Part shown: positions 1-64,000 of the stretch, piece by piece
How positions within the stretch are numbered: position 1 is the stretch's first letter
Layout of the letters: each line of letters starts with the position of its first letter
Source of the DNA: an uncultured virus (IMG/VR IMGVR_UViG_3300033075_001711)
Taxonomy: Duplodnaviria; Heunggongvirae; Uroviricota; Caudoviricetes
Virus record (IMG/VR): IMGVR_UViG_3300033075_001711
Direction: 5' to 3' (one strand)
DNA: 64,000 nucleotides
Notes under the pieces: generated by a model
What the model was told of the DNA's origin: nothing
Database searches by the model: none
The model's input: only the letters and a program-made list of their open reading frames with translations
Translations under genes and position numbers: made by a program

Positions 1-66
1 AGTGAGGCTATGTCTTTAGGTATAGATTCTTCTACTGGATATGTTTCTCCAGGCCCCAAAAAATAG
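1..66 (+). CDS. C-terminal end of a gene cut by the window edge
   Basis: Open frame from base 1 (SEAMSLGIDSSTGYVSPGPKK) to TAG at 64-66. Confidence 0.4.
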   Translation, partial: SEAMSLGIDSSTGYVSPGPKK

Positions 67-84
67 TTTTATTCAAATAAATTT

Positions 85-363
85 ATGTATAAAAACCCAA
101 CAGAGACGGGTTTAATTTCTAGATTAAGTGTATTAGTAGATATATTTAATAAAATTAAATACCCAGGAAATATAAAATTAACTCAAAAATATATGTTAGA
201 TAGTGTTGAAATTCCAAAAGGGACTGAGTTAAAAATTAAAAAGAAATATATAATGGGAGACGTTATTAGGGTTAGAGTTCTAAATCCTATAACACAAGAA
301 GATTCTATTTTTAATTTTTCTCCTAGTTTTAATTTGGATACATTACCTTTTGAATTTGTATAA
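85..363 (+). CDS. hypothetical protein
   Basis: 92-aa ATG ORF in the same orientation as all neighbours. Confidence 0.6.
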   Translation: MYKNPTETGLISRLSVLVDIFNKIKYPGNIKLTQKYMLDSVEIPKGTELKIKKKYIMGDVIRVRVLNPITQEDSIFNFSPSFNLDTLPFEFV

Positions 364-378
364 CAAAAACTGATTTTG

Positions 379-436
379 ATATTCCTCTATATATTGCTTT
401 TTTTCTCCTTTGAAATATATAGAGGAATATTTTTTT
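379..436 (+). terminator. 17-bp inverted repeat with 18-nt loop followed by a T tract
   Basis: atattcctctatatatt (379-395) / aatatatagaggaatat (414-430), then T run. Confidence 0.5.
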
Positions 437-457
437 ATTATAAACTAAGGTTTAAAA

Positions 458-2884
458 ATGTTTGATGAAAAATTAACTGAAGTAGAAATACAAGATAAAC
501 TTGAGTCTGACTATCTGGATTATTCTGTATATGTAATTCATGATAGAGCATTACCCAGAGTAGAAGATGGTTTAAAACCTGTTCAACGTAGAATCCTATA
601 CTCTTTTTATAAACAAAATAGTACTCCAACTAGTTCATATAAAAAATGCGCTTCTATTGTTGGGGATTGTATTAAATTACATCCACACGGAGAAACATCT
701 ATTTTTGATGCTTTGTGCAAAATGGCTTTAGATTGGGGATATAGGTATCCTTTAGTAGACCCCCAAGGAAGTTTTGGCTCTAGAGATGGTGATGGGCCAG
801 CAGCTATGCGATATGTTGAAGCTCGATTAACTAAATTTGGAAGTCTATTTTTTGATGGTATAGATAAAAAAAATGTTGATATGTTTCTTAATTATACACA
901 TGAAATAGAGGAACCAGATTTATTACCTGTTAGGTTTCCTAACCTATTAGTTAATCCTGTTAAAGGGATTGCTGTAGGTATGGCTACAGATATTCCCTCG
1001 CATAATTTAAAAGATGTGTGTACTCTAACTCAAGAATACATTAAACGAGAAATTAATATAGATGATGTTTTATCTATATTGAAAGGACCAGATTTTCCTA
1101 CAGGTGGTTTAGTTGAAGGTAAAGAAAAATTAAAAAATATTTATTTAACGGGTTCAGGACAAGTTAGTATTAAAGCTCGATATGAAATTGTAAAACAAAA
1201 AAATAAAACTATGATTTTATTTAGAGAGCTTCCTTTTAGAGTATTAAAATCTGAGTTAATTGCTAAAATAGCTAAAAAAATTGAAGCTAAAGAAATTTCA
1301 GGAATTAGTGAAATTCATGACCTTTCAGATAGAAATAATCCTCTATTGATAGAAATAACATTACAAAAAGATGCTAATCCTGAAGTAGTTATAAATAATT
1401 TATATCAAAAAACACATTTACAAACCACACATAATGCTAACTATACTGTACTAGTTGGTAAAGAACCTAAAGTATTAGATATTTTCTCTATTTTAAAATA
1501 TTGGTTAGAATTTAGAAAAAATGTTTTAAAACGAGAATTTACTTTTGATTTAAATAAAATAATTGAGCAGCTTATTACTTTAGAAGCTTATTTGGTTGCT
1601 TTAGGAAATATAGCTAAAGTAATTGAAATTATCCAAAACTCTGAATCTGTTCAAGTTGCTTTAGACTCTTTAAAAGAATCTTTAAATATTTCTGAGAAAT
1701 TTGCTAAAATTATATTAGATATGAAAATATCTAAATTAGTAAAATTAGAGAGATCTAAAATAGAAGAAGATAGTAAAAAATTACAAGATCGTAAGATTAG
1801 ATTAGAGAGTTTGTTAAATAACAAATCAGATTTGGATCAATATATTATTGATGATTTAGAAGATGTTAAAAAGCAGTGTGGCGATTCTAGAGTTAGTGAA
1901 ATAAGTTATACAGAACCAAAAGAAATTTCAGATATAGATTTAGTTCCAAAAGAAGATTTTCAACTAGTTATAACAAAAAATTCTCAATATTATAAAGAAG
2001 AGATAGATGGGTTGAAAAGTCAAAATCGAGGTGGGTTAGGGTCATCTATTAATTTACTAGACGGTGATAGAGTAGAGTTGTCTTTTTCTGCGTCATCTCA
2101 TTCTAAACTTTGTATTTTTACTAATTTGGGTAAAGTATATAATTTAAATGTTTTCGAGTTGCCTAATGTAAGCAGAAAAACATCCGGGAAAGATCTATCT
2201 AAATATTTAAATTTTAAATCTGATGAATTTATTTGTAAAATTTTGCCTTTAGATGAAAAAGAGGTAACAGATAAATATGTATTGCTTGTGACAAAATTTG
2301 GATATGTTAAAAAATTATCTGTCTCTGAAATTTTTTCTGAAAGAGCTTTAGGTTTAGGGGTCATTAAATTTAATGATGGTGACTCTATAGTTTCTGTTTT
2401 AATTCAAGATTCTCAAAAAGAAATGTTTTTGTTACAAAACAGTGGAGATTTGTTACGAACATCCATTGTTGATTTAAGGGAAATGTCCAGACATGCTCGT
2501 GGGTCTAGATGTATTAAATTAGTTGAGGATAGTTTTGTTGTTGGTGCTGGTTTAATAGATAATGAGAATCAAAAATTATTAATCATAACTGATAAAGGTT
2601 ATGGTAAAGTAACTCCAATATCTCCTTTTAAACAATATAGTAGAAATGCTACAGGAAGTTGTGCTATATTATTAAAAGAGGGAATTCAAAAATATGGTAA
2701 AGTTATTTATGGAAATAGTATAGATCTAGAAGTAATAAAATATATTACTCTAGTGACAGATGAAAATAAAACTATTAAAATAGATATTGGAGATTTAAAA
2801 ATAAAAAATAGATATACTGTAGGAGAAAGATTAATTAGATTTGAAAATGATTCAGGAAAAGTAGTATCTGTATCTGTTTTTTGA
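458..2884 (+). CDS. gyrA: DNA gyrase subunit A
   Basis: RALPRVEDGLKPVQRR, HPHG, catalytic AAMRYVEARL, GIAVGMATDIPSHN; C-terminal pinwheel repeats with GyrA-box-like QNRGGLG. Confidence 0.93.
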   Translation: MFDEKLTEVEIQDKLESDYLDYSVYVIHDRALPRVEDGLKPVQRRILYSFYKQNSTPTSSYKKCASIVGDCIKLHPHGETSIFDALCKMALDWGYRYPLVDPQGSFGSRDGDGPAAMRYVEARLTKFGSLFFDGIDKKNVDMFLNYTHEIEEPDLLPVRFPNLLVNPVKGIAVGMATDIPSHNLKDVCTLTQEYIKREINIDDVLSILKGPDFPTGGLVEGKEKLKNIYLTGSGQVSIKARYEIVKQKNKTMILFRELPFRVLKSELIAKIAKKIEAKEISGISEIHDLSDRNNPLLIEITLQKDANPEVVINNLYQKTHLQTTHNANYTVLVGKEPKVLDIFSILKYWLEFRKNVLKREFTFDLNKIIEQLITLEAYLVALGNIAKVIEIIQNSESVQVALDSLKESLNISEKFAKIILDMKISKLVKLERSKIEEDSKKLQDRKIRLESLLNNKSDLDQYIIDDLEDVKKQCGDSRVSEISYTEPKEISDIDLVPKEDFQLVITKNSQYYKEEIDGLKSQNRGGLGSSINLLDGDRVELSFSASSHSKLCIFTNLGKVYNLNVFELPNVSRKTSGKDLSKYLNFKSDEFICKILPLDEKEVTDKYVLLVTKFGYVKKLSVSEIFSERALGLGVIKFNDGDSIVSVLIQDSQKEMFLLQNSGDLLRTSIVDLREMSRHARGSRCIKLVEDSFVVGAGLIDNENQKLLIITDKGYGKVTPISPFKQYSRNATGSCAILLKEGIQKYGKVIYGNSIDLEVIKYITLVTDENKTIKIDIGDLKIKNRYTVGERLIRFENDSGKVVSVSVF

Positions 2885-2918
2885 TTAATTAATATATCTT
2901 ATAGACTTTAAAAAATTT

Positions 2919-2943
2919 CTAGGGGCCTTTTGGCCCCTAGTTT
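2919..2943 (+). terminator. rho-independent terminator-like hairpin
   Basis: ctaggggcc-tttt-ggcccctag followed by ttt, just after gyrA. Confidence 0.7.
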
Positions 2944-2972
2944 ATATATTGTGTGTACATTATAGGTAATAT

Positions 2973-3470
2973 ATGGAAGATATTATTTCTGCCTCTATTT
3001 CTGTGTTATTTATCTCTAATGAAAAAAATGTAAAAATTTATTCCGATTTTATCTCAAATATAAAAGAATTTAATTTTGAATTTGTCATATCTTCAGATAA
3101 TTTACCTCAAAATTTAAATTATGATGTTGTTATTATTGATGCGGAATATTTGGATAACTATTTAGATTCTTTAGTTAGTTTGTTAGAAAAATTTGAAAGC
3201 AAACCTATTGTTGTAATAGGAAAAAATTCTAAACAATGTCTTGAAGAGAAATATTTATCTTTAGGTGTAGATGATTTATTAATTTATGGTACTTTTTCAC
3301 AAAAAGATTTTATTCGTATAATTAAAAAGGTTATTTATAGGACTAATCCTAATAGTGAAATAAAAAAATATTTTTGTGGTAAATGTCTTGTAAAAGAAAA
3401 TACATACATAAAAGAAACAATTAATATTTTAGACAATTTAATTTTAAATCTAAAACATTATTCAATATAG
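2973..3470 (+). CDS. response-regulator receiver-like (pseudo-receiver) protein
   Basis: CheY-like pattern: VLFIS, YDVVIID, PIVVIG, LSLGVDDLL; N-terminal acidic pair and conserved Lys not evident. Confidence 0.55.
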   Translation: MEDIISASISVLFISNEKNVKIYSDFISNIKEFNFEFVISSDNLPQNLNYDVVIIDAEYLDNYLDSLVSLLEKFESKPIVVIGKNSKQCLEEKYLSLGVDDLLIYGTFSQKDFIRIIKKVIYRTNPNSEIKKYFCGKCLVKENTYIKETINILDNLILNLKHYSI

Positions 3471-3481
3471 GAAATATACTC

Positions 3482-3952
3482 ATGCCACCAATTAGCCAAA
3501 TGGAATTATTAAGAGAAACTGTAATTCAAGGTTTAGAGGTGACTCGACACACATTAGATAAGTTAGATGAAAAATTACAGCTTTATATAATTGAATATGA
3601 GAGAATTAAAACTGAATTAGAGTTTATTAAAACTCAACTAAAACAGATAAAAGATATTGTTTCTGATGGTGTAAATGGACAACCTTCTATGGTTACTCAA
3701 TTTGCTTTGTTAAAACAAAATCAAGAAATTCTTAGTAAAGATATTAAAGATTTGGATTCTGATTTTAGTAAAAAATTAGGGCTCTCAAATATAGAAATTA
3801 AATCTTTATCTGAAGAGTTTTCTAAATCAATAGATAAAAAACAAAGTTTATGGGTAGAGAAAATAAAAGGTAGGTATGGAACTTTAGTTTCCATTATAAC
3901 AGGTATATTTATAGTTTTAGGTATAGTTATAAAATGGTATTTAGAAAAGTGA
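3482..3952 (+). CDS. coiled-coil protein with C-terminal transmembrane helix
   Basis: Heptad-rich body; hydrophobic TLVSIITGIFIVLGIVI then KWYLEK. Confidence 0.6.
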   Translation: MPPISQMELLRETVIQGLEVTRHTLDKLDEKLQLYIIEYERIKTELEFIKTQLKQIKDIVSDGVNGQPSMVTQFALLKQNQEILSKDIKDLDSDFSKKLGLSNIEIKSLSEEFSKSIDKKQSLWVEKIKGRYGTLVSIITGIFIVLGIVIKWYLEK

Positions 3953-3973
3953 GATCAGCCTGATCTCACTTTT
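3945..3973 (+). terminator. terminator-like hairpin
   Basis: aaaagtgagatca-gcc-tgatctcactttt overlapping the stop codon. Confidence 0.65.
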
Positions 3974-4016
3974 ACTGTATAGTATAAAATATTTTTCTTT
4001 TTAGAAAGGGATTTTT

Positions 4017-6782
4017 ATGTCTATTTTACTAAACCCTAAACAACAAGAAGCTTGTGAACATTTTAAAGGTCCTGCGATTGTTTCTGCAGCCCCCGGCTCA
4101 GGTAAAACTAGTTTATTAAGTTCTAGATTTGAATACCTTGTAAATAAACATAAAATTCCTTATAATAAAATTTTAACTATTACTTTTACTAATAAAGCTG
4201 CGAATGAATTGGTTTCTAGAATTTCTAAAAATGTTAAATTGCCTAAAAATAAATTAGAATATTATATTGGCACTTTCCATAGTATTTTTCTTAGGTTTTT
4301 AAGACAATATCATAACTATTTAGGTTTAAATAAAAATTTTGCTATTTACGATGATTATGATTCTTATGTTTTAATGAAAAATATTTTAACTGAGTTAAAT
4401 GAAGATGCGGGTCAAGCAATAAATTTACTTCAGAAATTAGATCAAATTAAATCTAATCTGTTGTCTTTTGAAGATGCAATAAAAGAAAATATTATTAAAA
4501 AAGAAGAAATTGTATTTTTTGAGAAATATAATTCTGGCCTTATAAACAGCAATGCTATAGATTTTAGTCAAATTTTACTAAGTTTTTATAATTTATTAAG
4601 AATAGATCCGGATATTAAAGAAAATATTCAATCAAATTTTGATTTTATTATGGGAGATGAAACTCAAGATAATAACTATTTACAATATAAAATTTTAGAA
4701 GAGCTTTCAGATCATAATGAAAACATTATGTTGGTTGGGGATATAGATCAGTGTATTCCTGAAGGTGAGATTGTAGAGACTGAAGACGGAAATAAATATA
4801 TAGAAGACCTAAAAATAGGGGAGTATGTCTACTCTTCCGTAGGGGGTAAATTAAAATCTAGAAAAATATTAAATATTTCTGAATCTCTACACGATGAAGT
4901 CATTGAATTTAAGACTAAATCAGGTAAAGTTTTTAAATGCACTAAAAATCACGGTTTGTTTTGTAAAGCAGATTTTATTTCAGATTTTTACTATCTATAT
5001 ATTAGTTTGAGTCGAAAACATAGTAAGGCTAGACTAGGATTTTTTAAAGGAGATTCCCCTAAAAAATTTGACGGCTCTTATTTTATTATTGACACAACTA
5101 AAGATGTTAATGAAGCTAGAAGTATTTTAAAATCTTTTGGTAATTATTATGGTGGAAAACAATTAAAAGATAATTGCTATGAAATTATTTTAACAGGTTA
5201 TGAAGAAGAAAATTGTGTAACTGATTTACTAATTTCAGCTAAATACCAAAATTATGTCATAGATAACAAATCTGATTTATATTTGAAAATTTTTAAAGGA
5301 TCTAGTCATGGTTCATCGTTAGAATTTGGATCTAAAGAAACATCTGAATTTTTGTTTAACTATGCTGATAATCCTTATTCTATATTAAATTTAGCTAAAA
5401 AATTAACAAAAAAATTTAATATATTAAATGTTACAACATCTTTATCTAATTTTGTTGATTTTAATAAAGTTTGTGCCGCGAATGTATTTCCTGGCATGAA
5501 ATTAATTTCAATTAATCCTAGAACAGCCACATTAGTTGAAGATGAAATTATTTCTAAACAGTATATAATAAAAAAAGCAAGGTGTTTTGATTTAGAAATA
5601 GAATTAAGTTCTAATTTTAATGTAAATGGTGTTATTGTCTCGAATTCTTTATATGGGTTTAGACATGCTGTACCAAAAAGGTTTTTAGATTTTAAAAAAC
5701 GTTATCCAAACGCTAAATTGTTTTATTTAGATCAAAATTATAGGTCAACTAAAAATATTGTTGGAATGTCTTTATCTTGTATTGAGAATAATAAAGATAG
5801 ATTTCCTATAAAAATATTTACTGAAAATAAAGAAGGTTCTAAAGTTAAATATGCTTCACATGTTAGTGAAAAAGCACAAGCTGAATTTGTAGTTAAAACA
5901 ATTAAAAATTTATATAGAAAATATCCGCTAATTTCATTGTCTAATTATGCTGTTTTATTTAGATCAAATTCTCAAGTAGATACTTTGGAACAATCCTTTA
6001 TAAATCACAAATTACCATACTACTATGCAGATGGTTTAAGTTTTTTTCAAACCGCTGAAATTAAAGATATTTTAGCGTATTTAAAATTTCTTAATAATCC
6101 ATATGATTTTGTGTCATTTTCACGAATGATTAATACCCCAAATAGAGGTATAGGAGATGTTACCAAAAATAAGATTAAATTATATTCGAAAGATTATAAA
6201 TTTAATTATGAAGAAGCAATTAAGCATTATAATTTTTCTTTAGCACAAAAACAAACAATTAATTTTCTTTTGGATACATTTAAAACGTGTAAGTCAAAAA
6301 ACACCACGTTTGATCTAGTAAACTATTTAATTGGACACATAAATTATATAGGGCATTTAAATAAAGTAGTTAAAGATCCAGAGCTATTAAATGTAAAAAT
6401 ATCCAATATAAATAAATTTAAAAAACATATTCAAAATCTAGAAGAAGCAGGTCCAGTTAGTTTAGAGAATTTTCTTGAACAAATTTCTATATTCAACTCA
6501 GATGAAATAGAAAATAAAGATAAAGTAAATCTAATGACTGTACACTCTTCTAAAGGGTTGGAGTATGATGTTGTGTTTTTAATCGGCGCTAATAATGGAA
6601 TGTTACCACATTTTAAAAATTTAGATATAGAAGAAGAACGACGAATTTTTTATGTGGGCTCCACACGAGCTAAGAAACTTTTGATCTTATCTAGTTTTTA
6701 TGTTGATTCTAATGGTAAAAAATTTCAACCCTCTCGTTTTATTTCTGAATTAGATCCTAAATATATTGAACGCTATGAATAA
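4017..6782 (+). CDS. uvrD: UvrD/PcrA SF1A DNA helicase containing an intein
   Basis: AAPGSGKT, TFTNKAANE, GTFHS, DETQD, GDIDQ|SLYGFR (motif III split), QNYRST, TVHSSKGLE, EERRIFYVGSTRAK. Confidence 0.93.
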   Translation: MSILLNPKQQEACEHFKGPAIVSAAPGSGKTSLLSSRFEYLVNKHKIPYNKILTITFTNKAANELVSRISKNVKLPKNKLEYYIGTFHSIFLRFLRQYHNYLGLNKNFAIYDDYDSYVLMKNILTELNEDAGQAINLLQKLDQIKSNLLSFEDAIKENIIKKEEIVFFEKYNSGLINSNAIDFSQILLSFYNLLRIDPDIKENIQSNFDFIMGDETQDNNYLQYKILEELSDHNENIMLVGDIDQCIPEGEIVETEDGNKYIEDLKIGEYVYSSVGGKLKSRKILNISESLHDEVIEFKTKSGKVFKCTKNHGLFCKADFISDFYYLYISLSRKHSKARLGFFKGDSPKKFDGSYFIIDTTKDVNEARSILKSFGNYYGGKQLKDNCYEIILTGYEEENCVTDLLISAKYQNYVIDNKSDLYLKIFKGSSHGSSLEFGSKETSEFLFNYADNPYSILNLAKKLTKKFNILNVTTSLSNFVDFNKVCAANVFPGMKLISINPRTATLVEDEIISKQYIIKKARCFDLEIELSSNFNVNGVIVSNSLYGFRHAVPKRFLDFKKRYPNAKLFYLDQNYRSTKNIVGMSLSCIENNKDRFPIKIFTENKEGSKVKYASHVSEKAQAEFVVKTIKNLYRKYPLISLSNYAVLFRSNSQVDTLEQSFINHKLPYYYADGLSFFQTAEIKDILAYLKFLNNPYDFVSFSRMINTPNRGIGDVTKNKIKLYSKDYKFNYEEAIKHYNFSLAQKQTINFLLDTFKTCKSKNTTFDLVNYLIGHINYIGHLNKVVKDPELLNVKISNINKFKKHIQNLEEAGPVSLENFLEQISIFNSDEIENKDKVNLMTVHSSKGLEYDVVFLIGANNGMLPHFKNLDIEEERRIFYVGSTRAKKLLILSSFYVDSNGKKFQPSRFISELDPKYIERYE
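4752..5645 (+). mobile_element. intein (298 aa) in helicase motif III
   Basis: Begins CIPEGEIVETEDG after GDIDQ; block B CTKNH; ends FDLEIELSSNFNVNGVIVSN followed by Ser+1 (SLYGFR). Confidence 0.9.
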
Positions 6783-7311
6783 CATATTTTCTTATTTTGA
6801 TGTGTCTAATACTATTATAAATCAAAATGATACTCACGATTATTCTGATAAAATAGTTGTTAATCCTATTTATTTTTTTGAAAGATATTTTGAAAAATTT
6901 CAAGTCTATCCTAAAATATTAAAATATATAACTTGTATCCCATTAAATCCTCAAAAATTTAGTTTGGATTCAGTTTACAATTATTCTGAAGTTATTGATA
7001 TTATAGTTGAAAATAACAAGAATATGCTTGAAATTGATACAAAACAGTTTACTATGGATATAAAATATTGGAGATTTTATCAAGATAAAATCTTGGACGA
7101 AAAATTAAAAAAAGATGTAAAAAGATTTATAAATAGCGGACAAAAGTTTTTAAAACATGTGAAATTAGTTGGAAATAAATATTATTTAAAATTAAATTAT
7201 ACGTTAGTTAATGATTTTATAATTAATTTAGGATATCCTATAGAAGATATACTTGTTTTTTCAAGTAAAAGCATCATTTCTAATTTAAATTGGATGAAGG
7301 TGGAGTTATGA
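6775..7311 (+). CDS. hypothetical protein
   Basis: ORF overlapping helicase stop; ATG at 6775 preferred to TTG at 6766. Confidence 0.6.
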   Translation: MNNIFSYFDVSNTIINQNDTHDYSDKIVVNPIYFFERYFEKFQVYPKILKYITCIPLNPQKFSLDSVYNYSEVIDIIVENNKNMLEIDTKQFTMDIKYWRFYQDKILDEKLKKDVKRFINSGQKFLKHVKLVGNKYYLKLNYTLVNDFIINLGYPIEDILVFSSKSIISNLNWMKVEL

Positions 7312-7499
7312 GTTTTGTTAGAACGTCAGTTTCTAGTAGGGACAAAGGTTGTTTCAGTTGTATACATTATAAGTGTAGTATTATTAAAGATCTACCAGAT
7401 AATGTAATTACTGCCGATCATGGCAAATCTTGTACAATGTTTTCCCCAAAGGATGTTGTAAATGATGATTTTGAATTTAACTCCAAAAATAAAATGTAG
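7308..7499 (+). CDS. small Cys-containing hypothetical protein
   Basis: CFSCIHYKC...C; ATGA overlap with upstream stop. Confidence 0.5.
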   Translation: MSFVRTSVSSRDKGCFSCIHYKCSIIKDLPDNVITADHGKSCTMFSPKDVVNDDFEFNSKNKM

Positions 7500-8136
7500 G
7501 GATGAAATTTTAACTAAATTAGCCTTGTGTGATGAATCTAAACCTTTAATTTTTTATGGTTCCTCTGGAATTGGTAAAAAATATTTTGCGTCAGTTTTTT
7601 CAAAATACAATCCTAATTTAATCCCAATAGTAATAGATTCTATTATTCCCCCAAATATTTTTGGACAGTTATTGTACTTTAGAAAATATACTGAGACAGA
7701 ATTAGAAAAATTTATAGATCCGCAGATAGATTTTAAAAAATTTAAAATTCCTATTTTAAAACTTTCTTATGGGTCAACTCAAGATTTGCATGATTACATG
7801 TATTCTTCTTTTATAGATATTCGTAAATTATTTCTACGACTTCTAACAGATTCTTTACGATATGTGTCTATTCATAAATGTATTCAAGATATAATTCAAT
7901 CCGCTGCTGATTTACCAATCAATTTAACACTAAGAATTTTGTATAGTTTATGTAACGATGTTGTTTATGCAAAAAACAATATTACTAGTAAAATTATACA
8001 TGTTGATTGTGTTGATTTAATAACTAAAATTCCATATGAAAAAGCTTTGAATATTTTAACTTTTAAATACAATAATAAAATTAGTTTAGATTTAAAAGAT
8101 GCTTTAGTAACCTTATTTATTCTTTATGAAAATTGA
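7462..8136 (+). CDS. shortened clamp-loader delta-prime (HolB)-like protein
   Basis: LIFYGSSGIGKKYFA P-loop, LYFRKYTETELEKFI and LKLSYGS lid-like motifs; no Walker B or Zn module visible. Confidence 0.5.
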   Translation: MMILNLTPKIKCRDEILTKLALCDESKPLIFYGSSGIGKKYFASVFSKYNPNLIPIVIDSIIPPNIFGQLLYFRKYTETELEKFIDPQIDFKKFKIPILKLSYGSTQDLHDYMYSSFIDIRKLFLRLLTDSLRYVSIHKCIQDIIQSAADLPINLTLRILYSLCNDVVYAKNNITSKIIHVDCVDLITKIPYEKALNILTFKYNNKISLDLKDALVTLFILYEN

Positions 8137-8884
8137 AAATTTTTTTAATAAAATTACAGCCACACCTTTTGTTTTTTATGATAAACCTGTTATATTTTTA
8201 GGCGCAAATAATGAAGAAAATTTTGAGACTATAGATATTATAAAAGATATTGTTTTAACTTTAAATCTAGATATACAATTTAAAAAAATTTCTGACTCAT
8301 CTGAAATTATAGTCGCTCCTAACATAGTTTATTTAATATCTTTAGAAGAATTAAGAAATAGAAATTATACAATATTTAAATTTAGTTCACAATCTCAAGA
8401 TAAAAAAGATTTTTGGAAATTATTTTCAGAATCCATTTTAAAATTTATAAAAGACCCTAAATTATACTCATTTAAAGAACTTTATTGTATTTGGAAAACA
8501 GTCTATTTTCTTAATATATCTTTTAAATCTTTTATAAAAATAGAAGAGGAGCATAAAGAATATGAATTTGCCATAAATTATTTGATGGATAATACAACAC
8601 AAACACAAAGACTTTTAAAAGAGAATTTAATTTGGGTTAAATTTAAAAATTATATTTTGGAACTTATACTGTTTAAAGATTATGTGTCCGCAGAAATGCC
8701 TTTAGATGAAATATTTAAACATTTTAAAAATAGACTAAATATGTTAGAACTTGCTAAAAAATATAAAATGACTGTATTAAAAAATCTGTATATGAAAATA
8801 TTAGATATAGAGTTTTATTCTAAAAATTCAACTGATCTTACTAAATTTATTATGCTGGTGTATGATGGAAAAATTACTTTTTAA
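8126..8884 (+). CDS. clamp-loader delta (HolA)-like protein
   Basis: C-terminal LELAKKYKMTVLKNLYMKILDIEFYSKNS resembles the delta collar domain; adjacent to the delta-prime-like gene. Confidence 0.4.
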   Translation: MKIENFFNKITATPFVFYDKPVIFLGANNEENFETIDIIKDIVLTLNLDIQFKKISDSSEIIVAPNIVYLISLEELRNRNYTIFKFSSQSQDKKDFWKLFSESILKFIKDPKLYSFKELYCIWKTVYFLNISFKSFIKIEEEHKEYEFAINYLMDNTTQTQRLLKENLIWVKFKNYILELILFKDYVSAEMPLDEIFKHFKNRLNMLELAKKYKMTVLKNLYMKILDIEFYSKNSTDLTKFIMLVYDGKITF

Positions 8885-9572
8885 AAATTATAGTCATTCA
8901 ATTTTTGGAGACAGTAACATTCAAGATCTAGGGTATTTGTGGGGAGAGAAATTCTCAGGCTGGTTTATTAAATACGAAAAAATAGATAAAAAAGAAAGTA
9001 TATTTATTGAAAATGAAAATTTAGATTTGAATTTTTATAAATTAACTATAGAGTTTAATTTGCCTAGTTCTGATGTATCTTGGATGTCACAAAAAAGACA
9101 GGAAATTTATAAAGACAGTGTTACAGACATAGCACGAGAAATTAAACTGTTTAGATTTAATTTTGGAAAGAAATATTCTTTAAAAACAGTGGATGGTTCT
9201 TATGTTATTGATGATGACATTTTATTTAAATTTGGAGATTTAAATCTTGAAGAAGCTCAAAAAAATGTTCTCACTTTTCATGCTTATCGTATCCCAAATT
9301 ATTTTGGTGAATTATTTGAAATTTCAAATGAGAGCTTGGAAAAACTTTATTCTAAAAAAGACGAAATACAATGGGAAAAGTTTGGCTCCATAATTGAAAA
9401 TATGGAAAAAGATTTGAAAAAAAGATTGGAGGATTTATTATTTTTATTTTGGGAAAAATTATGTGTTGAAAAACCATATTTTGAATATCTCTCTAAACTT
9501 TTTAAAAATGAAAAAAACATCGCGGATCTTGTGGAATTCGATTTTTTCGTGTTCCAGCAAGGAATTTCGTAA
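8862..9572 (+). CDS. hypothetical protein
   Basis: 236-aa ORF overlapping the upstream gene. Confidence 0.65.
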   Translation: MMEKLLFKNYSHSIFGDSNIQDLGYLWGEKFSGWFIKYEKIDKKESIFIENENLDLNFYKLTIEFNLPSSDVSWMSQKRQEIYKDSVTDIAREIKLFRFNFGKKYSLKTVDGSYVIDDDILFKFGDLNLEEAQKNVLTFHAYRIPNYFGELFEISNESLEKLYSKKDEIQWEKFGSIIENMEKDLKKRLEDLLFLFWEKLCVEKPYFEYLSKLFKNEKNIADLVEFDFFVFQQGIS

Positions 9573-9692
9573 CCAATCAATTGAGAAATATTTAGTAAAT
9601 AGAGTTTGTATATAATATCACATAGACACCTAGCAACTCTAACATGTTAATTATTTTAAAGCTAGGTGTTTTTTATTTTTAGGTTGAAAATT

Positions 9693-11603
9693 ATGGAGAA
9701 TCATTACATTACTCCTTGGGGTCCAGTAGGATATATAACATATAAAAGAACTTACGCAAGAAAATTGGACTCTGAGTTAAAAACAGAAGAGTTTGAAAAT
9801 ACAATAGACAGAGTTTTAGATGCGTGTGAAACACAATTACGAGTAGGATTTAGTCAGGAAGAACGAGAAATAGCTAAAGGCTATTTTATGAAGTTAAAAG
9901 CTTCTGTTGCAGGTAGATTTTTATGGCAATTAGGTACTAAAACAGTTGATAAATATGGTTTAATGTCTCTTCAAAATTGTTGTTTTGTTATTGTTGATAA
10001 TCCAATTAAACCATTTACCTGGACTTTTGACTCTCTCATGGTAGGTTGTGGTGTAGGGTTTAATATTCAAAGAGAACATGTTTATCAAATCCCACCTGTA
10101 AAAGGAATTAATACACCAATAAAACGATTAGATACCAAAGATGCAGATTTTATTGTTCCGGATAGTAGAGAAGGTTGGGTTGAATTATTAGAGAGAGTGT
10201 TAAATGCGTATTTCTATACAGGGAAAGGTTTTACTTATTCAACTATATGTATTCGTAAAAAAGGAGAGTTAATAAAAGGGTTTGGTGGAGAAGCTTCAGG
10301 ACCAGAGGAGCTAGTTCAGGGAATAGAAGATATTTGTAAAATATTAAATAAAAGAAGTTTCAAGAAATTAAGACCTATTGATTGTTTAGATCTTATGAAT
10401 ATTTTAGGTTTTATTGTAGTTTCAGGTAATGTTCGTAGATCAGCTTTGATAGCTTTAGGGGATTATGATGATTTTCTATTTTTAAAAGCTAAAAGATGGG
10501 ATTTAGGTAAAATTCCCAATTGGCGTTCGATGTCCAACAATTCTGTTATTTGTAATGATATTAATCATTTACCTGAACAATTTTGGGAATCATATAAGCC
10601 TGGGTGTGGGGAACCTTATGGGTTAATTAATTTAAAATTATTAAGAGAATCAGGAAGATTAAAAGACGGAAATAAATATCCTGATCCTAATGTGAATGGT
10701 GTAAACCCATGTTCAGAACAAGGTCTTAATAATTTAGAGACATGTTGTTTAGGGGAAATTTTTCTACCTAATATAGAATCTAAAAATGAACTTATAGATG
10801 TTTTAAAAATCATCTATAGAATTTGTAAACACTCTTTAACATTACCTTGTCATCATCCTGAAACAGAAGCAATTGTGCATAAAAATATGCGAATGGGTAT
10901 AGGAGTAACAGGATATTTACAAGCAACTTCAGAACAAAAATCTTGGTTGTCAGATTGTTATGAAGAGTTAAGGAAATTTGATGCTGATTACTCAAAACAG
11001 AATAATTTAAATCCAAGTATAAAACTTACAACATGCAAACCAAGCGGAACTTTAAGTTTATTACCAGGAGTCACTCCTGGAATTCATCCAGGATTTAGTC
11101 AATACTTTATTCGTAGAATAAGAGTAGCATCTAATTCTCCTCTTGTAGATTTGTGTATTAAACATGGCTACAAAGTTGAATCTGTGAGAAATTTTGATAA
11201 TACTGAAGATCCTAACACCAAAGTGGTTGAATTTCCTTGTAGTTATCCGAAAGGGACTGTTCTAGCTGGGCAATTAACAGCTATTAAACAATTAGAATAC
11301 GTTCGAGAAATGCAAACAAATTGGAGTGACAATGCAGTATCCGTTACTGTTTATTATAAAAATGAAGAATTAGAGGACATTAAAAATTATTTAAAAAATA
11401 ATTATAATTCTACTATAAAAACAGTTAGTTTTCTTTTATATCAGGATCACGGTTTTGATCAAGCCCCATATGAAGAAATTTCAGAGGAGAAATATTTTGA
11501 GTTAATGGGCAATACTAAACAAATTACATCAGATTGGGAAAATGAGTCTTTTGATATTTATTCTCAACAAGAGTGTGCGGGTGGTGCTTGTCCAATTAGA
11601 TAG
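9693..11603 (+). CDS. nrdJ: class II (adenosylcobalamin-dependent, monomeric RTPR type) ribonucleotide reductase
   Basis: YKRTYAR, AGRFLWQLG, LQNCC, GNVRRSA, NPCSEQ radical motif, KPSGTLSLL, C-terminal ECAGGACPIR; ATG at 9693 preferred. Confidence 0.92.
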   Translation: MENHYITPWGPVGYITYKRTYARKLDSELKTEEFENTIDRVLDACETQLRVGFSQEEREIAKGYFMKLKASVAGRFLWQLGTKTVDKYGLMSLQNCCFVIVDNPIKPFTWTFDSLMVGCGVGFNIQREHVYQIPPVKGINTPIKRLDTKDADFIVPDSREGWVELLERVLNAYFYTGKGFTYSTICIRKKGELIKGFGGEASGPEELVQGIEDICKILNKRSFKKLRPIDCLDLMNILGFIVVSGNVRRSALIALGDYDDFLFLKAKRWDLGKIPNWRSMSNNSVICNDINHLPEQFWESYKPGCGEPYGLINLKLLRESGRLKDGNKYPDPNVNGVNPCSEQGLNNLETCCLGEIFLPNIESKNELIDVLKIIYRICKHSLTLPCHHPETEAIVHKNMRMGIGVTGYLQATSEQKSWLSDCYEELRKFDADYSKQNNLNPSIKLTTCKPSGTLSLLPGVTPGIHPGFSQYFIRRIRVASNSPLVDLCIKHGYKVESVRNFDNTEDPNTKVVEFPCSYPKGTVLAGQLTAIKQLEYVREMQTNWSDNAVSVTVYYKNEELEDIKNYLKNNYNSTIKTVSFLLYQDHGFDQAPYEEISEEKYFELMGNTKQITSDWENESFDIYSQQECAGGACPIR

Positions 11604-11621
11604 ATTTTAGTTAAATAATTT

Positions 11622-11669
11622 CCTCTATTAAATGAGATTGTTTTTTCAGTTTCATTTAATAGAGGTTTT
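11622..11669 (+). terminator. long hairpin after nrdJ
   Basis: cctctattaaatga (11622-11635) / tcatttaatagagg (11652-11665), then tttt. Confidence 0.55.
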
Positions 11670-11688
11670 AAATTTTTTTAGGACATAT

Positions 11689-12009
11689 ATGGGATTTAAA
11701 CATTATCATAAAAATCAGGTTCTAAAACAACAAGCAAAAAATAGTGACAATTTTTCTACCAAGAAACACTATTTAAATACATTTTTAGATTTAAAAACAA
11801 ATTTAGATATGTTAGTTAATTTTATAACAAAATTAACACATTTAGATCAAGATATGTTTAGAGTTTTATTTGAGTCAATTTTAGAATCAGGGTATTCTTA
11901 TATTAGAATAAACTCAAATACAAACACTAATAATTATGATATATTAATGTCAAAATATATAAATCCATATAAAGAAAAAACTTTAGTGTGTTCTTTTGTT
12001 AAAAGGTAA
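11689..12009 (+). CDS. hypothetical protein
   Basis: ATG at 11689 preceded by AGGA; the upstream extension of the ORF track overlaps the hairpin. Confidence 0.55.
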   Translation: MGFKHYHKNQVLKQQAKNSDNFSTKKHYLNTFLDLKTNLDMLVNFITKLTHLDQDMFRVLFESILESGYSYIRINSNTNTNNYDILMSKYINPYKEKTLVCSFVKR

Positions 12010-12014
12010 AAATC

Positions 12015-12236
12015 ATGTTTCAAAAATTTTTAGATAAATTAGATGGGTATAAAACAAAATTAGGAACTTCTATGGTTGCGGTTGGAGTGTTTCTTGAAAC
12101 TGTAGGTGCGTTTGTTCCTGATTTAGGTCCAAATATTGTTACTGTAGGAAAAGCTTTAGAAGGTTTAGGTGCTGCGTTGGTTGCATGGGGTATTGGACAT
12201 AAGATAGATAAAAATACTAAAGCTATTACAGAATAA
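12015..12236 (+). CDS. small membrane protein (holin-like)
   Basis: 73 aa, LDGYKT followed by two hydrophobic helices and a charged tail. Confidence 0.5.
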   Translation: MFQKFLDKLDGYKTKLGTSMVAVGVFLETVGAFVPDLGPNIVTVGKALEGLGAALVAWGIGHKIDKNTKAITE

Positions 12237-12257
12237 GTTATAAAAATAACATTCTTT

Positions 12258-12291
12258 CAAAAAAGATGATCTTAAAAAATCATCTTTTTTG
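12258..12291 (+). terminator. terminator-like hairpin
   Basis: caaaaaagatgat-cttaaaaa-atcatcttttttg. Confidence 0.65.
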
Positions 12292-12351
12292 CTTTATATA
12301 TAGGTGTATATCTAAAGAGGGAATTTTTGAATTAAGGGGAACACGTCACAT

Positions 12352-14535
12352 ATGAAATTAGAGGGTAGGGTACTTAAAATTCAGTATTGTGATCCTAATA
12401 GTGGTTGGACATCATTTGCTTTGATGCCTTTAAGTGGTGATTTAGATTCAGGATCTGAGTATGTTTATATAGAAGACAATACTGTGAAATGTGTAGGAAA
12501 TTTTCCTGGTGTGAATTTAGTTTCAGGATTAGAGTTAGAATTAGAAGGTAGTTATAAAAGACATGAGAAATTTGGGCTTCAATTTGAAACAAAATCTTGG
12601 TTTATTAAGCAATATAGAGATGAGTCTACATTTGTTGCATATATTTCAAGTGTATTAAATTGTTTATCTACAAAACAAGCGAAAAAGATTTATGTTGAAT
12701 TTGGACAGCAATCTTTAGATATTCTTGAAACTTCTCCTGAGAAAATAAAACATCTACTAGATTTAGATGAAAATTTTTATGTTTCGATGCTAACACAATT
12801 AGAAAAAGCAAAGACATATAAAAATTATAAAGAGTATTTTTTACTTGGCGGTTTTGATGAGTTTCAAATTTTAAGAGGTGTTAGAAAATATGGAGTTAAA
12901 AATTTAATTTCAACTTTTAATATAAATCCATATAGAACTGTTACAGATAGAGTATATTCTATAAGTCAAATAGACAGTTTTTGTGATAGAAAAAATATTA
13001 TAAATACAGGTCTTAGGCGTTCTGAAGCTGTTATAGAATCTTTTTTTGATTTAGGTGTACGTAATTCTGGATCTTATTTAGTAAAAAAAGATGATGTTAG
13101 TAAAAAAATAGATCAGTTTTGTGATAATAATAAAATTAGAAGAATTGATAGTTCTGCTATTGAAAAACTTTTACCTGATTTAATTTATAGAAAAATTTTA
13201 AATGAAAAAGAAGGCCATTTTCTACATAAAAATTGGTTTGAGTTAGAAAATAATGTGGTCAGTAATTTAAAAAGAATTTATAATAGTAAAAATTGTTCTT
13301 TAGATTTGTCTGGTTTAGATGAGTTTATAGAACGATTTGAGGTTCAAAATAAAATTGTTTTGACATTGGATCAAAAAGAAGTTTTACGATCCTTAAATGA
13401 AAAAATATTATTGGTTTCTGGTCCAGCAGGCTCAGGTAAAACTACTTTAATTAAAGCTTTATTAGAGTTTTTAAATGAAAATAAATTTACAAATACAGTA
13501 TTAAGCCCAACTGGAAAAGCTACTCAAAGAGTTCAAGAAATAACTAATCAACCTGCTTATACAATTCATAGATATTTAAAGGCAGATATGGATTCTGGTT
13601 GGGGGTATAATTCTGAAAATAACATAGATTTCATTGATTTATTAATTGTGGATGAATCGACTTTTATAGATGCAGAGTTGTCTTTTAATATTTTGTCTGC
13701 ATTAGTTTCAGATATGAGACTTATTTTTATAGGTGATCCTAATCAATTGCCTTCTGTAGGACCTGGTAAATTTTTCAAAGATATGATTGATAGTGAAAAA
13801 TTTAAACATATTAAATTGTCTAAAGTTATTAGACAAAAAGAGTCTTCCGGAATATTAGTAGTTGCAAATAGTATTTTAGATAATGTTCCTTTTGAACATA
13901 ATACGGGAGAACCTCAATTTAGATTTTTTCAATTGGGGAATAATGTAGAAGATATAACTAATGCTATTATAGAAACAGCAAAAAGTTTACACTCTAAAAA
14001 TAAAGATTTTCAAGTTATTTGCCCGCAAAATATAGGTGAGTTAGGAACTATAAAATTTAATTATATGTTACGGGATGTTTTAAATCCCGACACATCAAAA
14101 TATAAATTTGATGTTTTAAACAATAATTTTAGAATAAATGATACTGTTATTATAAATCAGAACAACTATAAATTAGATGTGTATAATGGAGATATAGGGA
14201 CTATATCTCATATAGATTTAAAAGCTAAACAATGTAGGGTTCAGTTAGATTCAAAAGAAGTTACATTTAAATTTAGGGAAGCTGGTGAATATTTATCTTT
14301 AGCTTACGCATTATCTGTACATAAAACACAAGGATCAGAGTTTGATATAGTTTTAATTCCTTGTTGCGATATTAATACAAATATGTTAACAAAGAATTTA
14401 ATTTATACTGCCATAACTAGAGCAAAAAATTATTGTTTTGTATATGGGGATTTTGTTACTTTCGTAAAAGGAAGTGCTAAAATAGGTTCTGATCGTAAAA
14501 ATTTACTTAAAAATTTACTTATTGAGAGTATTTAA
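12352..14535 (+). CDS. recD2: RecD2-like SF1B helicase
   Basis: N-terminal HEKFGLQF OB-like region, GPAGSGKTT, PTGKA, TIHR, VDES, GDPNQLPSVGPG, NGDIG, AYALSVHKTQGSEF, YTAITRAK. Confidence 0.9.
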   Translation: MKLEGRVLKIQYCDPNSGWTSFALMPLSGDLDSGSEYVYIEDNTVKCVGNFPGVNLVSGLELELEGSYKRHEKFGLQFETKSWFIKQYRDESTFVAYISSVLNCLSTKQAKKIYVEFGQQSLDILETSPEKIKHLLDLDENFYVSMLTQLEKAKTYKNYKEYFLLGGFDEFQILRGVRKYGVKNLISTFNINPYRTVTDRVYSISQIDSFCDRKNIINTGLRRSEAVIESFFDLGVRNSGSYLVKKDDVSKKIDQFCDNNKIRRIDSSAIEKLLPDLIYRKILNEKEGHFLHKNWFELENNVVSNLKRIYNSKNCSLDLSGLDEFIERFEVQNKIVLTLDQKEVLRSLNEKILLVSGPAGSGKTTLIKALLEFLNENKFTNTVLSPTGKATQRVQEITNQPAYTIHRYLKADMDSGWGYNSENNIDFIDLLIVDESTFIDAELSFNILSALVSDMRLIFIGDPNQLPSVGPGKFFKDMIDSEKFKHIKLSKVIRQKESSGILVVANSILDNVPFEHNTGEPQFRFFQLGNNVEDITNAIIETAKSLHSKNKDFQVICPQNIGELGTIKFNYMLRDVLNPDTSKYKFDVLNNNFRINDTVIINQNNYKLDVYNGDIGTISHIDLKAKQCRVQLDSKEVTFKFREAGEYLSLAYALSVHKTQGSEFDIVLIPCCDINTNMLTKNLIYTAITRAKNYCFVYGDFVTFVKGSAKIGSDRKNLLKNLLIESI

Positions 14536-14539
14536 ACAT

Positions 14540-15070
14540 ATGGAATTAGATGAAAAAAATATGCTTGACATACAAAAAGCATATGATGATATTTTAAATT
14601 TAACTGTTAAAATGGAACAGCATTTTAAACATTTAGGTTTAGGTTATATTTCTACAAAATTATTTGAGTGTAAAAAATCCATAGATTGTTGTGATGATTA
14701 TTTAACTAAAATAAACATTGAATTAAGTTTTGTTACAACTCAATATAAACTTTCTTTGAAAGAAAAGAAACTCAAAGAAAAGTATTTATGTGTAAACGAG
14801 CCAGAAATTAAAGGTTTGAGTGTAACAAAGAAAAAAGAATATATTCAAGAAAAATTAATGTATTTAGACGAAGAAATACATAAATATGATGTTCGAAAAG
14901 GTGAGTTAGAAGGATTAAAAGAGACTTTATTAGAAAAGAAAAAATCTCTTTTAAGAAATGATGTTCAAATTAGAGAACAAAGTGATATTCTTAAAAAAGA
15001 TATGTTGATGGATGGAAAAATTTTGATTCCTAAATCCACTGATGGGGAATATGAAAATTATAGTTTTTAA
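14540..15070 (+). CDS. coiled-coil protein (possible UvsY-like recombination mediator)
   Basis: All-helical heptad pattern within a recombination cluster; function inferred from context only. Confidence 0.4.
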   Translation: MELDEKNMLDIQKAYDDILNLTVKMEQHFKHLGLGYISTKLFECKKSIDCCDDYLTKINIELSFVTTQYKLSLKEKKLKEKYLCVNEPEIKGLSVTKKKEYIQEKLMYLDEEIHKYDVRKGELEGLKETLLEKKKSLLRNDVQIREQSDILKKDMLMDGKILIPKSTDGEYENYSF

Positions 15071-15239
15071 ATATGTTAAAATGATATTTATAGTGAGTTA
15101 ATATGCGGTATATTAAAGATGTGACGTTAATGTTCAACCCAAACAGAAACCATGTCACACTAAAAATAGTAAATTATAAAAAATACAATGTTCGATGTCA
15201 ATTTTGACTTTAACTTTTTTTATTTGTTAGGTAAATTTT

Positions 15240-15512
15240 ATGTCAAAGAAAGCGTTAGTTTCTACTATTGTTGAAAATGCTGGTGTCACTCAAAAAGTTG
15301 CTGCTGCGGCTTTAAATGCTGTAACAGATGCCCTTAAAAATTTAGTAAATAGTGGTGAGAAGATCACTATTCCTGGATTTGGAACTTTTTCTGCTGGAAC
15401 AAGAGAGGCACGAAAATGTCATAATCCAAAAACAGGTGTAGTAGTTGATGTTCCAACTACTACTAATTTAAGATTCAAAGCTTCCAAAAAACTTAGAAAA
15501 GTTTCTGTTTAA
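15240..15512 (+). CDS. hup: HU family DNA-binding protein
   Basis: MSKKALV..., GEKITIPGFGTF, REARKCHNPKTG, FKASKKLR. Confidence 0.92.
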   Translation: MSKKALVSTIVENAGVTQKVAAAALNAVTDALKNLVNSGEKITIPGFGTFSAGTREARKCHNPKTGVVVDVPTTTNLRFKASKKLRKVSV

Positions 15513-15522
15513 GTATTAATTT

Positions 15523-15846
15523 ATGAGTCTAGAAGAGTCCCAATTAGAGATAGGTTTTAAATTGAAAAAATTAGAGGAATTAACAAAAGAAATTGTTTCC
15601 TCTAAAAAAGTTTCTGTCAGAGGAACAACTGTTAGTATTCGTTTATTTCATAGATGGGCGAATTTAGCTTTTGATATTATGCAAGGGTATGAAATTCAAA
15701 CCCAGAATTTTATGAATTTGTATAATAATTTTGATGGGTCTTATGTTCAATTTTTAGCTTGTCAAGGAATTGTGGACTCTGTTCAAGACACTGTAAATAG
15801 AAATTTTTTGATTAAAAAATACAAACAGCATAAATTTGCGGTTTGA
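15523..15846 (+). CDS. hypothetical protein
   Basis: 107-aa ORF in operon. Confidence 0.6.
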   Translation: MSLEESQLEIGFKLKKLEELTKEIVSSKKVSVRGTTVSIRLFHRWANLAFDIMQGYEIQTQNFMNLYNNFDGSYVQFLACQGIVDSVQDTVNRNFLIKKYKQHKFAV

Positions 15847-15915
15847 TATTTTAAAAGCTTTTAATTTAATTATATTTTAAAACTAAATATTTTAATTTTT
15901 GTTTTTGAGGATCTT

Positions 15916-16593
15916 ATGTCAGTTAATGACCATGATAATATTTCAACACAAGATGATTTTGATGATTATACTTTCGGTGCCAGTTTTGAAGATACAACAC
16001 TCCAGGGTTCTAAACTTGAGTTTTATAAAGGCCAACAGGGTAAGACAGACCGATTAGCAATTCTTCTTACTCAACCAATAGGAGTTAGAATACACTATAT
16101 AAATGGAAATTTTGTGTGTTTGACTAAAGGGAATGGCCCACAACAGTTTTGTTGCGAAAAATTGGGAATGCCTGGACTTAGGTTTGGAACAATTGTAGCG
16201 CAATATTTGACCGACAATTCAGGCAAAGTTTTAGATCCAAATAAATATGTTCTTAAAGCTTGGATGCTTTCTGAATCTAAATTTTTTGATTTACGACTTA
16301 TCAATTCAGAGTATCCATTATCTGAATTAGATTTAAAAGTTACATGTGAAGAGGCTGGATTTCAAAAATTAAAATTTATACCTTGCCGCGATTCACTTAT
16401 TAGGATGCAACCAAATATAGATAGTATTCTCAAACAAGTTAAATTGCTTGAGCCAAAAATCAAAACAAAAATTGCTCAGAAAATTACTTTAGATGAGTAT
16501 AAATCCAAACTAGGTTTGGAAGTAGTTGCTGCAAAAGGCAATCCACCAACCACTAAAGTTAATTTTTCAGACATGAGTGATTTAGATAATTAA
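15916..16593 (+). CDS. putative single-stranded DNA-binding protein
   Basis: His/Cys cluster (IHY..FVC..FCC), beta-rich core, acidic C-terminal tail; upstream of resolvase and RecA. Confidence 0.5.
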   Translation: MSVNDHDNISTQDDFDDYTFGASFEDTTLQGSKLEFYKGQQGKTDRLAILLTQPIGVRIHYINGNFVCLTKGNGPQQFCCEKLGMPGLRFGTIVAQYLTDNSGKVLDPNKYVLKAWMLSESKFFDLRLINSEYPLSELDLKVTCEEAGFQKLKFIPCRDSLIRMQPNIDSILKQVKLLEPKIKTKIAQKITLDEYKSKLGLEVVAAKGNPPTTKVNFSDMSDLDN

Positions 16594-16617
16594 TATTTAA
16601 TTATAATAACTATATCC

Positions 16618-16646
16618 AAGGGGGATCTACTCCCCCTTTATTTTTA
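16618..16646 (+). terminator. rho-independent terminator
   Basis: aaggggga-tctac-tccccctt followed by T-rich run. Confidence 0.7.
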
Positions 16647-16662
16647 TATTTGGTAGATTTAT

Positions 16663-17358
16663 ATGGTTGTATATTTAGGCATTGATCAATCTTTTTCTGG
16701 CACAGGTTTTTATTGTGTGACAGTTGATTCTGATTTAACTCAAACAGTTGAAGAGGGATTAATAGAAACACCTCCAGAATGGCGTGAAGTAGATAGAATT
16801 CATTATATTTTAGAAAATTTAAAGTTTTTGATTGGAAAAGCTACTTTTATAGGTATAGAAGAGCCTGTTTATGGTCAACCTAAAACTCCTATGTTATATG
16901 CTCTTTTTACTGCAATATTGTCTTTATGTAGAAAATATCAAAAAGAAAGAGTTTTTGTTATTTCTAATACCAGAGTTAAAAGTGTTATACAAGAAACAAT
17001 AGTTAAATCTGGTGGAACTAAAGTAAAGGTTACAAAATCTGTAATTGTGAAAGAAGCAAAAAAACTATTAGGTTTATCAGAAAAAACAAAATTAAATGAT
17101 AATATTGCTGATGCCTTTTTTATTTGTAGATGGACTATAAAGCTTTCTTTTTTGTTTAATGAAAAATATCCTCTAGTAAAACAAGAAAATTTATTAGATT
17201 TAGGAATCTCCAAACTAGAGAAATCATATTGTTTATCCAAACAGGTAGTTAAGAAAAATAAAAAAGGAAATATAGTTAAATATAAAGGTATATTACAAAG
17301 ACCAAACGAATATTTTTATGATTTTAGTAAAAAATATGATTTTATTTATGAATTTTAG
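16663..17358 (+). CDS. RuvC-like Holliday junction resolvase
   Basis: YLGIDQSFSGTG, IGIEE, NDNIADA acidic catalytic motifs. Confidence 0.8.
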   Translation: MVVYLGIDQSFSGTGFYCVTVDSDLTQTVEEGLIETPPEWREVDRIHYILENLKFLIGKATFIGIEEPVYGQPKTPMLYALFTAILSLCRKYQKERVFVISNTRVKSVIQETIVKSGGTKVKVTKSVIVKEAKKLLGLSEKTKLNDNIADAFFICRWTIKLSFLFNEKYPLVKQENLLDLGISKLEKSYCLSKQVVKKNKKGNIVKYKGILQRPNEYFYDFSKKYDFIYEF

Positions 17359-17367
17359 AAAGAAATT

Positions 17368-18480
17368 ATGGGATTAAAAGACGTTATAGCAAGTTTAGAA
17401 AAAAGTAAAAAATTAAATGCAAATGCTTTTTATAATGTACACGAACCTTTTGCTGGTGTTATTTCTACATCCTCTATTGTATTAGATCAATTAATCGGTA
17501 TTGGCGGGTATCCAAAAGGTAGAATAACTGAAATAAGTGGTCCAGAAGGTACAGGGAAATCAACTTTAGCTTTAGCTGGATGTTATGAATCAATTAAACA
17601 GGGAGGTCCCGCACTTTATTTAGATTTTGAGTGTGGATTTAATCCTGATTATGCTAAAGCTATAGGGATTAATTTAGAAGATCAAGACAATTTTGTGGTT
17701 GCTCGTCCATCATGTTTAGAAGATGGCTGTAAAATCGCTATGGAGATGATGGATAATGGTGCAAAATTTATAGTTTTTGATTCTGTTGGAAGAATGACTC
17801 CCAGAAAATTACTTGAAGCTGATTTAGATGCTCAGTCTATGGGTCTTCAAGCTCGTGAAATAAATAGAATGTTAAACATTATGATTCCTAAAATACAGGA
17901 GCATGATGTTGTAGCTTTAGTAATTAATCAATTGACATCAGTTATTGAGACAGGTTTTGCAGCTAGATTTTCTCAGGGACCTAAAGAGCAAACTAAAGGT
18001 GGAAAAGCACTTAAGTATTTTGCTTCTTTACGAATAGAAATTAAATCTAAAAAACAGCATAAAGCAGAGATGTTTAATTCTCTAACAGGAGAAAAACAAC
18101 TTACTCCAGTTGCGGTAGATATTTTAGCAAAAATAACTAAAAATAGATTTTCTGAGCCTTTCCGTGAAGGTATGTTCCATTTAGTTTATGGTAAAGGTAT
18201 AGATAATATTAAAACAATTGTGGATCTAGCAATTGTCAATAATTTTATTGAGAAAAAAGGTACCTGGTTAATTGTTCCTTTCTACGATAATTTTAAAGTT
18301 CAAGGGGCTGAAAAACTTGTAACTAAAGCTAGAGAAGACGTTGCTTTTTATAAATCTTTAGAAAATAAAGTGTTTTCAGAAATGCAAATGCAGTTGAAAA
18401 TAGACCCAGGAAAAGTTAAAGTTTATTCCGAAGAAATGGAATTTGATATGTTAGAAGGTGACTCCCTTTATGAAGAGTAA
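17368..18480 (+). CDS. recA: RecA recombinase
   Basis: GIGGYPKGRITEISGPEGTGKST, YLDFE, VFDSV, MGLQAR, INQL, GGKALKYFASLR. Confidence 0.95.
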   Translation: MGLKDVIASLEKSKKLNANAFYNVHEPFAGVISTSSIVLDQLIGIGGYPKGRITEISGPEGTGKSTLALAGCYESIKQGGPALYLDFECGFNPDYAKAIGINLEDQDNFVVARPSCLEDGCKIAMEMMDNGAKFIVFDSVGRMTPRKLLEADLDAQSMGLQAREINRMLNIMIPKIQEHDVVALVINQLTSVIETGFAARFSQGPKEQTKGGKALKYFASLRIEIKSKKQHKAEMFNSLTGEKQLTPVAVDILAKITKNRFSEPFREGMFHLVYGKGIDNIKTIVDLAIVNNFIEKKGTWLIVPFYDNFKVQGAEKLVTKAREDVAFYKSLENKVFSEMQMQLKIDPGKVKVYSEEMEFDMLEGDSLYEE

Positions 18481-18499
18481 GAAAGAGTAATTTTTATTT

Positions 18500-19666
18500 A
18501 TGATTAAAGTTATAATACATAACTTTCAATCCATAAAAGATTTAGAGCTAACAATAGATGGATTTACCACAATATTAGGAGAAACTAATATTGGTAAATC
18601 TTCTATTGTTAGAGCTATTAATTCTATTTTTGATGGGATTAAAGAATATCAATTGCCTCCTGGAGAAAATTATTCTTCTGTTGAAATAATATTTTCAGAT
18701 GGATTGAAAATAAAAAGAGAGCGAGATATAAAAAATAATGTTAATTCTATTCAAATAAATGCAGATCCTACATTAGCAAAATTAAATCGAAAATTACCTG
18801 AAGATTTAAAACAAACTGGATTTTATCCTATTAAAACAAGAACTAAAACTATAAATCCTTTTGTTGAAAAACAAAAAGCCCCTTCTTTCTTATTGAGTGA
18901 GGACGGCACAACTTTAGGTGAAATCATTAGTTCTTTATCTAGGATTAATGATTTTATAAAAGCTTCAGCATTAGTAAGTTCTGATATAAAAACATCTCAA
19001 TTTCAAGTTAAAGATTTTGAAAAAGTAAAAATTTCTTTAGAAGAAAAAGAAAAACATTTTAAAATTTTACCCGAAAATTTAGATGATATAAATAATAAAG
19101 AAAAAGAATTAATTTCTTTGGAAACACAACATAATAATTTACTGGATTTAAATTTAAAACGAAAAGTTTTAACCCAAAAATTAAATATTTTTAGTAAATT
19201 ACCAAATATTATTTTACCAGTTTCTGATATTTCAAAAAAACTGTCTCAATATAAAAAAATTGTTAAACTATCTAAAACACTAAACAATTTAAAAACCAAA
19301 GAAAAAATATTAGATCATAAATTTCAAATCTCTATTCCTACAATAGATAAAAATAAAGCTATAACATTTAAAAAATTAACTTCTCTATATAAAAAATATT
19401 GTAGTTTACAAAAGAAAAATTTAATTTTTGATTTGGTTCCAGATGTTCCTAACAACACTGTTAAAACAAAAATAAATATTTTTAGAAAATTAACAGATTT
19501 GAATAAAATTTTAATTAAATATAAAAATGAGCTGTCTGAAAATAATTCATCTATTTTAATTTTAAATACTCAAATAGATGAATTGGAAATAAAATTATCT
19601 AATATTAAAAAAGAAAATCCAAATTGTCCTATGTGTAATAAATTATGGAAAAATGACTCATGTTGA
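18500..19666 (+). CDS. SbcC/Rad50-like ATPase, N-terminal half (Walker A, coiled coil, Zn hook)
   Basis: NFQSI, GETNIGKSSIVRAI, coiled coil, terminal CPMC; no signature or Walker B. Confidence 0.8.
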   Translation: MIKVIIHNFQSIKDLELTIDGFTTILGETNIGKSSIVRAINSIFDGIKEYQLPPGENYSSVEIIFSDGLKIKRERDIKNNVNSIQINADPTLAKLNRKLPEDLKQTGFYPIKTRTKTINPFVEKQKAPSFLLSEDGTTLGEIISSLSRINDFIKASALVSSDIKTSQFQVKDFEKVKISLEEKEKHFKILPENLDDINNKEKELISLETQHNNLLDLNLKRKVLTQKLNIFSKLPNIILPVSDISKKLSQYKKIVKLSKTLNNLKTKEKILDHKFQISIPTIDKNKAITFKKLTSLYKKYCSLQKKNLIFDLVPDVPNNTVKTKINIFRKLTDLNKILIKYKNELSENNSSILILNTQIDELEIKLSNIKKENPNCPMCNKLWKNDSC

Positions 19667-20607
19667 GGTTTTTAACTTTAAATGATTTACATATAAGTGC
19701 TAAAAATCCTAGAAGTAGGAAAGATTCTTATAAAGATTCTCTTTTTTCTAAATTAAAGTATGTTTCTGATTTAACAAAAGAATTAGATATTACTGCTACT
19801 TTAATTGCGGGGGATATTTTTCATGAGCCACAGCCACATAAAATAACACATTCTTTAGTTAAAGAAGTAATGGAGATATTTAGTTCTTTTAAGGGAGATA
19901 TTTTAGCTATTCCTGGGAACCATGATATGTTACATGATTCTTTTAAAAATATAGAGAAACAACCAATATGTGTTTTACATCAAGCAAAAGCATTACATTT
20001 ATTAGATTATGGTAATAAAAAATATAAAGATGGAGAATATTTGGTTGAAGTTCAAGGCTCTCATTATAACATACAAGACCCGTTAGTTTCTTTTAGAGAA
20101 TTAAAAGAAACTATAAAAACACACAATATCATTTTAGCGCACATGGACTGTACACCAGACGGGAATTTGAGTTATACAGATAAATGTTTTTCTTATTCGG
20201 ATCTTTCAGAATTTCCTTTTGATGTTTTAGTTCTAGGTCATTTACATCATGATTATGGAATTAAAAAAATAAAAAATAAATTAATTTATAATTTAGGATC
20301 CTTTAGTCGTGGATCTTTATCGGAAGATAATTTAAATAGAGAAATTGAAATTGGGTATTTAGAATTTAAAGCTGGAAATTTTAAACCAGGTAAAATAACA
20401 ATTCCGTCTAAACCTGGATATGAAATTTTTAGTTTAAAAGAGCAAGAAGAAATAAAACAAGAAGAAATATATTTAAATGAATTTATATCTAATTTACATA
20501 AAAATTTAGATATAATAAAAGAGAATCCTATAGAGAAAATTGAATCTTTAGAATTAAATTCAGAGCTAAAAAATCTTTGTCTTTCATATTTATCTTTAGT
20601 GAGTTAA
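19660..20607 (+). CDS. sbcD: SbcD/Mre11-like nuclease
   Basis: DLH, AGDIF, PGNHD, AH, LGHLH, NLGS metallophosphoesterase motifs. Confidence 0.87.
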   Translation: MLRFLTLNDLHISAKNPRSRKDSYKDSLFSKLKYVSDLTKELDITATLIAGDIFHEPQPHKITHSLVKEVMEIFSSFKGDILAIPGNHDMLHDSFKNIEKQPICVLHQAKALHLLDYGNKKYKDGEYLVEVQGSHYNIQDPLVSFRELKETIKTHNIILAHMDCTPDGNLSYTDKCFSYSDLSEFPFDVLVLGHLHHDYGIKKIKNKLIYNLGSFSRGSLSEDNLNREIEIGYLEFKAGNFKPGKITIPSKPGYEIFSLKEQEEIKQEEIYLNEFISNLHKNLDIIKENPIEKIESLELNSELKNLCLSYLSLVS

Positions 20608-20610
20608 TTT

Positions 20611-21447
20611 ATGTATTTGCCCTACTCTCATTATAAATCATATAAGTCTTGTAATTTACAATATTTTTGGACTTATATAGAGAAAAAAATTCCAAAAAAG
20701 AGAGAGTCAATTTTTAATACCGTTTTTGGAAATGTTTTACAAAAAGTGATGGAGATTTTTTTTAACGAAAAAAAATTTTTAGAAGAAAATTGGCAACTTT
20801 GGATGGAAAATGAAATTAAAACGTGGTTTCCTTACTATATTAATAAAGGATTTATTGATTGGGAAAAAAATAAACTTTCGGAATCAGAGCTATTGCAAAG
20901 CTGTTTAGACACAGTTCCTTTTTTGATTAAATTTTTGAATGCAAATTCTGATTTTATTACAACTTCTACTACTCAATCTGAGATAGAAATTGTTTATGAA
21001 ATTGAAACTGGTGATTTCATAACTGGAAGGCTTGATTTTATTGTAGATAAATATGATACCAGTGTTTGGATTTTAGATGGTAAAGGGTCGTTAACAGAAA
21101 ATTATTTAGATGATAATCAAATATTTTATTATTGTTTGCTATATTATTTAAAATTTAATAAGATCCCTGCTAAAGCGGGATTTATTTTCTGGCGAACATC
21201 TGAGATTAAATTTTTAGAGATCACACAAAATGTTTTAGATAACATTTTAAATGACATTAAACAAGTAATTTTAGACATAAAAAATAAAAAATTTGAAGCC
21301 AATCCTTCACACAGTAATTGTTATTTTTGTAAATATAAAGATGAATGTTTAGATTTTATTAGTTTTAAAAACAATAAAAGAAAATCAAAATTATCTGATT
21401 TACCTGAATTTCAAAATGCAAATGATTTTTTTACAATAGGATTTTAA
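20611..21447 (+). CDS. PD-(D/E)XK nuclease, Cas4/AddB-like with Fe-S cysteines
   Basis: N-terminal SC, GRLDF, ILDGK, QIFYY, C-terminal CYFCKYKDEC. Confidence 0.8.
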   Translation: MYLPYSHYKSYKSCNLQYFWTYIEKKIPKKRESIFNTVFGNVLQKVMEIFFNEKKFLEENWQLWMENEIKTWFPYYINKGFIDWEKNKLSESELLQSCLDTVPFLIKFLNANSDFITTSTTQSEIEIVYEIETGDFITGRLDFIVDKYDTSVWILDGKGSLTENYLDDNQIFYYCLLYYLKFNKIPAKAGFIFWRTSEIKFLEITQNVLDNILNDIKQVILDIKNKKFEANPSHSNCYFCKYKDECLDFISFKNNKRKSKLSDLPEFQNANDFFTIGF

Positions 21448-21449
21448 TT

Positions 21450-21749
21450 ATGGCATCTGTTGTTATACAAGATATAGGACAAGAAATTTTAGATACAGAT
21501 AAACGAATAGAAAAATTAAAAGAGAAAAAAATTCGTTTTGAAGAGCAATATAAATCTACAAAAGCTAAAATTGATGATATTGAAAAACAAATTACAGAAT
21601 TAGGGTATGACCCCGTTAATTTAGAAGAGGTATTGAAAAAATTAAGTTCAGAGCTTGAAGAAGGTAGAAATGTTTTATTATCTAGCATAGATTTGGTAGA
21701 GAAAACATTTCAAAAAATAGAGTTGGATTTAAATAAAATAGAAGAATAG
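21450..21749 (+). CDS. coiled-coil protein (possible piece of split SbcC)
   Basis: 99 aa, entirely heptad repeats; directly precedes the SbcC C-half. Confidence 0.55.
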   Translation: MASVVIQDIGQEILDTDKRIEKLKEKKIRFEEQYKSTKAKIDDIEKQITELGYDPVNLEEVLKKLSSELEEGRNVLLSSIDLVEKTFQKIELDLNKIEE

Positions 21750-22403
21750 ATGTTATCTGAAAAAATAAAAAATTTAAATTTAAAACATTCTAGATTATTA
21801 GGGCAAAAACAAGAAATAGTTACCCAACTTAAAGATTTTGAAACAAAAATAGATAATTTAAATTTAAAAATAAAAAATCTAAAATTAGTATCTCAAGTTT
21901 TTGGTAAAATTGTAGAGCGGGTTATTAATGTTAGTAAAGAAAATATAGAATCATTATTAACTCATGGTTTAAAAGCTGTATTTTTTTCTCAGAACAATTC
22001 TGTTAAAGTAGATTTTGATATAAAACGAAATGTTCCTTCTATAAATATTTTGACTCAACAAATAAAAAAAGGAAATAAAATTATTACCGGAGATGTTGAT
22101 GATAGTTTTGGTGGGGGTTTGTCTAATATACAAAGTGTATTACTACGAATATTAGTAATACAAAATTTAGGTTTAAAAAAATTTATAGTTTTGGATGAGA
22201 GCTTAAATAATGTAAGCCCTGAATTTAGAGAGAGTGCAGCTAAATTTTTAAATAAAATTTGCGATGATTTTGGATTTGATATTTTAATGGTAACTCAAAA
22301 TAGACCCTTTGCACTACACTCTAAAGTTAATTATTGGGCAAGTGCCGATGATTCTGATAATTTATGTTTAGAAAATAAAAATTTAGATGAGAAAGATTTA
22401 TGA
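21750..22403 (+). CDS. SbcC/Rad50-like ATPase, C-terminal half
   Basis: Coiled coil, signature-like SFGGG, Walker B FIVLDES, H-loop position MVTQ. Confidence 0.8.
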   Translation: MLSEKIKNLNLKHSRLLGQKQEIVTQLKDFETKIDNLNLKIKNLKLVSQVFGKIVERVINVSKENIESLLTHGLKAVFFSQNNSVKVDFDIKRNVPSINILTQQIKKGNKIITGDVDDSFGGGLSNIQSVLLRILVIQNLGLKKFIVLDESLNNVSPEFRESAAKFLNKICDDFGFDILMVTQNRPFALHSKVNYWASADDSDNLCLENKNLDEKDL

Positions 22404-23227
22404 ATGAAAGTAAATTTCGTCCTGAAGTAGTTAAAACAGATAGAACTTATGCTCAAGCATCTAGTAGAGTGTCAGATTTATCTGCAGGAGATCCTTCACA
22501 ATATGCTCAAAATATAGGGAGTGTAAAACCTCTTAAGATTAAAAAAAAATCTAGGCAAGAAATTAAAGAGACTAAAGATTGGTCTGAATTAAATTCTTGG
22601 GCAGAAGACCCATCAGTTTCAGTTCTGTTAATTGATAAATTTAATGAGTTGGCAGATAATGATACAAGTAATGAATCTTTATTATTTGTAGCTCAATCAT
22701 GTTTAACTGAAGTGGAGTCTTTAGTAAATAGAACTTTGACTGTTGAGGATGTTAAAAGAGCGTTAAAAGAGACTGTATTTGGAAAAGGGGCGGTAAGAAA
22801 AAACACTTCCCCTAAAGTTGAATCAAATAAAAAACCTGTAGTTTCAAAAAAAGAAATTATTATAACAGATATTTTTAATGTGCATTTACCTATAATACCT
22901 AAACAATATATTAGGTCTGAAGTTGTTGGTGAAGAGTTTGAACTTTGTAAATTAAATCAATGTCCTAAACTCTGTTTGGTTCAAAAATATGAAAATAAAG
23001 GTTTTGCAGAAGATAACAATTGTTTTATTGCCGCATGTTCTTTATCTGATAAAGATGAGTTTGAACTCTTTTGTCCTCAGAAACAACCTTTACCAGAAGA
23101 AGCACAACCATTCTATGACATTTTAATAGAGGGTGGGCAAGATCCAATTGTAGCTAGTAAATTAGCTTTAAAAGCATATAAAAAAACATTTAAAAATAAA
23201 TTAGAAAGAGAAATAGATGAAACATAG
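22400..23227 (+). CDS. hypothetical protein with Cys-rich C-terminal region
   Basis: 275-aa ORF, ATGA overlap with upstream gene. Confidence 0.65.
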   Translation: MNESKFRPEVVKTDRTYAQASSRVSDLSAGDPSQYAQNIGSVKPLKIKKKSRQEIKETKDWSELNSWAEDPSVSVLLIDKFNELADNDTSNESLLFVAQSCLTEVESLVNRTLTVEDVKRALKETVFGKGAVRKNTSPKVESNKKPVVSKKEIIITDIFNVHLPIIPKQYIRSEVVGEEFELCKLNQCPKLCLVQKYENKGFAEDNNCFIAACSLSDKDEFELFCPQKQPLPEEAQPFYDILIEGGQDPIVASKLALKAYKKTFKNKLEREIDET

Positions 23228-23465
23228 AGATATGACCTTTACAGTAGTTAAACCAATGTGTCCCACATGTAATGTTGAATTAACTGAGCCTACTTGTGGA
23301 AATTGTAATGAAACTTTTACAGTATCTACTAGTGGGGTACCTCAAGTTTCTCAACCTTTTTGTTTAAAATCTAAAAATAAAACAAAAAGTCATGGGATCA
23401 CAAAAGAGAATAAACCTTTAAAACTTGAAGTAGTTAGGGAAGGGCTCATAAATGGATCGATCTAA
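23217..23465 (+). CDS. zinc-ribbon protein
   Basis: CPTC...CGNC. Confidence 0.6.
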   Translation: MKHRDMTFTVVKPMCPTCNVELTEPTCGNCNETFTVSTSGVPQVSQPFCLKSKNKTKSHGITKENKPLKLEVVREGLINGSI

Positions 23466-23892
23466 GTTGATTCAAAAAAGTAAACCGTTTGTTGCAGGTA
23501 GTTTAAAAATTTTAGTAAGAAATATATTTAAATTAAATGAAGCAATAAATATTTTTATATTGGATCCTTGGGTTAATTTAACATTAGATGCTGTATATCC
23601 TTCTCATACTCCTGCCAAATCTAAATTTTTAGAGGCGGCGCGAAGATATTTAAATATAGAAGAAATCCATTATTTTTATTTTCCTATAATAGATATTCCT
23701 TTTGATTATATTTATTTGGACTATGATATTAAAAATCATATAATATCAGAATCTGAAGAAGAGTCTAATTTATATCAAATAAATTTAGATGGGTTAAAAG
23801 TTTTATGTAGAAAACATAAAAATCATTTTGAGTTTTTATGCGAAAAAACAGATGAATCTCTTATAAAATGGCGAATGCAAACAGGAAATTGA
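23452..23892 (+). CDS. hypothetical protein
   Basis: 146-aa ORF overlapping upstream gene. Confidence 0.6.
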   Translation: MDRSKLIQKSKPFVAGSLKILVRNIFKLNEAINIFILDPWVNLTLDAVYPSHTPAKSKFLEAARRYLNIEEIHYFYFPIIDIPFDYIYLDYDIKNHIISESEEESNLYQINLDGLKVLCRKHKNHFEFLCEKTDESLIKWRMQTGN

Positions 23893-23909
23893 AAAAATTT
23901 CCTGTTTTT
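23879..23909 (+). terminator. terminator-like hairpin ending the recombination operon
   Basis: aaacaggaaatt...aatttcctgttt followed by T. Confidence 0.55.
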
Positions 23910-23958
23910 GTTTTAATAATAATAATAGATATAAGAATTATAGATAATAGGGTAAGCC

Positions 23959-26900
23959 ATGTCACAATTAAGCGGTGCTCTTCATGATTTAACAAATGCT
24001 AGGTTGATATTACCTAACAATAATACTCCACCAACTACCGGAAATATTTTAGAGGCGGAGCTTTTTTGGGATAAAAATGATGATATATTTTTAATAGGAA
24101 AAAATTCTTCTTTATTTTATACTGTTGTAATAGAATTAAATGAAGGGAATGGTATTCAAATTTCAGGGACTGGTGGTAAATTAACTACAGAAGTTAAATT
24201 AGACACTAATTCTGGACTTGAGTTTTCAAGTACAAATTTAAGAATTAAACCTGATATTACATCTACTCCAGGATCTGGATATGCTTCTGTTTTAGAAAGA
24301 ATATCTAATGGCTTAAGTTTAAGAGTAGATGAAGTCACTTTAACTACTACAGGAGCTAATGGAAATTTAAAAGTTAAAGATAATGTTTTTTCTTTAATAG
24401 ATACCCCAGGAATTGCAAATAGGGTTAGTTATTGGACATCAGCTACAAGTGTTGCTCCAAGTGGATTTTTATATAATGATAATAGTAACAGTTATTTAGG
24501 TATTTTTAATCCTTCACCCGCAACTAGATTAGATGTAGTAGGTCTAACAATAAATACTCAAGCTACCAATACAATATCTACAGTTAAAGAAAGTTCTGTT
24601 TTTACTAAAAATGATGGTTTAACTAAAACATATTCTGTTCATAAAATATACCCAACTTTCAATTTTGGATTATCCAATACTTCTACTACAGTTTCTTTAT
24701 TAGACATTGATTCAATCAATACAAGTGTATCTGGATTAACTGCAAATTTAATTAAATCTTCTTTCGGAGGAGTAGAAAAATTTAGGGTTGAATCTGATGG
24801 AGATATTGTTTCTTCAGGGAATGTTACAATACAAGGAACTGGAAATTCTGTGTTTTCAGGAAATGTTTCAATAGAAGGAAATATAGATTTAGGAAATTCT
24901 AGTTCTGACACTTTGACTGTATCTGCTCAAATTGATAGTAATTTAATTCCGAATACAAATGATTTATATACTGTAGGAGATGATACACATAGATGGGCAG
25001 ATGTTTTTGTAGGCCCAGGTTCAATAAACATTGGTAATTCTGGAAATCTATCAAAAATATCTTACAATACAACAGATAATAGAATGGAATTTGATCCAAC
25101 AGGATCAAATCCAAAATTTTATATAATGGATGGTGGAACTATTCATGCAAATGAGATAATTAAAAATTTCTATCCTGAATATTTGGCAGAAAACACCGCA
25201 TTTGATCCTGAAGTTTTAGACGGTGGAGCTACAGATGTTGTTTTATCTTTTCCTGGTGAATTTTCTTCTAGTATAGTTTTACCATTTACATTTGATTTTT
25301 ATGGCATACCGTATACAAATATTGCAATAAACTCTGATGGATATATTTCATTTAATGTTTTACGTCCTGAGTTATATTCACCAAATAGAAATATTATTTC
25401 AGGATATAAAATTACTATTGATCCTTCTGCTGGAGGAACAATTAAATATGAAACATTTAATTTAGCTCCAAATAGAATTTTTGTTATTGAGTATAGTGGG
25501 GTTTATGAATTTGGTTCTGTTAATCCTAATATTACATTTCAAATAAAATTATTTGAGACTTCTAATATAATAGAGATTCATACTACATCAGCATTAAGTG
25601 ATACAACACCTCAAAAAGAAGTATTTCAAGGTTTAAAACATCCTTATAATTTTAAAACTAATTATTTTAATGTTAATAGATATTATGAAATTTTAACTTT
25701 AAATAGTGATGCTATTAAATTTACTCCTGTGGCTGCGGACTCTACAATTTTAACTAATTCCGGCATTGTAACTCAAGATATAGTGGCAAATAGTAATTTA
25801 GAAGTCAATGGAAAAAGTAATTTTAATGACCAAGTTAAAATTGTGTTTAATCAAACAGATGCAAACGTTATTTCTATGGATCAAACAGCAACTTTTACTT
25901 CTGATGTTATTTATTCAAGTACAAATGATTCTTCTAATAGTGTTGAACATATTGCTATTAGAACTTCTAGTGTTACAGCAGAAAATTCAGGATATTTAGG
26001 CACATTAAAAGGGATACAAAGTAAAATACAACATACATCGGCTAATATTTTAGATTCAGCCACTGGAATTTCATCTGAAATATATAATTTAAATCCTACA
26101 ACTATTTTAAATGAATCTTTTGGTATTGTTTCTAACATAAATAATCAAGGGAGAGGAAGTTGTGTTGGAATAACAAATAATATAGTTGACGCTAATAACA
26201 CAGGCGGGGTAATAATAACTGGAGAGTACTCTCAAATAGATCATACAGATGGAGATGTTTTAGACATTAAAAATAAAGATTTGGTAATAAATAATGCTGG
26301 AATAGTTTCCTCTAGTATTCGTTTAGGTTATGGAGAAGTTAATACTTCCGGAGATGTAAATGAATTTGTGTATGGATATGAAACAATTATAAATAATTCA
26401 GGAAATGTGGTCAATACCATTACAGGACATTCTATAGGTATTAGTGGTGGAAGTAATCAAGGAGTACGTGGCTCAAGAACAAGTGTGGATTTTGGTTCAG
26501 GACAATCTTTCACAAATCCTCAATCACATGTGGGTCATGAATCAATACTTACTTCTTTTTCTAATAGTGATCATTCTGAAAATAATGGTCCGGTAGGATT
26601 TTTATCTTCTATAGCAACATCAACAGCTACCGGAACGTTTGCCAATTTAACAGGGTTTTATAGTAGCTTTTCTTTAAATACTTCAGATAGTGATATTTTT
26701 AATGTCACTAATTTAATGGGATATGTTTCAGAACTTAAATCTAACTCGCAATCTAATATCACTAATTTTTATTCTTTTTACTCAAAACCTATAACTGACT
26801 CTTTTACTTTAACTAATGCTTATGGTTTATATATTTCAGATATTACATCAGCTAGTTCTAGTAATTACTCTATTTATACTAATACTGGAACGGTGAGATT

Positions 26901-27300
26901 CGGGGATGTTGTTTCTATTGAAAATACTTCAAATCATAAAATTAAAAAATATTTGATTAAAAAAGAAACAACTACAGCAACACCTAGCAGTTTAGATATT
27001 GGTAGTAGTATTCCTATAAATGCAGCTTGGACGTTTAATGTTTTAGTTTCTGCTCGAAGAACTGATGTTGATGGGGAAAGTGCTGCTTATGAATTTAAAG
27101 GTTGTGTTGATAATAATTCTGGAACAACGGCATTAGTAGGGTCGGTTACAAAAAATGTTATTGCGGAAGATACAGTTGCGTGGGATGTAGATATTACAGC
27201 AGATGATACTTCTGATGTAATACAAATAACATTTACAGGTGAAAATGCCAAAACAATTAAATGGACTGCTTCTGTTGAAATTGTTGAAGCAAATGGTTAA
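23959..27300 (+). CDS. large virion fibre/appendage-like protein
   Basis: 1113 aa, S/T/N/G-rich, mosaic of beta modules (LGIFNPSPATRLDV, RWADVFVG, LPFTFDFYG...NSDGYISF). Confidence 0.6.
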   Translation: MSQLSGALHDLTNARLILPNNNTPPTTGNILEAELFWDKNDDIFLIGKNSSLFYTVVIELNEGNGIQISGTGGKLTTEVKLDTNSGLEFSSTNLRIKPDITSTPGSGYASVLERISNGLSLRVDEVTLTTTGANGNLKVKDNVFSLIDTPGIANRVSYWTSATSVAPSGFLYNDNSNSYLGIFNPSPATRLDVVGLTINTQATNTISTVKESSVFTKNDGLTKTYSVHKIYPTFNFGLSNTSTTVSLLDIDSINTSVSGLTANLIKSSFGGVEKFRVESDGDIVSSGNVTIQGTGNSVFSGNVSIEGNIDLGNSSSDTLTVSAQIDSNLIPNTNDLYTVGDDTHRWADVFVGPGSINIGNSGNLSKISYNTTDNRMEFDPTGSNPKFYIMDGGTIHANEIIKNFYPEYLAENTAFDPEVLDGGATDVVLSFPGEFSSSIVLPFTFDFYGIPYTNIAINSDGYISFNVLRPELYSPNRNIISGYKITIDPSAGGTIKYETFNLAPNRIFVIEYSGVYEFGSVNPNITFQIKLFETSNIIEIHTTSALSDTTPQKEVFQGLKHPYNFKTNYFNVNRYYEILTLNSDAIKFTPVAADSTILTNSGIVTQDIVANSNLEVNGKSNFNDQVKIVFNQTDANVISMDQTATFTSDVIYSSTNDSSNSVEHIAIRTSSVTAENSGYLGTLKGIQSKIQHTSANILDSATGISSEIYNLNPTTILNESFGIVSNINNQGRGSCVGITNNIVDANNTGGVIITGEYSQIDHTDGDVLDIKNKDLVINNAGIVSSSIRLGYGEVNTSGDVNEFVYGYETIINNSGNVVNTITGHSIGISGGSNQGVRGSRTSVDFGSGQSFTNPQSHVGHESILTSFSNSDHSENNGPVGFLSSIATSTATGTFANLTGFYSSFSLNTSDSDIFNVTNLMGYVSELKSNSQSNITNFYSFYSKPITDSFTLTNAYGLYISDITSASSSNYSIYTNTGTVRFGDVVSIENTSNHKIKKYLIKKETTTATPSSLDIGSSIPINAAWTFNVLVSARRTDVDGESAAYEFKGCVDNNSGTTALVGSVTKNVIAEDTVAWDVDITADDTSDVIQITFTGENAKTIKWTASVEIVEANG

Positions 27301-27332
27301 TTATAAAAAATATTTTTTTTAGGATAAAATAG

Positions 27333-28643
27333 ATGGCATTAAGTTCTACAATTGTTTGGGAAGTCCAAACTGGAGGCTCCTCCACCAACGGGGGCGGTTT
27401 CAATTCCACTGCCTCCGGCACCGACTATTCCCAATCCACCTCTCCTCACGCAACATTAACTACTGCTAGTGTTGTCAATGCAGACACCACAAAAATATCA
27501 GTCAATGCCGCAAATTATACTGTAGCATTAACTGATATAGGAAATGTATTTTTTCTTACTGGTGGAAGTGCAACTGCCGGTTATTATGAAATTACAGGTG
27601 TGGATACAGGTGCAAATACTTGGACAGTTGATCGTAGTTTAGGAACTGCGGGGCAAACTTGCCCTGGCAAAATGGGCGGTTGCATTAATTTGCCTTGGAC
27701 GCACAAGGGAAGCGTAATTGCGGGGCATTTAACCTGGATAAAAGCAGGTACATATACGCTTGCTGGTGCTCAAAATTTTGCGGGAGCAGGAGGTGCACCT
27801 AATAAAATTTCCTGGATTGGATATGGATCTACTAGGGGAGATGGAGGAATTGCCACATTCGCTTGTAGTTCTCTTGTATTAACTTTATCCGGCGGTTCTC
27901 AAAATTTTGAAGGATTACTTTTCACTGGAACGGCAGCTCCCGTTGTTTTAATTACCGGAAGTTACATAACTTTATTTAACTGTGAATGTAGAAACTCATC
28001 TGGAACTGCTAATAGAGCTGCATTCCAAGTGTCAGGTAGTGGCGCGGGGTTAATTAACTGCAGCGGATTTTCTACTTTAGGGTATGCTTTTTCAGCAACA
28101 GGTACAGCTGAATTTGCAATAAATTCTTATTTCCATGATTCCGCCATAGGGGTGAGATTAGCCGGAGCTTCAATTACAAATATTGCTAATTGCATTATAG
28201 ATACCTGTGCGTCAGGTATAACGGTCGCCGGTGCGAGTAATTTTTTAAACCTAATAAATACAACAATTTATAATTCAAGCTCAACTGGCATTACTACTAC
28301 AGGAAATCCGGCGATTGCCTCAATGCTCTTCAACAATATTTCTTCTTGCACTACTGGAATTGCGTGGACACCAATGACCACAACACCTGCATGCGTAGAT
28401 TACAATAATTTCTACAACAATGGCATAGATCGTGTAAATATTTCGGCAGGTGCACATGATACCTCACTTAACCCGCAGTTTGTAGATGCACCAAATGCAG
28501 ATTTTAGAGTAGGTGCAAATATGCAAGATCAGGCCAATCCAATTGCATTTTTAGGAGCTAATGCGAATTGTTTGTCGTATCCTGTGAAAGGGGCGATGGC
28601 AAGGAAGCCAAGTGCTGGTGGGGCGCACATTTTTTGTAATTAA
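27333..28643 (+). CDS. right-handed beta-helix (pectin-lyase-like) virion-associated protein
   Basis: WIKAGTY, repeated NC/NT-I..GI units, DYNNFYNN, NPQFVDAPNADFR; markedly higher GC than flanks. Confidence 0.65.
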   Translation: MALSSTIVWEVQTGGSSTNGGGFNSTASGTDYSQSTSPHATLTTASVVNADTTKISVNAANYTVALTDIGNVFFLTGGSATAGYYEITGVDTGANTWTVDRSLGTAGQTCPGKMGGCINLPWTHKGSVIAGHLTWIKAGTYTLAGAQNFAGAGGAPNKISWIGYGSTRGDGGIATFACSSLVLTLSGGSQNFEGLLFTGTAAPVVLITGSYITLFNCECRNSSGTANRAAFQVSGSGAGLINCSGFSTLGYAFSATGTAEFAINSYFHDSAIGVRLAGASITNIANCIIDTCASGITVAGASNFLNLINTTIYNSSSTGITTTGNPAIASMLFNNISSCTTGIAWTPMTTTPACVDYNNFYNNGIDRVNISAGAHDTSLNPQFVDAPNADFRVGANMQDQANPIAFLGANANCLSYPVKGAMARKPSAGGAHIFCN

Positions 28644-28658
28644 AAAGGATTGTAAAAT

Positions 28659-28952
28659 ATGAGGTTAACTGAAAATTTAGCAAGAATAATTGCAGACGAA
28701 TTAAAAATAGATTTAAAAAAATATCCGTTAAAAAATTTAATGCAAGGCATGAAAGTAGAGTCAGAGCATAAAGATTTGCCAGGAGCAGAACCTGATTTTG
28801 CTTTAAAATCCTGGGTGATATATGCTCAAATTGCGTATGCACATATGCGTGAAAATGTTGATTATTATAAATATCTAGAGGAGATGGAGAAAAAATTTAT
28901 TAAAAATGAAAATTTTTTCTCTGATTATGTAAAATTATTAAGTTTAAAGTAA
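28659..28952 (+). CDS. DUF5661-like protein
   Basis: GMKVESEH...AQIAYAHMRENVDYYKYLEEMEK pattern. Confidence 0.6.
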   Translation: MRLTENLARIIADELKIDLKKYPLKNLMQGMKVESEHKDLPGAEPDFALKSWVIYAQIAYAHMRENVDYYKYLEEMEKKFIKNENFFSDYVKLLSLK

Positions 28953-28995
28953 AAAATTAATATTCCACACGCTACTTTTTATTGTATACTATTAT

Positions 28996-29703
28996 GTGAT
29001 TGATTCAATACACACATTTATAGGTTATTCTGAAAATCAATTAGGACTATACATTGAAGAGTATAGTCCTTTGAATTTATTTCTTAAAAAAAGAAAAGTA
29101 AATCTTCAAATACATTCTGTAGGTTTTTATAAAACACCTGTTTTTTTGAAAAAAACAGACGATGTTATTTGGGATAAATTTTTAAAATGGTCTTTTTTTG
29201 GAAAAAAATTAGAGTTAAAACTTATATTTCAAATAAAAAATTATGATGAAAATATAACTGCTCTTGAGAGCAGGTCTTTAATAGAAAAAGACTACAGTAA
29301 ATTTATAATTACAGAAAACAAACCATTAATATATGGTTTAAATCAAGATTCACTTAAAATTATTTTTGAAACAAAAGAAGTATTTATAACAGAAGGTATT
29401 TTTGATTACAATTTTGTTAAACAGGTATTTCCAAATACAATTTCTTTTTTGTCAGCAAATCATTCTCCAAATGACATTCTTTTTTTAAAAAGATTTGTTA
29501 ATACAGTTAATATTCTTTTTGACTCTGATTTAAAAGGTAGAATGGCAACATCAAATTTAAGTAAAATTTTAACTGAATTTGGAATAAAAACAAGAAATTT
29601 GGTATTACCTGAAAAAGATCCCGCAGCTTTTTTTGAAAAAAATAAAGATAGTTATGCAATCTCATTTTTAAAAAACAAATATTTAGAGGCTAAATATGAT
29701 TGA
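28996..29703 (+). CDS. TOPRIM-domain DNA primase-like protein (no Zn-binding domain)
   Basis: IYGLN, FITEGIFD, LFDSDLKG, EKDP. Confidence 0.75.
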   Translation: MIDSIHTFIGYSENQLGLYIEEYSPLNLFLKKRKVNLQIHSVGFYKTPVFLKKTDDVIWDKFLKWSFFGKKLELKLIFQIKNYDENITALESRSLIEKDYSKFIITENKPLIYGLNQDSLKIIFETKEVFITEGIFDYNFVKQVFPNTISFLSANHSPNDILFLKRFVNTVNILFDSDLKGRMATSNLSKILTEFGIKTRNLVLPEKDPAAFFEKNKDSYAISFLKNKYLEAKYD

Positions 29704-30703
29704 TACACAGACAGCATTAGAAGTAATATCTAAAATATCATCCGATACTTTGGAAGAAATAATTGATATCCAAGAATATAAATTTTATTATCAACCTGAC
29801 ACAGAAAGATATGTATTACAAAAACAAGACAATTCAGATGTCTTTGTTTTTCCTGAAATGTTTTTGTGGCCTAGACAACAAATTTGTAAATTGGCAAAAG
29901 TTCCGCATAATTTTTTTGAGAAAAATCCCATTTTATTAAAAGAACAAATGGCAGAAGTATGGTTTCCAACATTAAAAAACCCAGATCTTTTAATAAAATA
30001 TAATCTTGTTGGTGATAGTAAAATAATCCGAGCTATTTTACCTTCTAATTACGCTACTATTACAACTTCGTTTATTTTAACAGAGTTTTTAAGAGTTTTT
30101 TCTGGGCCAGAATTTCAAATGATTTCTTTAGAAGGTACAGATTTAGACTCTCTTTTCACGCATTTTAGGATTATAGATACAACTAAATATATTTTAGCTG
30201 AGAATAGAAAATTTTATTTAGGGTATTTAGCTATTTGTAGTGAAATAGATAATGGTGCTGATATTATTTTAAATACTTGTTTAGTGGATTTAGAAAATAA
30301 TCTTTCTATTTTACCTATTTATTCTGATAATTTTTATTACGAATCAAAATATAGAGGTAATTTTTTAACTGGAGCGATTACTGAATGTTTAGACAGTATT
30401 TATAGTAGAATGGAATCAGATTTTAATTATCTTAAATCTAAAATAGAAAATATTGTTTCAGAAACATATGATGAAGATAAAGTTAGAGTTTTTCTAAAAG
30501 ATTTAAAAGATATAAAAGGAATGCCTATAAAATTTTTTAGAACTTTAGAGACAGATATATTAGAAAATATTGGAGACTACACAAATTTATTTAGTCTTGT
30601 TTTAAAAATTTCGGAAAATAGTTTAAGTGCGAATTCTTTAAAACAAAGGTTAAATTATGAAACTCTTTGTGGAAAACTTTTAAATTTAGATTTGGATAAA
30701 TAA
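29696..30703 (+). CDS. DUF932-like phage protein
   Basis: QICKLAKVP..F, IRAILPSNY, CSEI..G pattern. Confidence 0.45.
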   Translation: MIDTQTALEVISKISSDTLEEIIDIQEYKFYYQPDTERYVLQKQDNSDVFVFPEMFLWPRQQICKLAKVPHNFFEKNPILLKEQMAEVWFPTLKNPDLLIKYNLVGDSKIIRAILPSNYATITTSFILTEFLRVFSGPEFQMISLEGTDLDSLFTHFRIIDTTKYILAENRKFYLGYLAICSEIDNGADIILNTCLVDLENNLSILPIYSDNFYYESKYRGNFLTGAITECLDSIYSRMESDFNYLKSKIENIVSETYDEDKVRVFLKDLKDIKGMPIKFFRTLETDILENIGDYTNLFSLVLKISENSLSANSLKQRLNYETLCGKLLNLDLDK

Positions 30704-31824
30704 TGAAAAAAGTATTAATTTTTTCTGATGGAGAGAAATTTAATACTGGATTTGGTAGAGAAATAAATTATATTCTACCGTATTTAAAAAATTGGTTTGA
30801 TGTAAAATATTTTTCATTCATAGAAAATCAGAGTAAAGAAGATTTTTTTAATCTTTACTCTGATTTTCAGCCGGATTTAATTTTTTTTAATCAAGATATT
30901 CAAATTATTGATTATTTTTTAAAAGCAATTCCAACTAGAAAAATTCCTGCTATTAGTTGGACAGTTGTAGATAGTGAAAAATTACCTGAAGTATTTTATC
31001 CAACTATTCTAAATATAGATAAACATGTTTTTCAAACCGTCACATCTTTTAATATTGTAAATAAATCTTTGCCGGTAGTTACTGGACCTGTTATTTATCC
31101 TCCTATTGTATTAAAACAAAATGAAAATATAAAGCCTTTTTTAACTAAAAAACAAGACACAAAAATAATTTTTTCAGTTGGAAAAAACATTCAACGTAAA
31201 AATTTTGTTTTGTTATGTGAAGCACTTAAAATTTTAAATGAATCAGAATGTGTTAAAAATTTAGTTTGTATTTTACATACTAGTGCTTGTGAGCAACAAG
31301 GATATGACCTAGAATATTTAAGAAAAGAATTAGATTTAAAAAATTTGATATTTACTTCTGAACTTTTAAATAAAAATTTTATTTCCGATGAAGAATTAAT
31401 CAGTCTATATAAATCGTCAGATCTTTATGTTACTCCTTCTGGACGAGAAGGTGTTGGACTTCCTTTGCTAGAAGCAATGAATTTTAATTTACCTATAATA
31501 GGTATTGATTATTTAGCTACGTCAGAGATATTAGGAGATAATCGAGGATATTTAATAAAACCAAGTTGTTTTGAAACAATGTTAGGGAAACAAAATGTTT
31601 TTATTAAAAATGCAGTTATATCTCCGGATATTTTAGCTTTAAAAATAGTAGAGGTATTAAATAATAAACCAATAGCACAAAATGATTCAAGATCTGATTT
31701 TTTAAAATTATTTGATTTAGAATTTGTAGCTAATCAATTAGGATGTTTTTTCGATCAAACATTAGAAGAATATGAGAAAAAATTACCCTATAATTATCAC
31801 CAACCAGTTTCTTTTTTTATTTAA
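30703..31824 (+). CDS. glycosyltransferase family 4
   Basis: NTGFG, SVGKNIQRKN, LYKSSDLYVTPSGREGVGLPLLEAM. Confidence 0.88.
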   Translation: MKKVLIFSDGEKFNTGFGREINYILPYLKNWFDVKYFSFIENQSKEDFFNLYSDFQPDLIFFNQDIQIIDYFLKAIPTRKIPAISWTVVDSEKLPEVFYPTILNIDKHVFQTVTSFNIVNKSLPVVTGPVIYPPIVLKQNENIKPFLTKKQDTKIIFSVGKNIQRKNFVLLCEALKILNESECVKNLVCILHTSACEQQGYDLEYLRKELDLKNLIFTSELLNKNFISDEELISLYKSSDLYVTPSGREGVGLPLLEAMNFNLPIIGIDYLATSEILGDNRGYLIKPSCFETMLGKQNVFIKNAVISPDILALKIVEVLNNKPIAQNDSRSDFLKLFDLEFVANQLGCFFDQTLEEYEKKLPYNYHQPVSFFI

Positions 31825-31827
31825 ATC

Positions 31828-33747
31828 ATGTCATTAAAAACAATAATAGTAATAGCTGAAAATTCTGAAGATATTTCTAAACAATCTTTAGATTCAATGT
31901 TTAAAAATATTTCACAAAATAAAACATCTTTAGATTATTCTCTATTTTATATAGATAATTCTAAAGAGACACATTTGGCAGATAAAATATTATCTTTTGT
32001 TGATACAATTATAGATTCTACTCCAACTTTACCAAAAATTACTGTCATAAAAAATGATTTAAATAAACCTTTATATCAAATTTTAAATTTCTGTATTTCA
32101 AAAAGTGGTAAAGAGGATGATGTTTTAATTTTTAAAGATAATATTCTTTATCCTTTAAATTGGGATTTACTTATTGATAATATTGTTGATGAAAATCCTG
32201 ACACAGGCATTTTTTGTTTTAAACAAATAGATTTGTTTGGGAATATTTTACCCTCGGCATTTAAATTTAATTCTCCCTCCCTAGAATTTTATCCGTTTTT
32301 TGATGAGATGAAAAATTTAAATCAATTTTCAAAAAAGTATGATATTTTTAATTCTGAGCTAAATTGTATTTTTATAAAAAAAGATATTTTAGAAAAAATT
32401 AAACTTACTAAAGGAATTTGGTTTGATTCAAATAATAACTTTTTTGCTGATTTTATTTTCAGAACATTATTTTCAGATTTAAAAACAAGTTATTTTGGAA
32501 ATATTTGTTTTACAAACATAAATTTTAAATTGGATAAAATTGTTTTAGACTCTAAATTTTCAAATAAATGGGAATCTCTTTTTACAAATGAAAATTTTAT
32601 TTATGAAGTAAATATTCAAGGTATTTTACAAGGCTTCACAGGTTATGGTAATGCTACTAGACTTTTAATTAAAAATTTAGAAGAAAATAACATAAAAGTC
32701 AATTATTCTTATTTATATGGAAATCGTTTTTCAGAACCACCTTTATTTAAATCATTTGATTTAAATTTAGAATTTATTCGGTCTGATCTTTCAAGAAAAA
32801 TAAAACCCGGCGGCATTCAAATTATTTTTGGTTTAGCTGATATTTTTTGTAAAAATAGTGGTGATTACAAAATTGGCTATACTATGCTTGAGACAGATAG
32901 AATTCCAGAAGAATGGGTGTTAAATTGTAATCAAATGGATGAAATTTGGGTTCCATCCGAATTTAATAAAGAAACCTTTTTAAATTCAGGGGTGACTGTT
33001 CCTATATATGTTATTCCGTTATTTATAGATTTTGATCTTTTTGATTCTGATGTAGACCCATACCCTTTAAAATATAAATCTGATTTTAATTGTTTTTCTC
33101 TTTTTGAGTGGTCGGATAGAAAAAATCCATTAGGTTTAATTGAAGGATTTAAAACAGCTTTTGAATCAGAAAAAAATAAATTTGATTCAAGTTTGTTAAT
33201 TAGATATATAAATAGAGATCCTGCAGTTAATATATATTCTCAACTTAAAAATTTAAATTTTAATAAATTGCCTATGGTTCAATTTCTAAAAAATGATATA
33301 AATGATCAAAAAAACATTTTTCATTTAGAGAATTATTATTTACCTTCTTTATATAAAACTTCAGATGTATCTGTTAGTGCTACATGTGGAGAAGGGTATG
33401 GGTATTTTCAATTAGAAAGTGTGTTAATGGGACGACCTTTAATTACTACAGGTTGGTCTGGTTATGTAGAATATTTGAAAGATTTACCATCAGTTTTTTT
33501 TGTAGATTATGATTTAAAAGACATTAAAAATTCAAATTGTCCTTATTATTTAAATAGTAAGTGGGCTTTAATTAATAGAAATGATTTTATAGATAAATTG
33601 ATATATGTTAAAGATAATTTAGATAAAATTAAATCTGATGCTAAACATTCAATCGAAATTTTAAAATCAAAAATAAACCCTCAAGTTATTATGTCAAAAA
33701 TTAAGGGTCGATTGAAAGATATAACTAACAAATTGGAAAGGCTATAA
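31828..33747 (+). CDS. GT2-like/GT4 fusion glycosyltransferase
   Basis: Degenerate GT-A-like N-half (IDNS, IKNDLN); C-half TGYGNA, TMLETDRIP, DEIWVPS, RKN, GEGYGYFQLES. Confidence 0.75.
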   Translation: MSLKTIIVIAENSEDISKQSLDSMFKNISQNKTSLDYSLFYIDNSKETHLADKILSFVDTIIDSTPTLPKITVIKNDLNKPLYQILNFCISKSGKEDDVLIFKDNILYPLNWDLLIDNIVDENPDTGIFCFKQIDLFGNILPSAFKFNSPSLEFYPFFDEMKNLNQFSKKYDIFNSELNCIFIKKDILEKIKLTKGIWFDSNNNFFADFIFRTLFSDLKTSYFGNICFTNINFKLDKIVLDSKFSNKWESLFTNENFIYEVNIQGILQGFTGYGNATRLLIKNLEENNIKVNYSYLYGNRFSEPPLFKSFDLNLEFIRSDLSRKIKPGGIQIIFGLADIFCKNSGDYKIGYTMLETDRIPEEWVLNCNQMDEIWVPSEFNKETFLNSGVTVPIYVIPLFIDFDLFDSDVDPYPLKYKSDFNCFSLFEWSDRKNPLGLIEGFKTAFESEKNKFDSSLLIRYINRDPAVNIYSQLKNLNFNKLPMVQFLKNDINDQKNIFHLENYYLPSLYKTSDVSVSATCGEGYGYFQLESVLMGRPLITTGWSGYVEYLKDLPSVFFVDYDLKDIKNSNCPYYLNSKWALINRNDFIDKLIYVKDNLDKIKSDAKHSIEILKSKINPQVIMSKIKGRLKDITNKLERL

Positions 33748-33751
33748 AAGA

Positions 33752-34480
33752 ATGTTACTGTTTATTTATCCTGAATATGTACAGGATTTTATCTCTAGAT
33801 TCAAAGTTTTAAACATTTCAAAATTACTTGTGTGCGGACCTCCTGGCGTAGGTAAGACATTTTTAATTGAACATTTAAAGAAAATAAAAAATATAGAATT
33901 TTTAGAGGTAGGTTCTTTAGAGATATCAGATTTAAATAAATATTTTGATTTTGTTGTAATTAAACTTCCAAATTTATCCAATTCGATACTTCAAAAATAT
34001 ATAGAGACTAAATATGGTATTATGAATAGTAAAATGATTGATTTAATTTTAAAAAATTCAAATAACTCTATTAAATTAGTAGATAGTTTAGTATTAAATT
34101 TAACTATTTTTGGAGAAGATTTTTTTAAAAATTTTTCTACTTCTAGTTTAATTTCTGAGTTTATCAGTATGATTCGCGTAAGTGATCAGAAAACTCTGAC
34201 TCTTTTACGAATGCTGTCAGTAGATTTAGATATAAATGCATTTATGAGTTTATTAATTAAAAAATTAAATGAAAATATTGTATCTAATATAGAAGTTAAA
34301 TATTCTTTTTTGATCCTTAATAATTTTTTAAAGTTAAATATTAAAAGCTATACAGAGCTTGAATCCGTTTGTTTACTTCTACATTCTAAATTAAAAGAGA
34401 ATTTAGATGTAAAAAATGTTGAAAAACATTTAGACAAAGAAGCAATTTTAAAAAAATTGGGGGCAAAAGAAATAAAATGA
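33752..34480 (+). CDS. shortened DnaX/RFC-like clamp-loader AAA+ protein
   Basis: LLVCGPPGVGKT Walker A, lid-like IDLILKNSNNSIK; no Walker B DE or SRC motif. Confidence 0.5.
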   Translation: MLLFIYPEYVQDFISRFKVLNISKLLVCGPPGVGKTFLIEHLKKIKNIEFLEVGSLEISDLNKYFDFVVIKLPNLSNSILQKYIETKYGIMNSKMIDLILKNSNNSIKLVDSLVLNLTIFGEDFFKNFSTSSLISEFISMIRVSDQKTLTLLRMLSVDLDINAFMSLLIKKLNENIVSNIEVKYSFLILNNFLKLNIKSYTELESVCLLLHSKLKENLDVKNVEKHLDKEAILKKLGAKEIK

Positions 34481-34488
34481 GAAAATAA

Positions 34489-35028
34489 ATGGAATGGTTT
34501 ATATTACAATTGTTACCTATATCAGAGAAAAAATCTCTAAAAGAAGTTATTGAGAATATTGAGGGTATTGTAGGCAAATCTGAGTTTTTTCCAGGACCGT
34601 ATAAAATCTCATTGAAGGCTCTTTCAATGAGATTTTCTATTTTTAATGGCTATATTTTTATAAAAATGGATAGGAAAAAACTCAATAGTAGTTTAAAAGA
34701 TTTAGAAAACTCAGATTTTGTAGATAAAGTTTTACGTGAAACTCCACATGAAAATTCGAAAATAACTTCCATATCTAATTCTATTGTGGAAGGATATAAA
34801 AAAGATCTTTTTGAATCTTTTGAAGAAGGTTTTCAAGAAAATCAAATAGTAAAAATTGTAAATGGAATGTATAAAAATTTAATAGGTAAAATCGTGTGTA
34901 TTTATCCAGATGATGTTTGTTCCGTTCAAATTGAATTATACTCAACTTCAATGTTAGTAAAAATTCCTTTTATGAATATGGACAAATTAATGGAAACTGA
35001 TAGAACAGATAATTATTATTTAGATTAA
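34489..35028 (+). CDS. nusG: NusG-like transcription elongation factor
   Basis: N-terminal WFIL, FNGYIFI (NGN domain), KOW motif VKIVNGMYKNLIGKI. Confidence 0.75.
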   Translation: MEWFILQLLPISEKKSLKEVIENIEGIVGKSEFFPGPYKISLKALSMRFSIFNGYIFIKMDRKKLNSSLKDLENSDFVDKVLRETPHENSKITSISNSIVEGYKKDLFESFEEGFQENQIVKIVNGMYKNLIGKIVCIYPDDVCSVQIELYSTSMLVKIPFMNMDKLMETDRTDNYYLD

Positions 35029-35037
35029 AAGAGATAT

Positions 35038-35661
35038 ATGGGATATCAATCACAAGCGTTAATTCAATACATGGACCCCATTGAAATGGGGAAAAGATTT
35101 GCTGATGGGAATGAGGTTGAATTTGAAGATAATTCTATGCGAAAAATCTTTAAAGAAGCTTTTGATTCTATTAAAGATAAACTTTCTACTTTACCCCCAA
35201 GAGAAATAGACATTTTATTGTTATATTTGTTATTAGATAAAGATCAAAGAGAAATAGCAAAAATTTTTAGAGTTAGTCAAGGAACTATTTCACATAGATT
35301 ACATAGAACTTTTGAAAGATTAGAGTTTATTTTAAAATGTCCCAAATTAGATGTAGAAGAACTTGAAGAATATTTAAATAAAATAATAACAGATAAAAAA
35401 GATGTTACTATTATGAAGTTAGTTTATGAAACTTCTTCTCAATCTGTTTCCGCAAAAAAATTAAACATTTCTCAAGGATGTTTAAGACATAGGTTTTTTA
35501 GGACATTAAAAATAATTGAGAAAAATATTCCTGAAGATGAACAATATAAATTATATTTTGATGTTTTTAATATGTTAAAAGATAATTTTAACATAAGAAG
35601 AGAATTAACCCCACAAAAAAGATGGTGTGATAGGTTTGTTAATTATATAGAAATAAAATAA
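35038..35661 (+). CDS. sigma-70 region-4-like protein with two HTH domains
   Basis: LPPREIDILLL..QREIAKIFRVSQGTISHRL and a second QSVSAKKLNISQGCLRHR. Confidence 0.7.
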   Translation: MGYQSQALIQYMDPIEMGKRFADGNEVEFEDNSMRKIFKEAFDSIKDKLSTLPPREIDILLLYLLLDKDQREIAKIFRVSQGTISHRLHRTFERLEFILKCPKLDVEELEEYLNKIITDKKDVTIMKLVYETSSQSVSAKKLNISQGCLRHRFFRTLKIIEKNIPEDEQYKLYFDVFNMLKDNFNIRRELTPQKRWCDRFVNYIEIK

Positions 35662-35741
35662 TTCTCAATTACTATATAATATTCGATAAATATCAGAATT
35701 AGAAATAACCATCTTTTTTAATTATGTTTTAAAAGGTAAAC

Positions 35742-35978
35742 ATGTACTTTTATGGTCCGGAATTAAAAACACCTTGTTCTTATAGCATTGATATGTTTTT
35801 AAGAAATAATGCTGGAAATACAAAAATTGCTATGACAAAGCAAGTTTTAGCTTCTTTAACAAAAGAAACTATTGAAAACTTACTTATAAAAAAATGTGAA
35901 AAAGATCTTTGGGCTATGGAAGAAGATGGGGTAACTGTAAAAAGATTATTTTCATCTGATGATGAACCAATTAAATAA
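35742..35978 (+). CDS. hypothetical protein (start of late module)
   Basis: 78-aa ORF with AAAGG RBS. Confidence 0.6.
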   Translation: MYFYGPELKTPCSYSIDMFLRNNAGNTKIAMTKQVLASLTKETIENLLIKKCEKDLWAMEEDGVTVKRLFSSDDEPIK

Positions 35979-35988
35979 AGGCTTTAAA

Positions 35989-37878
35989 ATGAGTTTTGGA
36001 AATATAAATAGTATTTTGGGTTTTAAAAAAGAAGCTGAAACAAAAGATGGTAAAGTTTATTTTAATGATGGCATTGTTATAGATGCTCCTGTTTCTATAC
36101 AAGATTTAAGTTGGTTATCTGTAGATCAGAATACCTATAGAGATAATGAGTATTTACCATCTAATGAAAGCACTTTAAATTCTAAATTAGAATTAGAAGA
36201 ACAATGGAATAGCTATAGAAAAAATAGAATTCAACTTCAAAATTCTCCCAAAGAAAAAATATTAAATGATGATATTCGAATTTTGCCTAGTTCAGGCAAG
36301 GTAAATCGAACCCATCCAAGTGATATAGTAAGATTAGCTAAAAAATTAGCTAATGAGGGAAAAAATTTAGAAGACATTGACTCAATAATTAAATCTAATT
36401 ATACTCCAAATCAAATTAGTTCTGTTACGGAAAAGTTGAAAAAGGTAGCTTCAGATTTCGGTTTATTACGACATCTTTTTATTGATATGGAACCCTATGG
36501 TTCTTGTTTTAAATCTGAAGCCACAAATGCTAGAAAAAGATTAAAAAAATCTTCTACTAATTCTGAATATGTTTTAGAAACTCCAGATTGTAAGAAATGC
36601 CCTTTATCAAAACATCATGCTTCTTATTGTTCTTCATTAGATATGAAGATTGTAAAAAACATTCCTTACGATGAAATTAAAAATCCTATTTTAGATAATT
36701 TAGTTTTAAATGGTAAAATTTCTTCTGATGTCAAAGAGAAATTAAAAATATCTAAACTTTCCTCTAAAGATCAACTTAAAACTGCTTTTTTATATTCTCC
36801 ACAGAAACAAAATAGTTTTAGTGGTGTAATGACTCCAGTTAGATCTACATATATACCTAAAAAATATGCTAGTTTTCCAATTCAAAAAGATCCTATTAGA
36901 ACTAAAATTTTAAAAGCAATGAATGAAGGAAAATTTGGAAATGAATTAACTGCATTTATTAATGCTTCTTTTGATGAAAAAACTATAGAAACATATAAAG
37001 ATGTTATTGCTGAATGTAGATCTGAAGAAGGATTATTAGGTGTTATTTATACCGATCCTGATTTTTTTGATTCTTGCGATTCTATGATTAATCACTGGAA
37101 AAAATCAGGCATAGATCCTAAAATAGTGTTTGTTAGAACAAATAGTAGGTGTTCTAAATGTGCTAATGGTAATTGTTCTAAAATAAACAAACCTATTGCA
37201 AATGGTTTAGAATATGAGTGGGAAGGCGTTGCATCTGTTATAGATGAGATGGTTTTAAATAAAAAAATATCTGCAGATAAAGCTAGATTTATATATGAAA
37301 AATATATTGATCCTAAACAAGCTTTACAAGCAGCAGTTTTAGCGACTAAAGATAAAAAACCAGAAGTTGTTGGAGGTAAAAATGTTAAAATTCATGTGGT
37401 TAATGCCTATGAAAATAAATATAATGTTCCAACAGAAAATAAAAATTCAATAATATCTAAAACAGCAAATTTTATTTCAAATGGTAAACCTATAGCTATA
37501 ATTAAAAGAGATTTAAGAAATCAATTTTCTTTTGATGAAACAAATTCTATTTTAAAATCAGCTTTTGAAAGTATTTCAAATATAAATGCAACAAAATTTC
37601 CAAATTGTGATTTGCCTTTTTCTTTGAATAAAAAAGCTTCTTTAATAAAAGATGCTTCTTGTGAAACATGTGTATTTAATCAAGAAACATCCTGCTCTAA
37701 ATTAGGTACTTTTTTTAGTAACTATAAAACTAAAAAAGCAAATATTCGTGTAGAACAAAATGATTTAGATAAATTTGATTTAAAACCATCTAAATTAGAA
37801 TTCACAATACCTAAAAATTCACAAAAAACTTTTGATGTCGATTCCTTCACAGGCTTACGAACATATAAAACAAAATGA
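35989..37878 (+). CDS. putative virion head-associated protein with three Cys-containing repeats
   Basis: Repeated NEGK...GLL..(F/Y).D...SC...CxxC...C units; sits upstream of terminase genes. Confidence 0.55.
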   Translation: MSFGNINSILGFKKEAETKDGKVYFNDGIVIDAPVSIQDLSWLSVDQNTYRDNEYLPSNESTLNSKLELEEQWNSYRKNRIQLQNSPKEKILNDDIRILPSSGKVNRTHPSDIVRLAKKLANEGKNLEDIDSIIKSNYTPNQISSVTEKLKKVASDFGLLRHLFIDMEPYGSCFKSEATNARKRLKKSSTNSEYVLETPDCKKCPLSKHHASYCSSLDMKIVKNIPYDEIKNPILDNLVLNGKISSDVKEKLKISKLSSKDQLKTAFLYSPQKQNSFSGVMTPVRSTYIPKKYASFPIQKDPIRTKILKAMNEGKFGNELTAFINASFDEKTIETYKDVIAECRSEEGLLGVIYTDPDFFDSCDSMINHWKKSGIDPKIVFVRTNSRCSKCANGNCSKINKPIANGLEYEWEGVASVIDEMVLNKKISADKARFIYEKYIDPKQALQAAVLATKDKKPEVVGGKNVKIHVVNAYENKYNVPTENKNSIISKTANFISNGKPIAIIKRDLRNQFSFDETNSILKSAFESISNINATKFPNCDLPFSLNKKASLIKDASCETCVFNQETSCSKLGTFFSNYKTKKANIRVEQNDLDKFDLKPSKLEFTIPKNSQKTFDVDSFTGLRTYKTK

Positions 37879-37887
37879 AAATAAAAT

Positions 37888-38388
37888 ATGGAAAAAGAAA
37901 AAATATTAACTAAAGAAGAAAAATTAGCTCAGAAAAACCAAAGAATTTTAAAAAATGAATTGGTTACTGTATTAGAGACACAAGAAGATTTTAATAAAAT
38001 TATAGATGTGGCTCATAAAAAAATGGCAAAATCTATTGCAGTTATGGAAGAAGAAATGCTGCAAGAGATTCCAAATGAATTAAAATTTAGTGCCGCATCT
38101 AAAATGAATGCTGCAATTAAAAATTTAACTAGTTCTGTTTTATCTCAAAAACAGGCTACTGTAGAAGAACACCTTAATTTACATTCACCAAAAATGCAAA
38201 TGGTGTTCGCTTTTTTTATGAATGAAGTTTATGATTCATTTAAAATGTGTGGTTTTGATAAAGAGTCTCAAGATCTTTTCTTTAGAACTTTATCTGGAAA
38301 ATTAGTTGGTTGGGTTGAAACTATGCAAAAGAAACTTAAAAGTTCCAGTACAACCACTGATAGTTTAAGTATTGAAAATCAAGGCTAA
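37888..38388 (+). CDS. putative terminase small subunit
   Basis: Helical 166-aa protein immediately upstream of TerL (synteny). Confidence 0.45.
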   Translation: MEKEKILTKEEKLAQKNQRILKNELVTVLETQEDFNKIIDVAHKKMAKSIAVMEEEMLQEIPNELKFSAASKMNAAIKNLTSSVLSQKQATVEEHLNLHSPKMQMVFAFFMNEVYDSFKMCGFDKESQDLFFRTLSGKLVGWVETMQKKLKSSSTTTDSLSIENQG

Positions 38389-38390
38389 TT

Positions 38391-40412
38391 ATGGCAATAA
38401 ATTTAGCAGATCTAGCATCTCAATATGTATCTAAAAGTGATATTCAAGAAGGGATAGCAGACATTATAACTTTTTGTGAGGCAGATTGGGGTTTGAAACT
38501 TAATGGAAGTTCTCCCACCTCACCAAGACTACATCCAATTCAAAAATTAATTTTGAAATGTTTTTACAATATTCCTCTAGATAAAAAAAATAAAACCATC
38601 AAAATTCCTGATATGTTTATTGAAAGGGTATTGTATGAATTTACTGAAGTAGAAGCATTAAAATATTTTTATGATAATAAAATGTGTAATGTTTCTTCAA
38701 TACACAGCTATGATGATAGAAGTGAGTTAGTTCTTGTAATAGGCAGACGTGGTAGTAAAACTACAATGTCCTCTATTATTTCTGCATATGAAGCATATAG
38801 ATTAGATAAATTAGGATGCCCTCAAGCATATTATAAACACCCAGAGAATGAAACAATATATATTTGTAATATTGCTACATCTGCGGATAGAGCTTCAGAA
38901 TTATTTAGGAATATTACAGGATTTATAGAAAGATCAGATTTCTTTGTTCCTTTTAAAAATAAACCTACTTCTACTTCTATGAGAATTAGAACTCCACATG
39001 ATTTAGAAATTTATGGGAAAAAAGGTAAATCTTCAATACAAATAAATGCTCTCCCTTGTACTAGTAACTCGGGTAGAGGTGACTCAAATATTATGGTTAT
39101 TTTGGATGAATTAGCATATTATTTTGAGGCCGATACTTCAGCTAAAAGATCAGATGAAGCTATTTATGAGGCCATTACCCCATCTATTGCAAGTTTTCGT
39201 GGTCCTACAGGACGGCAAGAAGGTAAAATTATTGCAATTAGTAGTCCTGCGGGAAGGTCCGGTAAATTATATGAGCTTTATAATCAATCTTTTGGTGAAG
39301 CCAAAGATTCGATGCTTATGTTTAATTTGCCTACGTGGATTTGTAATCCAGCTAATATTGGGGGTAAATATTTTAAAGCTAAATATAGAAGAAATAAAAA
39401 TGCGTTTTTATCAGAGTTTGGAGCCCAATTTAGTGATAGAGTAAATACTTGGATAGATGAGCCAAGATTTTTATATAATTGTGTGGATTCCAATTTAACT
39501 AAAAAATTCTATATTATGGATAAAGTTCCACATTATATGGCAATAGATTTTGGTTTAAAAGGAGACGGTACTGCTGTTGCTATTGGACATATTGAAAAAA
39601 ATGTTAGTAATGATTGGTGGAAATCAAATGCAGAATTTTTTAATGTTGGAGAAGCAAAACCTTCAGAAGAAGATGATATTTTAGACGAGGCAACCAAAGC
39701 TCTTTTAGAAGAAGACGAACAAAATGAACTTAAAATTGAATTAAAAGGGCATAATCAAATCCCTGATTCTGAAAAAATTTCTTCGTTTTTTAAAAGCACA
39801 CGATCTAATTCTTTAGATTTAATTTGTATAGATTATTGTGACTGGATTAAAGCAGGAGAAGGTGATTTTGAAAATAAAGATGCTTTAGATTTAGAAGAAG
39901 TTATTGATTGGATTCAAGAGCTATCTAAACGATTTGCTATACAAAAAGGTATTTTTGATCAGTGGTCAGGAATAATTTTAGCACAAGCATTAGCAAAAAG
40001 AAATTTAAAACAATTTCAACAAATAAATTTCTCTAAACAACTAAATTCAGAAGTCTATAAACATTTTTATGATGTAATGATGGATAAAAAAATTAGACTT
40101 TTTTATGATAAAGAAATAATTGATGAAATTCTAATGTTGAAATGCACTCAATCTACAAAAAATATTATAACTGTTAGCGCACCTACTACAAGGTCAGCTC
40201 ATGATGATAGATTTGATGCTATAGCAAGATTAGCGTGGTTTGCAAATAAAGAATATAGTAATGATTTTCAAAAAAATAAATCCGGCAGTGGTTCAAAATT
40301 AATTTTCAGTTCTAATAGATCAACACCTTCTTTACTATCTAGAATTGAAAAAAGAAAATTAGCAGTAGAACTTAAACGTGGCGTTCCTAAAGGAAAAAAA
40401 AAATTTATATGA
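38391..40412 (+). CDS. terL: terminase large subunit
   Basis: LHPIQ, Walker A IGRRGSKT, Walker B VILDE, ISSP, EFGAQF, RNase H AIDFG, FDQW, HDDRFDA. Confidence 0.88.
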   Translation: MAINLADLASQYVSKSDIQEGIADIITFCEADWGLKLNGSSPTSPRLHPIQKLILKCFYNIPLDKKNKTIKIPDMFIERVLYEFTEVEALKYFYDNKMCNVSSIHSYDDRSELVLVIGRRGSKTTMSSIISAYEAYRLDKLGCPQAYYKHPENETIYICNIATSADRASELFRNITGFIERSDFFVPFKNKPTSTSMRIRTPHDLEIYGKKGKSSIQINALPCTSNSGRGDSNIMVILDELAYYFEADTSAKRSDEAIYEAITPSIASFRGPTGRQEGKIIAISSPAGRSGKLYELYNQSFGEAKDSMLMFNLPTWICNPANIGGKYFKAKYRRNKNAFLSEFGAQFSDRVNTWIDEPRFLYNCVDSNLTKKFYIMDKVPHYMAIDFGLKGDGTAVAIGHIEKNVSNDWWKSNAEFFNVGEAKPSEEDDILDEATKALLEEDEQNELKIELKGHNQIPDSEKISSFFKSTRSNSLDLICIDYCDWIKAGEGDFENKDALDLEEVIDWIQELSKRFAIQKGIFDQWSGIILAQALAKRNLKQFQQINFSKQLNSEVYKHFYDVMMDKKIRLFYDKEIIDEILMLKCTQSTKNIITVSAPTTRSAHDDRFDAIARLAWFANKEYSNDFQKNKSGSGSKLIFSSNRSTPSLLSRIEKRKLAVELKRGVPKGKKKFI

Positions 40413-40777
40413 GTAAACAAATAAATATTCAAAATAAACCCTCGGAAGATGATAAAAGAAAACTAGTTAGACTTTTAAAATTAATTCCTGCGGTAAAAGA
40501 AGATATTTTAAATGGTAGTCTTTTATTAGTTCAAGCACATGAACATTTAAAACATTTATCAGTTAAATATGAAGATAAAATTCTTAATGAAAAAATATTA
40601 AAGAATTTAAAAAATTTATTTGTTTCTTTAAACTCTCTAAATGAATTATATACTATAAAATATGATGAAGAGGTTTTTGTTCTTCAAAATATTTTAAAAG
40701 AGGAAGCTATTAAATTAGACCCTGCTTTAAAAACTAGAAAAAATAGATATAAAGTAAATAATAAATATAAAAAATAA
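40409..40777 (+). CDS. hypothetical protein
   Basis: 122-aa ORF between terL and portal. Confidence 0.55.
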   Translation: MSKQINIQNKPSEDDKRKLVRLLKLIPAVKEDILNGSLLLVQAHEHLKHLSVKYEDKILNEKILKNLKNLFVSLNSLNELYTIKYDEEVFVLQNILKEEAIKLDPALKTRKNRYKVNNKYKK

Positions 40778-40780
40778 TTT

Positions 40781-42865
40781 ATGAACAAACCAAAACGTAC
40801 ACATAAAAAAGGTGCTGGATATAAAAATAGTGGAAAAATTTTACCTGTAGTAAGACAGGAAACAGAACCACAAAATGTTAAACCCAGACCTCTCACAGAA
40901 CGAGAAAAACAAGCCCGAAAATTAGGTTTTGTTATTAAAGGAAGTTCAAAAAAACCTCACTATGCTCAATACACTAGTTTAAGGGATGCTGTAGCAGATT
41001 GGCAACAGTCTAAATACTCTTCTCAATCTTTTGAAAATAGAACAGCTTCTGCAGATATTACAGATTCCACTCCGAACTCTTTTTATTCTCCACAACTTTC
41101 AACAGATTATTTACAATTACCAAAATCTATTGAAGAACGCAGAGCTTGGTATAGGTTTTGGTTTGAACGTTCAGAAATTGTAGCAAGATCTGTTGAGCTA
41201 CATTCTACTTTACCTTTATCTAAAATAAAACTTTCTAGTCCCAGGGGCTCAGATCCAGATACTAATGATTATATTCTTAATTTTTTTAGTAGAATGGTAG
41301 ATAGACTTAATCTATTTCAAAGACTTCTGGAAATTTCTCATGAATATTGGCTTATTGGAGATGTTTTCATATTTTTTCAAGAAGGAGAAGGCATTGAAGA
41401 ATATTTTAACATAGAAGATGATCAAGATGAAGATGATTTATCTCAACAGCCAGATAAGTTTTTTTATGATCGAACTACAAGTTTAAAAACAGCAGCACCA
41501 GAAGATTCTCCGGACACTGCAGATACAGCTTCTCCTGGAGATATTCCGTTATCTGATACAGAAACGCCTGACGTATCAGCTCCAATTGAGCCTATTAAAC
41601 CACAAATAAAAGGTCCACAACCTATACCTTATAATTATTATGAACAACCTATAAAACAAAAGCCAAAAACTATTGAAGAAAGGTTGAAAAATTTAAAAGT
41701 AAAAGTTAGAAATAAAAAATATAAAGGCTGGGATAAAATATTAATTCTTCCTCCTGATGATGTTAGAATTACCACTTTTCCATTTACGGATAAAATTTCT
41801 GTTGAATTGAATTTAAATCCAGAAGCCCGAAAAGCGTTTGATTTTAGAGGGGAACCTTTTTATTCTGGGAATAGAAATTTTGCTCAATATTCAGAAGATA
41901 TTTTAAGTTCAATTCCTGAAGAAATTTTACAGCATGTTCAAGATGGGGGTCTTATTCCTTTAGATACAGACCCCTATCAAGGTAGTTTTGTATATCATCT
42001 TCCTAGAAAAAAATCACAGTATGAGCCTTTAGGTACATCTATTCTTGAAAGATGTCAAAATACTTTATTACATATTGATAAATTAAGACAAGCACAATCT
42101 CAAATTGCCTCAAGACATATGACTCCTATTAGAGTTGTTTGGGGTGAGAACCTATCTGATATTCAAACAGAAGAATTGAGAGGAATGGTAGATGCTTCTT
42201 TAGAAGATCCAGATTTTTCAATTGTATCTAACTATCCTATTACATATCAAGAAATAGGTTCTAATGAAAGGCTATTAGATTTAGCTAATGAATTAGAACA
42301 TTGTTATAAATTATTGTTTATAGGTTTGGGTGTCACCGAAGAATTAATGACTGGACAAGGAACCTTTTCTGGAAATAGAGTTAGTTTAGAGATTATGAAT
42401 ACTCTATATGTGAACTATAGGGAAATCATAACTCATTTTATTGAAGAAATTATTTTTAAACCTATTGCAGTTAAAAAAGGTTTTTATGAAGTAGATAATT
42501 GGGGAAATAAAGTTTATTTATATCCTAAAATATCTTTTACAAGATTATCTTTAAGAGATAATACAGAAACATATGAGCAATTGTTCAATTTATACCAAAA
42601 AGGTTCTGTATCTATTGATCTTATTTTAGAATTACTTGGAATAGACCCAGAAGATTCTAAAAAGAAAGTTGAAAGAGATATTTTTACAGTTAATGACCCA
42701 TTATTTAATGAACTAATTAGAAATATTTATCAGAATATGTCTCAAACCCTTGCAGATAAAACTGATATTACTGATAGATTAGCTAAATATCTAAATCTTA
42801 ATTATGCCCCACCACAACAGGAAGAAAATGCTATTGCTGGCGGGCCTCTTCCAGGAACAGAATAA
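40781..42865 (+). CDS. portal protein
   Basis: Position after TerL; IVARSVELH, EYWLIGDVF, YHLPRK..YEPLGTSILERC, IGLGV...G helical pattern. Confidence 0.75.
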   Translation: MNKPKRTHKKGAGYKNSGKILPVVRQETEPQNVKPRPLTEREKQARKLGFVIKGSSKKPHYAQYTSLRDAVADWQQSKYSSQSFENRTASADITDSTPNSFYSPQLSTDYLQLPKSIEERRAWYRFWFERSEIVARSVELHSTLPLSKIKLSSPRGSDPDTNDYILNFFSRMVDRLNLFQRLLEISHEYWLIGDVFIFFQEGEGIEEYFNIEDDQDEDDLSQQPDKFFYDRTTSLKTAAPEDSPDTADTASPGDIPLSDTETPDVSAPIEPIKPQIKGPQPIPYNYYEQPIKQKPKTIEERLKNLKVKVRNKKYKGWDKILILPPDDVRITTFPFTDKISVELNLNPEARKAFDFRGEPFYSGNRNFAQYSEDILSSIPEEILQHVQDGGLIPLDTDPYQGSFVYHLPRKKSQYEPLGTSILERCQNTLLHIDKLRQAQSQIASRHMTPIRVVWGENLSDIQTEELRGMVDASLEDPDFSIVSNYPITYQEIGSNERLLDLANELEHCYKLLFIGLGVTEELMTGQGTFSGNRVSLEIMNTLYVNYREIITHFIEEIIFKPIAVKKGFYEVDNWGNKVYLYPKISFTRLSLRDNTETYEQLFNLYQKGSVSIDLILELLGIDPEDSKKKVERDIFTVNDPLFNELIRNIYQNMSQTLADKTDITDRLAKYLNLNYAPPQQEENAIAGGPLPGTE

Positions 42866-42868
42866 AAT

Positions 42869-43129
42869 ATGAAAATTTCTTATCGTGATAAAGATAAAGA
42901 AGATTCTTTAATAGATCCGGATTTAAATAAACCGTCTGATTTTCAACATAAAACACCTGGAGTTAAACCTCCTAGGTATGACCAAAGAAAAACTCAATTG
43001 GTTAAAGATAAAGATTTAGAAAATGAGACAAGAGATCCAGATTTAAATCCAAGCCTTTATCAAAAAAAGAAAAAGGCTATTGAAAACATAATAATTAAAT
43101 ACTATTTAAATAAATTGAAATGCAACTAA
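42869..43129 (+). CDS. hypothetical protein
   Basis: 86 aa with two DPDLN repeats. Confidence 0.55.
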   Translation: MKISYRDKDKEDSLIDPDLNKPSDFQHKTPGVKPPRYDQRKTQLVKDKDLENETRDPDLNPSLYQKKKKAIENIIIKYYLNKLKCN

Positions 43130-43144
43130 TATTGTTGAGGACAT

Positions 43145-43555
43145 ATGAATAAAAAAGCATTTATAGTTAACAGGTTAGATGGTTATGCTACTGTTTTAGA
43201 GAAAAAAGGTGATTTAAAACTAGCAGCTAAACTTGATCAACTCAGTGATTTCCTTGAAAAAAATCCCAAAGTGGCCGCTCTTTTAGATTATCAAATTAAA
43301 TTAGCTGTTAATAATCAAATGGGCAAAGTTAAACCTGAAATCAATTCAGATGAAAAATATATGAAAGGTTTCGGAGAGGTTGAAGCCATTCAATATGATG
43401 CTGATGAAAAAGCATATATGGCAGGAGATGATTTACATGGATTTCCACATTCAAATCGATCTGTAATTGATCGTAAAGAGCCAGATGTAAAGAAATCTAA
43501 TCTTGATATTATGAAACAAGTTGTAGCCACAGCCACTGCTAAAAATAAAAAATAA
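43145..43555 (+). CDS. hypothetical head-module protein
   Basis: GAGGA RBS; several K-x-A motifs. Confidence 0.6.
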   Translation: MNKKAFIVNRLDGYATVLEKKGDLKLAAKLDQLSDFLEKNPKVAALLDYQIKLAVNNQMGKVKPEINSDEKYMKGFGEVEAIQYDADEKAYMAGDDLHGFPHSNRSVIDRKEPDVKKSNLDIMKQVVATATAKNKK

Positions 43556-43556
43556 C

Positions 43557-43865
43557 ATGTCTACTGATTTAGAAAAAAGAAGAGAATTTAGAAGATCAAA
43601 ATTAAGATCTGTCTATAAACCTGCTTTAGATCTTAAAGTGGGTGATGTTGTACGTAAATTTTATGGGCAACAAGTTCTTTCTCCATATATGGGTCAAATC
43701 ACTAACGTAGTTCCCCCTTTAGGAGTTGCAGATGTGGAATGGCCTTTTGGCAACAGAAGAGAAGACGCTTATTTTCTTGCTAAAATAAATATGGCGCAAA
43801 CAACAGAATTGCCAATTGTTTTTGGAGACTCTTCTTATTCTTCTTATGATAACCCAAAACTATAA
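43557..43865 (+). CDS. small SH3-like beta protein
   Basis: LKVGDVVRK...GQITNV...ADVEWP. Confidence 0.5.
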   Translation: MSTDLEKRREFRRSKLRSVYKPALDLKVGDVVRKFYGQQVLSPYMGQITNVVPPLGVADVEWPFGNRREDAYFLAKINMAQTTELPIVFGDSSYSSYDNPKL

Positions 43866-43868
43866 ATC

Positions 43869-44285
43869 ATGTTAGATTTTATTCCTCAAATATCAAATGA
43901 ATTTTTTAAATTAGAAAAAGAATATACTAATTTTTTGGAGAATTTAGAATCAACACAAAAATCTAAATTCTCCAAACTTTATAAATCTTCAAAATTACTT
44001 TTTGAGCATCTTAGTTCTAAATTAAAAAAATTAAAATATTCTGATGAAAATTATTCTACAATAAAAGATTTAACTCAATGTGCTGCTGAATTTATGGGAT
44101 ATCTAAAAGAAAAAGTTGATGGAACTTTGGAAAAATTAGTAGATGATCTTCATAAAGATAATTTATTTATGTCCGATGGAGGATATACTCAAAAATTCAA
44201 ATGGATTTTAAATCAATCTCCCTATTCTAGTAAAAAATCATTTACATTAAGCCCAAGACAAAAACTAATTTTTAAAAATAAATAA
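43869..44285 (+). CDS. hypothetical protein
   Basis: 138-aa ORF in operon. Confidence 0.55.
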   Translation: MLDFIPQISNEFFKLEKEYTNFLENLESTQKSKFSKLYKSSKLLFEHLSSKLKKLKYSDENYSTIKDLTQCAAEFMGYLKEKVDGTLEKLVDDLHKDNLFMSDGGYTQKFKWILNQSPYSSKKSFTLSPRQKLIFKNK

Positions 44286-44288
44286 AAT

Positions 44289-46220
44289 ATGGCTTTTTTT
44301 AAAGAATCTAATGCCCCTCTTATAGAACATTCTGTTTCTCCAGATAAATGGGTTAGCAAAACTTCATCTAAACTTGGAAATATTGTCCTAGCATCTGATC
44401 ATTCTTTATTAGGACAATACCCACCAGATAGATTTTTACTCTCTCATGTAACTATTATCTGTTCGGTTCAAGTAGAAAAAGATATTCCATATTTAATTGT
44501 TCCCGAATGTAATGCTTTTGTTAATAATAACGGAGATTCTTGGGAAAATGATCTTTTACTAAATACTTATAAAACATTTATAGGTGGGCATAATTATTTA
44601 GAACATGTCCAAATAGAAGAACTTTCAAAAGGAAAAATTGCTGACGCAGCTATTCGACATATATATGTCGATGAAAAATTAGGAATTTATCATTATTATG
44701 TAGACATTTTAGTAGCTACAGATAAAGAAAAAGATCCTAATGTAATTAAAAGAGTTCTAGATGGAGATTTAAAATTTATGTCTATGGGTGCTTCTGTTGC
44801 ATATACTTTCTGCACAAGATGTGGAAATAAAGCAGAAGATATGACCCAACTTTGTACACATATTAGATATACTAAATGTAATACTTTTATTGATGAACAA
44901 GGTAAGAAAAGAATTACTGCTGAACTTTGTTTCCCTGGATATCATAAAGTGTTAATGTCTGATAATTCTTATAAATATATATCAGATGTTATGGTTGGGG
45001 ATTATGTAATTTCACATTTAGGTCAACCTAAAAAAGTAATTAAAACATACAAAAGGAATGTTTACTCTGATTTAATTAAGTTAATAACTAATAAAATTGC
45101 AATTACTTCTACCACAGAACACCCACATTTTGTATATAATGGCTTTAGTCAAATATATGATTTTAAATCTGCTACATCTTTAGATTATAAAAATGATTTT
45201 TTGTGTGAGTATATTTCGGATAATAATTATATTAAACATAAAATTGATTCTATAGCATATATTCCTGGAAAAGGTATTGAAACATATAATTTAGAAGTAG
45301 AAGATCATAATTCTTATATTGTGGATGGTATTGCTACTCACAATTGTGGATCGAAGGACGATTTGACTTCGAATCGTTTTTTTGAAGCCAGTTGGGTTTC
45401 ACGCCCAGCCTTCGAAGGAGCGGCACTTCGTAATTTTGTGAATATTGCTAATTTAGATTTAAAACAAAGTTTTCAAATTGCACCATTTACAAAACTTCAA
45501 AGTAACAATTACAACTCTCCACTTCTTTCTCAATTTTTAAAAGCAGCTAGTGATGTATCTAATAAACTTAATGAATTTAAAAAAGTTAGTTTAAATCCTA
45601 CTGAATTAAATTTTTATGAGAAAAAATTAGAGTCATTACTAGAAAAAATAAATTTTGAAGGCGAAAAACCTGAGAATTTATTAGATATTAGTAAAAATGT
45701 TAAAGATGAAATTAACAAAGAAGAAGAAATAAAAGAATTAATTAAAAAAAGAGATGAAGATATCTCTAATATTCAACATGACGAAGATGTTCCAAATGAT
45801 TTAGAAAATGATGAACTTCGTTTCTATGATTCTTTGGTAGTAGGATATTCAGAAAAAAATAGTTCTTTACCTTTAGTAGATTTTATTTTAAATAATAAAA
45901 CCAGCTCCATAACTAAATTGGCATCCTATAGAAAAATACATACCGCAATTTGTATACTAGCTAAAGGATATTCAATTAAAGAATTAAAAAATTTTGGTTT
46001 TTCTAACAATGAAATTATTTCTGTTAATAGTTTTATATTAGAAAATCTAAATAGAGATTTTAAAGCCTCTACTGAATTAGTAGTTGCTTTAACAAAAGTT
46101 GGAAATTTAAATTTATATATGAACAAACAAGATTTTTTTTCCCATTTAGAGGATTCTTTAAATAGAAAACTCGGTTCAAGTGAAAAGAAACACGCTATTT
46201 TATTAGCTAAAAATTTGTAG
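44289..46220 (+). CDS. prohead (head maturation) protease containing a mini-intein
   Basis: NNNGD, NYLEH (catalytic His), SKGKI.D, MSMG (catalytic Ser), FFEASWVSRPAFEGA; between portal and scaffold. Confidence 0.8.
   Translation: MAFFKESNAPLIEHSVSPDKWVSKTSSKLGNIVLASDHSLLGQYPPDRFLLSHVTIICSVQVEKDIPYLIVPECNAFVNNNGDSWENDLLLNTYKTFIGGHNYLEHVQIEELSKGKIADAAIRHIYVDEKLGIYHYYVDILVATDKEKDPNVIKRVLDGDLKFMSMGASVAYTFCTRCGNKAEDMTQLCTHIRYTKCNTFIDEQGKKRITAELCFPGYHKVLMSDNSYKYISDVMVGDYVISHLGQPKKVIKTYKRNVYSDLIKLITNKIAITSTTEHPHFVYNGFSQIYDFKSATSLDYKNDFLCEYISDNNYIKHKIDSIAYIPGKGIETYNLEVEDHNSYIVDGIATHNCGSKDDLTSNRFFEASWVSRPAFEGAALRNFVNIANLDLKQSFQIAPFTKLQSNNYNSPLLSQFLKAASDVSNKLNEFKKVSLNPTELNFYEKKLESLLEKINFEGEKPENLLDISKNVKDEINKEEEIKELIKKRDEDISNIQHDEDVPNDLENDELRFYDSLVVGYSEKNSSLPLVDFILNNKTSSITKLASYRKIHTAICILAKGYSIKELKNFGFSNNEIISVNSFILENLNRDFKASTELVVALTKVGNLNLYMNKQDFFSHLEDSLNRKLGSSEKKHAILLAKNL
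44928..45344 (+). mobile_element. mini-intein (139 aa)
   Basis: Begins CFPGYHKVLMSD, block B TTEHP, ends YNLEVEDHNSYIVDGIATHN followed by Cys+1; too short for an endonuclease. Confidence 0.92.
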
Positions 46221-46269
46221 TTTGTTAATATAAAAGATTTATATAAGTTTTTTAGGAGTTATTAATTAT

Positions 46270-48024
46270 ATGAACAGAATGCGTTTAACAAATAAACTGC
46301 ATCCAGCTAGCCAGAAAATGGCTGCTTTGAAAAAACAAGCTGACCCTTATGAATTAAATGAGGGGCAGGGACACCCTGATCCTTATGATAAAGGTCTTGA
46401 AGTTTATCAGAAAGATAAACCCCACAGTGAAGGTACTTCTGGTTGGGGCGAAGATGTTTTCGAAGAGAACCTTTGGAAAGATGATGATAAACGAAACGAT
46501 ATTGGTCTTCCTATGCCAGGTAAATATGCTAAAGCAAAAGCAGAAGCGGTAAAAAATGTTGCTGCTAAAATCAACAAACAAGCTGCTTTAGAAAAACATG
46601 CTTTAAATTGTTATAAATTAGCATCTTTAATGTATCCTGAAGCTTATGATGCTTTTCTCCAAGAGTCTGCTGCTGAATTAATGGACCTATCTCCATCTAA
46701 TGTTGAAGCTCAATTAGAAAGACATTTTGCTTATGACCATTTTGCCACTGAAATGCTAAATGCAGAATCAGAAGATAAAATGGAAAATAAGAAAGAAGAG
46801 AAAGCCGAAGCTGCTGCTAAAAAAGAGGAAGAAAAAGAAGAGAAAGAAGAAAAAGCTGAAGCTAAAAAAGAAAAAGAAGAAGCAGCTAAAACTGCAAAAT
46901 CTTTTAAAGCTTCAAAAGAAAAAGAAGATTCTAAAGAAGACAAAGCAGAGGATAAAAAAGAAAAAGAAGAGAAAAAAGAAGCTGCTACAGCTACAAAACT
47001 TGATCAACTTCTAAATTCAATTCAGAAAAAAATTCAAGCCTCTACTCAAGAAAACACCGACCTTGATAGAAAAGTCGCTGAACTTGAAAAATCTTTAGCT
47101 GATCTAGAAGAGCTTAATTCTAAAAAAGCAGTAAAACTTGCTCTCGAAGATAGTCTAACTAATCTTGAGAAAAAAATTGCTCAGTTAGAAAATAAATTCG
47201 TGCGTTTAGCTAATCCAGTTGAAACTGTAGAGCCAAAAAAAGAAGACAAAACTCTCTCTGCTGAAATGGAAGACCTCGATGCTATGCAGAAAGAAATTGA
47301 AAGTCTTGAAAAAGAAATGGCTGCTATGACTGAAGAAACTCCAGAAGAAGATAAAGAAGCAGAAAGCATGTATATGCAAAATGCTCCTAAAGCAGAATCT
47401 ATGGAAGATGATTCAGAAGAGAAAATGGAAGCTAAATCCAAAAAAGAAAAAGAAGATGTTGAAGATATGCCTGTAGATGAAGAGCCTTCAGAAGAAGAAG
47501 TTCCAATGGAAGATGATTCTGAAGATAAAGAAACAGAAGCAGGTGATCTAATGCACTCTGGTTATGGTGCCGCTGGAATGAATGCAGTTGATTTCACTGC
47601 CTCTGAAGATAATTTTGGTATCAGTTTCACCGATGATATCACTGAAGCCGATGCTGATGCTTCTTTAGGACCAATGGTTAAAATGTTTGGCGAATCTACT
47701 GTAGCCGCTGCACTTGCTAGTTTAGCTGGACCTCTTCCTGTTCAAGATTTCGAGAGCGTTCAAAAAGTAGCAAAAGTTTCACAAAAACCAACTGTTACTA
47801 ATATGCACAAAGTAGTTTCTCAAGCACCACAAACTAAACCTGTTTCTGTTGCGGGAAATAAAACTGCTAGCTCTAACACTCAGGCTGCACCAAAACGCGG
47901 AATCCAAAAACTTCCTACCAATTTGGTAAAACAAGCCTCTGCTAAACAAGCCCCAATTCCTCTATCAGCTCTCTGGGATCACCCAGGCGATGTAAGTGAA
48001 TATTTTAGCACTAAACGATACTAA
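46270..48024 (+). CDS. putative scaffolding / internal head protein
   Basis: E/K/A-rich, coiled coil and acidic tracts; between protease and capsid genes; AGGAG RBS. Confidence 0.65.
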   Translation: MNRMRLTNKLHPASQKMAALKKQADPYELNEGQGHPDPYDKGLEVYQKDKPHSEGTSGWGEDVFEENLWKDDDKRNDIGLPMPGKYAKAKAEAVKNVAAKINKQAALEKHALNCYKLASLMYPEAYDAFLQESAAELMDLSPSNVEAQLERHFAYDHFATEMLNAESEDKMENKKEEKAEAAAKKEEEKEEKEEKAEAKKEKEEAAKTAKSFKASKEKEDSKEDKAEDKKEKEEKKEAATATKLDQLLNSIQKKIQASTQENTDLDRKVAELEKSLADLEELNSKKAVKLALEDSLTNLEKKIAQLENKFVRLANPVETVEPKKEDKTLSAEMEDLDAMQKEIESLEKEMAAMTEETPEEDKEAESMYMQNAPKAESMEDDSEEKMEAKSKKEKEDVEDMPVDEEPSEEEVPMEDDSEDKETEAGDLMHSGYGAAGMNAVDFTASEDNFGISFTDDITEADADASLGPMVKMFGESTVAAALASLAGPLPVQDFESVQKVAKVSQKPTVTNMHKVVSQAPQTKPVSVAGNKTASSNTQAAPKRGIQKLPTNLVKQASAKQAPIPLSALWDHPGDVSEYFSTKRY

Positions 48025-48047
48025 AATATTCCATTAAATTAAACTCT

Positions 48048-48079
48048 AAAGGGAGATGAAAATTTTCATCTCCCTTTTT
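48048..48079 (+). terminator. 30-bp perfect palindrome / terminator
   Basis: aaagggagatgaaaa|ttttcatctcccttt followed by tt. Confidence 0.7.
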
Positions 48080-48178
48080 ATTTGTTCTTAACTCACTTTA
48101 ATAGTTTGTTGATAACAATTTATATTTGAATGAAACAAATTCGTTTTGTTTTATATATTTTTTATTTAAAGGAATTAT

Positions 48179-48721
48179 ATGGCATTAAAAGTTCTTTATA
48201 GAGGCACAGGAAACTCCCTTTGTGATCTCGATTTTACTTTTACCAATGATGCTGATACCGACCGAGATAATTTACTCTCCGTAAAAGGTGGAGCAATTAT
48301 GGCATTAGTAGGAGATCAGTTACTTGGTATGTGTGATCCTGCCAATACAAACGCTACTTTTCCTGCCGCTGGCGTAGGAATTGGAACTCGCCCATTTGGA
48401 GTTTTAATTAACCCAGCCGCTGGTCAAGCACATGAAAACTATCCAAATATTGCATCAGGTAAAGCTCCTGTTTTCGATAATTGGGGCTGCTACACTGTAA
48501 CTGAAGAAAATCTTGCAGGTCCTGTAGGAAGCGTTTGGTCAGGTGTTGTTGCTGGTGATTATGTTTATTGTGGTTGTGATGATCTCGCAGGAAAATTCAC
48601 TCCAGTTAAACCTTCTACTGACGGTGGTTCAGAAGATATTTCTGTAGGCACAGTTATTAAAGTCCCAACCGCTGCTGATCCAACCCTTATGTTTAAACTT
48701 AATATAATGGAGATTAACTAA
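48179..48721 (+). CDS. putative capsid decoration/cement protein
   Basis: G/A-rich beta protein (RPFGV, ASGKAPV, GDYVYC...GKFT, VGTV..VP) directly upstream of MCP. Confidence 0.6.
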   Translation: MALKVLYRGTGNSLCDLDFTFTNDADTDRDNLLSVKGGAIMALVGDQLLGMCDPANTNATFPAAGVGIGTRPFGVLINPAAGQAHENYPNIASGKAPVFDNWGCYTVTEENLAGPVGSVWSGVVAGDYVYCGCDDLAGKFTPVKPSTDGGSEDISVGTVIKVPTAADPTLMFKLNIMEIN

Positions 48722-48722
48722 T

Positions 48723-49616
48723 ATGAATTCCATGCAAAAATTAAGTGCTGATCAGAAACAAGCCATTCTAAATGAGCTTATGGGTTCAGCCGCAGGTCGT
48801 GTTAAAATTGCAAGTTCACTCATTCAACCTCTCCGGTTCCGAAGAGATTATACCTCAGTCGCTCGTAAAGCATTTATTGTAGAGCAACTTCCAGACGGAG
48901 CCCAGAGCATGTATGACAAAGACCCAGATGTCTTTGCATATATTGTAGGCGAAGAAGGCGAAAATATCGTAACTGTAGTTAAAACTACTCGTTTCGTTAT
49001 TCCAACATTTGAAATTGCATCTAACCCTGAAATTCCTCTTTCTCAGCTCAAACAACGCCGGTTTGATATGATCGAAAGAGCCATCGACAAATCAAAATCC
49101 GAAATTCAAGCAATTGAGGACGAGTACGCTTTCGGTGTTATGGATGCCACCGCTGATGGTGCTGCTGGCGCAGATCCAGATGATGATTTCAAAAACGTGG
49201 ACATTCCAGTTACTGCTCCACTAAACTCTTCAATTTTAGCAGATGCGTTTGCTTCAATTGAACGACATGATCTTCGTGTAGCACGAATTTTCATGAATGC
49301 TCGGGATTATACCGACATCAGAAAATGGGGCCGCGATACATTAGACTTTGAAACTCAACAGTATCTTTTAAATACTGGTCTGCTCGCACACGTTTGGGGT
49401 GCCCAGATTATAGTATCTAGAAAAGTACCTGTTGGAACAGTTTATGTCTGCACAGAGTCTGAGTTCTTTGGACGAATCCCTGTTCGTACAGAACTTACAG
49501 TAATTTCAGCAGATGATCCTAGGAATCGTCTGATCGCCTTTAGTCTCTTTGAGGACATCGGGGTAGGGGTTCATAACCCACGTGGGTTGGTTAGAATGCA
49601 AATCAGTCGCGGGTGA
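48723..49616 (+). CDS. major capsid protein (HK97 fold)
   Basis: Last gene of the head module; codon bias of a highly expressed gene; EIASNP, IQAIED, FMN..D..DI, WGAQIIVSRKVPVGTVYV, terminal NPRGLVR. Confidence 0.85.
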   Translation: MNSMQKLSADQKQAILNELMGSAAGRVKIASSLIQPLRFRRDYTSVARKAFIVEQLPDGAQSMYDKDPDVFAYIVGEEGENIVTVVKTTRFVIPTFEIASNPEIPLSQLKQRRFDMIERAIDKSKSEIQAIEDEYAFGVMDATADGAAGADPDDDFKNVDIPVTAPLNSSILADAFASIERHDLRVARIFMNARDYTDIRKWGRDTLDFETQQYLLNTGLLAHVWGAQIIVSRKVPVGTVYVCTESEFFGRIPVRTELTVISADDPRNRLIAFSLFEDIGVGVHNPRGLVRMQISRG

Positions 49617-49638
49617 TCTAACATAAATATTTAAACAG

Positions 49639-49663
49639 AAAAGCCGAGAAATCGGCTTTTTTT
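49639..49663 (+). terminator. rho-independent terminator after MCP
   Basis: aaaagccga-gaaa-tcggctttt plus T tract. Confidence 0.85.
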
Positions 49664-49728
49664 GTCTCCAAACATTTGCCTGATTATTTGTATGTTAGAT
49701 CATAACAGATTTAATAAATAAAGGAATT

Positions 49729-50145
49729 ATGGGAAATCAGTTTGGAGTTGACTATCCTGTTCTTTTAGATAAAGAATATTTAAAAAAACTATATGATTCA
49801 AAATTAACTGGAACTCAAATATCTAAAATAATTGGGTGTTCAGATGCCAGCGTCAATTTATATTTAAAAAAATATGGAATAACTAATCGGACGTATTTTG
49901 AAAATTCTAAATTAGGTCATGCTGTAAATGATAATTTAATTTTAAATGATTATTCTTTAAAGGTGATTGCGGGATGTTTATTAGGAGATGCTACTTTTAG
50001 AAAAGGAAAAGGAAATTCTGGAGTTTCTATATCTAAAAACAATATAGGAGAAGATCATATAAACTATGTTGCTAAAATATTGTTTGGAGATTTTTGGAAA
50101 AGTAGGATATTCACAACTAATGAAAAGTATATTTTATTTCCATGA
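49729..50145 (+). pseudogene. truncated LAGLIDADG homing endonuclease with N-terminal HTH
   Basis: KEYLKKLY..QISKIIGCS..SV..YLKKYGI HTH, first motif IAGCLLGDA, stops before any second motif. Confidence 0.6.
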
Positions 50146-50188
50146 AAAACAATTCCTAGTAAAGCTAAAAAACAATAATCAAAAAACT

Positions 50189-50222
50189 AGAGTGTTTTTA
50201 GTTTCCCAAAAACACTCTTTTC
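50189..50222 (+). terminator. terminator-like hairpin
   Basis: agagtgttttt / aaaaacactct followed by ttt. Confidence 0.5.
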
Positions 50223-50284
50223 ATTTTTAGACTTCGCCGCTTTTTATGTAGAGGCTAGGTGACACTTTAATTTTGGAGACACCT

Positions 50285-51223
50285 ATGTCTGAAAATGAAT
50301 TAAAAAAATGTAGAACTTGTAATTTAGAATTTCCACAAGATAATTTTAGAAAAACAAAAAATAGAAAAAAAGAAACTGCCTACCATACTCAATGTAAAAA
50401 TTGTGACAAAATAGATTATCAAAATAACAAAGAAAAAATTAAAGCAAGATCTAATAAATATAGATTAGAAAATAGAGATAAAATAAATGCTCAGAAAATG
50501 GAATCTTATTATGCTAATCATGAAGAGAATAAAGAAAAAAATAACAAGTATAGTGCTGAACATAGAGAGGAAATAAAAGAAAGAAAAGCAATTTTCAGAG
50601 AAAATAATAGGGAACGGTTACGCCAAGAAGGGCGAGATAGGTATGCTGCTAATCCAGAGAAATATATTCAAAAAGCTAGAGAGTATTATAAATCCAATAG
50701 AGAAGATGTCTTAAAAAGGCAACGTGAGTATAACAAAAAAAGAAGGGCTAAAATCTCAGATGCAAAAGCAATTTACTATAGAAATAACAATGAGTCTATA
50801 AAATTAAAAAGAAAATTGCACAAACCAAAAGCAAATGCTAGAAAAAGAGAACGTTGGCAAACAGATATTAAATATAGACTAATGCTTTCAATAAGAAACA
50901 GAATAAACATTTCAGTCAAAACAAATTCTCCAATAGGTTCTGACTTAGAAGGTTTATTAGGATATAAAATTGATGATCTAATCATGCATTTAAAAACAAC
51001 GTTACCTGAAGGTGTTACGTGGGAAGATTATGTATCAAGAAAAATAGCAATACATATAGATCATATTAAACCTTTATGTAAATTTACAATTAAAAACATC
51101 CATGATCCTGAATTGAAAAAAGCGTGGGCATTAGAGAACCTTCAGTTATTACATAAAATAGACAATTTAAAAAAATCTAGTAAATATGAAGAAGTACAGG
51201 AACAAAATCCAGAATTAAATTAG
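50285..51223 (+). CDS. HNH endonuclease with N-terminal Zn finger and basic repeats
   Basis: CRTC...CKNC, repeated Y..N.E helices, HIDHIKP...AWALENLQLL...DNLKK; ATG at 50285 after GGAG. Confidence 0.8.
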   Translation: MSENELKKCRTCNLEFPQDNFRKTKNRKKETAYHTQCKNCDKIDYQNNKEKIKARSNKYRLENRDKINAQKMESYYANHEENKEKNNKYSAEHREEIKERKAIFRENNRERLRQEGRDRYAANPEKYIQKAREYYKSNREDVLKRQREYNKKRRAKISDAKAIYYRNNNESIKLKRKLHKPKANARKRERWQTDIKYRLMLSIRNRINISVKTNSPIGSDLEGLLGYKIDDLIMHLKTTLPEGVTWEDYVSRKIAIHIDHIKPLCKFTIKNIHDPELKKAWALENLQLLHKIDNLKKSSKYEEVQEQNPELN

Positions 51224-51282
51224 CTAGAACTGTGTGTATAGTATCTCAGGCGATAGGTAGTGACAGTTAATTTAAGGTAAAA

Positions 51283-52215
51283 ATGAGCTTGGATTTGAAC
51301 GTATTGTTAGAGATTTGTAAATATCGGATGAACAATAATTGCACGTATTTCGATGCTGTTAAAACATTTGGATTGCAATTTGGGCCTGATGTTTTGAGAT
51401 CTAGAATTAAAAAAGAAATTCCTGAGTTTAATTGGAATGCGCGTGTATGGGAAAAATCTATAAACTATCAAAATTCTGATACTGTTCATCGAACAGTAAT
51501 AATATCAGATGTTCATTATAATATTAGGGATGTTAATGCTGTAAATGCTGTGACTAATTTTATAGTGGAGACAAAACCAGATGTTGTTGTTTTGTTGGGT
51601 GATATTTTTGATGGTGAGTTATTAAGTACTTATGCAAAAGCAAAGAAAAAAGTAGTTGTTGATATTGGGGAAGAGATTACACAAGCCAGGGATTGGTTAA
51701 ATCTTTTGTGTGAAAATGCTAAAAGGGTTATATTTATACAAGGTAATCATGAAGAGAGATTATCTAGAACAGAAAATCGGGAACCAGGATTACCTAAAGA
51801 AGCATTAGAGTGGAGAAATTTATTTAATGTTTATAAAGTATCGGATAAATTAGAAGTTTTTGATCCACGGAATACTAGAGATGGCTTTTTAAGAATAGGT
51901 TCTGCGGCTTTAATGCATGGCGTTAATTATGGGACGCATCAGGCATATGTAAATATAACTAAAGAGTATGGGCATGAGAAATTAGTAGTTCAGGGACATT
52001 CGCATACTCCGGCTTTATATTATTGGAAAGGGAATGTAGGTGTAGTGAACGGGCATTTATCAAATCCTATTGAGCAAAGCTACATACATAATCCTAAATG
52101 GACTGCTGGATTTACTATAATAGAGCAATTTAATAATTTTGAAATGTTTAATGTTTATATGGTAGCTGTAACTAACGGAATGTTTAGTTATGGTGGGAAA
52201 TTATATAAAGGGTAA
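51283..52215 (+). CDS. calcineurin-like metallophosphoesterase
   Basis: ISDVH, LGDIFD, GNHE, MHG, GHSH. Confidence 0.85.
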   Translation: MSLDLNVLLEICKYRMNNNCTYFDAVKTFGLQFGPDVLRSRIKKEIPEFNWNARVWEKSINYQNSDTVHRTVIISDVHYNIRDVNAVNAVTNFIVETKPDVVVLLGDIFDGELLSTYAKAKKKVVVDIGEEITQARDWLNLLCENAKRVIFIQGNHEERLSRTENREPGLPKEALEWRNLFNVYKVSDKLEVFDPRNTRDGFLRIGSAALMHGVNYGTHQAYVNITKEYGHEKLVVQGHSHTPALYYWKGNVGVVNGHLSNPIEQSYIHNPKWTAGFTIIEQFNNFEMFNVYMVAVTNGMFSYGGKLYKG

Positions 52216-52217
52216 TT

Positions 52218-52772
52218 TTGATTTACAGAGCAAAAGATATAAGAATTATATTATTTAAATTTTTGAAAGAAGAGTATAAAGACATCTATATAATGGAGGA
52301 GAAAGAAATTTATAAATCCATTGTAGATATCTTTTGTATTAAAGGGAATAATTTATTAGGGTTAGAGATAAAATCGGATACTGACTCATTAAAAAGGTTG
52401 CCGAGACAAGTAAAAAATTATGATAAGATTTTTGATTTTAATATTGTTGTAATAACAGAGAAGTGGGTTGAGAAAGTAAAAGATATTTTACCTAAACATT
52501 GGGGAATTTTTTTAATTAAAGAAGATAGTTGTGAAATTATTAAATCTCCTTTAGTTAATCCTAATAGAGATGAGTATAAATTAAGTTGGTTATTATGGAA
52601 ACCAGAGTGTAGAGAGTTATTAAAAAGAAATAATTTATTGCGTGGTTTTTCATATAAAGCTAAAAAGTATTTAAATAAACGTATAGCTAGTAAAATAAAA
52701 ATAGATAATATAAAAGAGTATTTAATTGAATGTTTTTTAAAAAGAGATTGGGATAAGGTAAAGAGATTATGA
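52218..52772 (+). CDS. sce7726-family / MmcB-like PD-(D/E)XK protein
   Basis: IVDI, LEIKSDTDSLKRLPRQVKNYDKIFD, LPKHWGI, LLWKPE. Confidence 0.7.
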   Translation: MIYRAKDIRIILFKFLKEEYKDIYIMEEKEIYKSIVDIFCIKGNNLLGLEIKSDTDSLKRLPRQVKNYDKIFDFNIVVITEKWVEKVKDILPKHWGIFLIKEDSCEIIKSPLVNPNRDEYKLSWLLWKPECRELLKRNNLLRGFSYKAKKYLNKRIASKIKIDNIKEYLIECFLKRDWDKVKRL

Positions 52773-53104
52773 ATGATTTAAAACGATGTAAAGTTTACTA
52801 TTTAGGAATAGCTAAAGAATTTAAAGACATTATGAGATTTTATGATGTTAATTCTATTTTTCCGTTTGATTTCAATGCTAGAGTAGAATCTGTATTTTGT
52901 GGTAAAGATACTATTGGTCTTTTTAAACAGTTGAGGGATTTAAAATCTCAAAAAATAGAAGGCTCTTTTGGTAATATTGATGGAATAGATTTTTTTGTAA
53001 ATGAAAATTTACCTCCGGACACATTTATGGTGGTATCAAATGAATTATATAGGAATCAAAAATCTTTTGGGCCTTTTGATAAGTTAGATATTATTTGGGG
53101 ATAA
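52769..53104 (+). CDS. small protein weakly resembling a capsid A-domain
   Basis: FKDIMRF...GSFGNIDGIDFFVNENLPPDTFMVVS versus MCP YTDIRKW...GLLAHVWGAQIIVSRKVPVGTVYVCT. Confidence 0.45.
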   Translation: MNDLKRCKVYYLGIAKEFKDIMRFYDVNSIFPFDFNARVESVFCGKDTIGLFKQLRDLKSQKIEGSFGNIDGIDFFVNENLPPDTFMVVSNELYRNQKSFGPFDKLDIIWG

Positions 53105-53110
53105 TAGATA

Positions 53111-53740
53111 ATGTATAAAATAGAATATAAAGCAACTCCAAGTAGTATTTCAGAATTAGCAGATGCTTTTGCTATAATAGAAGAACATAACTATAGGGTT
53201 GCAAAACTTACAATGAATAATTACACTGAAAAAAATTTAATTTTGCCTCTGTATAATGGATTTTCTTCAGGAGATAGTTTTTGGGGTGCGGATATTTATA
53301 TAGATGACACTTTAATGAATTATGAGGTTATATTAGAAAGTGAAAAATATAAACATCTTGAATTTAGAAAAAACATTAAAGGTTTAAGATATGTAGATTT
53401 ATCTGGTAAATATTATTTGACATCAGAAATATTTGATTGTAAAAAATTAACAGATTTTTTAGATGGGTTATGTCCTATTGAAAATCAATGTAGTTATAGG
53501 ATATCTTATTTTTGTTTAAATGCTAAAACACATAAAATGCTTAAAGAAAATTGTCCTTCTATATATGATAACGATTTAATTGTTTTAGGTTCTCATGTGT
53601 TTATAGATAATAGTTTAGAAACTGGACATGTAATATTTGTAAGTGATTCATTTACGGATGAAATTTTTGCAGAAAATATCAAGTTAGACCTTGATATTAG
53701 TGTAAAATTATGTGAGAATAAAAATTATGTTAGAAGTTAA
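53111..53740 (+). CDS. tandem MCP A-domain-like protein
   Basis: LADAFAIIEEHNYRVAKLTMN versus MCP LADAFASIERHDLRVARIFMN; WGADI versus WGAQI; second diverged copy in the C-half. Confidence 0.75.
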   Translation: MYKIEYKATPSSISELADAFAIIEEHNYRVAKLTMNNYTEKNLILPLYNGFSSGDSFWGADIYIDDTLMNYEVILESEKYKHLEFRKNIKGLRYVDLSGKYYLTSEIFDCKKLTDFLDGLCPIENQCSYRISYFCLNAKTHKMLKENCPSIYDNDLIVLGSHVFIDNSLETGHVIFVSDSFTDEIFAENIKLDLDISVKLCENKNYVRS

Positions 53741-54017
53741 TTTATTTTATGATAATGGATTTGTGGAAAAAACAAGTCCAGCAGAATTTATGTTTACTAG
53801 TTTTAATTTTGTGGAAAAAGATTTAAAACTTAGAGTAGATGAAATTAAACTGTCTCAAGATTTTTATATTAAATTATTTAATTCTTTGTTAGAATATCCT
53901 AATTCTTATTATCAAACATTCCCAGAAGAATCTTTTATGGATGCTATGCTGCTGGGAGCAGATGTTATATTAGATGATAGAGATGTAGAAGCTATAACTT
54001 TAATTTGTGATGATTAG
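53727..54017 (+). CDS. single MCP A-domain-like protein
   Basis: SFNFVEKDLKLRVDEIKLSQDFY...MLLGADVILD...ITLIC versus MCP AFASIERHDLRVARIFMNARDY...HVWGAQIIVS...VYVC. Confidence 0.55.
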   Translation: MLEVNLFYDNGFVEKTSPAEFMFTSFNFVEKDLKLRVDEIKLSQDFYIKLFNSLLEYPNSYYQTFPEESFMDAMLLGADVILDDRDVEAITLICDD

Positions 54018-54047
54018 AAAAAATTTAACTTTTTAAATAAGATTTGT

Positions 54048-54773
54048 ATGGAAAATAAAAAATGTAATAAATGTAATGTGATATATGAAGTTTCAAATTT
54101 TTATAAAAGAGGCAAAAGAAAATCTGGAGACATTACATATACTTGTTGGTGTAAACAATGCTGGTCTGCACACTATAAAAACTATGTTACAAATAATTTA
54201 GATACTAGAAATAAATATTTAAAAAAATATAAGCAGACAGATAAATATAAAAATTCCGTTTTAAAAAACAATTTAAAAAGAAAAGATAAAATAAAAGAAT
54301 ATTACGAACTAAATAAAAAAAGAATATGGTTTGATAAATATTATTTTAAATATAGAAATGACTCCACTTTTAGATTGAAAGTTAGAATGTCAAACAATGT
54401 CCGTAGTTTTTTACAAAAAGGTAAAAATTGGGGCTCTTGGCACAAATTAGTTGGATATTCATTGCTAACTTTAAAATCTCATTTAGAAAATCTTTTTTTA
54501 CCTGGAATGTCTTGGGACAATTTTAAAAGAGGTGGGTGGTCAATAGATCATATTCAACCTTTATCTTCTTTTAGGTATGTTCGACATCAAGATAATGAAT
54601 TTAAAAATGCTTGGAAATTACAAAATTTAAGACCTTTGTGGGAAAAAGATAATTTATTAAAAAATTCAATTTGGCAAGGTAAAAAAAGAAAATTTCAATT
54701 TGTTAATGTACCATACATATTCTCTTTTACAGAAAACATTAAGTTAATTTCAAAAGGAATTTTATATCAATGA
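54048..54773 (+). CDS. HNH endonuclease (paralog of 50285..51223)
   Basis: CNKC...CKQC, LVGYS...LKSHLE..F.PGMSWDN, SIDHIQP...AWKLQNLRPLW..DNL.K. Confidence 0.8.
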   Translation: MENKKCNKCNVIYEVSNFYKRGKRKSGDITYTCWCKQCWSAHYKNYVTNNLDTRNKYLKKYKQTDKYKNSVLKNNLKRKDKIKEYYELNKKRIWFDKYYFKYRNDSTFRLKVRMSNNVRSFLQKGKNWGSWHKLVGYSLLTLKSHLENLFLPGMSWDNFKRGGWSIDHIQPLSSFRYVRHQDNEFKNAWKLQNLRPLWEKDNLLKNSIWQGKKRKFQFVNVPYIFSFTENIKLISKGILYQ

Positions 54774-55903
54774 TTAAAAAATTATTTTTATGCTATTTAA
54801 TATCTATTTTAATAGCATGTAATTCTTCTCCTCCATGTAATGTTACAAAAAATTGTGGGGGGGGGCCTACTCCAACTCCTGTTACTATGAGCATAACTGT
54901 TCAAGGAAACAGTATTTTTGTAAATGGTAAGAAAACATTTATGCGAGGCTATTCAGGGTTTGGTTCTTGTTATAATGCGGAACCTAAAGAATCTTGGGAT
55001 GCCTGGTTTTCTAAATTAGAAAAAGCAGGAGTTAATTATAGTAGAGTGTGGCTAGTCCCGATCCCAGATTCGTGGGTGCCTCAAGGATATGTGAACATGC
55101 AAAACACATTTTTAAAAATGCCAAATGGCAAATATGATTTAACAAAACTAAATCCAAAATTTGTAGAAAATGTTCATAATGTTTTAAATGCTGGGGCTAG
55201 GCATGGAATTGTTTTTCAAGTGTCATTAGCAGACAAGGTTTTAGGGAAATATCCTGAAGATTTTAAAACACATCCTTACAATAAAAACAATGGTGGATTT
55301 ATTACTCCTAATTCAAATGGGCAAGGTTGGCCTCAAGGGTGGGAGCTTCAATATGATCAGGATTGGAAAAATTTAGCTGATTTATATATGAGTGTATTAT
55401 CTATCCATACCAACGTTTTAATAGAAGTTATTAATGAGCCCGAGATGGGAAAAGACAATAAATTAGGTACACCAGAACAAATAAATCGTTGGCATATGAT
55501 GATGTTGACATATTTAAGAAATAAATATCCTGGAGTTAAATTAGTTATTAGTCCTGTAAGACTTTCGGGTTTAAAATTTGTTCCTGACATTAATTTACCT
55601 GCAGATATTATTTCAGCTCATGGGGCTGGGTTTTTACCGGATACTCCTAAAGGAAGATATTTTACAGATGCCGAAATGATATCTGAATGGAAAGCGTGTT
55701 TGAGTAAAATGTTAGGAAAACCAGTTATTTGTGATGATGATGGATTACCACGAGAAAGAAATGATAATAAAATTGTCATGAATTGGAGAAAATTATCAGA
55801 AAAGATAGGTTTTGCAGGTTTTCAACATAGAGATGATGAATTTGTTCCTCCTGGAAGTGTTGTAGATGATGAGGCAATTAAGGTAATAGGCGCTAATTAT
55901 TAA
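54770..55903 (+). CDS. lipoprotein, glycoside hydrolase clan GH-A (GH5-like) TIM barrel
   Basis: Signal peptide with lipobox LIAC, PTPTP linker, AGVNYSRVW, EVINEP acid/base motif, KPVICDDDG. Confidence 0.7.
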   Translation: MIKKLFLCYLISILIACNSSPPCNVTKNCGGGPTPTPVTMSITVQGNSIFVNGKKTFMRGYSGFGSCYNAEPKESWDAWFSKLEKAGVNYSRVWLVPIPDSWVPQGYVNMQNTFLKMPNGKYDLTKLNPKFVENVHNVLNAGARHGIVFQVSLADKVLGKYPEDFKTHPYNKNNGGFITPNSNGQGWPQGWELQYDQDWKNLADLYMSVLSIHTNVLIEVINEPEMGKDNKLGTPEQINRWHMMMLTYLRNKYPGVKLVISPVRLSGLKFVPDINLPADIISAHGAGFLPDTPKGRYFTDAEMISEWKACLSKMLGKPVICDDDGLPRERNDNKIVMNWRKLSEKIGFAGFQHRDDEFVPPGSVVDDEAIKVIGANY

Positions 55904-55930
55904 ATAAATAAAAAATTCTTAATTAGTAAT

Positions 55931-55972
55931 AATGGTAAATTGAACATGGTTTAATTTACCATTTTATTTTTT
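55931..55972 (+). terminator. hairpin between accessory and structural genes
   Basis: aatggtaaatt / aatttaccatt followed by T-rich run. Confidence 0.5.
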
Positions 55973-55986
55973 ATAAGGAAAATATA

Positions 55987-56745
55987 ATGAGTGCTCTTGT
56001 ACAAGAAATGGTTCGAGTTATGCATAACGGAGCGTATATTCCTTCTAGCAACGATGATTATGTGTTTCGCACATCCCCCATTTATTTATGGGATTTAGGG
56101 AATAGGGCTCAGGATACTATAAATAAAAAAGGACAATCAACATATCTATCCTATAATGGAGAAATGCCTGGAAGTCCAAGATACACAAATATAACATTTA
56201 ACAAAAAAGGTGTAGATTTATTACCTACTGGAGAAGTTGAGCAAAGTTTAGATTCGGGTGTTATTGAAAAATTAGAGGCTCGTGGTTTAGTTAAAAAAAT
56301 GCCTGCATTTGAGACTTATTTAACTTCAGCATATTCTGGTGGAACAACACTAACTGTTGGATCAACTACTGGAATGCCTGCTACTCCTAGAGTAGTAGAG
56401 ATAAATGGGATATATCGAAGAAGAGTTGCTAGTTTTACAGCTACTACAATTGTAATGGATTCAGCAATTTCTGGAACTTTTGATGTTAACACTAAAATCA
56501 CATTTCTTAGATCTACTGTAGAAACTAAATTAGCTTCAAATTATATTACTGGTGCCACTACAATGGTGGTTGAATCTAGAGATGGTTTAGATGGGTTAAC
56601 TGGAGTAGCTTTAAATGTTTATATGGGCGGATATTCCACAACACTAGATTCTGGTGCTACTATTAGTTCTACTACTATTGATTTAACTTCTGGTATTGCA
56701 GCTACATTACCAAAAGGCACACAAGTTTTAATAACCGTATTTTAA
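55987..56745 (+). CDS. putative virion protein, paralog 1 of 3
   Basis: RVMHNG..IYLWDLGNRAQD..GQS domain plus two T/S-rich beta repeats. Confidence 0.65.
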   Translation: MSALVQEMVRVMHNGAYIPSSNDDYVFRTSPIYLWDLGNRAQDTINKKGQSTYLSYNGEMPGSPRYTNITFNKKGVDLLPTGEVEQSLDSGVIEKLEARGLVKKMPAFETYLTSAYSGGTTLTVGSTTGMPATPRVVEINGIYRRRVASFTATTIVMDSAISGTFDVNTKITFLRSTVETKLASNYITGATTMVVESRDGLDGLTGVALNVYMGGYSTTLDSGATISSTTIDLTSGIAATLPKGTQVLITVF

Positions 56746-56761
56746 TTAAGGAAATAATTAA

Positions 56762-57508
56762 ATGTCTCAAAAATTACGAGTAATGCATTTTGGTGAATTT
56801 GGATCAGTTACAGATGACCAAGCATTAAAAACAAAAACAAATCCTATTTATTTAGATGATGTTGGTAATAGATCATTAGATAATATAGATACTAGAGGTC
56901 AATCTCAATATATTACTATAGATGGTTCTGTTCGACCTACTTCTACTGCTTATGGAAAAGAAAAGCATCCTAAAAAAGTAGTTGATTTAGTTCCAACTTC
57001 TGAAGTTCTTTTAAGTTCTTGGAAAGGAAATCTTAAAAAATTACGAGATCTCCAACTAATTAAAACTGAAGATGTTTTTGATGTTGTAGTAGCAACTGCT
57101 TATACTGCTGGATCTACTTCTTTAGTAGTGTCTTCTGCTACAGGTTTTCCTTCAACTGGAGCTGTTGAAATAGGAGAAGTAATTGTTAGATATACTGCGG
57201 TCACATCAAATACCTTAACTTTAGTTACTGGAGGTTTTGGAGATAGCTTTGATGTTGGAACTAGAGTATTAGTTCATAGGTCTTTTGGTGAAACTAAATT
57301 AGTTTCAACTTACACTTCTTCTGGTGTAGAAACTACTTTTAGTGTTGAAACGGTAGGAGGTTTAGCTTCAACTGGAACAGTTTACGCTGATAATAAAAGT
57401 AAAGCTTATTCTGCTATCAACACTTCTTTAAATACTATTACTTTAAGTTCAGCATTTTCTTCTGGAACACAATTTATTTCAGGAACTAGAGTATTTGCAA
57501 CTAGTTAA
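56762..57508 (+). CDS. putative virion protein, paralog 2 of 3
   Basis: RVMHFG..IYLDDVGNRSLD..GQS domain plus two repeats. Confidence 0.65.
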   Translation: MSQKLRVMHFGEFGSVTDDQALKTKTNPIYLDDVGNRSLDNIDTRGQSQYITIDGSVRPTSTAYGKEKHPKKVVDLVPTSEVLLSSWKGNLKKLRDLQLIKTEDVFDVVVATAYTAGSTSLVVSSATGFPSTGAVEIGEVIVRYTAVTSNTLTLVTGGFGDSFDVGTRVLVHRSFGETKLVSTYTSSGVETTFSVETVGGLASTGTVYADNKSKAYSAINTSLNTITLSSAFSSGTQFISGTRVFATS

Positions 57509-57533
57509 TTAAAAAATTAAAGGTAAAATTTAT

Positions 57534-58658
57534 ATGAAAAAATATATTATATGTGTAAGTATTTTTTATACTTTTTTATTAGGGGGTTGTGGTGCATTAT
57601 TTAATAACAACCCTCCAATAACACCGCATCCAGACACAACTCCTATTGCTACAATTAGTGCAACCCCAACTCAAACACCTACAAATATTCCAACCCCAAT
57701 AGCACAAGGACCTAAAGAATTTAGTTTAGTAAATAATACTACATATTCTTTAGCAGACGGGGTATTTCCAGACATAGCTGGAGATGCTAATAAAGTAAAA
57801 ATTTGTTATCTTTCGGGTAAAAAAGTTACTATATTAACAATGGAAACTTTCTCAGGAAAATTATTAGATAAAAAAGAAATTAATGTTAACTCTCAAAGTC
57901 CAGTAAAATATTTTTTACCGAAAATTTCGGTAGACAATGTGTTATTTAGAAATATAGCTAGTTTTGGTGGAAGTGTTGTTTCTCAAATAAAAACTGAAAA
58001 TGATTTAATTTCAGAAGGAGATTTTGAGACTTATGACATAACACAAAATTTTATAGTTTTAGGTGGAAATGATCCTTTAGGTGGATTTTTTTATTCTAAA
58101 TCAGGTAATTCGTGGGTAGGCCCAACAAAAATAGAGAATAGAGCTTTATATCCTTTTAGTTTGAAAGAATATAATGGGCAAGCTGTTATGTTTGAGAGAA
58201 ACACTGTTAGAGTATTTCCTAATGGAAAAACTTTAACTTTTAAACCTGTAGGTAAAACATCTTATGATATTGTTGGTTTTGTTGTTAAAGGAGATACTAT
58301 TTTTGGTGTTTCTCATTTATGGACAAAAACAGGAGATTCTTGGGCACCTTCTGGTAAAATAGAGATAATGTTTGCTAATTTAAAATCTGATAAAGATCTA
58401 ATGCATCAATATCTAATGACTTCAGATACTTCTGGTTTAAAAAATAATACTAGTTTAATGCCACAATTATTTGTAATAGAAAATCAACTGTATTTTGTTG
58501 TATCTATAAAGAATATAGCTAAAATTTATAAAGTAAAAGACAATTTTTCTTTAGAAGAAATTAAAACTATAAATAACTGTGGGCAACCAATTGTGTTTAG
58601 TTTTGGAAATAATGTCTGGTTAGTTTCTTTACAAGGTATTTATTATGGAAGACTCTAA
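57534..58658 (+). CDS. lipoprotein with Pro/Thr linker and beta-rich (propeller-like) domain
   Basis: MKKY...LLGGC lipobox, TPTQTPTNIPTP linker. Confidence 0.65.
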   Translation: MKKYIICVSIFYTFLLGGCGALFNNNPPITPHPDTTPIATISATPTQTPTNIPTPIAQGPKEFSLVNNTTYSLADGVFPDIAGDANKVKICYLSGKKVTILTMETFSGKLLDKKEINVNSQSPVKYFLPKISVDNVLFRNIASFGGSVVSQIKTENDLISEGDFETYDITQNFIVLGGNDPLGGFFYSKSGNSWVGPTKIENRALYPFSLKEYNGQAVMFERNTVRVFPNGKTLTFKPVGKTSYDIVGFVVKGDTIFGVSHLWTKTGDSWAPSGKIEIMFANLKSDKDLMHQYLMTSDTSGLKNNTSLMPQLFVIENQLYFVVSIKNIAKIYKVKDNFSLEEIKTINNCGQPIVFSFGNNVWLVSLQGIYYGRL

Positions 58659-58860
58659 AAAATCTATTTTTGATGATGTTTTAGATGAAATATCTGAGCA
58701 AATCGTAAAAGAAGTTTTTAGTCCAGACCAACAAGAAATTGAAGCTGTTATGGGAGAGGGATTTCAAAATTCAAGAAATCTCTCTACTCCAGGCCCCGCC
58801 CAGGTTTATTTATCACACATTAAAATTAAACCTGTTTATTTAAGATATACACCAAATTAA
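58645..58860 (+). CDS. hypothetical protein
   Basis: 71-aa ORF overlapping upstream stop. Confidence 0.5.
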   Translation: MEDSKKSIFDDVLDEISEQIVKEVFSPDQQEIEAVMGEGFQNSRNLSTPGPAQVYLSHIKIKPVYLRYTPN

Positions 58861-58873
58861 AAAGAAATAAAAT

Positions 58874-59317
58874 ATGAATTATACTTGTAATTTAGGGTTC
58901 CACGTAGGAGAAGCCACTGTTGATGTTAAAAAAGGTGAAACAGTCTCCTATATTAATCAATATTTAACTCTTTCAGATGGAAGAAAATTTTACGCCCCAT
59001 ATTTCCATTCCGCAATTAAAGCTAAATGGGTTGTTCCTTCTGAAACAGAACAAGAAACAAAAAACATTAATTTAAAAATAAAAGTTGTTTTTCCTGAATC
59101 TGCTATTTCAGATTCTCCTGAAAAAATCGAAACTCCTAGTTCTAAAAATTTAGTTTGGGATATATCTAAACACTGGAGAATTAAAGTTTCGGAAATTGAA
59201 AAAATGGGTATAGAGGATCTTGTTACTGTATTCAATCTTGAAAAAGGAAAAATGAAAGATCGTATTAAAGATGAAATAACTTTAAGATTTCCTGATTTTG
59301 TTTTTGATTCAAAATAA
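58874..59317 (+). CDS. hypothetical protein
   Basis: 147-aa ORF. Confidence 0.6.
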   Translation: MNYTCNLGFHVGEATVDVKKGETVSYINQYLTLSDGRKFYAPYFHSAIKAKWVVPSETEQETKNINLKIKVVFPESAISDSPEKIETPSSKNLVWDISKHWRIKVSEIEKMGIEDLVTVFNLEKGKMKDRIKDEITLRFPDFVFDSK

Positions 59318-59320
59318 TCT

Positions 59321-59626
59321 ATGCCAAACAAATACTATAAATATTTTTATGAAGATACAACAGATAAAGCTCTATATCACCATGACCCTGGTATGGATGA
59401 TAGAAGTCCTCTAGCTATTAAAACAAAAGTTCCAGTTGTAGATAAAAGTATTCCTATAGTTCATTGGGATAATCCAGGGTCTTTTAGTTTTTGGCCTGTT
59501 CCTGTAAATGAGCCTCCACACTCAAGACCTTTTATAGATCAAGGTCTAATAAAACAACAATCAATTTTAAATCTAAGTAAAAAACTTAAAGATTCTTATT
59601 TAGATAGAAAAAAAATTAATGTTTGA
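59321..59626 (+). CDS. hypothetical protein
   Basis: 101-aa ORF. Confidence 0.55.
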   Translation: MPNKYYKYFYEDTTDKALYHHDPGMDDRSPLAIKTKVPVVDKSIPIVHWDNPGSFSFWPVPVNEPPHSRPFIDQGLIKQQSILNLSKKLKDSYLDRKKINV

Positions 59627-59792
59627 ATATTTTTGTCCTAAATGTAATGTTTCAAGAGATATTTACCATAAATCAAAAGAATGTTTTGATTTTAGATGTG
59701 AAATTTGTTTTACAGTTTTAACTAAAAAAATAACAGGCGGTTGTGGTTTCATTATCAAAAAACCAAATGTAAATTCAAATGAAAATAAATAA
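59619..59792 (+). CDS. FmdB-like zinc-ribbon protein (57 aa, below the ORF-track cutoff)
   Basis: Hand translation MFEYFCPKC...RCEIC...LTKKITGGCGFIIK. Confidence 0.65.
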   Translation: MFEYFCPKCNVSRDIYHKSKECFDFRCEICFTVLTKKITGGCGFIIKKPNVNSNENK

Positions 59793-59857
59793 AAAAATAA
59801 TTTTTAGTTGATTAAAACCTTTTAATAGATATTCGATTTTATGGAGACATTCAATAT

Positions 59858-60583
59858 ATGTCAGCTTTAATTCAAGATAAACTAAGAGTTATGCACAATG
59901 GCTCTTATATGAGTGCTTCGGATGAAAAATACAATCTCCGAACCTCTTTAATTTATTTAACCGATATTGGAAATCGTGCTCAAGATAATGTTTATGATCG
60001 AGGACAATCCCAATATGTAACTTCTGTGGGCTCTGCTCCTGGCGAATCTGATTTCGTTTCAGGACACTCCGGCAGACGTGCTATAGATTTAGTCAAAACT
60101 AATAAAGTTTTAATTAGCCAAGACCAAGGCGAAATTAAAAAATATTCTGATTTAAATTTAATTCGAACTGTTGAAATAAAAGAAACAGAAGTAGATACTG
60201 CTTATACTGCTGGAACTTCTTTAGTAGTTAAAGATTCAACTGGCCTTTCTTCAACTGGAACTGTAGAAGTTTCTAATGAAGTTCGAAGATATACTGCAGT
60301 TACTGGTAATACTATAACTCTTGCCACCGCATTTACAAATGCTCACGCATCAGGATCAAGAGTAAAATTTTATGCCTCTATGCAAGAGACTAAAGTTTCT
60401 ACTGCTTATACCTCTGGAACTACTCTTGTGGTAGAAAGCACTCGCGGAGTGACAGGAACTTCAGGAACAGTTTATATTGGAACAGAATCTGTAGCATATT
60501 CAGCCGTATCTGGATCCAACGTAACTATCTCTGCCCTAACTAATGATTATGCTGTAGGAACTAGAGTCCTATTAGTAGTTTAA
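59858..60583 (+). CDS. putative virion protein, paralog 3 of 3
   Basis: RVMHNG..IYLTDIGNRAQD..GQS domain plus two ET...TAYT.GT.LVV.ST.G repeats. Confidence 0.65.
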   Translation: MSALIQDKLRVMHNGSYMSASDEKYNLRTSLIYLTDIGNRAQDNVYDRGQSQYVTSVGSAPGESDFVSGHSGRRAIDLVKTNKVLISQDQGEIKKYSDLNLIRTVEIKETEVDTAYTAGTSLVVKDSTGLSSTGTVEVSNEVRRYTAVTGNTITLATAFTNAHASGSRVKFYASMQETKVSTAYTSGTTLVVESTRGVTGTSGTVYIGTESVAYSAVSGSNVTISALTNDYAVGTRVLLVV

Positions 60584-60596
60584 TAAAATATAACTT

Positions 60597-60854
60597 ATGC
60601 TAAAAAATTTAGATTTAAATGATAGAGAATACTCCACTACAGATTTATATTTTGCTGCTTTTTTAAAATCTTCTGGAGTTAAATTACTTAGAACAGAAAG
60701 AGATAAAAATGATTTCAAAAGAATCTATTTTATTTTTGATAAATTAGGAACTTTTGATGAATTAAAACTCTCCTGGCAAAATGATACAGGTACTGTTCTA
60801 GCCCAAACATACGCAAACTCAATTAGACATTTAAAAAGCATTTGTTTTCAGTAA
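60597..60854 (+). CDS. DUF5659-like small protein
   Basis: YSTTDLYFAAFLKSSG...RIYFIF pattern. Confidence 0.55.
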   Translation: MLKNLDLNDREYSTTDLYFAAFLKSSGVKLLRTERDKNDFKRIYFIFDKLGTFDELKLSWQNDTGTVLAQTYANSIRHLKSICFQ

Positions 60855-60860
60855 ACTAAA

Positions 60861-60887
60861 AAAGGCTATTAAATATTAATAGCCTTT
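60861..60887 (+). terminator. hairpin
   Basis: aaaggctattaa-ata-ttaatagccttt. Confidence 0.55.
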
Positions 60888-60907
60888 AAACTTATATAGG
60901 GAAAAAT

Positions 60908-61822
60908 ATGTCATTGTTAATATTTAATAGAGGACAAGCTCTCTCATCTAATGACCTTTTTATAAATATTCGAGCAGCTAATAGTTCTTTAATTGACCCT
61001 TTTTCAATCACATATGCAGTTTTTGATAATAGTTCTGGAACTCCAATTCTAAAATCAGGCCCAACAGAAACACCTGTTAAAATTACTGTTGGAAAATACT
61101 ACGCACCCTATGTTATTCCTTTAGATGCAGAACTAGGTGATTGGCTTCTCATTTGGACTATTCAAGAAACTAGCCTAACAACTCCATATACAGCACAACA
61201 ACCCTTTGTTGTCGCTCCAGCAGATTTTCTAGTTGGACCCTACAGCAGTCTTTTAATAAACCCACTCATTCCTAATAATGAAGGAATTATTAGATTAATT
61301 TATAGACTACGTGTCCTACTTAGAGATAATAACCCTGACAGAAATTACCATTTTCTCCCACCAACACCTGAACGAGAAATTCAAGGTTATACTAAAAAAT
61401 TTAGATTTATTTGGGAAGATTATGAACTCTATGAATATCTTTTAGCTGGCATGAATAGAATAAATTTAGCCCCTCCTTTAACAGGGTTTACCCTTGAAGG
61501 TTTACCTCTTCAATGGACTACTCTTCTTTTAGATGCTGCTCGAATTTATGCTATTCAAGCTATTACAGCTAACTGGATTGCTGATGAATTTGAATATTCT
61601 ATTTCTGGAGTATCTCTAAATTTAGAAAAATCTCAGAAATATCAAGCCCTGAAAGAAAACCTTGAAGCTCAAGTTGAAAAACAATTGGAACTCGCCAAAC
61701 AAACTTTGAAATTTGTTAAAGGAATTAGACAACAAAAATATTCAGTGGGTGTGAGCGTAGCCCTCGGCCCATATACGGGCCGAGGTACAACAAGTATTAA
61801 AAATTATATTTTTGGTAAATAG
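60908..61822 (+). CDS. putative neck / head-tail adaptor protein
   Basis: N-terminal Ig-like beta domain (GKYYA, GDW..W) and helical adaptor-like domain (LRVLLRD, WEDYEL, YSISGVSL). Confidence 0.55.
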   Translation: MSLLIFNRGQALSSNDLFINIRAANSSLIDPFSITYAVFDNSSGTPILKSGPTETPVKITVGKYYAPYVIPLDAELGDWLLIWTIQETSLTTPYTAQQPFVVAPADFLVGPYSSLLINPLIPNNEGIIRLIYRLRVLLRDNNPDRNYHFLPPTPEREIQGYTKKFRFIWEDYELYEYLLAGMNRINLAPPLTGFTLEGLPLQWTTLLLDAARIYAIQAITANWIADEFEYSISGVSLNLEKSQKYQALKENLEAQVEKQLELAKQTLKFVKGIRQQKYSVGVSVALGPYTGRGTTSIKNYIFGK

Positions 61823-61880
61823 TTAAAAACCTTTGTTTTCTTTTGTATAGGTAAGTATCCACTTTAAAAGAAAGGTCCCT

Positions 61881-62969
61881 ATGTTTCAAGAAAACATGTC
61901 AATGCGAGAGAACAATAATTGTCAAAGTGCATTTTATACTGGAGATGGTTGTATTTCTCTTGAAAAACACAAAGAAAAAATTTTAGGTATGTCTATAACA
62001 ATAAAACAAACAGATATTAGACCACTAGAAAATTTTCAAAAATTTTTTGATTGTGGAAACATTACAGGTCCATATGTATCAAAAAATCCAAATGTAAATC
62101 CAATTTGGCGATATAAATGCTCAAAAATATCTGATGTTTTAAATGTAATTCATCTCATGTGGGATAATTTGCCATATTTTAGAAAAAAACAAGCATATAA
62201 TGTTATTATGGAATACTATAGTTCTGAAAAAAGAAAAATTGTTCCAGATTTTACAAAATATAAATGGAACAGTTTTAATGTTGATATCACAAATGAATTT
62301 TTTGAAATAGATAGAACATTTAGAGAAAAATGTGCTTGGTGTGCTGGGATATACAACAGTGAAGGATCTACATCATTTCATAAAGGTCCGGTTGTTGTGG
62401 GTAGTGTGCGGTGTGGTATTTCACAAGTAGATCCTGATCCTATTAATTTTTTTGTTGATTGTTTTGAAAAATTTGATAGAAACATTCAAATTCGAATGGA
62501 GTCAAAAAATCTAAAAAATATAAATCATAGAGATTGTCATAAATTAGATGTAAATTCAATAGAAGCAGTTAAATATATTATAGATTCTATGTGGTTTGCA
62601 TTATCTGAGCCTAAACGTGAGCAGTATAATAAAGTTGTAGATCTATATTTAGAAAGTGTAAAAAATTCTACTGCATGTAAATTTAAAACAAAATGTAAAT
62701 TCGGCCATGAATTCACAGATGAAAATACTCGAATATATGATGGTAAAAGAGTATGTAAACAATGCTCTAGGGATAAAGTTAAAAAACATTCAGAGAAATT
62801 AAAAAATAATCCAGATCGAAATATTCAACAAGAAATTTTAGAATATATTTCTAAACATAATATTTGTAAAAACAACCATGTATTAACTTTGGAGAATGTT
62901 AGAATGAGTGGAATTTCTGCTAGATGTAAAGATTGTGATAAAATGCAACGAGAGAAACTAAAAAATTAA
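61881..62969 (+). CDS. free-standing two-domain LAGLIDADG homing endonuclease with C-terminal Zn fingers
   Basis: AFYTGDGCI and AWCAGIYNSEGS motifs; CKFGHEF..EN...CKQC and CKNNH...EN...CKDC. Confidence 0.78.
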   Translation: MFQENMSMRENNNCQSAFYTGDGCISLEKHKEKILGMSITIKQTDIRPLENFQKFFDCGNITGPYVSKNPNVNPIWRYKCSKISDVLNVIHLMWDNLPYFRKKQAYNVIMEYYSSEKRKIVPDFTKYKWNSFNVDITNEFFEIDRTFREKCAWCAGIYNSEGSTSFHKGPVVVGSVRCGISQVDPDPINFFVDCFEKFDRNIQIRMESKNLKNINHRDCHKLDVNSIEAVKYIIDSMWFALSEPKREQYNKVVDLYLESVKNSTACKFKTKCKFGHEFTDENTRIYDGKRVCKQCSRDKVKKHSEKLKNNPDRNIQQEILEYISKHNICKNNHVLTLENVRMSGISARCKDCDKMQREKLKN

Positions 62970-62990
62970 AATCACAATAATTTCTCCCCT

Positions 62991-63022
62991 AAAAGAACTT
63001 TAAAATTTTAAAGTTCTTTTTT
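62991..63022 (+). terminator. 30-bp palindrome / terminator
   Basis: aaaagaactttaaaa|ttttaaagttctttt followed by tt. Confidence 0.55.
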
Positions 63023-63046
63023 ATTTTATAATTAAATATATATGTT

Positions 63047-64000
63047 ATGAGCAGTATACCAATAGGAAATAGACCGTTAAAGATTCCATATGTTTCGACG
63101 ACTACAGTAGTTGAGAATCCTCGTCCTAGATTTGCATCTTTAGAGCATACGCATACATTAGCAGATATAGTTCCTGGAATATCTCACAGTGAGTTGTTAG
63201 ATTTAACCGCAAATGATCATCCTCAGTATGTTTATAAGCTTGGGGATACGATGGAGGGGTTTTTATCTTTATATAAAGATCCTGTGGCACCAAAACATGC
63301 TGTAACAAAAGCATATTCAGATGCACATGCGGGGCATGAAATTCAATCTAATTCTGTTACATTACCTAAAAAAGAATTTCTTAATTTTTTAGGTTCAGAG
63401 TTTACAGTAGTAAACGATTCAACATCTACTACTATATCTTTTAATTTTACAAGTATAGATCATAATACATTAGATAATTTAACTGTAGGGAATCCACATA
63501 CTCAATATGTTTTAAAAGCTGGGGATACTTTATCAGGAGCTTTAATAAATTACAGCAATACTCCAACTTTAAATTTAGAGTTAGTTCCGAAAATTTATGT
63601 TGATACTTTAGTTAGCACTTCAATTGCTGCTGCAGTAATTACAGATCATAATTTATTGGACAATTTAACTGTAGGGAACCCACATACCCAATATGTTTTA
63701 AAAGCTGGGGATACTTTAACAGGTCAATTGTTATTATATTCTACTACACATACAAATATTTTAGAGGCTGTTAGTAAAGGGTATGTAGACAGTAATTTTA
63801 CTAAAGATCATAGTTCGCTAATTAATTTAAATACAGGAAATCCGCATCCTCAGTATCCATTAAAAACAGGGGATATTTTTTCAGGTGTTTTAAAATTAAA
63901 TATTTCTCCAATAGATCCAGATGATGCTGTAAGGAAAGATTATGTAGATAGTGTAATTATAAATGATCATGGGGATTTATTAGGGTTGGAGGATATTGAA
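63047..64000 (+). CDS. tail-fibre-like repeat protein, runs off the window end
   Basis: Hand translation from ATG 63047 (MSSIPIGNRP...); repeated H..L..L...(D/P)H(P/T)QY..K.GD...G.L...K.Y(V/S)D units. Confidence 0.75.
   Translation, partial: MSSIPIGNRPLKIPYVSTTTVVENPRPRFASLEHTHTLADIVPGISHSELLDLTANDHPQYVYKLGDTMEGFLSLYKDPVAPKHAVTKAYSDAHAGHEIQSNSVTLPKKEFLNFLGSEFTVVNDSTSTTISFNFTSIDHNTLDNLTVGNPHTQYVLKAGDTLSGALINYSNTPTLNLELVPKIYVDTLVSTSIAAAVITDHNLLDNLTVGNPHTQYVLKAGDTLTGQLLLYSTTHTNILEAVSKGYVDSNFTKDHSSLINLNTGNPHPQYPLKTGDIFSGVLKLNISPIDPDDAVRKDYVDSVIINDHGDLLGLEDIE
63458..63718 (+). repeat. 75-nt direct repeat, 186-nt period, inside the fibre gene
   Basis: 63458-63532 and 63644-63718 both encode DHN.LDNLTVGNPHTQYVLKAGDTL; differences are mostly synonymous. 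Confidence 0.85.

Follow-up and report, generated by a model that had tools for sequence, protein, structure and literature searches.

Tandem copy of the capsid A-domain segment

The window analysed here, a stretch of 64,000 nucleotides from an uncultured virus (IMG/VR IMGVR_UViG_3300033075_001711), carries a gene built from two tandem copies of one segment of the phage's own major capsid protein (MCP), the A-domain segment. We tentatively read this gene, ORF 53111 (53111..53740, + strand, 209 aa), as a domesticated partial MCP paralog whose tandem A-domains would act as a soluble mimic and occupy the partner of the A-domain, a possibility to which we give a little less than even confidence.

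The parent is the MCP gene at 48723..49616 (+ strand), which encodes a protein of 297 aa with HK97 fold and of the phage G gp27 type. It matches PDB 6wkk_A with an E-value of 1.1e-61 and phrog_2522 with 1.4e-50, the match to PF05065 (E 1.2e-4) is below the cut-off, and 1620 relatives were found. A split or intron-interrupted MCP gene was ruled out because the protein aligns with 6wkk over its full length. Judging from the alignments, residues ~165–252 of this protein are the source of the copied segment. A replaced 3' part of the MCP gene was sought by means of identity profiles of the halves 1–164 and 165–297, whose mean identity to the relatives is 0.58 and 0.71, respectively (correlation −0.02), and these gave no usable signal.

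ORF 53111 is composed of two units. Unit 1 (53135..53386, + strand; residues 9–92) is collinear with MCP ~161–257, and unit 2 (53447..53683, + strand; residues 113–191), containing six cysteines, is a diverged duplicate of unit 1. Residues 9–40 share 18/34 identities with MCP 165–198 (BLASTP E 9e-7), and the features from which a first-pass annotation of the sequence had derived the homology of the N-terminal half, namely a block of 14/21 identical residues, the pair WGADI/WGAQI and the ESE motif, are all visible in the translations. The similarity that it reported at the DNA level likewise holds, with 27/33 positions identical between ORF 53111 and the MCP gene. In a tblastn search of the MCP over the whole window, ORF 53111 was the sole match with E < 1 besides the MCP itself (E 2.2e-4). 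The profile-profile comparison suggested by the same annotation aligned the MCP alignment with the alignment of the two units over 75 collinear columns, covering MCP 165–252 (hhalign probability 90%, E 1.4e-6); a second hhalign result for ORF 53111 against the MCP gave 91% over 29 columns. Unit 1 matches 121/121 MCP-family proteins, the best being P0069 (32% over 100 columns, E 7e-8). An A-domain HMM picks out ORF 53111 among 11,644 ORFs (E 2e-4), and in the two-unit profile MCP ORFs account for 81/86 non-self rows. The C-terminal half had also been described as a second copy, which is confirmed by the comparison of unit 2 with unit 1 (Smith–Waterman z 7.7, a score reached by 0/1000 shuffles; 25% over 79 residues in BLASTP), and no match was obtained for unit 2 directly against MCP-family proteins. 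Altogether, the BLASTP, hhalign, family-match and shuffle statistics rule out a chance similarity between ORF 53111 and the MCP.

The segment is unevenly conserved. In unit 1, the first helix and strand are close to the MCP consensus, the remainder has diverged to about 20%, and the MCP-invariant stretch DIRKWGRDxLDxE is missing. With respect to the phage G gp27-type MCPs (6WKK; phrog_2522; PF25209), unit 1 keeps the consensus LADAFAxIExH..RVA...MN and WGA, and has ~85 of their ~295 residues. The A-domain units of about 80–105 aa are collinear only with MCP 165–252; as the alignments reach MCP ~161–257 only and the ORFs comprise 96–209 aa, they do not cover a complete HK97 fold. A search of HK97-clan Pfam families at E up to 0.1 and up to 10 gave no match for any ORF or half. 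By its alignments, ORF 53111 is a fragment pair and no shell subunit, with N-arm, E-loop, spine helix and P-domain missing, and the earlier description of a free segment devoid of N-arm, E-loop and P-domain applies to both of its units.

We also considered structure predictions for ORF 53111. For the alignment-free model of the ESM Atlas, 6/9 listed neighbours are capsid-family clusters and both halves are covered; for this two-domain protein the TM scores by query amount to 0.29–0.35, all of them under the bar. The AlphaFold2 single-sequence model has a pLDDT of 40.6, and a VIA-wide search with this low-confidence model returned an unrelated fold as the best match (Z 5.0), as well as four HK97 rows (7k5w, 7qof, 9ocb, 7bcv) at Z 2.7–3.0 over residues 108–180, which is within noise. 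A complex prediction of MCP and ORF 53111, run without controls, gave a score of 0.00 and a mark of 0.32, which speaks neither for nor against binding.

Coding state and the two adjacent ORFs

ORF 53111 is directly flanked by ORF 52769 (52769..53104, + strand, 111 aa) and ORF 53727 (53727..54017, + strand, 96 aa; 101 aa from the GTG at 53712). The chance of staying open is 4e-10 for ORF 53111, 1e-5 for ORF 52769 and 5e-5 for ORF 53727, and the 210 open codons of ORF 53111 compare with a longest run of 111 codons among 2000 shuffles. All three ORFs show GC1 > GC2 > GC3, like the neighbouring genes. The stop of gene 52218 and the start of ORF 52769 overlap in an ATGA, and the start of ORF 53727 overlaps the end of ORF 53111 by 14 nt. 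Open frames, codon-position GC and overlapping starts and stops identify the three ORFs as real genes. A programmed frameshift fusing ORF 53111 and ORF 53727 was discarded, as it needs a +1 shift and the stop lies 6 nt before the GTG.

The three ORFs have a GC content of 24–27%, compared to 43% for the MCP gene, which agrees with the AT-rich operon proposed before, but a similarly low GC content prevails across most of the window. A promoter-like motif belonging to the cluster could not be substantiated, with 45 promoter-like sites found and 45.4 expected. In run X15, which is RNA by guess and may be DNA, contigs fell on the MCP gene and on three short pieces elsewhere, none of them on the three ORFs, a pattern that says nothing about their expression. 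Separately, we noticed that genes 4017, 28996 and 51283 are closely preceded by TGTATAGTAT; with a total of 8 occurrences versus 8.4 by chance, this is a hint only.

Homology searches with the ORFs in collections of 5.8 and 1.84 billion proteins returned only the query protein itself. No related loci were found in IMG/VR and JGI metagenomes, a DNA search of GenBank phages gave no match, and PADLOC and NCBIfam yielded nothing for the three ORFs, the PADLOC result having no bearing on a decoy role.

While up to four copies of the segment had been counted in the first-pass annotation, two of them, the units of ORF 53111, are solid; one further copy depends on a single fold look-up and another on a marginal motif. 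For ORF 52769, the claim of a copy by sequence found no support, as pairwise alignments, hhalign, shuffles and profiles revealed no similarity to the MCP, the units or MCP-family proteins; one ESM Atlas fold look-up stands for it. The Atlas's own model (pTM 0.63) has capsid-family clusters in 6/9 of the matches listed, with TM by query of 0.52–0.57, all under the bar. Foldseek searches of PDB and BFVD with the low-confidence AlphaFold2 single-sequence model (pLDDT 46.7) gave nothing at E ≤ 0.001 and a capsid-free top 50, a VIA-wide search with it reached a best Z of 3.0 with no capsid, and a PDB sequence search with ORF 52769 and with the unit profile returned nothing relevant. From this fold-level hint, ORF 52769, with a possible A-domain-like fold, may be a further, much more diverged copy.

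ORF 53727, a very acidic protein (pI 4.05), had been thought to follow the same pattern, which the comparisons do not uphold. Read from 53712 or 53727, it has no pairwise alignment with the MCP, an hhalign E-value of 0.16 and no MCP-family match. Its comparison with unit 2 gave z 2.6, a score reached by 25/1000 shuffles, and hhalign against the unit profile gave E 0.021, across the GADVILDD motif only. On this marginal likeness, ORF 53727 is perhaps an additional, much more diverged copy.

Consequently, the cluster might be read more narrowly: only ORF 53111 would be MCP-derived, and ORF 52769 and ORF 53727 would be unrelated small proteins, a view against which we lean without much conviction. 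Significant sequence similarity is lacking between either ORF and the MCP or the units, as well as between the two ORFs, and the AlphaFold2 model of ORF 52769 is without a capsid match; moreover, the ATGA overlap links ORF 52769 to gene 52218, with whose sce7726-like product it could, e.g., form a translationally coupled pair. On the other hand, there are the capsid-family rows of the Atlas model, and the best hhalign matches of both ORFs, insignificant as they are, land on the same MCP strand, WGAQIIVS. In addition, a G-x-x-hydrophobic-x-hydrophobic-D/N/S motif recurs at a similar position in all four units, and both ORFs adjoin the proven copy.

A strain-variable island behind the MCP gene

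The proposed position of the cluster outside the MCP transcription unit and in an accessory island was corroborated. An intrinsic-terminator-like hairpin lies 3' of the MCP gene at 49640..49666 (+ strand; 8-bp stem, GAAA loop, T run), where it had been noted before. Its stem, AAAGCCGA/TCGGCTTT, followed by the T run, is read from the letters, though the list of the terminator scan omits it. Behind the hairpin comes a broken LAGLIDADG-type homing endonuclease gene (49729..50230, + strand) consisting of the overlapping frames 49729–50145 and 50066–50230, which matches phrog_9759/8446 and, over residues 78–117 only, PF03161 (E 0.0041). The left flank of the cluster continues with an HNH/endonuclease VII-like homing endonuclease (50273..51223, + strand; phrog_2340, 7091, 1035), a calcineurin-like metallophosphoesterase (51283..52215, + strand; PF00149 E 6.1e-13, phrog_221 E 1.1e-26) and a sce7726-family protein (52218..52772, + strand; NF033832 E 3e-39, above the cut-off; phrog_984; PADLOC model 'cll' E 1.5e-18). 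On the right flank, a second HNH/endonuclease VII-like homing endonuclease (54048..54773, + strand; phrog_1035 E 3.2e-10) is paralogous to the first (32% over 109 aa, E 6e-15). The last island gene (54770..55903, + strand) encodes 377 aa with a lipoprotein-like N-terminus and no family, and a terminator-like hairpin is found behind it at 55931–55963. At a distance of 3.5 kb from the MCP gene, ORF 53111 follows the LAGLIDADG remnant and is enclosed by the two HNH paralogs; a partial copy of the MCP gene thus sits beside endonuclease genes, as in gene-fragment duplications associated with homing endonucleases.

The material originates from activated-sludge metagenomes, and pieces of the cluster occur at 100% identity on contigs of three other sludge runs. 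Loose contig ends abound between roughly 49.7 and 54.9 kb: the sludge contigs of the three runs break at 54894, inside the last island gene, and upstream of 53110 one contig diverges from the window. The island of the cluster is strain-variable and bracketed by paralogous HNH genes. For the genes from 55987 onward, counterparts were sought in 80 related loci and none was detectable, and therefore synteny cannot set the borders of the island.

Related loci and the possible origin of the copies

Stand-alone copies were present in 2/81 MCP neighbourhoods. The search of related genomes for free A-domain ORFs, which had been put forward together with the initial claim, turned up one independent case among 80 related neighbourhoods. 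In this 618-kb relative (L078), a 146-aa stand-alone MCP piece (HMM E 6.9e-12) lies 6 kb behind the MCP gene and comes after three LAGLIDADG genes. Like ORF 53111, it is a small gene behind the MCP gene in which the A-domain segment of this MCP family is copied. In contrast to ORF 53111, it is a single unit in which the opposite half of the domain is preserved (YADLRQFSRDILDIE...GLQATLWG) and the first helix is lost, and beyond the common parent it shows no detectable similarity to the ORFs of the window. The L078 piece has three homologues with 45–76% identity (family P0122–P0125), and members on separate contigs retain 74–76% identity. A C-terminal CxxC...CxxC ribbon is found in 3/4 members, and the addition of a zinc ribbon to the L078-type protein suggests reuse.

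Intact LAGLIDADG_2 genes follow the MCP gene at a distance of no more than 3.5 kb in 33/56 related loci. The paralogs were probably born by endonuclease-linked rearrangement: break repair linked to homing endonucleases at the 3' flank of the MCP gene would have led to a partial duplication of this gene, and the partial copy would then have been duplicated in tandem and diverged fast. A segmental amplification of anti-defence loci driven by SegB is already described in PMC13096335. As most endonuclease-bearing loci are without a stand-alone copy, the account of the origin is circumstantial.

The same surroundings raise the question of whether the copies have any role in the capsid. They might be a by-product of homing endonucleases, either a passenger of the cassette or a small alpha/beta fold reused elsewhere, an explanation that we consider rather unlikely but worth serious attention. 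It would fit the position of the island between two paralogous HNH genes and its start at a broken LAGLIDADG gene, the frequency of LAGLIDADG_2 genes behind the MCP gene, the similar layout in L078 and the ribbon of the L078-type protein. The lack of orthologues in the protein searches and the loss of the MCP-invariant surface stretch from unit 1 also agree with it. However, a by-product does not readily account for three adjacent open frames with gene-like codon-position GC in DNA of 25% GC (odds 4e-10 to 5e-5), for a tandem-duplicated unit with both copies in frame, for a helix-strand block at the MCP consensus next to a remainder at ~20%, or for the retention of the L078 family at 74–76% identity on separate contigs.

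Comparison with known A-domain proteins and capsid paralogs

The closest described analogue of the copies would be the Family 4 'A-domain encapsulins' (PF08967 DUF1884; 2PK8), presented in PMC8346489 as HK97 A-domain-only proteins of ~100 residues; this is a likeness only, with the Pfam match absent. As outlined in that article (Andreas and Giessen 2021, PMC8346489), their function is unknown and a structural or binding role was proposed, including self-assembly and complex formation. It places them in hyperthermophilic Euryarchaeota and two Bacteroidetes genera, with 95 operons in which they mostly stand behind an enzyme gene, and names the A-domain's two principal helices as the inter-subunit interface (PMC8346489). 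The units of the window are similar in size (~80–105 aa) and in consisting of the A-domain only. They differ in being phage-encoded, orphan and tandem, in their derivation from a phage G-type MCP and in their setting amid homing endonuclease genes; besides that, DUF1884 was not matched by any of these ORFs at E-values up to 10. The two-gene operon type of Family 4, with a hydrogenase, OsmC, GAPDH or DeoC partner in a thermophile, was also not found, the partners in the window being the metallophosphoesterase and the sce7726-like protein.

Among phage proteins, T4 gp24 is the vertex paralog of gp23, a full-length HK97-fold subunit that is built into the capsid. The A-domain copies of the window resemble it as phage-encoded paralogs of the phage's own MCP but differ as single-domain fragments. 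In the main articles of the literature surveyed, we found no described stand-alone A-domain or capsid decoy of a phage, and no phage-encoded MCP-domain decoy against MCP-sensing defence systems.

The copies might serve the assembly of the phage's own capsid or its virion, as a chaperone, an interface cap, a plug or decoration at the capsomer centre, or a modulator of the geometry of a very large capsid. The cluster is situated in the head module, with the MCP gene on one side and structural-looking genes following on the other; a scaffold candidate (46270) and a protease (44289) are further genes of the window. Of the two helices assigned to the inter-subunit interface in PMC8346489, one is the part that is best preserved here, and the same article proposes self-assembly and complex formation for Family 4 proteins. 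Against this role, such copies are missing from 79/80 related MCP neighbourhoods and have no orthologues, so that they are no core assembly factor. Furthermore, a terminator separates the MCP gene from the cluster, the neighbours are endonuclease, phosphoesterase and sce7726-like genes, and the island varies by strain. Overall, we regard an accessory function in the capsid as unlikely.

A target in other phages was considered as well. Free A-domains could enter or cap the capsomers of co-infecting relatives or satellites and poison their assembly. A strain-variable accessory locus beside homing endonucleases, which are themselves elements of inter-phage competition, would be a suitable place for such a weapon, and non-productive co-assembly of PhuZ is described in PMC13282480 as isolating related jumbo phages. 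Yet the kept helix has 53% identity to the phage's own MCP and 57–63% to those of relatives, over 27–34 residues. Being equally like own and foreign MCPs, it does not tell self from rival, which weakens the idea of a poison for rivals; as it is no closer to foreign MCPs, a poison would act on the resident capsid too, save for protection by timing or dose. We consider a weapon against competitors highly improbable.

Potential function as a soluble A-domain mimic

We return to the reading of ORF 53111 as a domesticated, soluble A-domain mimic. Because the lattice-locking N-arm, E-loop and P-domain are absent, the encoded proteins would not polymerise, and they would instead occupy a partner normally bound to the capsomer-forming surface. 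The likeliest partner would be a sensor of the host immune system that recognises free MCP, for which the ORFs would be competitors or decoys; the second likeliest would be free MCP itself, with the ORFs as a shield or an assembly modulator. A role of free A-domains as decoys or competitors is plausible. The coat protein is one of the principal molecules by which a phage is recognised by bacteria.

Avs7, Avs8 and Avs10 are presented as MCP-sensing defence in bioRxiv 10.64898/2026.01.04.697583, which cites CapRel and Lit alongside. These sensors are host proteins unrelated to the ORFs and indicate what a free A-domain could titrate. According to the same preprint, Avs7 also contacts the P-domain and the E-loop of the MCP (bioRxiv 10.64898/2026.01.04.697583), and the ORFs of the window are without both. 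A further point against the mimic is the loss of DIRKWGRDxLDxE from unit 1, by which much of the surface presented to a sensor or to an adjacent subunit would go unmimicked; the kept residues are maybe those of the fold core. A bound A-domain could trigger an Avs-type sensor just as well as block it.

In its boldest form, the proposal would amount to a new anti-immunity device, in which diversified, non-polymerising A-domain copies jam or soak up sensors of the Avs7/8/10 type while the MCP accumulates unseen. The tandem pair and one or two single copies would then imitate the ring of A-domains or the interface of the free monomer, and the repeated birth and amplification of such copies in huge phages would be driven by homing endonucleases next to the MCP gene. 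We judge this extended scenario to be improbable as a whole.

If true, a phage that mimics its own structural protein by means of the recognised, shell-incompetent domain would represent an undescribed counter-measure. Even without a decoy role, the locus would illustrate how one domain can split off from a structural gene and go on to evolve as a small gene in its own right, whose birth appears tied to homing endonucleases found behind the capsid gene in most of the relatives examined (33/56). Here, the window offers a tandem two-unit form together with an evident endonuclease setting. Small size and easy expression make these proteins amenable to a direct test of whether they bind the MCP or MCP sensors.

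Homology of ORF 53111 to the major capsid protein

ORF 53111 (53111–53740, 209 aa) carries two units related to one segment in the major capsid protein (MCP; 48723–49616, + strand, 297 aa) encoded in the same window. The first-pass annotation had aligned its N-half with the MCP, and this alignment proved correct: residues 9–40 match MCP residues 165–198 with 18/34 identities (BLASTP, E 9e-7), the corresponding DNA block is identical to the MCP gene at 27/33 positions, and ORF 53111 is the sole secondary MCP match below E 1 in the window (tblastn, E 2.2e-4). Comparison with an alignment of 35 MCPs gave 91% probability over 29 columns (hhalign). The likeness extends beyond this first block, as the N-half matches 121/121 MCP-family proteins, with a best match of unit 1 (residues 9–92) to MCP residues 161–257 (100 columns, 32%, E 7e-8). 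Against the window's own MCP the N-half reaches 34.7 bits, and its best match elsewhere 41.2 bits; the copy is therefore either old or acquired from a relative. The C-half (unit 2, residues 113–191) resembles the N-half (25% over 79 residues; Smith-Waterman z 7.7, a score matched by 0/1000 shuffles) and, judged by sequence, is a genuine duplicate of it, as had also been proposed. A two-row profile of both halves is collinear with MCP residues 165–252 (75 columns, E 1.4e-6).

The parent protein belongs to the same MCP type as phage G gp27 (PDB 6wkk_A, E 1.1e-61 over residues 4–290; phrog_2522) with more than 1,600 relatives, many from contigs of 200–600 kb. A long helix (~105–142) comes before the copied segment and PF05065 is matched over residues 68–293; by this collinearity with the HK97 fold, and with its usual domain borders, residues 165–252 form the axial domain (A-domain). 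The segment's size also agrees with that described for A-domain-only proteins of ~100 residues (PMC8346489). Unit 1 retains the first A-domain helix and the next strand near the family consensus, together with the WGA motif, and lacks the family-invariant stretch between this helix and strand.

Two further candidate copies

Up to four copies had been claimed, including ORF 52769 (52769–53104, 111 aa) and ORF 53727 (53727–54017, 96 aa; 101 aa from the GTG at 53712). The two in ORF 53111 stand by sequence; of the others, one is possible and one is weak. ORF 53712/53727 gave no alignment with the MCP. It scores z 2.6 against unit 2, which 25/1000 shuffles reach, and its match to the unit profile (hhalign, E 0.021) covers GADVILDD only, so that its likeness to the units is marginal. 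ORF 52769 showed no similarity to the MCP or the units in any sequence comparison run. The top but insignificant profile matches of both ORFs land on one common MCP strand, and a similar G-x-x-hydrophobic motif occurs at a comparable position in all four units, which is weakly consistent with further copies.

All fold evidence comes from alignment-free ESM Atlas models (pTM 0.41 for ORF 53111, 0.63 for ORF 52769). For each of the two, 6/9 of the nearest structures listed fall in clusters whose annotation names capsid families (PF25209, PF05065, PF07068, PF17236 and PF13252), all under the tool's family-naming bar. These neighbours cover each half of ORF 53111 separately; the capsid neighbours of ORF 52769 have TM values by query of 0.52–0.57, likewise under that bar. 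Single-sequence AlphaFold2 models were poor (pLDDT 40.6 for ORF 53111, 46.7 for ORF 52769), and fold searches with them returned nothing significant. An unnamed cluster of 124 viral proteins of 86 aa ranks first among the structural neighbours of ORF 52769 as well as those of the C-half of ORF 53111, with TM by row of 0.64 and 0.69. Going by these models, phages may commonly encode small free-standing proteins with this fold.

On every internal test the three ORFs are real genes. With a stop-codon probability of 0.098 per codon at local composition, the chance of an open frame is 1e-5 for ORF 52769, 4e-10 for ORF 53111 and 5e-5 for ORF 53727, and the longest open run in 2000 shuffles of the 1249-bp region was 111 codons, compared with 210 observed. 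Their codon-position GC drops from position 1 to 3 like that of neighbouring genes, the last codons of ORF 53111 extend over ATG 53727, and the proteins are acidic (pI 4.05–5.4).

Genomic context and strain variation

The window belongs to a 195,833-bp contig of an AT-rich phage (21–32% GC in most 1-kb bins) with no DNA-level match among GenBank phages; activated-sludge and bioreactor metagenomes from seven studies contain DNA nearly identical to it. The + strand carries all but one of the 72 predicted genes, with the replication genes in the left half and, from ~38 kb, a head module ordered terminase, portal, protease, Glu/Lys-rich scaffold-like gene, 180-aa gene and MCP. The 180-aa gene directly upstream of the MCP gene (48179–48721) has no family and is MCP-adjacent in 35/80 related loci (~30% identity); its position makes the product a candidate for a decoration or accessory role in the head.

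Behind the MCP stop come a hairpin with a T run and then a broken LAGLIDADG gene (49729–50230, +); a second terminator-like site lies at 50189–50218. The nine co-directional genes that span 50273–55903 contain as sole terminator-like site a weak 5-bp stem within ORF 53727. They include an HNH/endonuclease VII-like gene (50273–51223, +) followed by a metallophosphoesterase gene (+), which heads the operon of the A-domain ORFs past a spacer at 51235; a sce7726-family gene (52218–52772, +; NF033832, E 3e-39, and PADLOC model 'cll', E 1.5e-18); the three ORFs; a second HNH/endonuclease VII-like gene (54048–54773, +), paralogous to the first (32% over 109 aa, E 6e-15); and, last, a 377-aa lipoprotein-like gene (54770–55903, +). 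The HNH pair flanks the phosphoesterase gene, the sce7726-like gene and the A-domain ORFs, and the bracketed segment may be a composite mobile cassette. The stop of the phage-borne sce7726-like gene overlaps the start of ORF 52769 (ATGA), coupling the two translationally; the papers listed as naming this family describe no function for it. A promoter-like motif of its own had been ascribed to the operon, but promoter-like matches do not rise above chance level and gave no confirmation. The sequence TGTATAGTAT occurs in short intergenic spaces at 3976, 28983 (one mismatch) and 51235, directly upstream of the helicase, primase and phosphoesterase genes; as its window-wide count equals chance, it does no more than hint at a non-late promoter common to these genes.

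In contigs of three further sludge runs, pieces of the cluster recur with zero differences (53159–53521, 53403–53762, 53745–53954 and 53754–54020), against ~1% difference in the MCP gene and ~5% at 54894–56200. Because many contigs break between 49.7 and 54.9 kb with unlike continuations, one immediately before 53110, this island is a strain-variable accessory region, its details uncertain at the low assembly depth. At 54894, inside the lipoprotein-like gene, the match of contigs from three sludge runs of different studies starts exactly, with unlike sequence before and ~5% divergence after; this position marks a recombination boundary of the island that they have in common. Directly behind lie tandem paralogs of no known family (55987–56745 and 56762–57508; 38% over 203 aa, E 7e-33), for which the 80 related loci hold no counterparts.

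Distribution and possible origin of stand-alone A-domain genes

The three ORFs are orphans, only the sequences themselves being found among 5.8 billion clusters and 1.84 billion representatives (HMMER, full read), and IMG/VR and JGI metagenomes gave no related loci. In 80 IMG/VR loci that surround related MCP genes (1 Mb; 11,644 ORFs including the window), an A-domain HMM matched the 81 MCPs and only two more ORFs, namely ORF 53111 and a 146-aa ORF (L078:16872–17312, E 6.9e-12) on a 618-kb GC-rich phage contig. The latter follows its MCP gene at a distance of 6 kb, past three LAGLIDADG genes, and consists of the spine-helix end and the A-domain, of which it retains the other half (…RDILDIE…GLQATLWG), with a CxxC…CxxC ribbon at its C-terminus. 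It has three homologues (45–76% identity), one without the ribbon. Together with ORF 53111, these sequences show that stand-alone A-domain genes arose at least two times within the clade of these MCPs and can be kept. A core role in assembly is unlikely because the distribution is sporadic. Separately, in one related locus (L030:6034–6081), 16 residues of the MCP C-terminus recur ~300 nt behind the MCP gene (62% identity, E 0.39), possibly a remnant of a 3'-end duplication and too weak to count.

Among 56 related huge-phage loci scanned (56/57 loci with enough flank, 150/153 candidate ORFs; some loci are near-duplicates), 33 have LAGLIDADG_2 genes in the 3.5 kb downstream of the MCP gene, and the MCP 3' flank therefore looks like a clade-wide homing-endonuclease hot spot. 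The window's broken LAGLIDADG copy occupies the same place. These genes are often the immediate next gene after the MCP, and some carry a fused DNA methylase or ParB-like domain. Repeated breaks and repair at this flank would be a simple way to generate partial duplications of the MCP gene, and endonuclease-driven segmental amplification of useful loci is documented for T6 SegB (PMC13096335). We infer such an origin for the A-domain copies; however, most endonuclease-bearing related loci lack an MCP fragment, which counts against it. Comparison of the two MCP halves gave no sign that the 3' part had been replaced.

Possible function

Lacking N-arm, E-loop and P-domain, the three proteins would be unable to join the lattice. 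The two main A-domain helices are described as the capsomer inter-subunit interface (PMC8346489), and Avs7, Avs8 and Avs10 reportedly clasp precisely this interface on free MCP (bioRxiv 10.64898/2026.01.04.697583). The most economical reading is a soluble, non-polymerising A-domain mimic that would occupy a partner of this surface. The partner could be a host sensor, making the mimic a competitor or decoy, or free MCP, making it a shield or modulator. The earlier suggestion that rival phages' capsid assembly is poisoned loses weight, since the helix that is retained fails to distinguish resident from foreign MCPs. A role as passenger or re-used scaffold is a serious rival to the soluble mimic.

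The nearest described kind are the Family 4 A-domain encapsulins, cellular, ~100-aa, A-domain-only HK97 derivatives reported as of unknown function (PMC8346489). The window ORFs have this architecture in common with them, but neither the Family 4 Pfam model nor its genomic context matches, and they are thus an analogue rather than a member. The literature search turned up no description of phage-encoded stand-alone A-domain genes or capsid-domain decoys. Altogether, half of the claimed copies are unproven, the homology between ORF 53111 and the MCP is solid, and the idea of a capsid mimic is testable.
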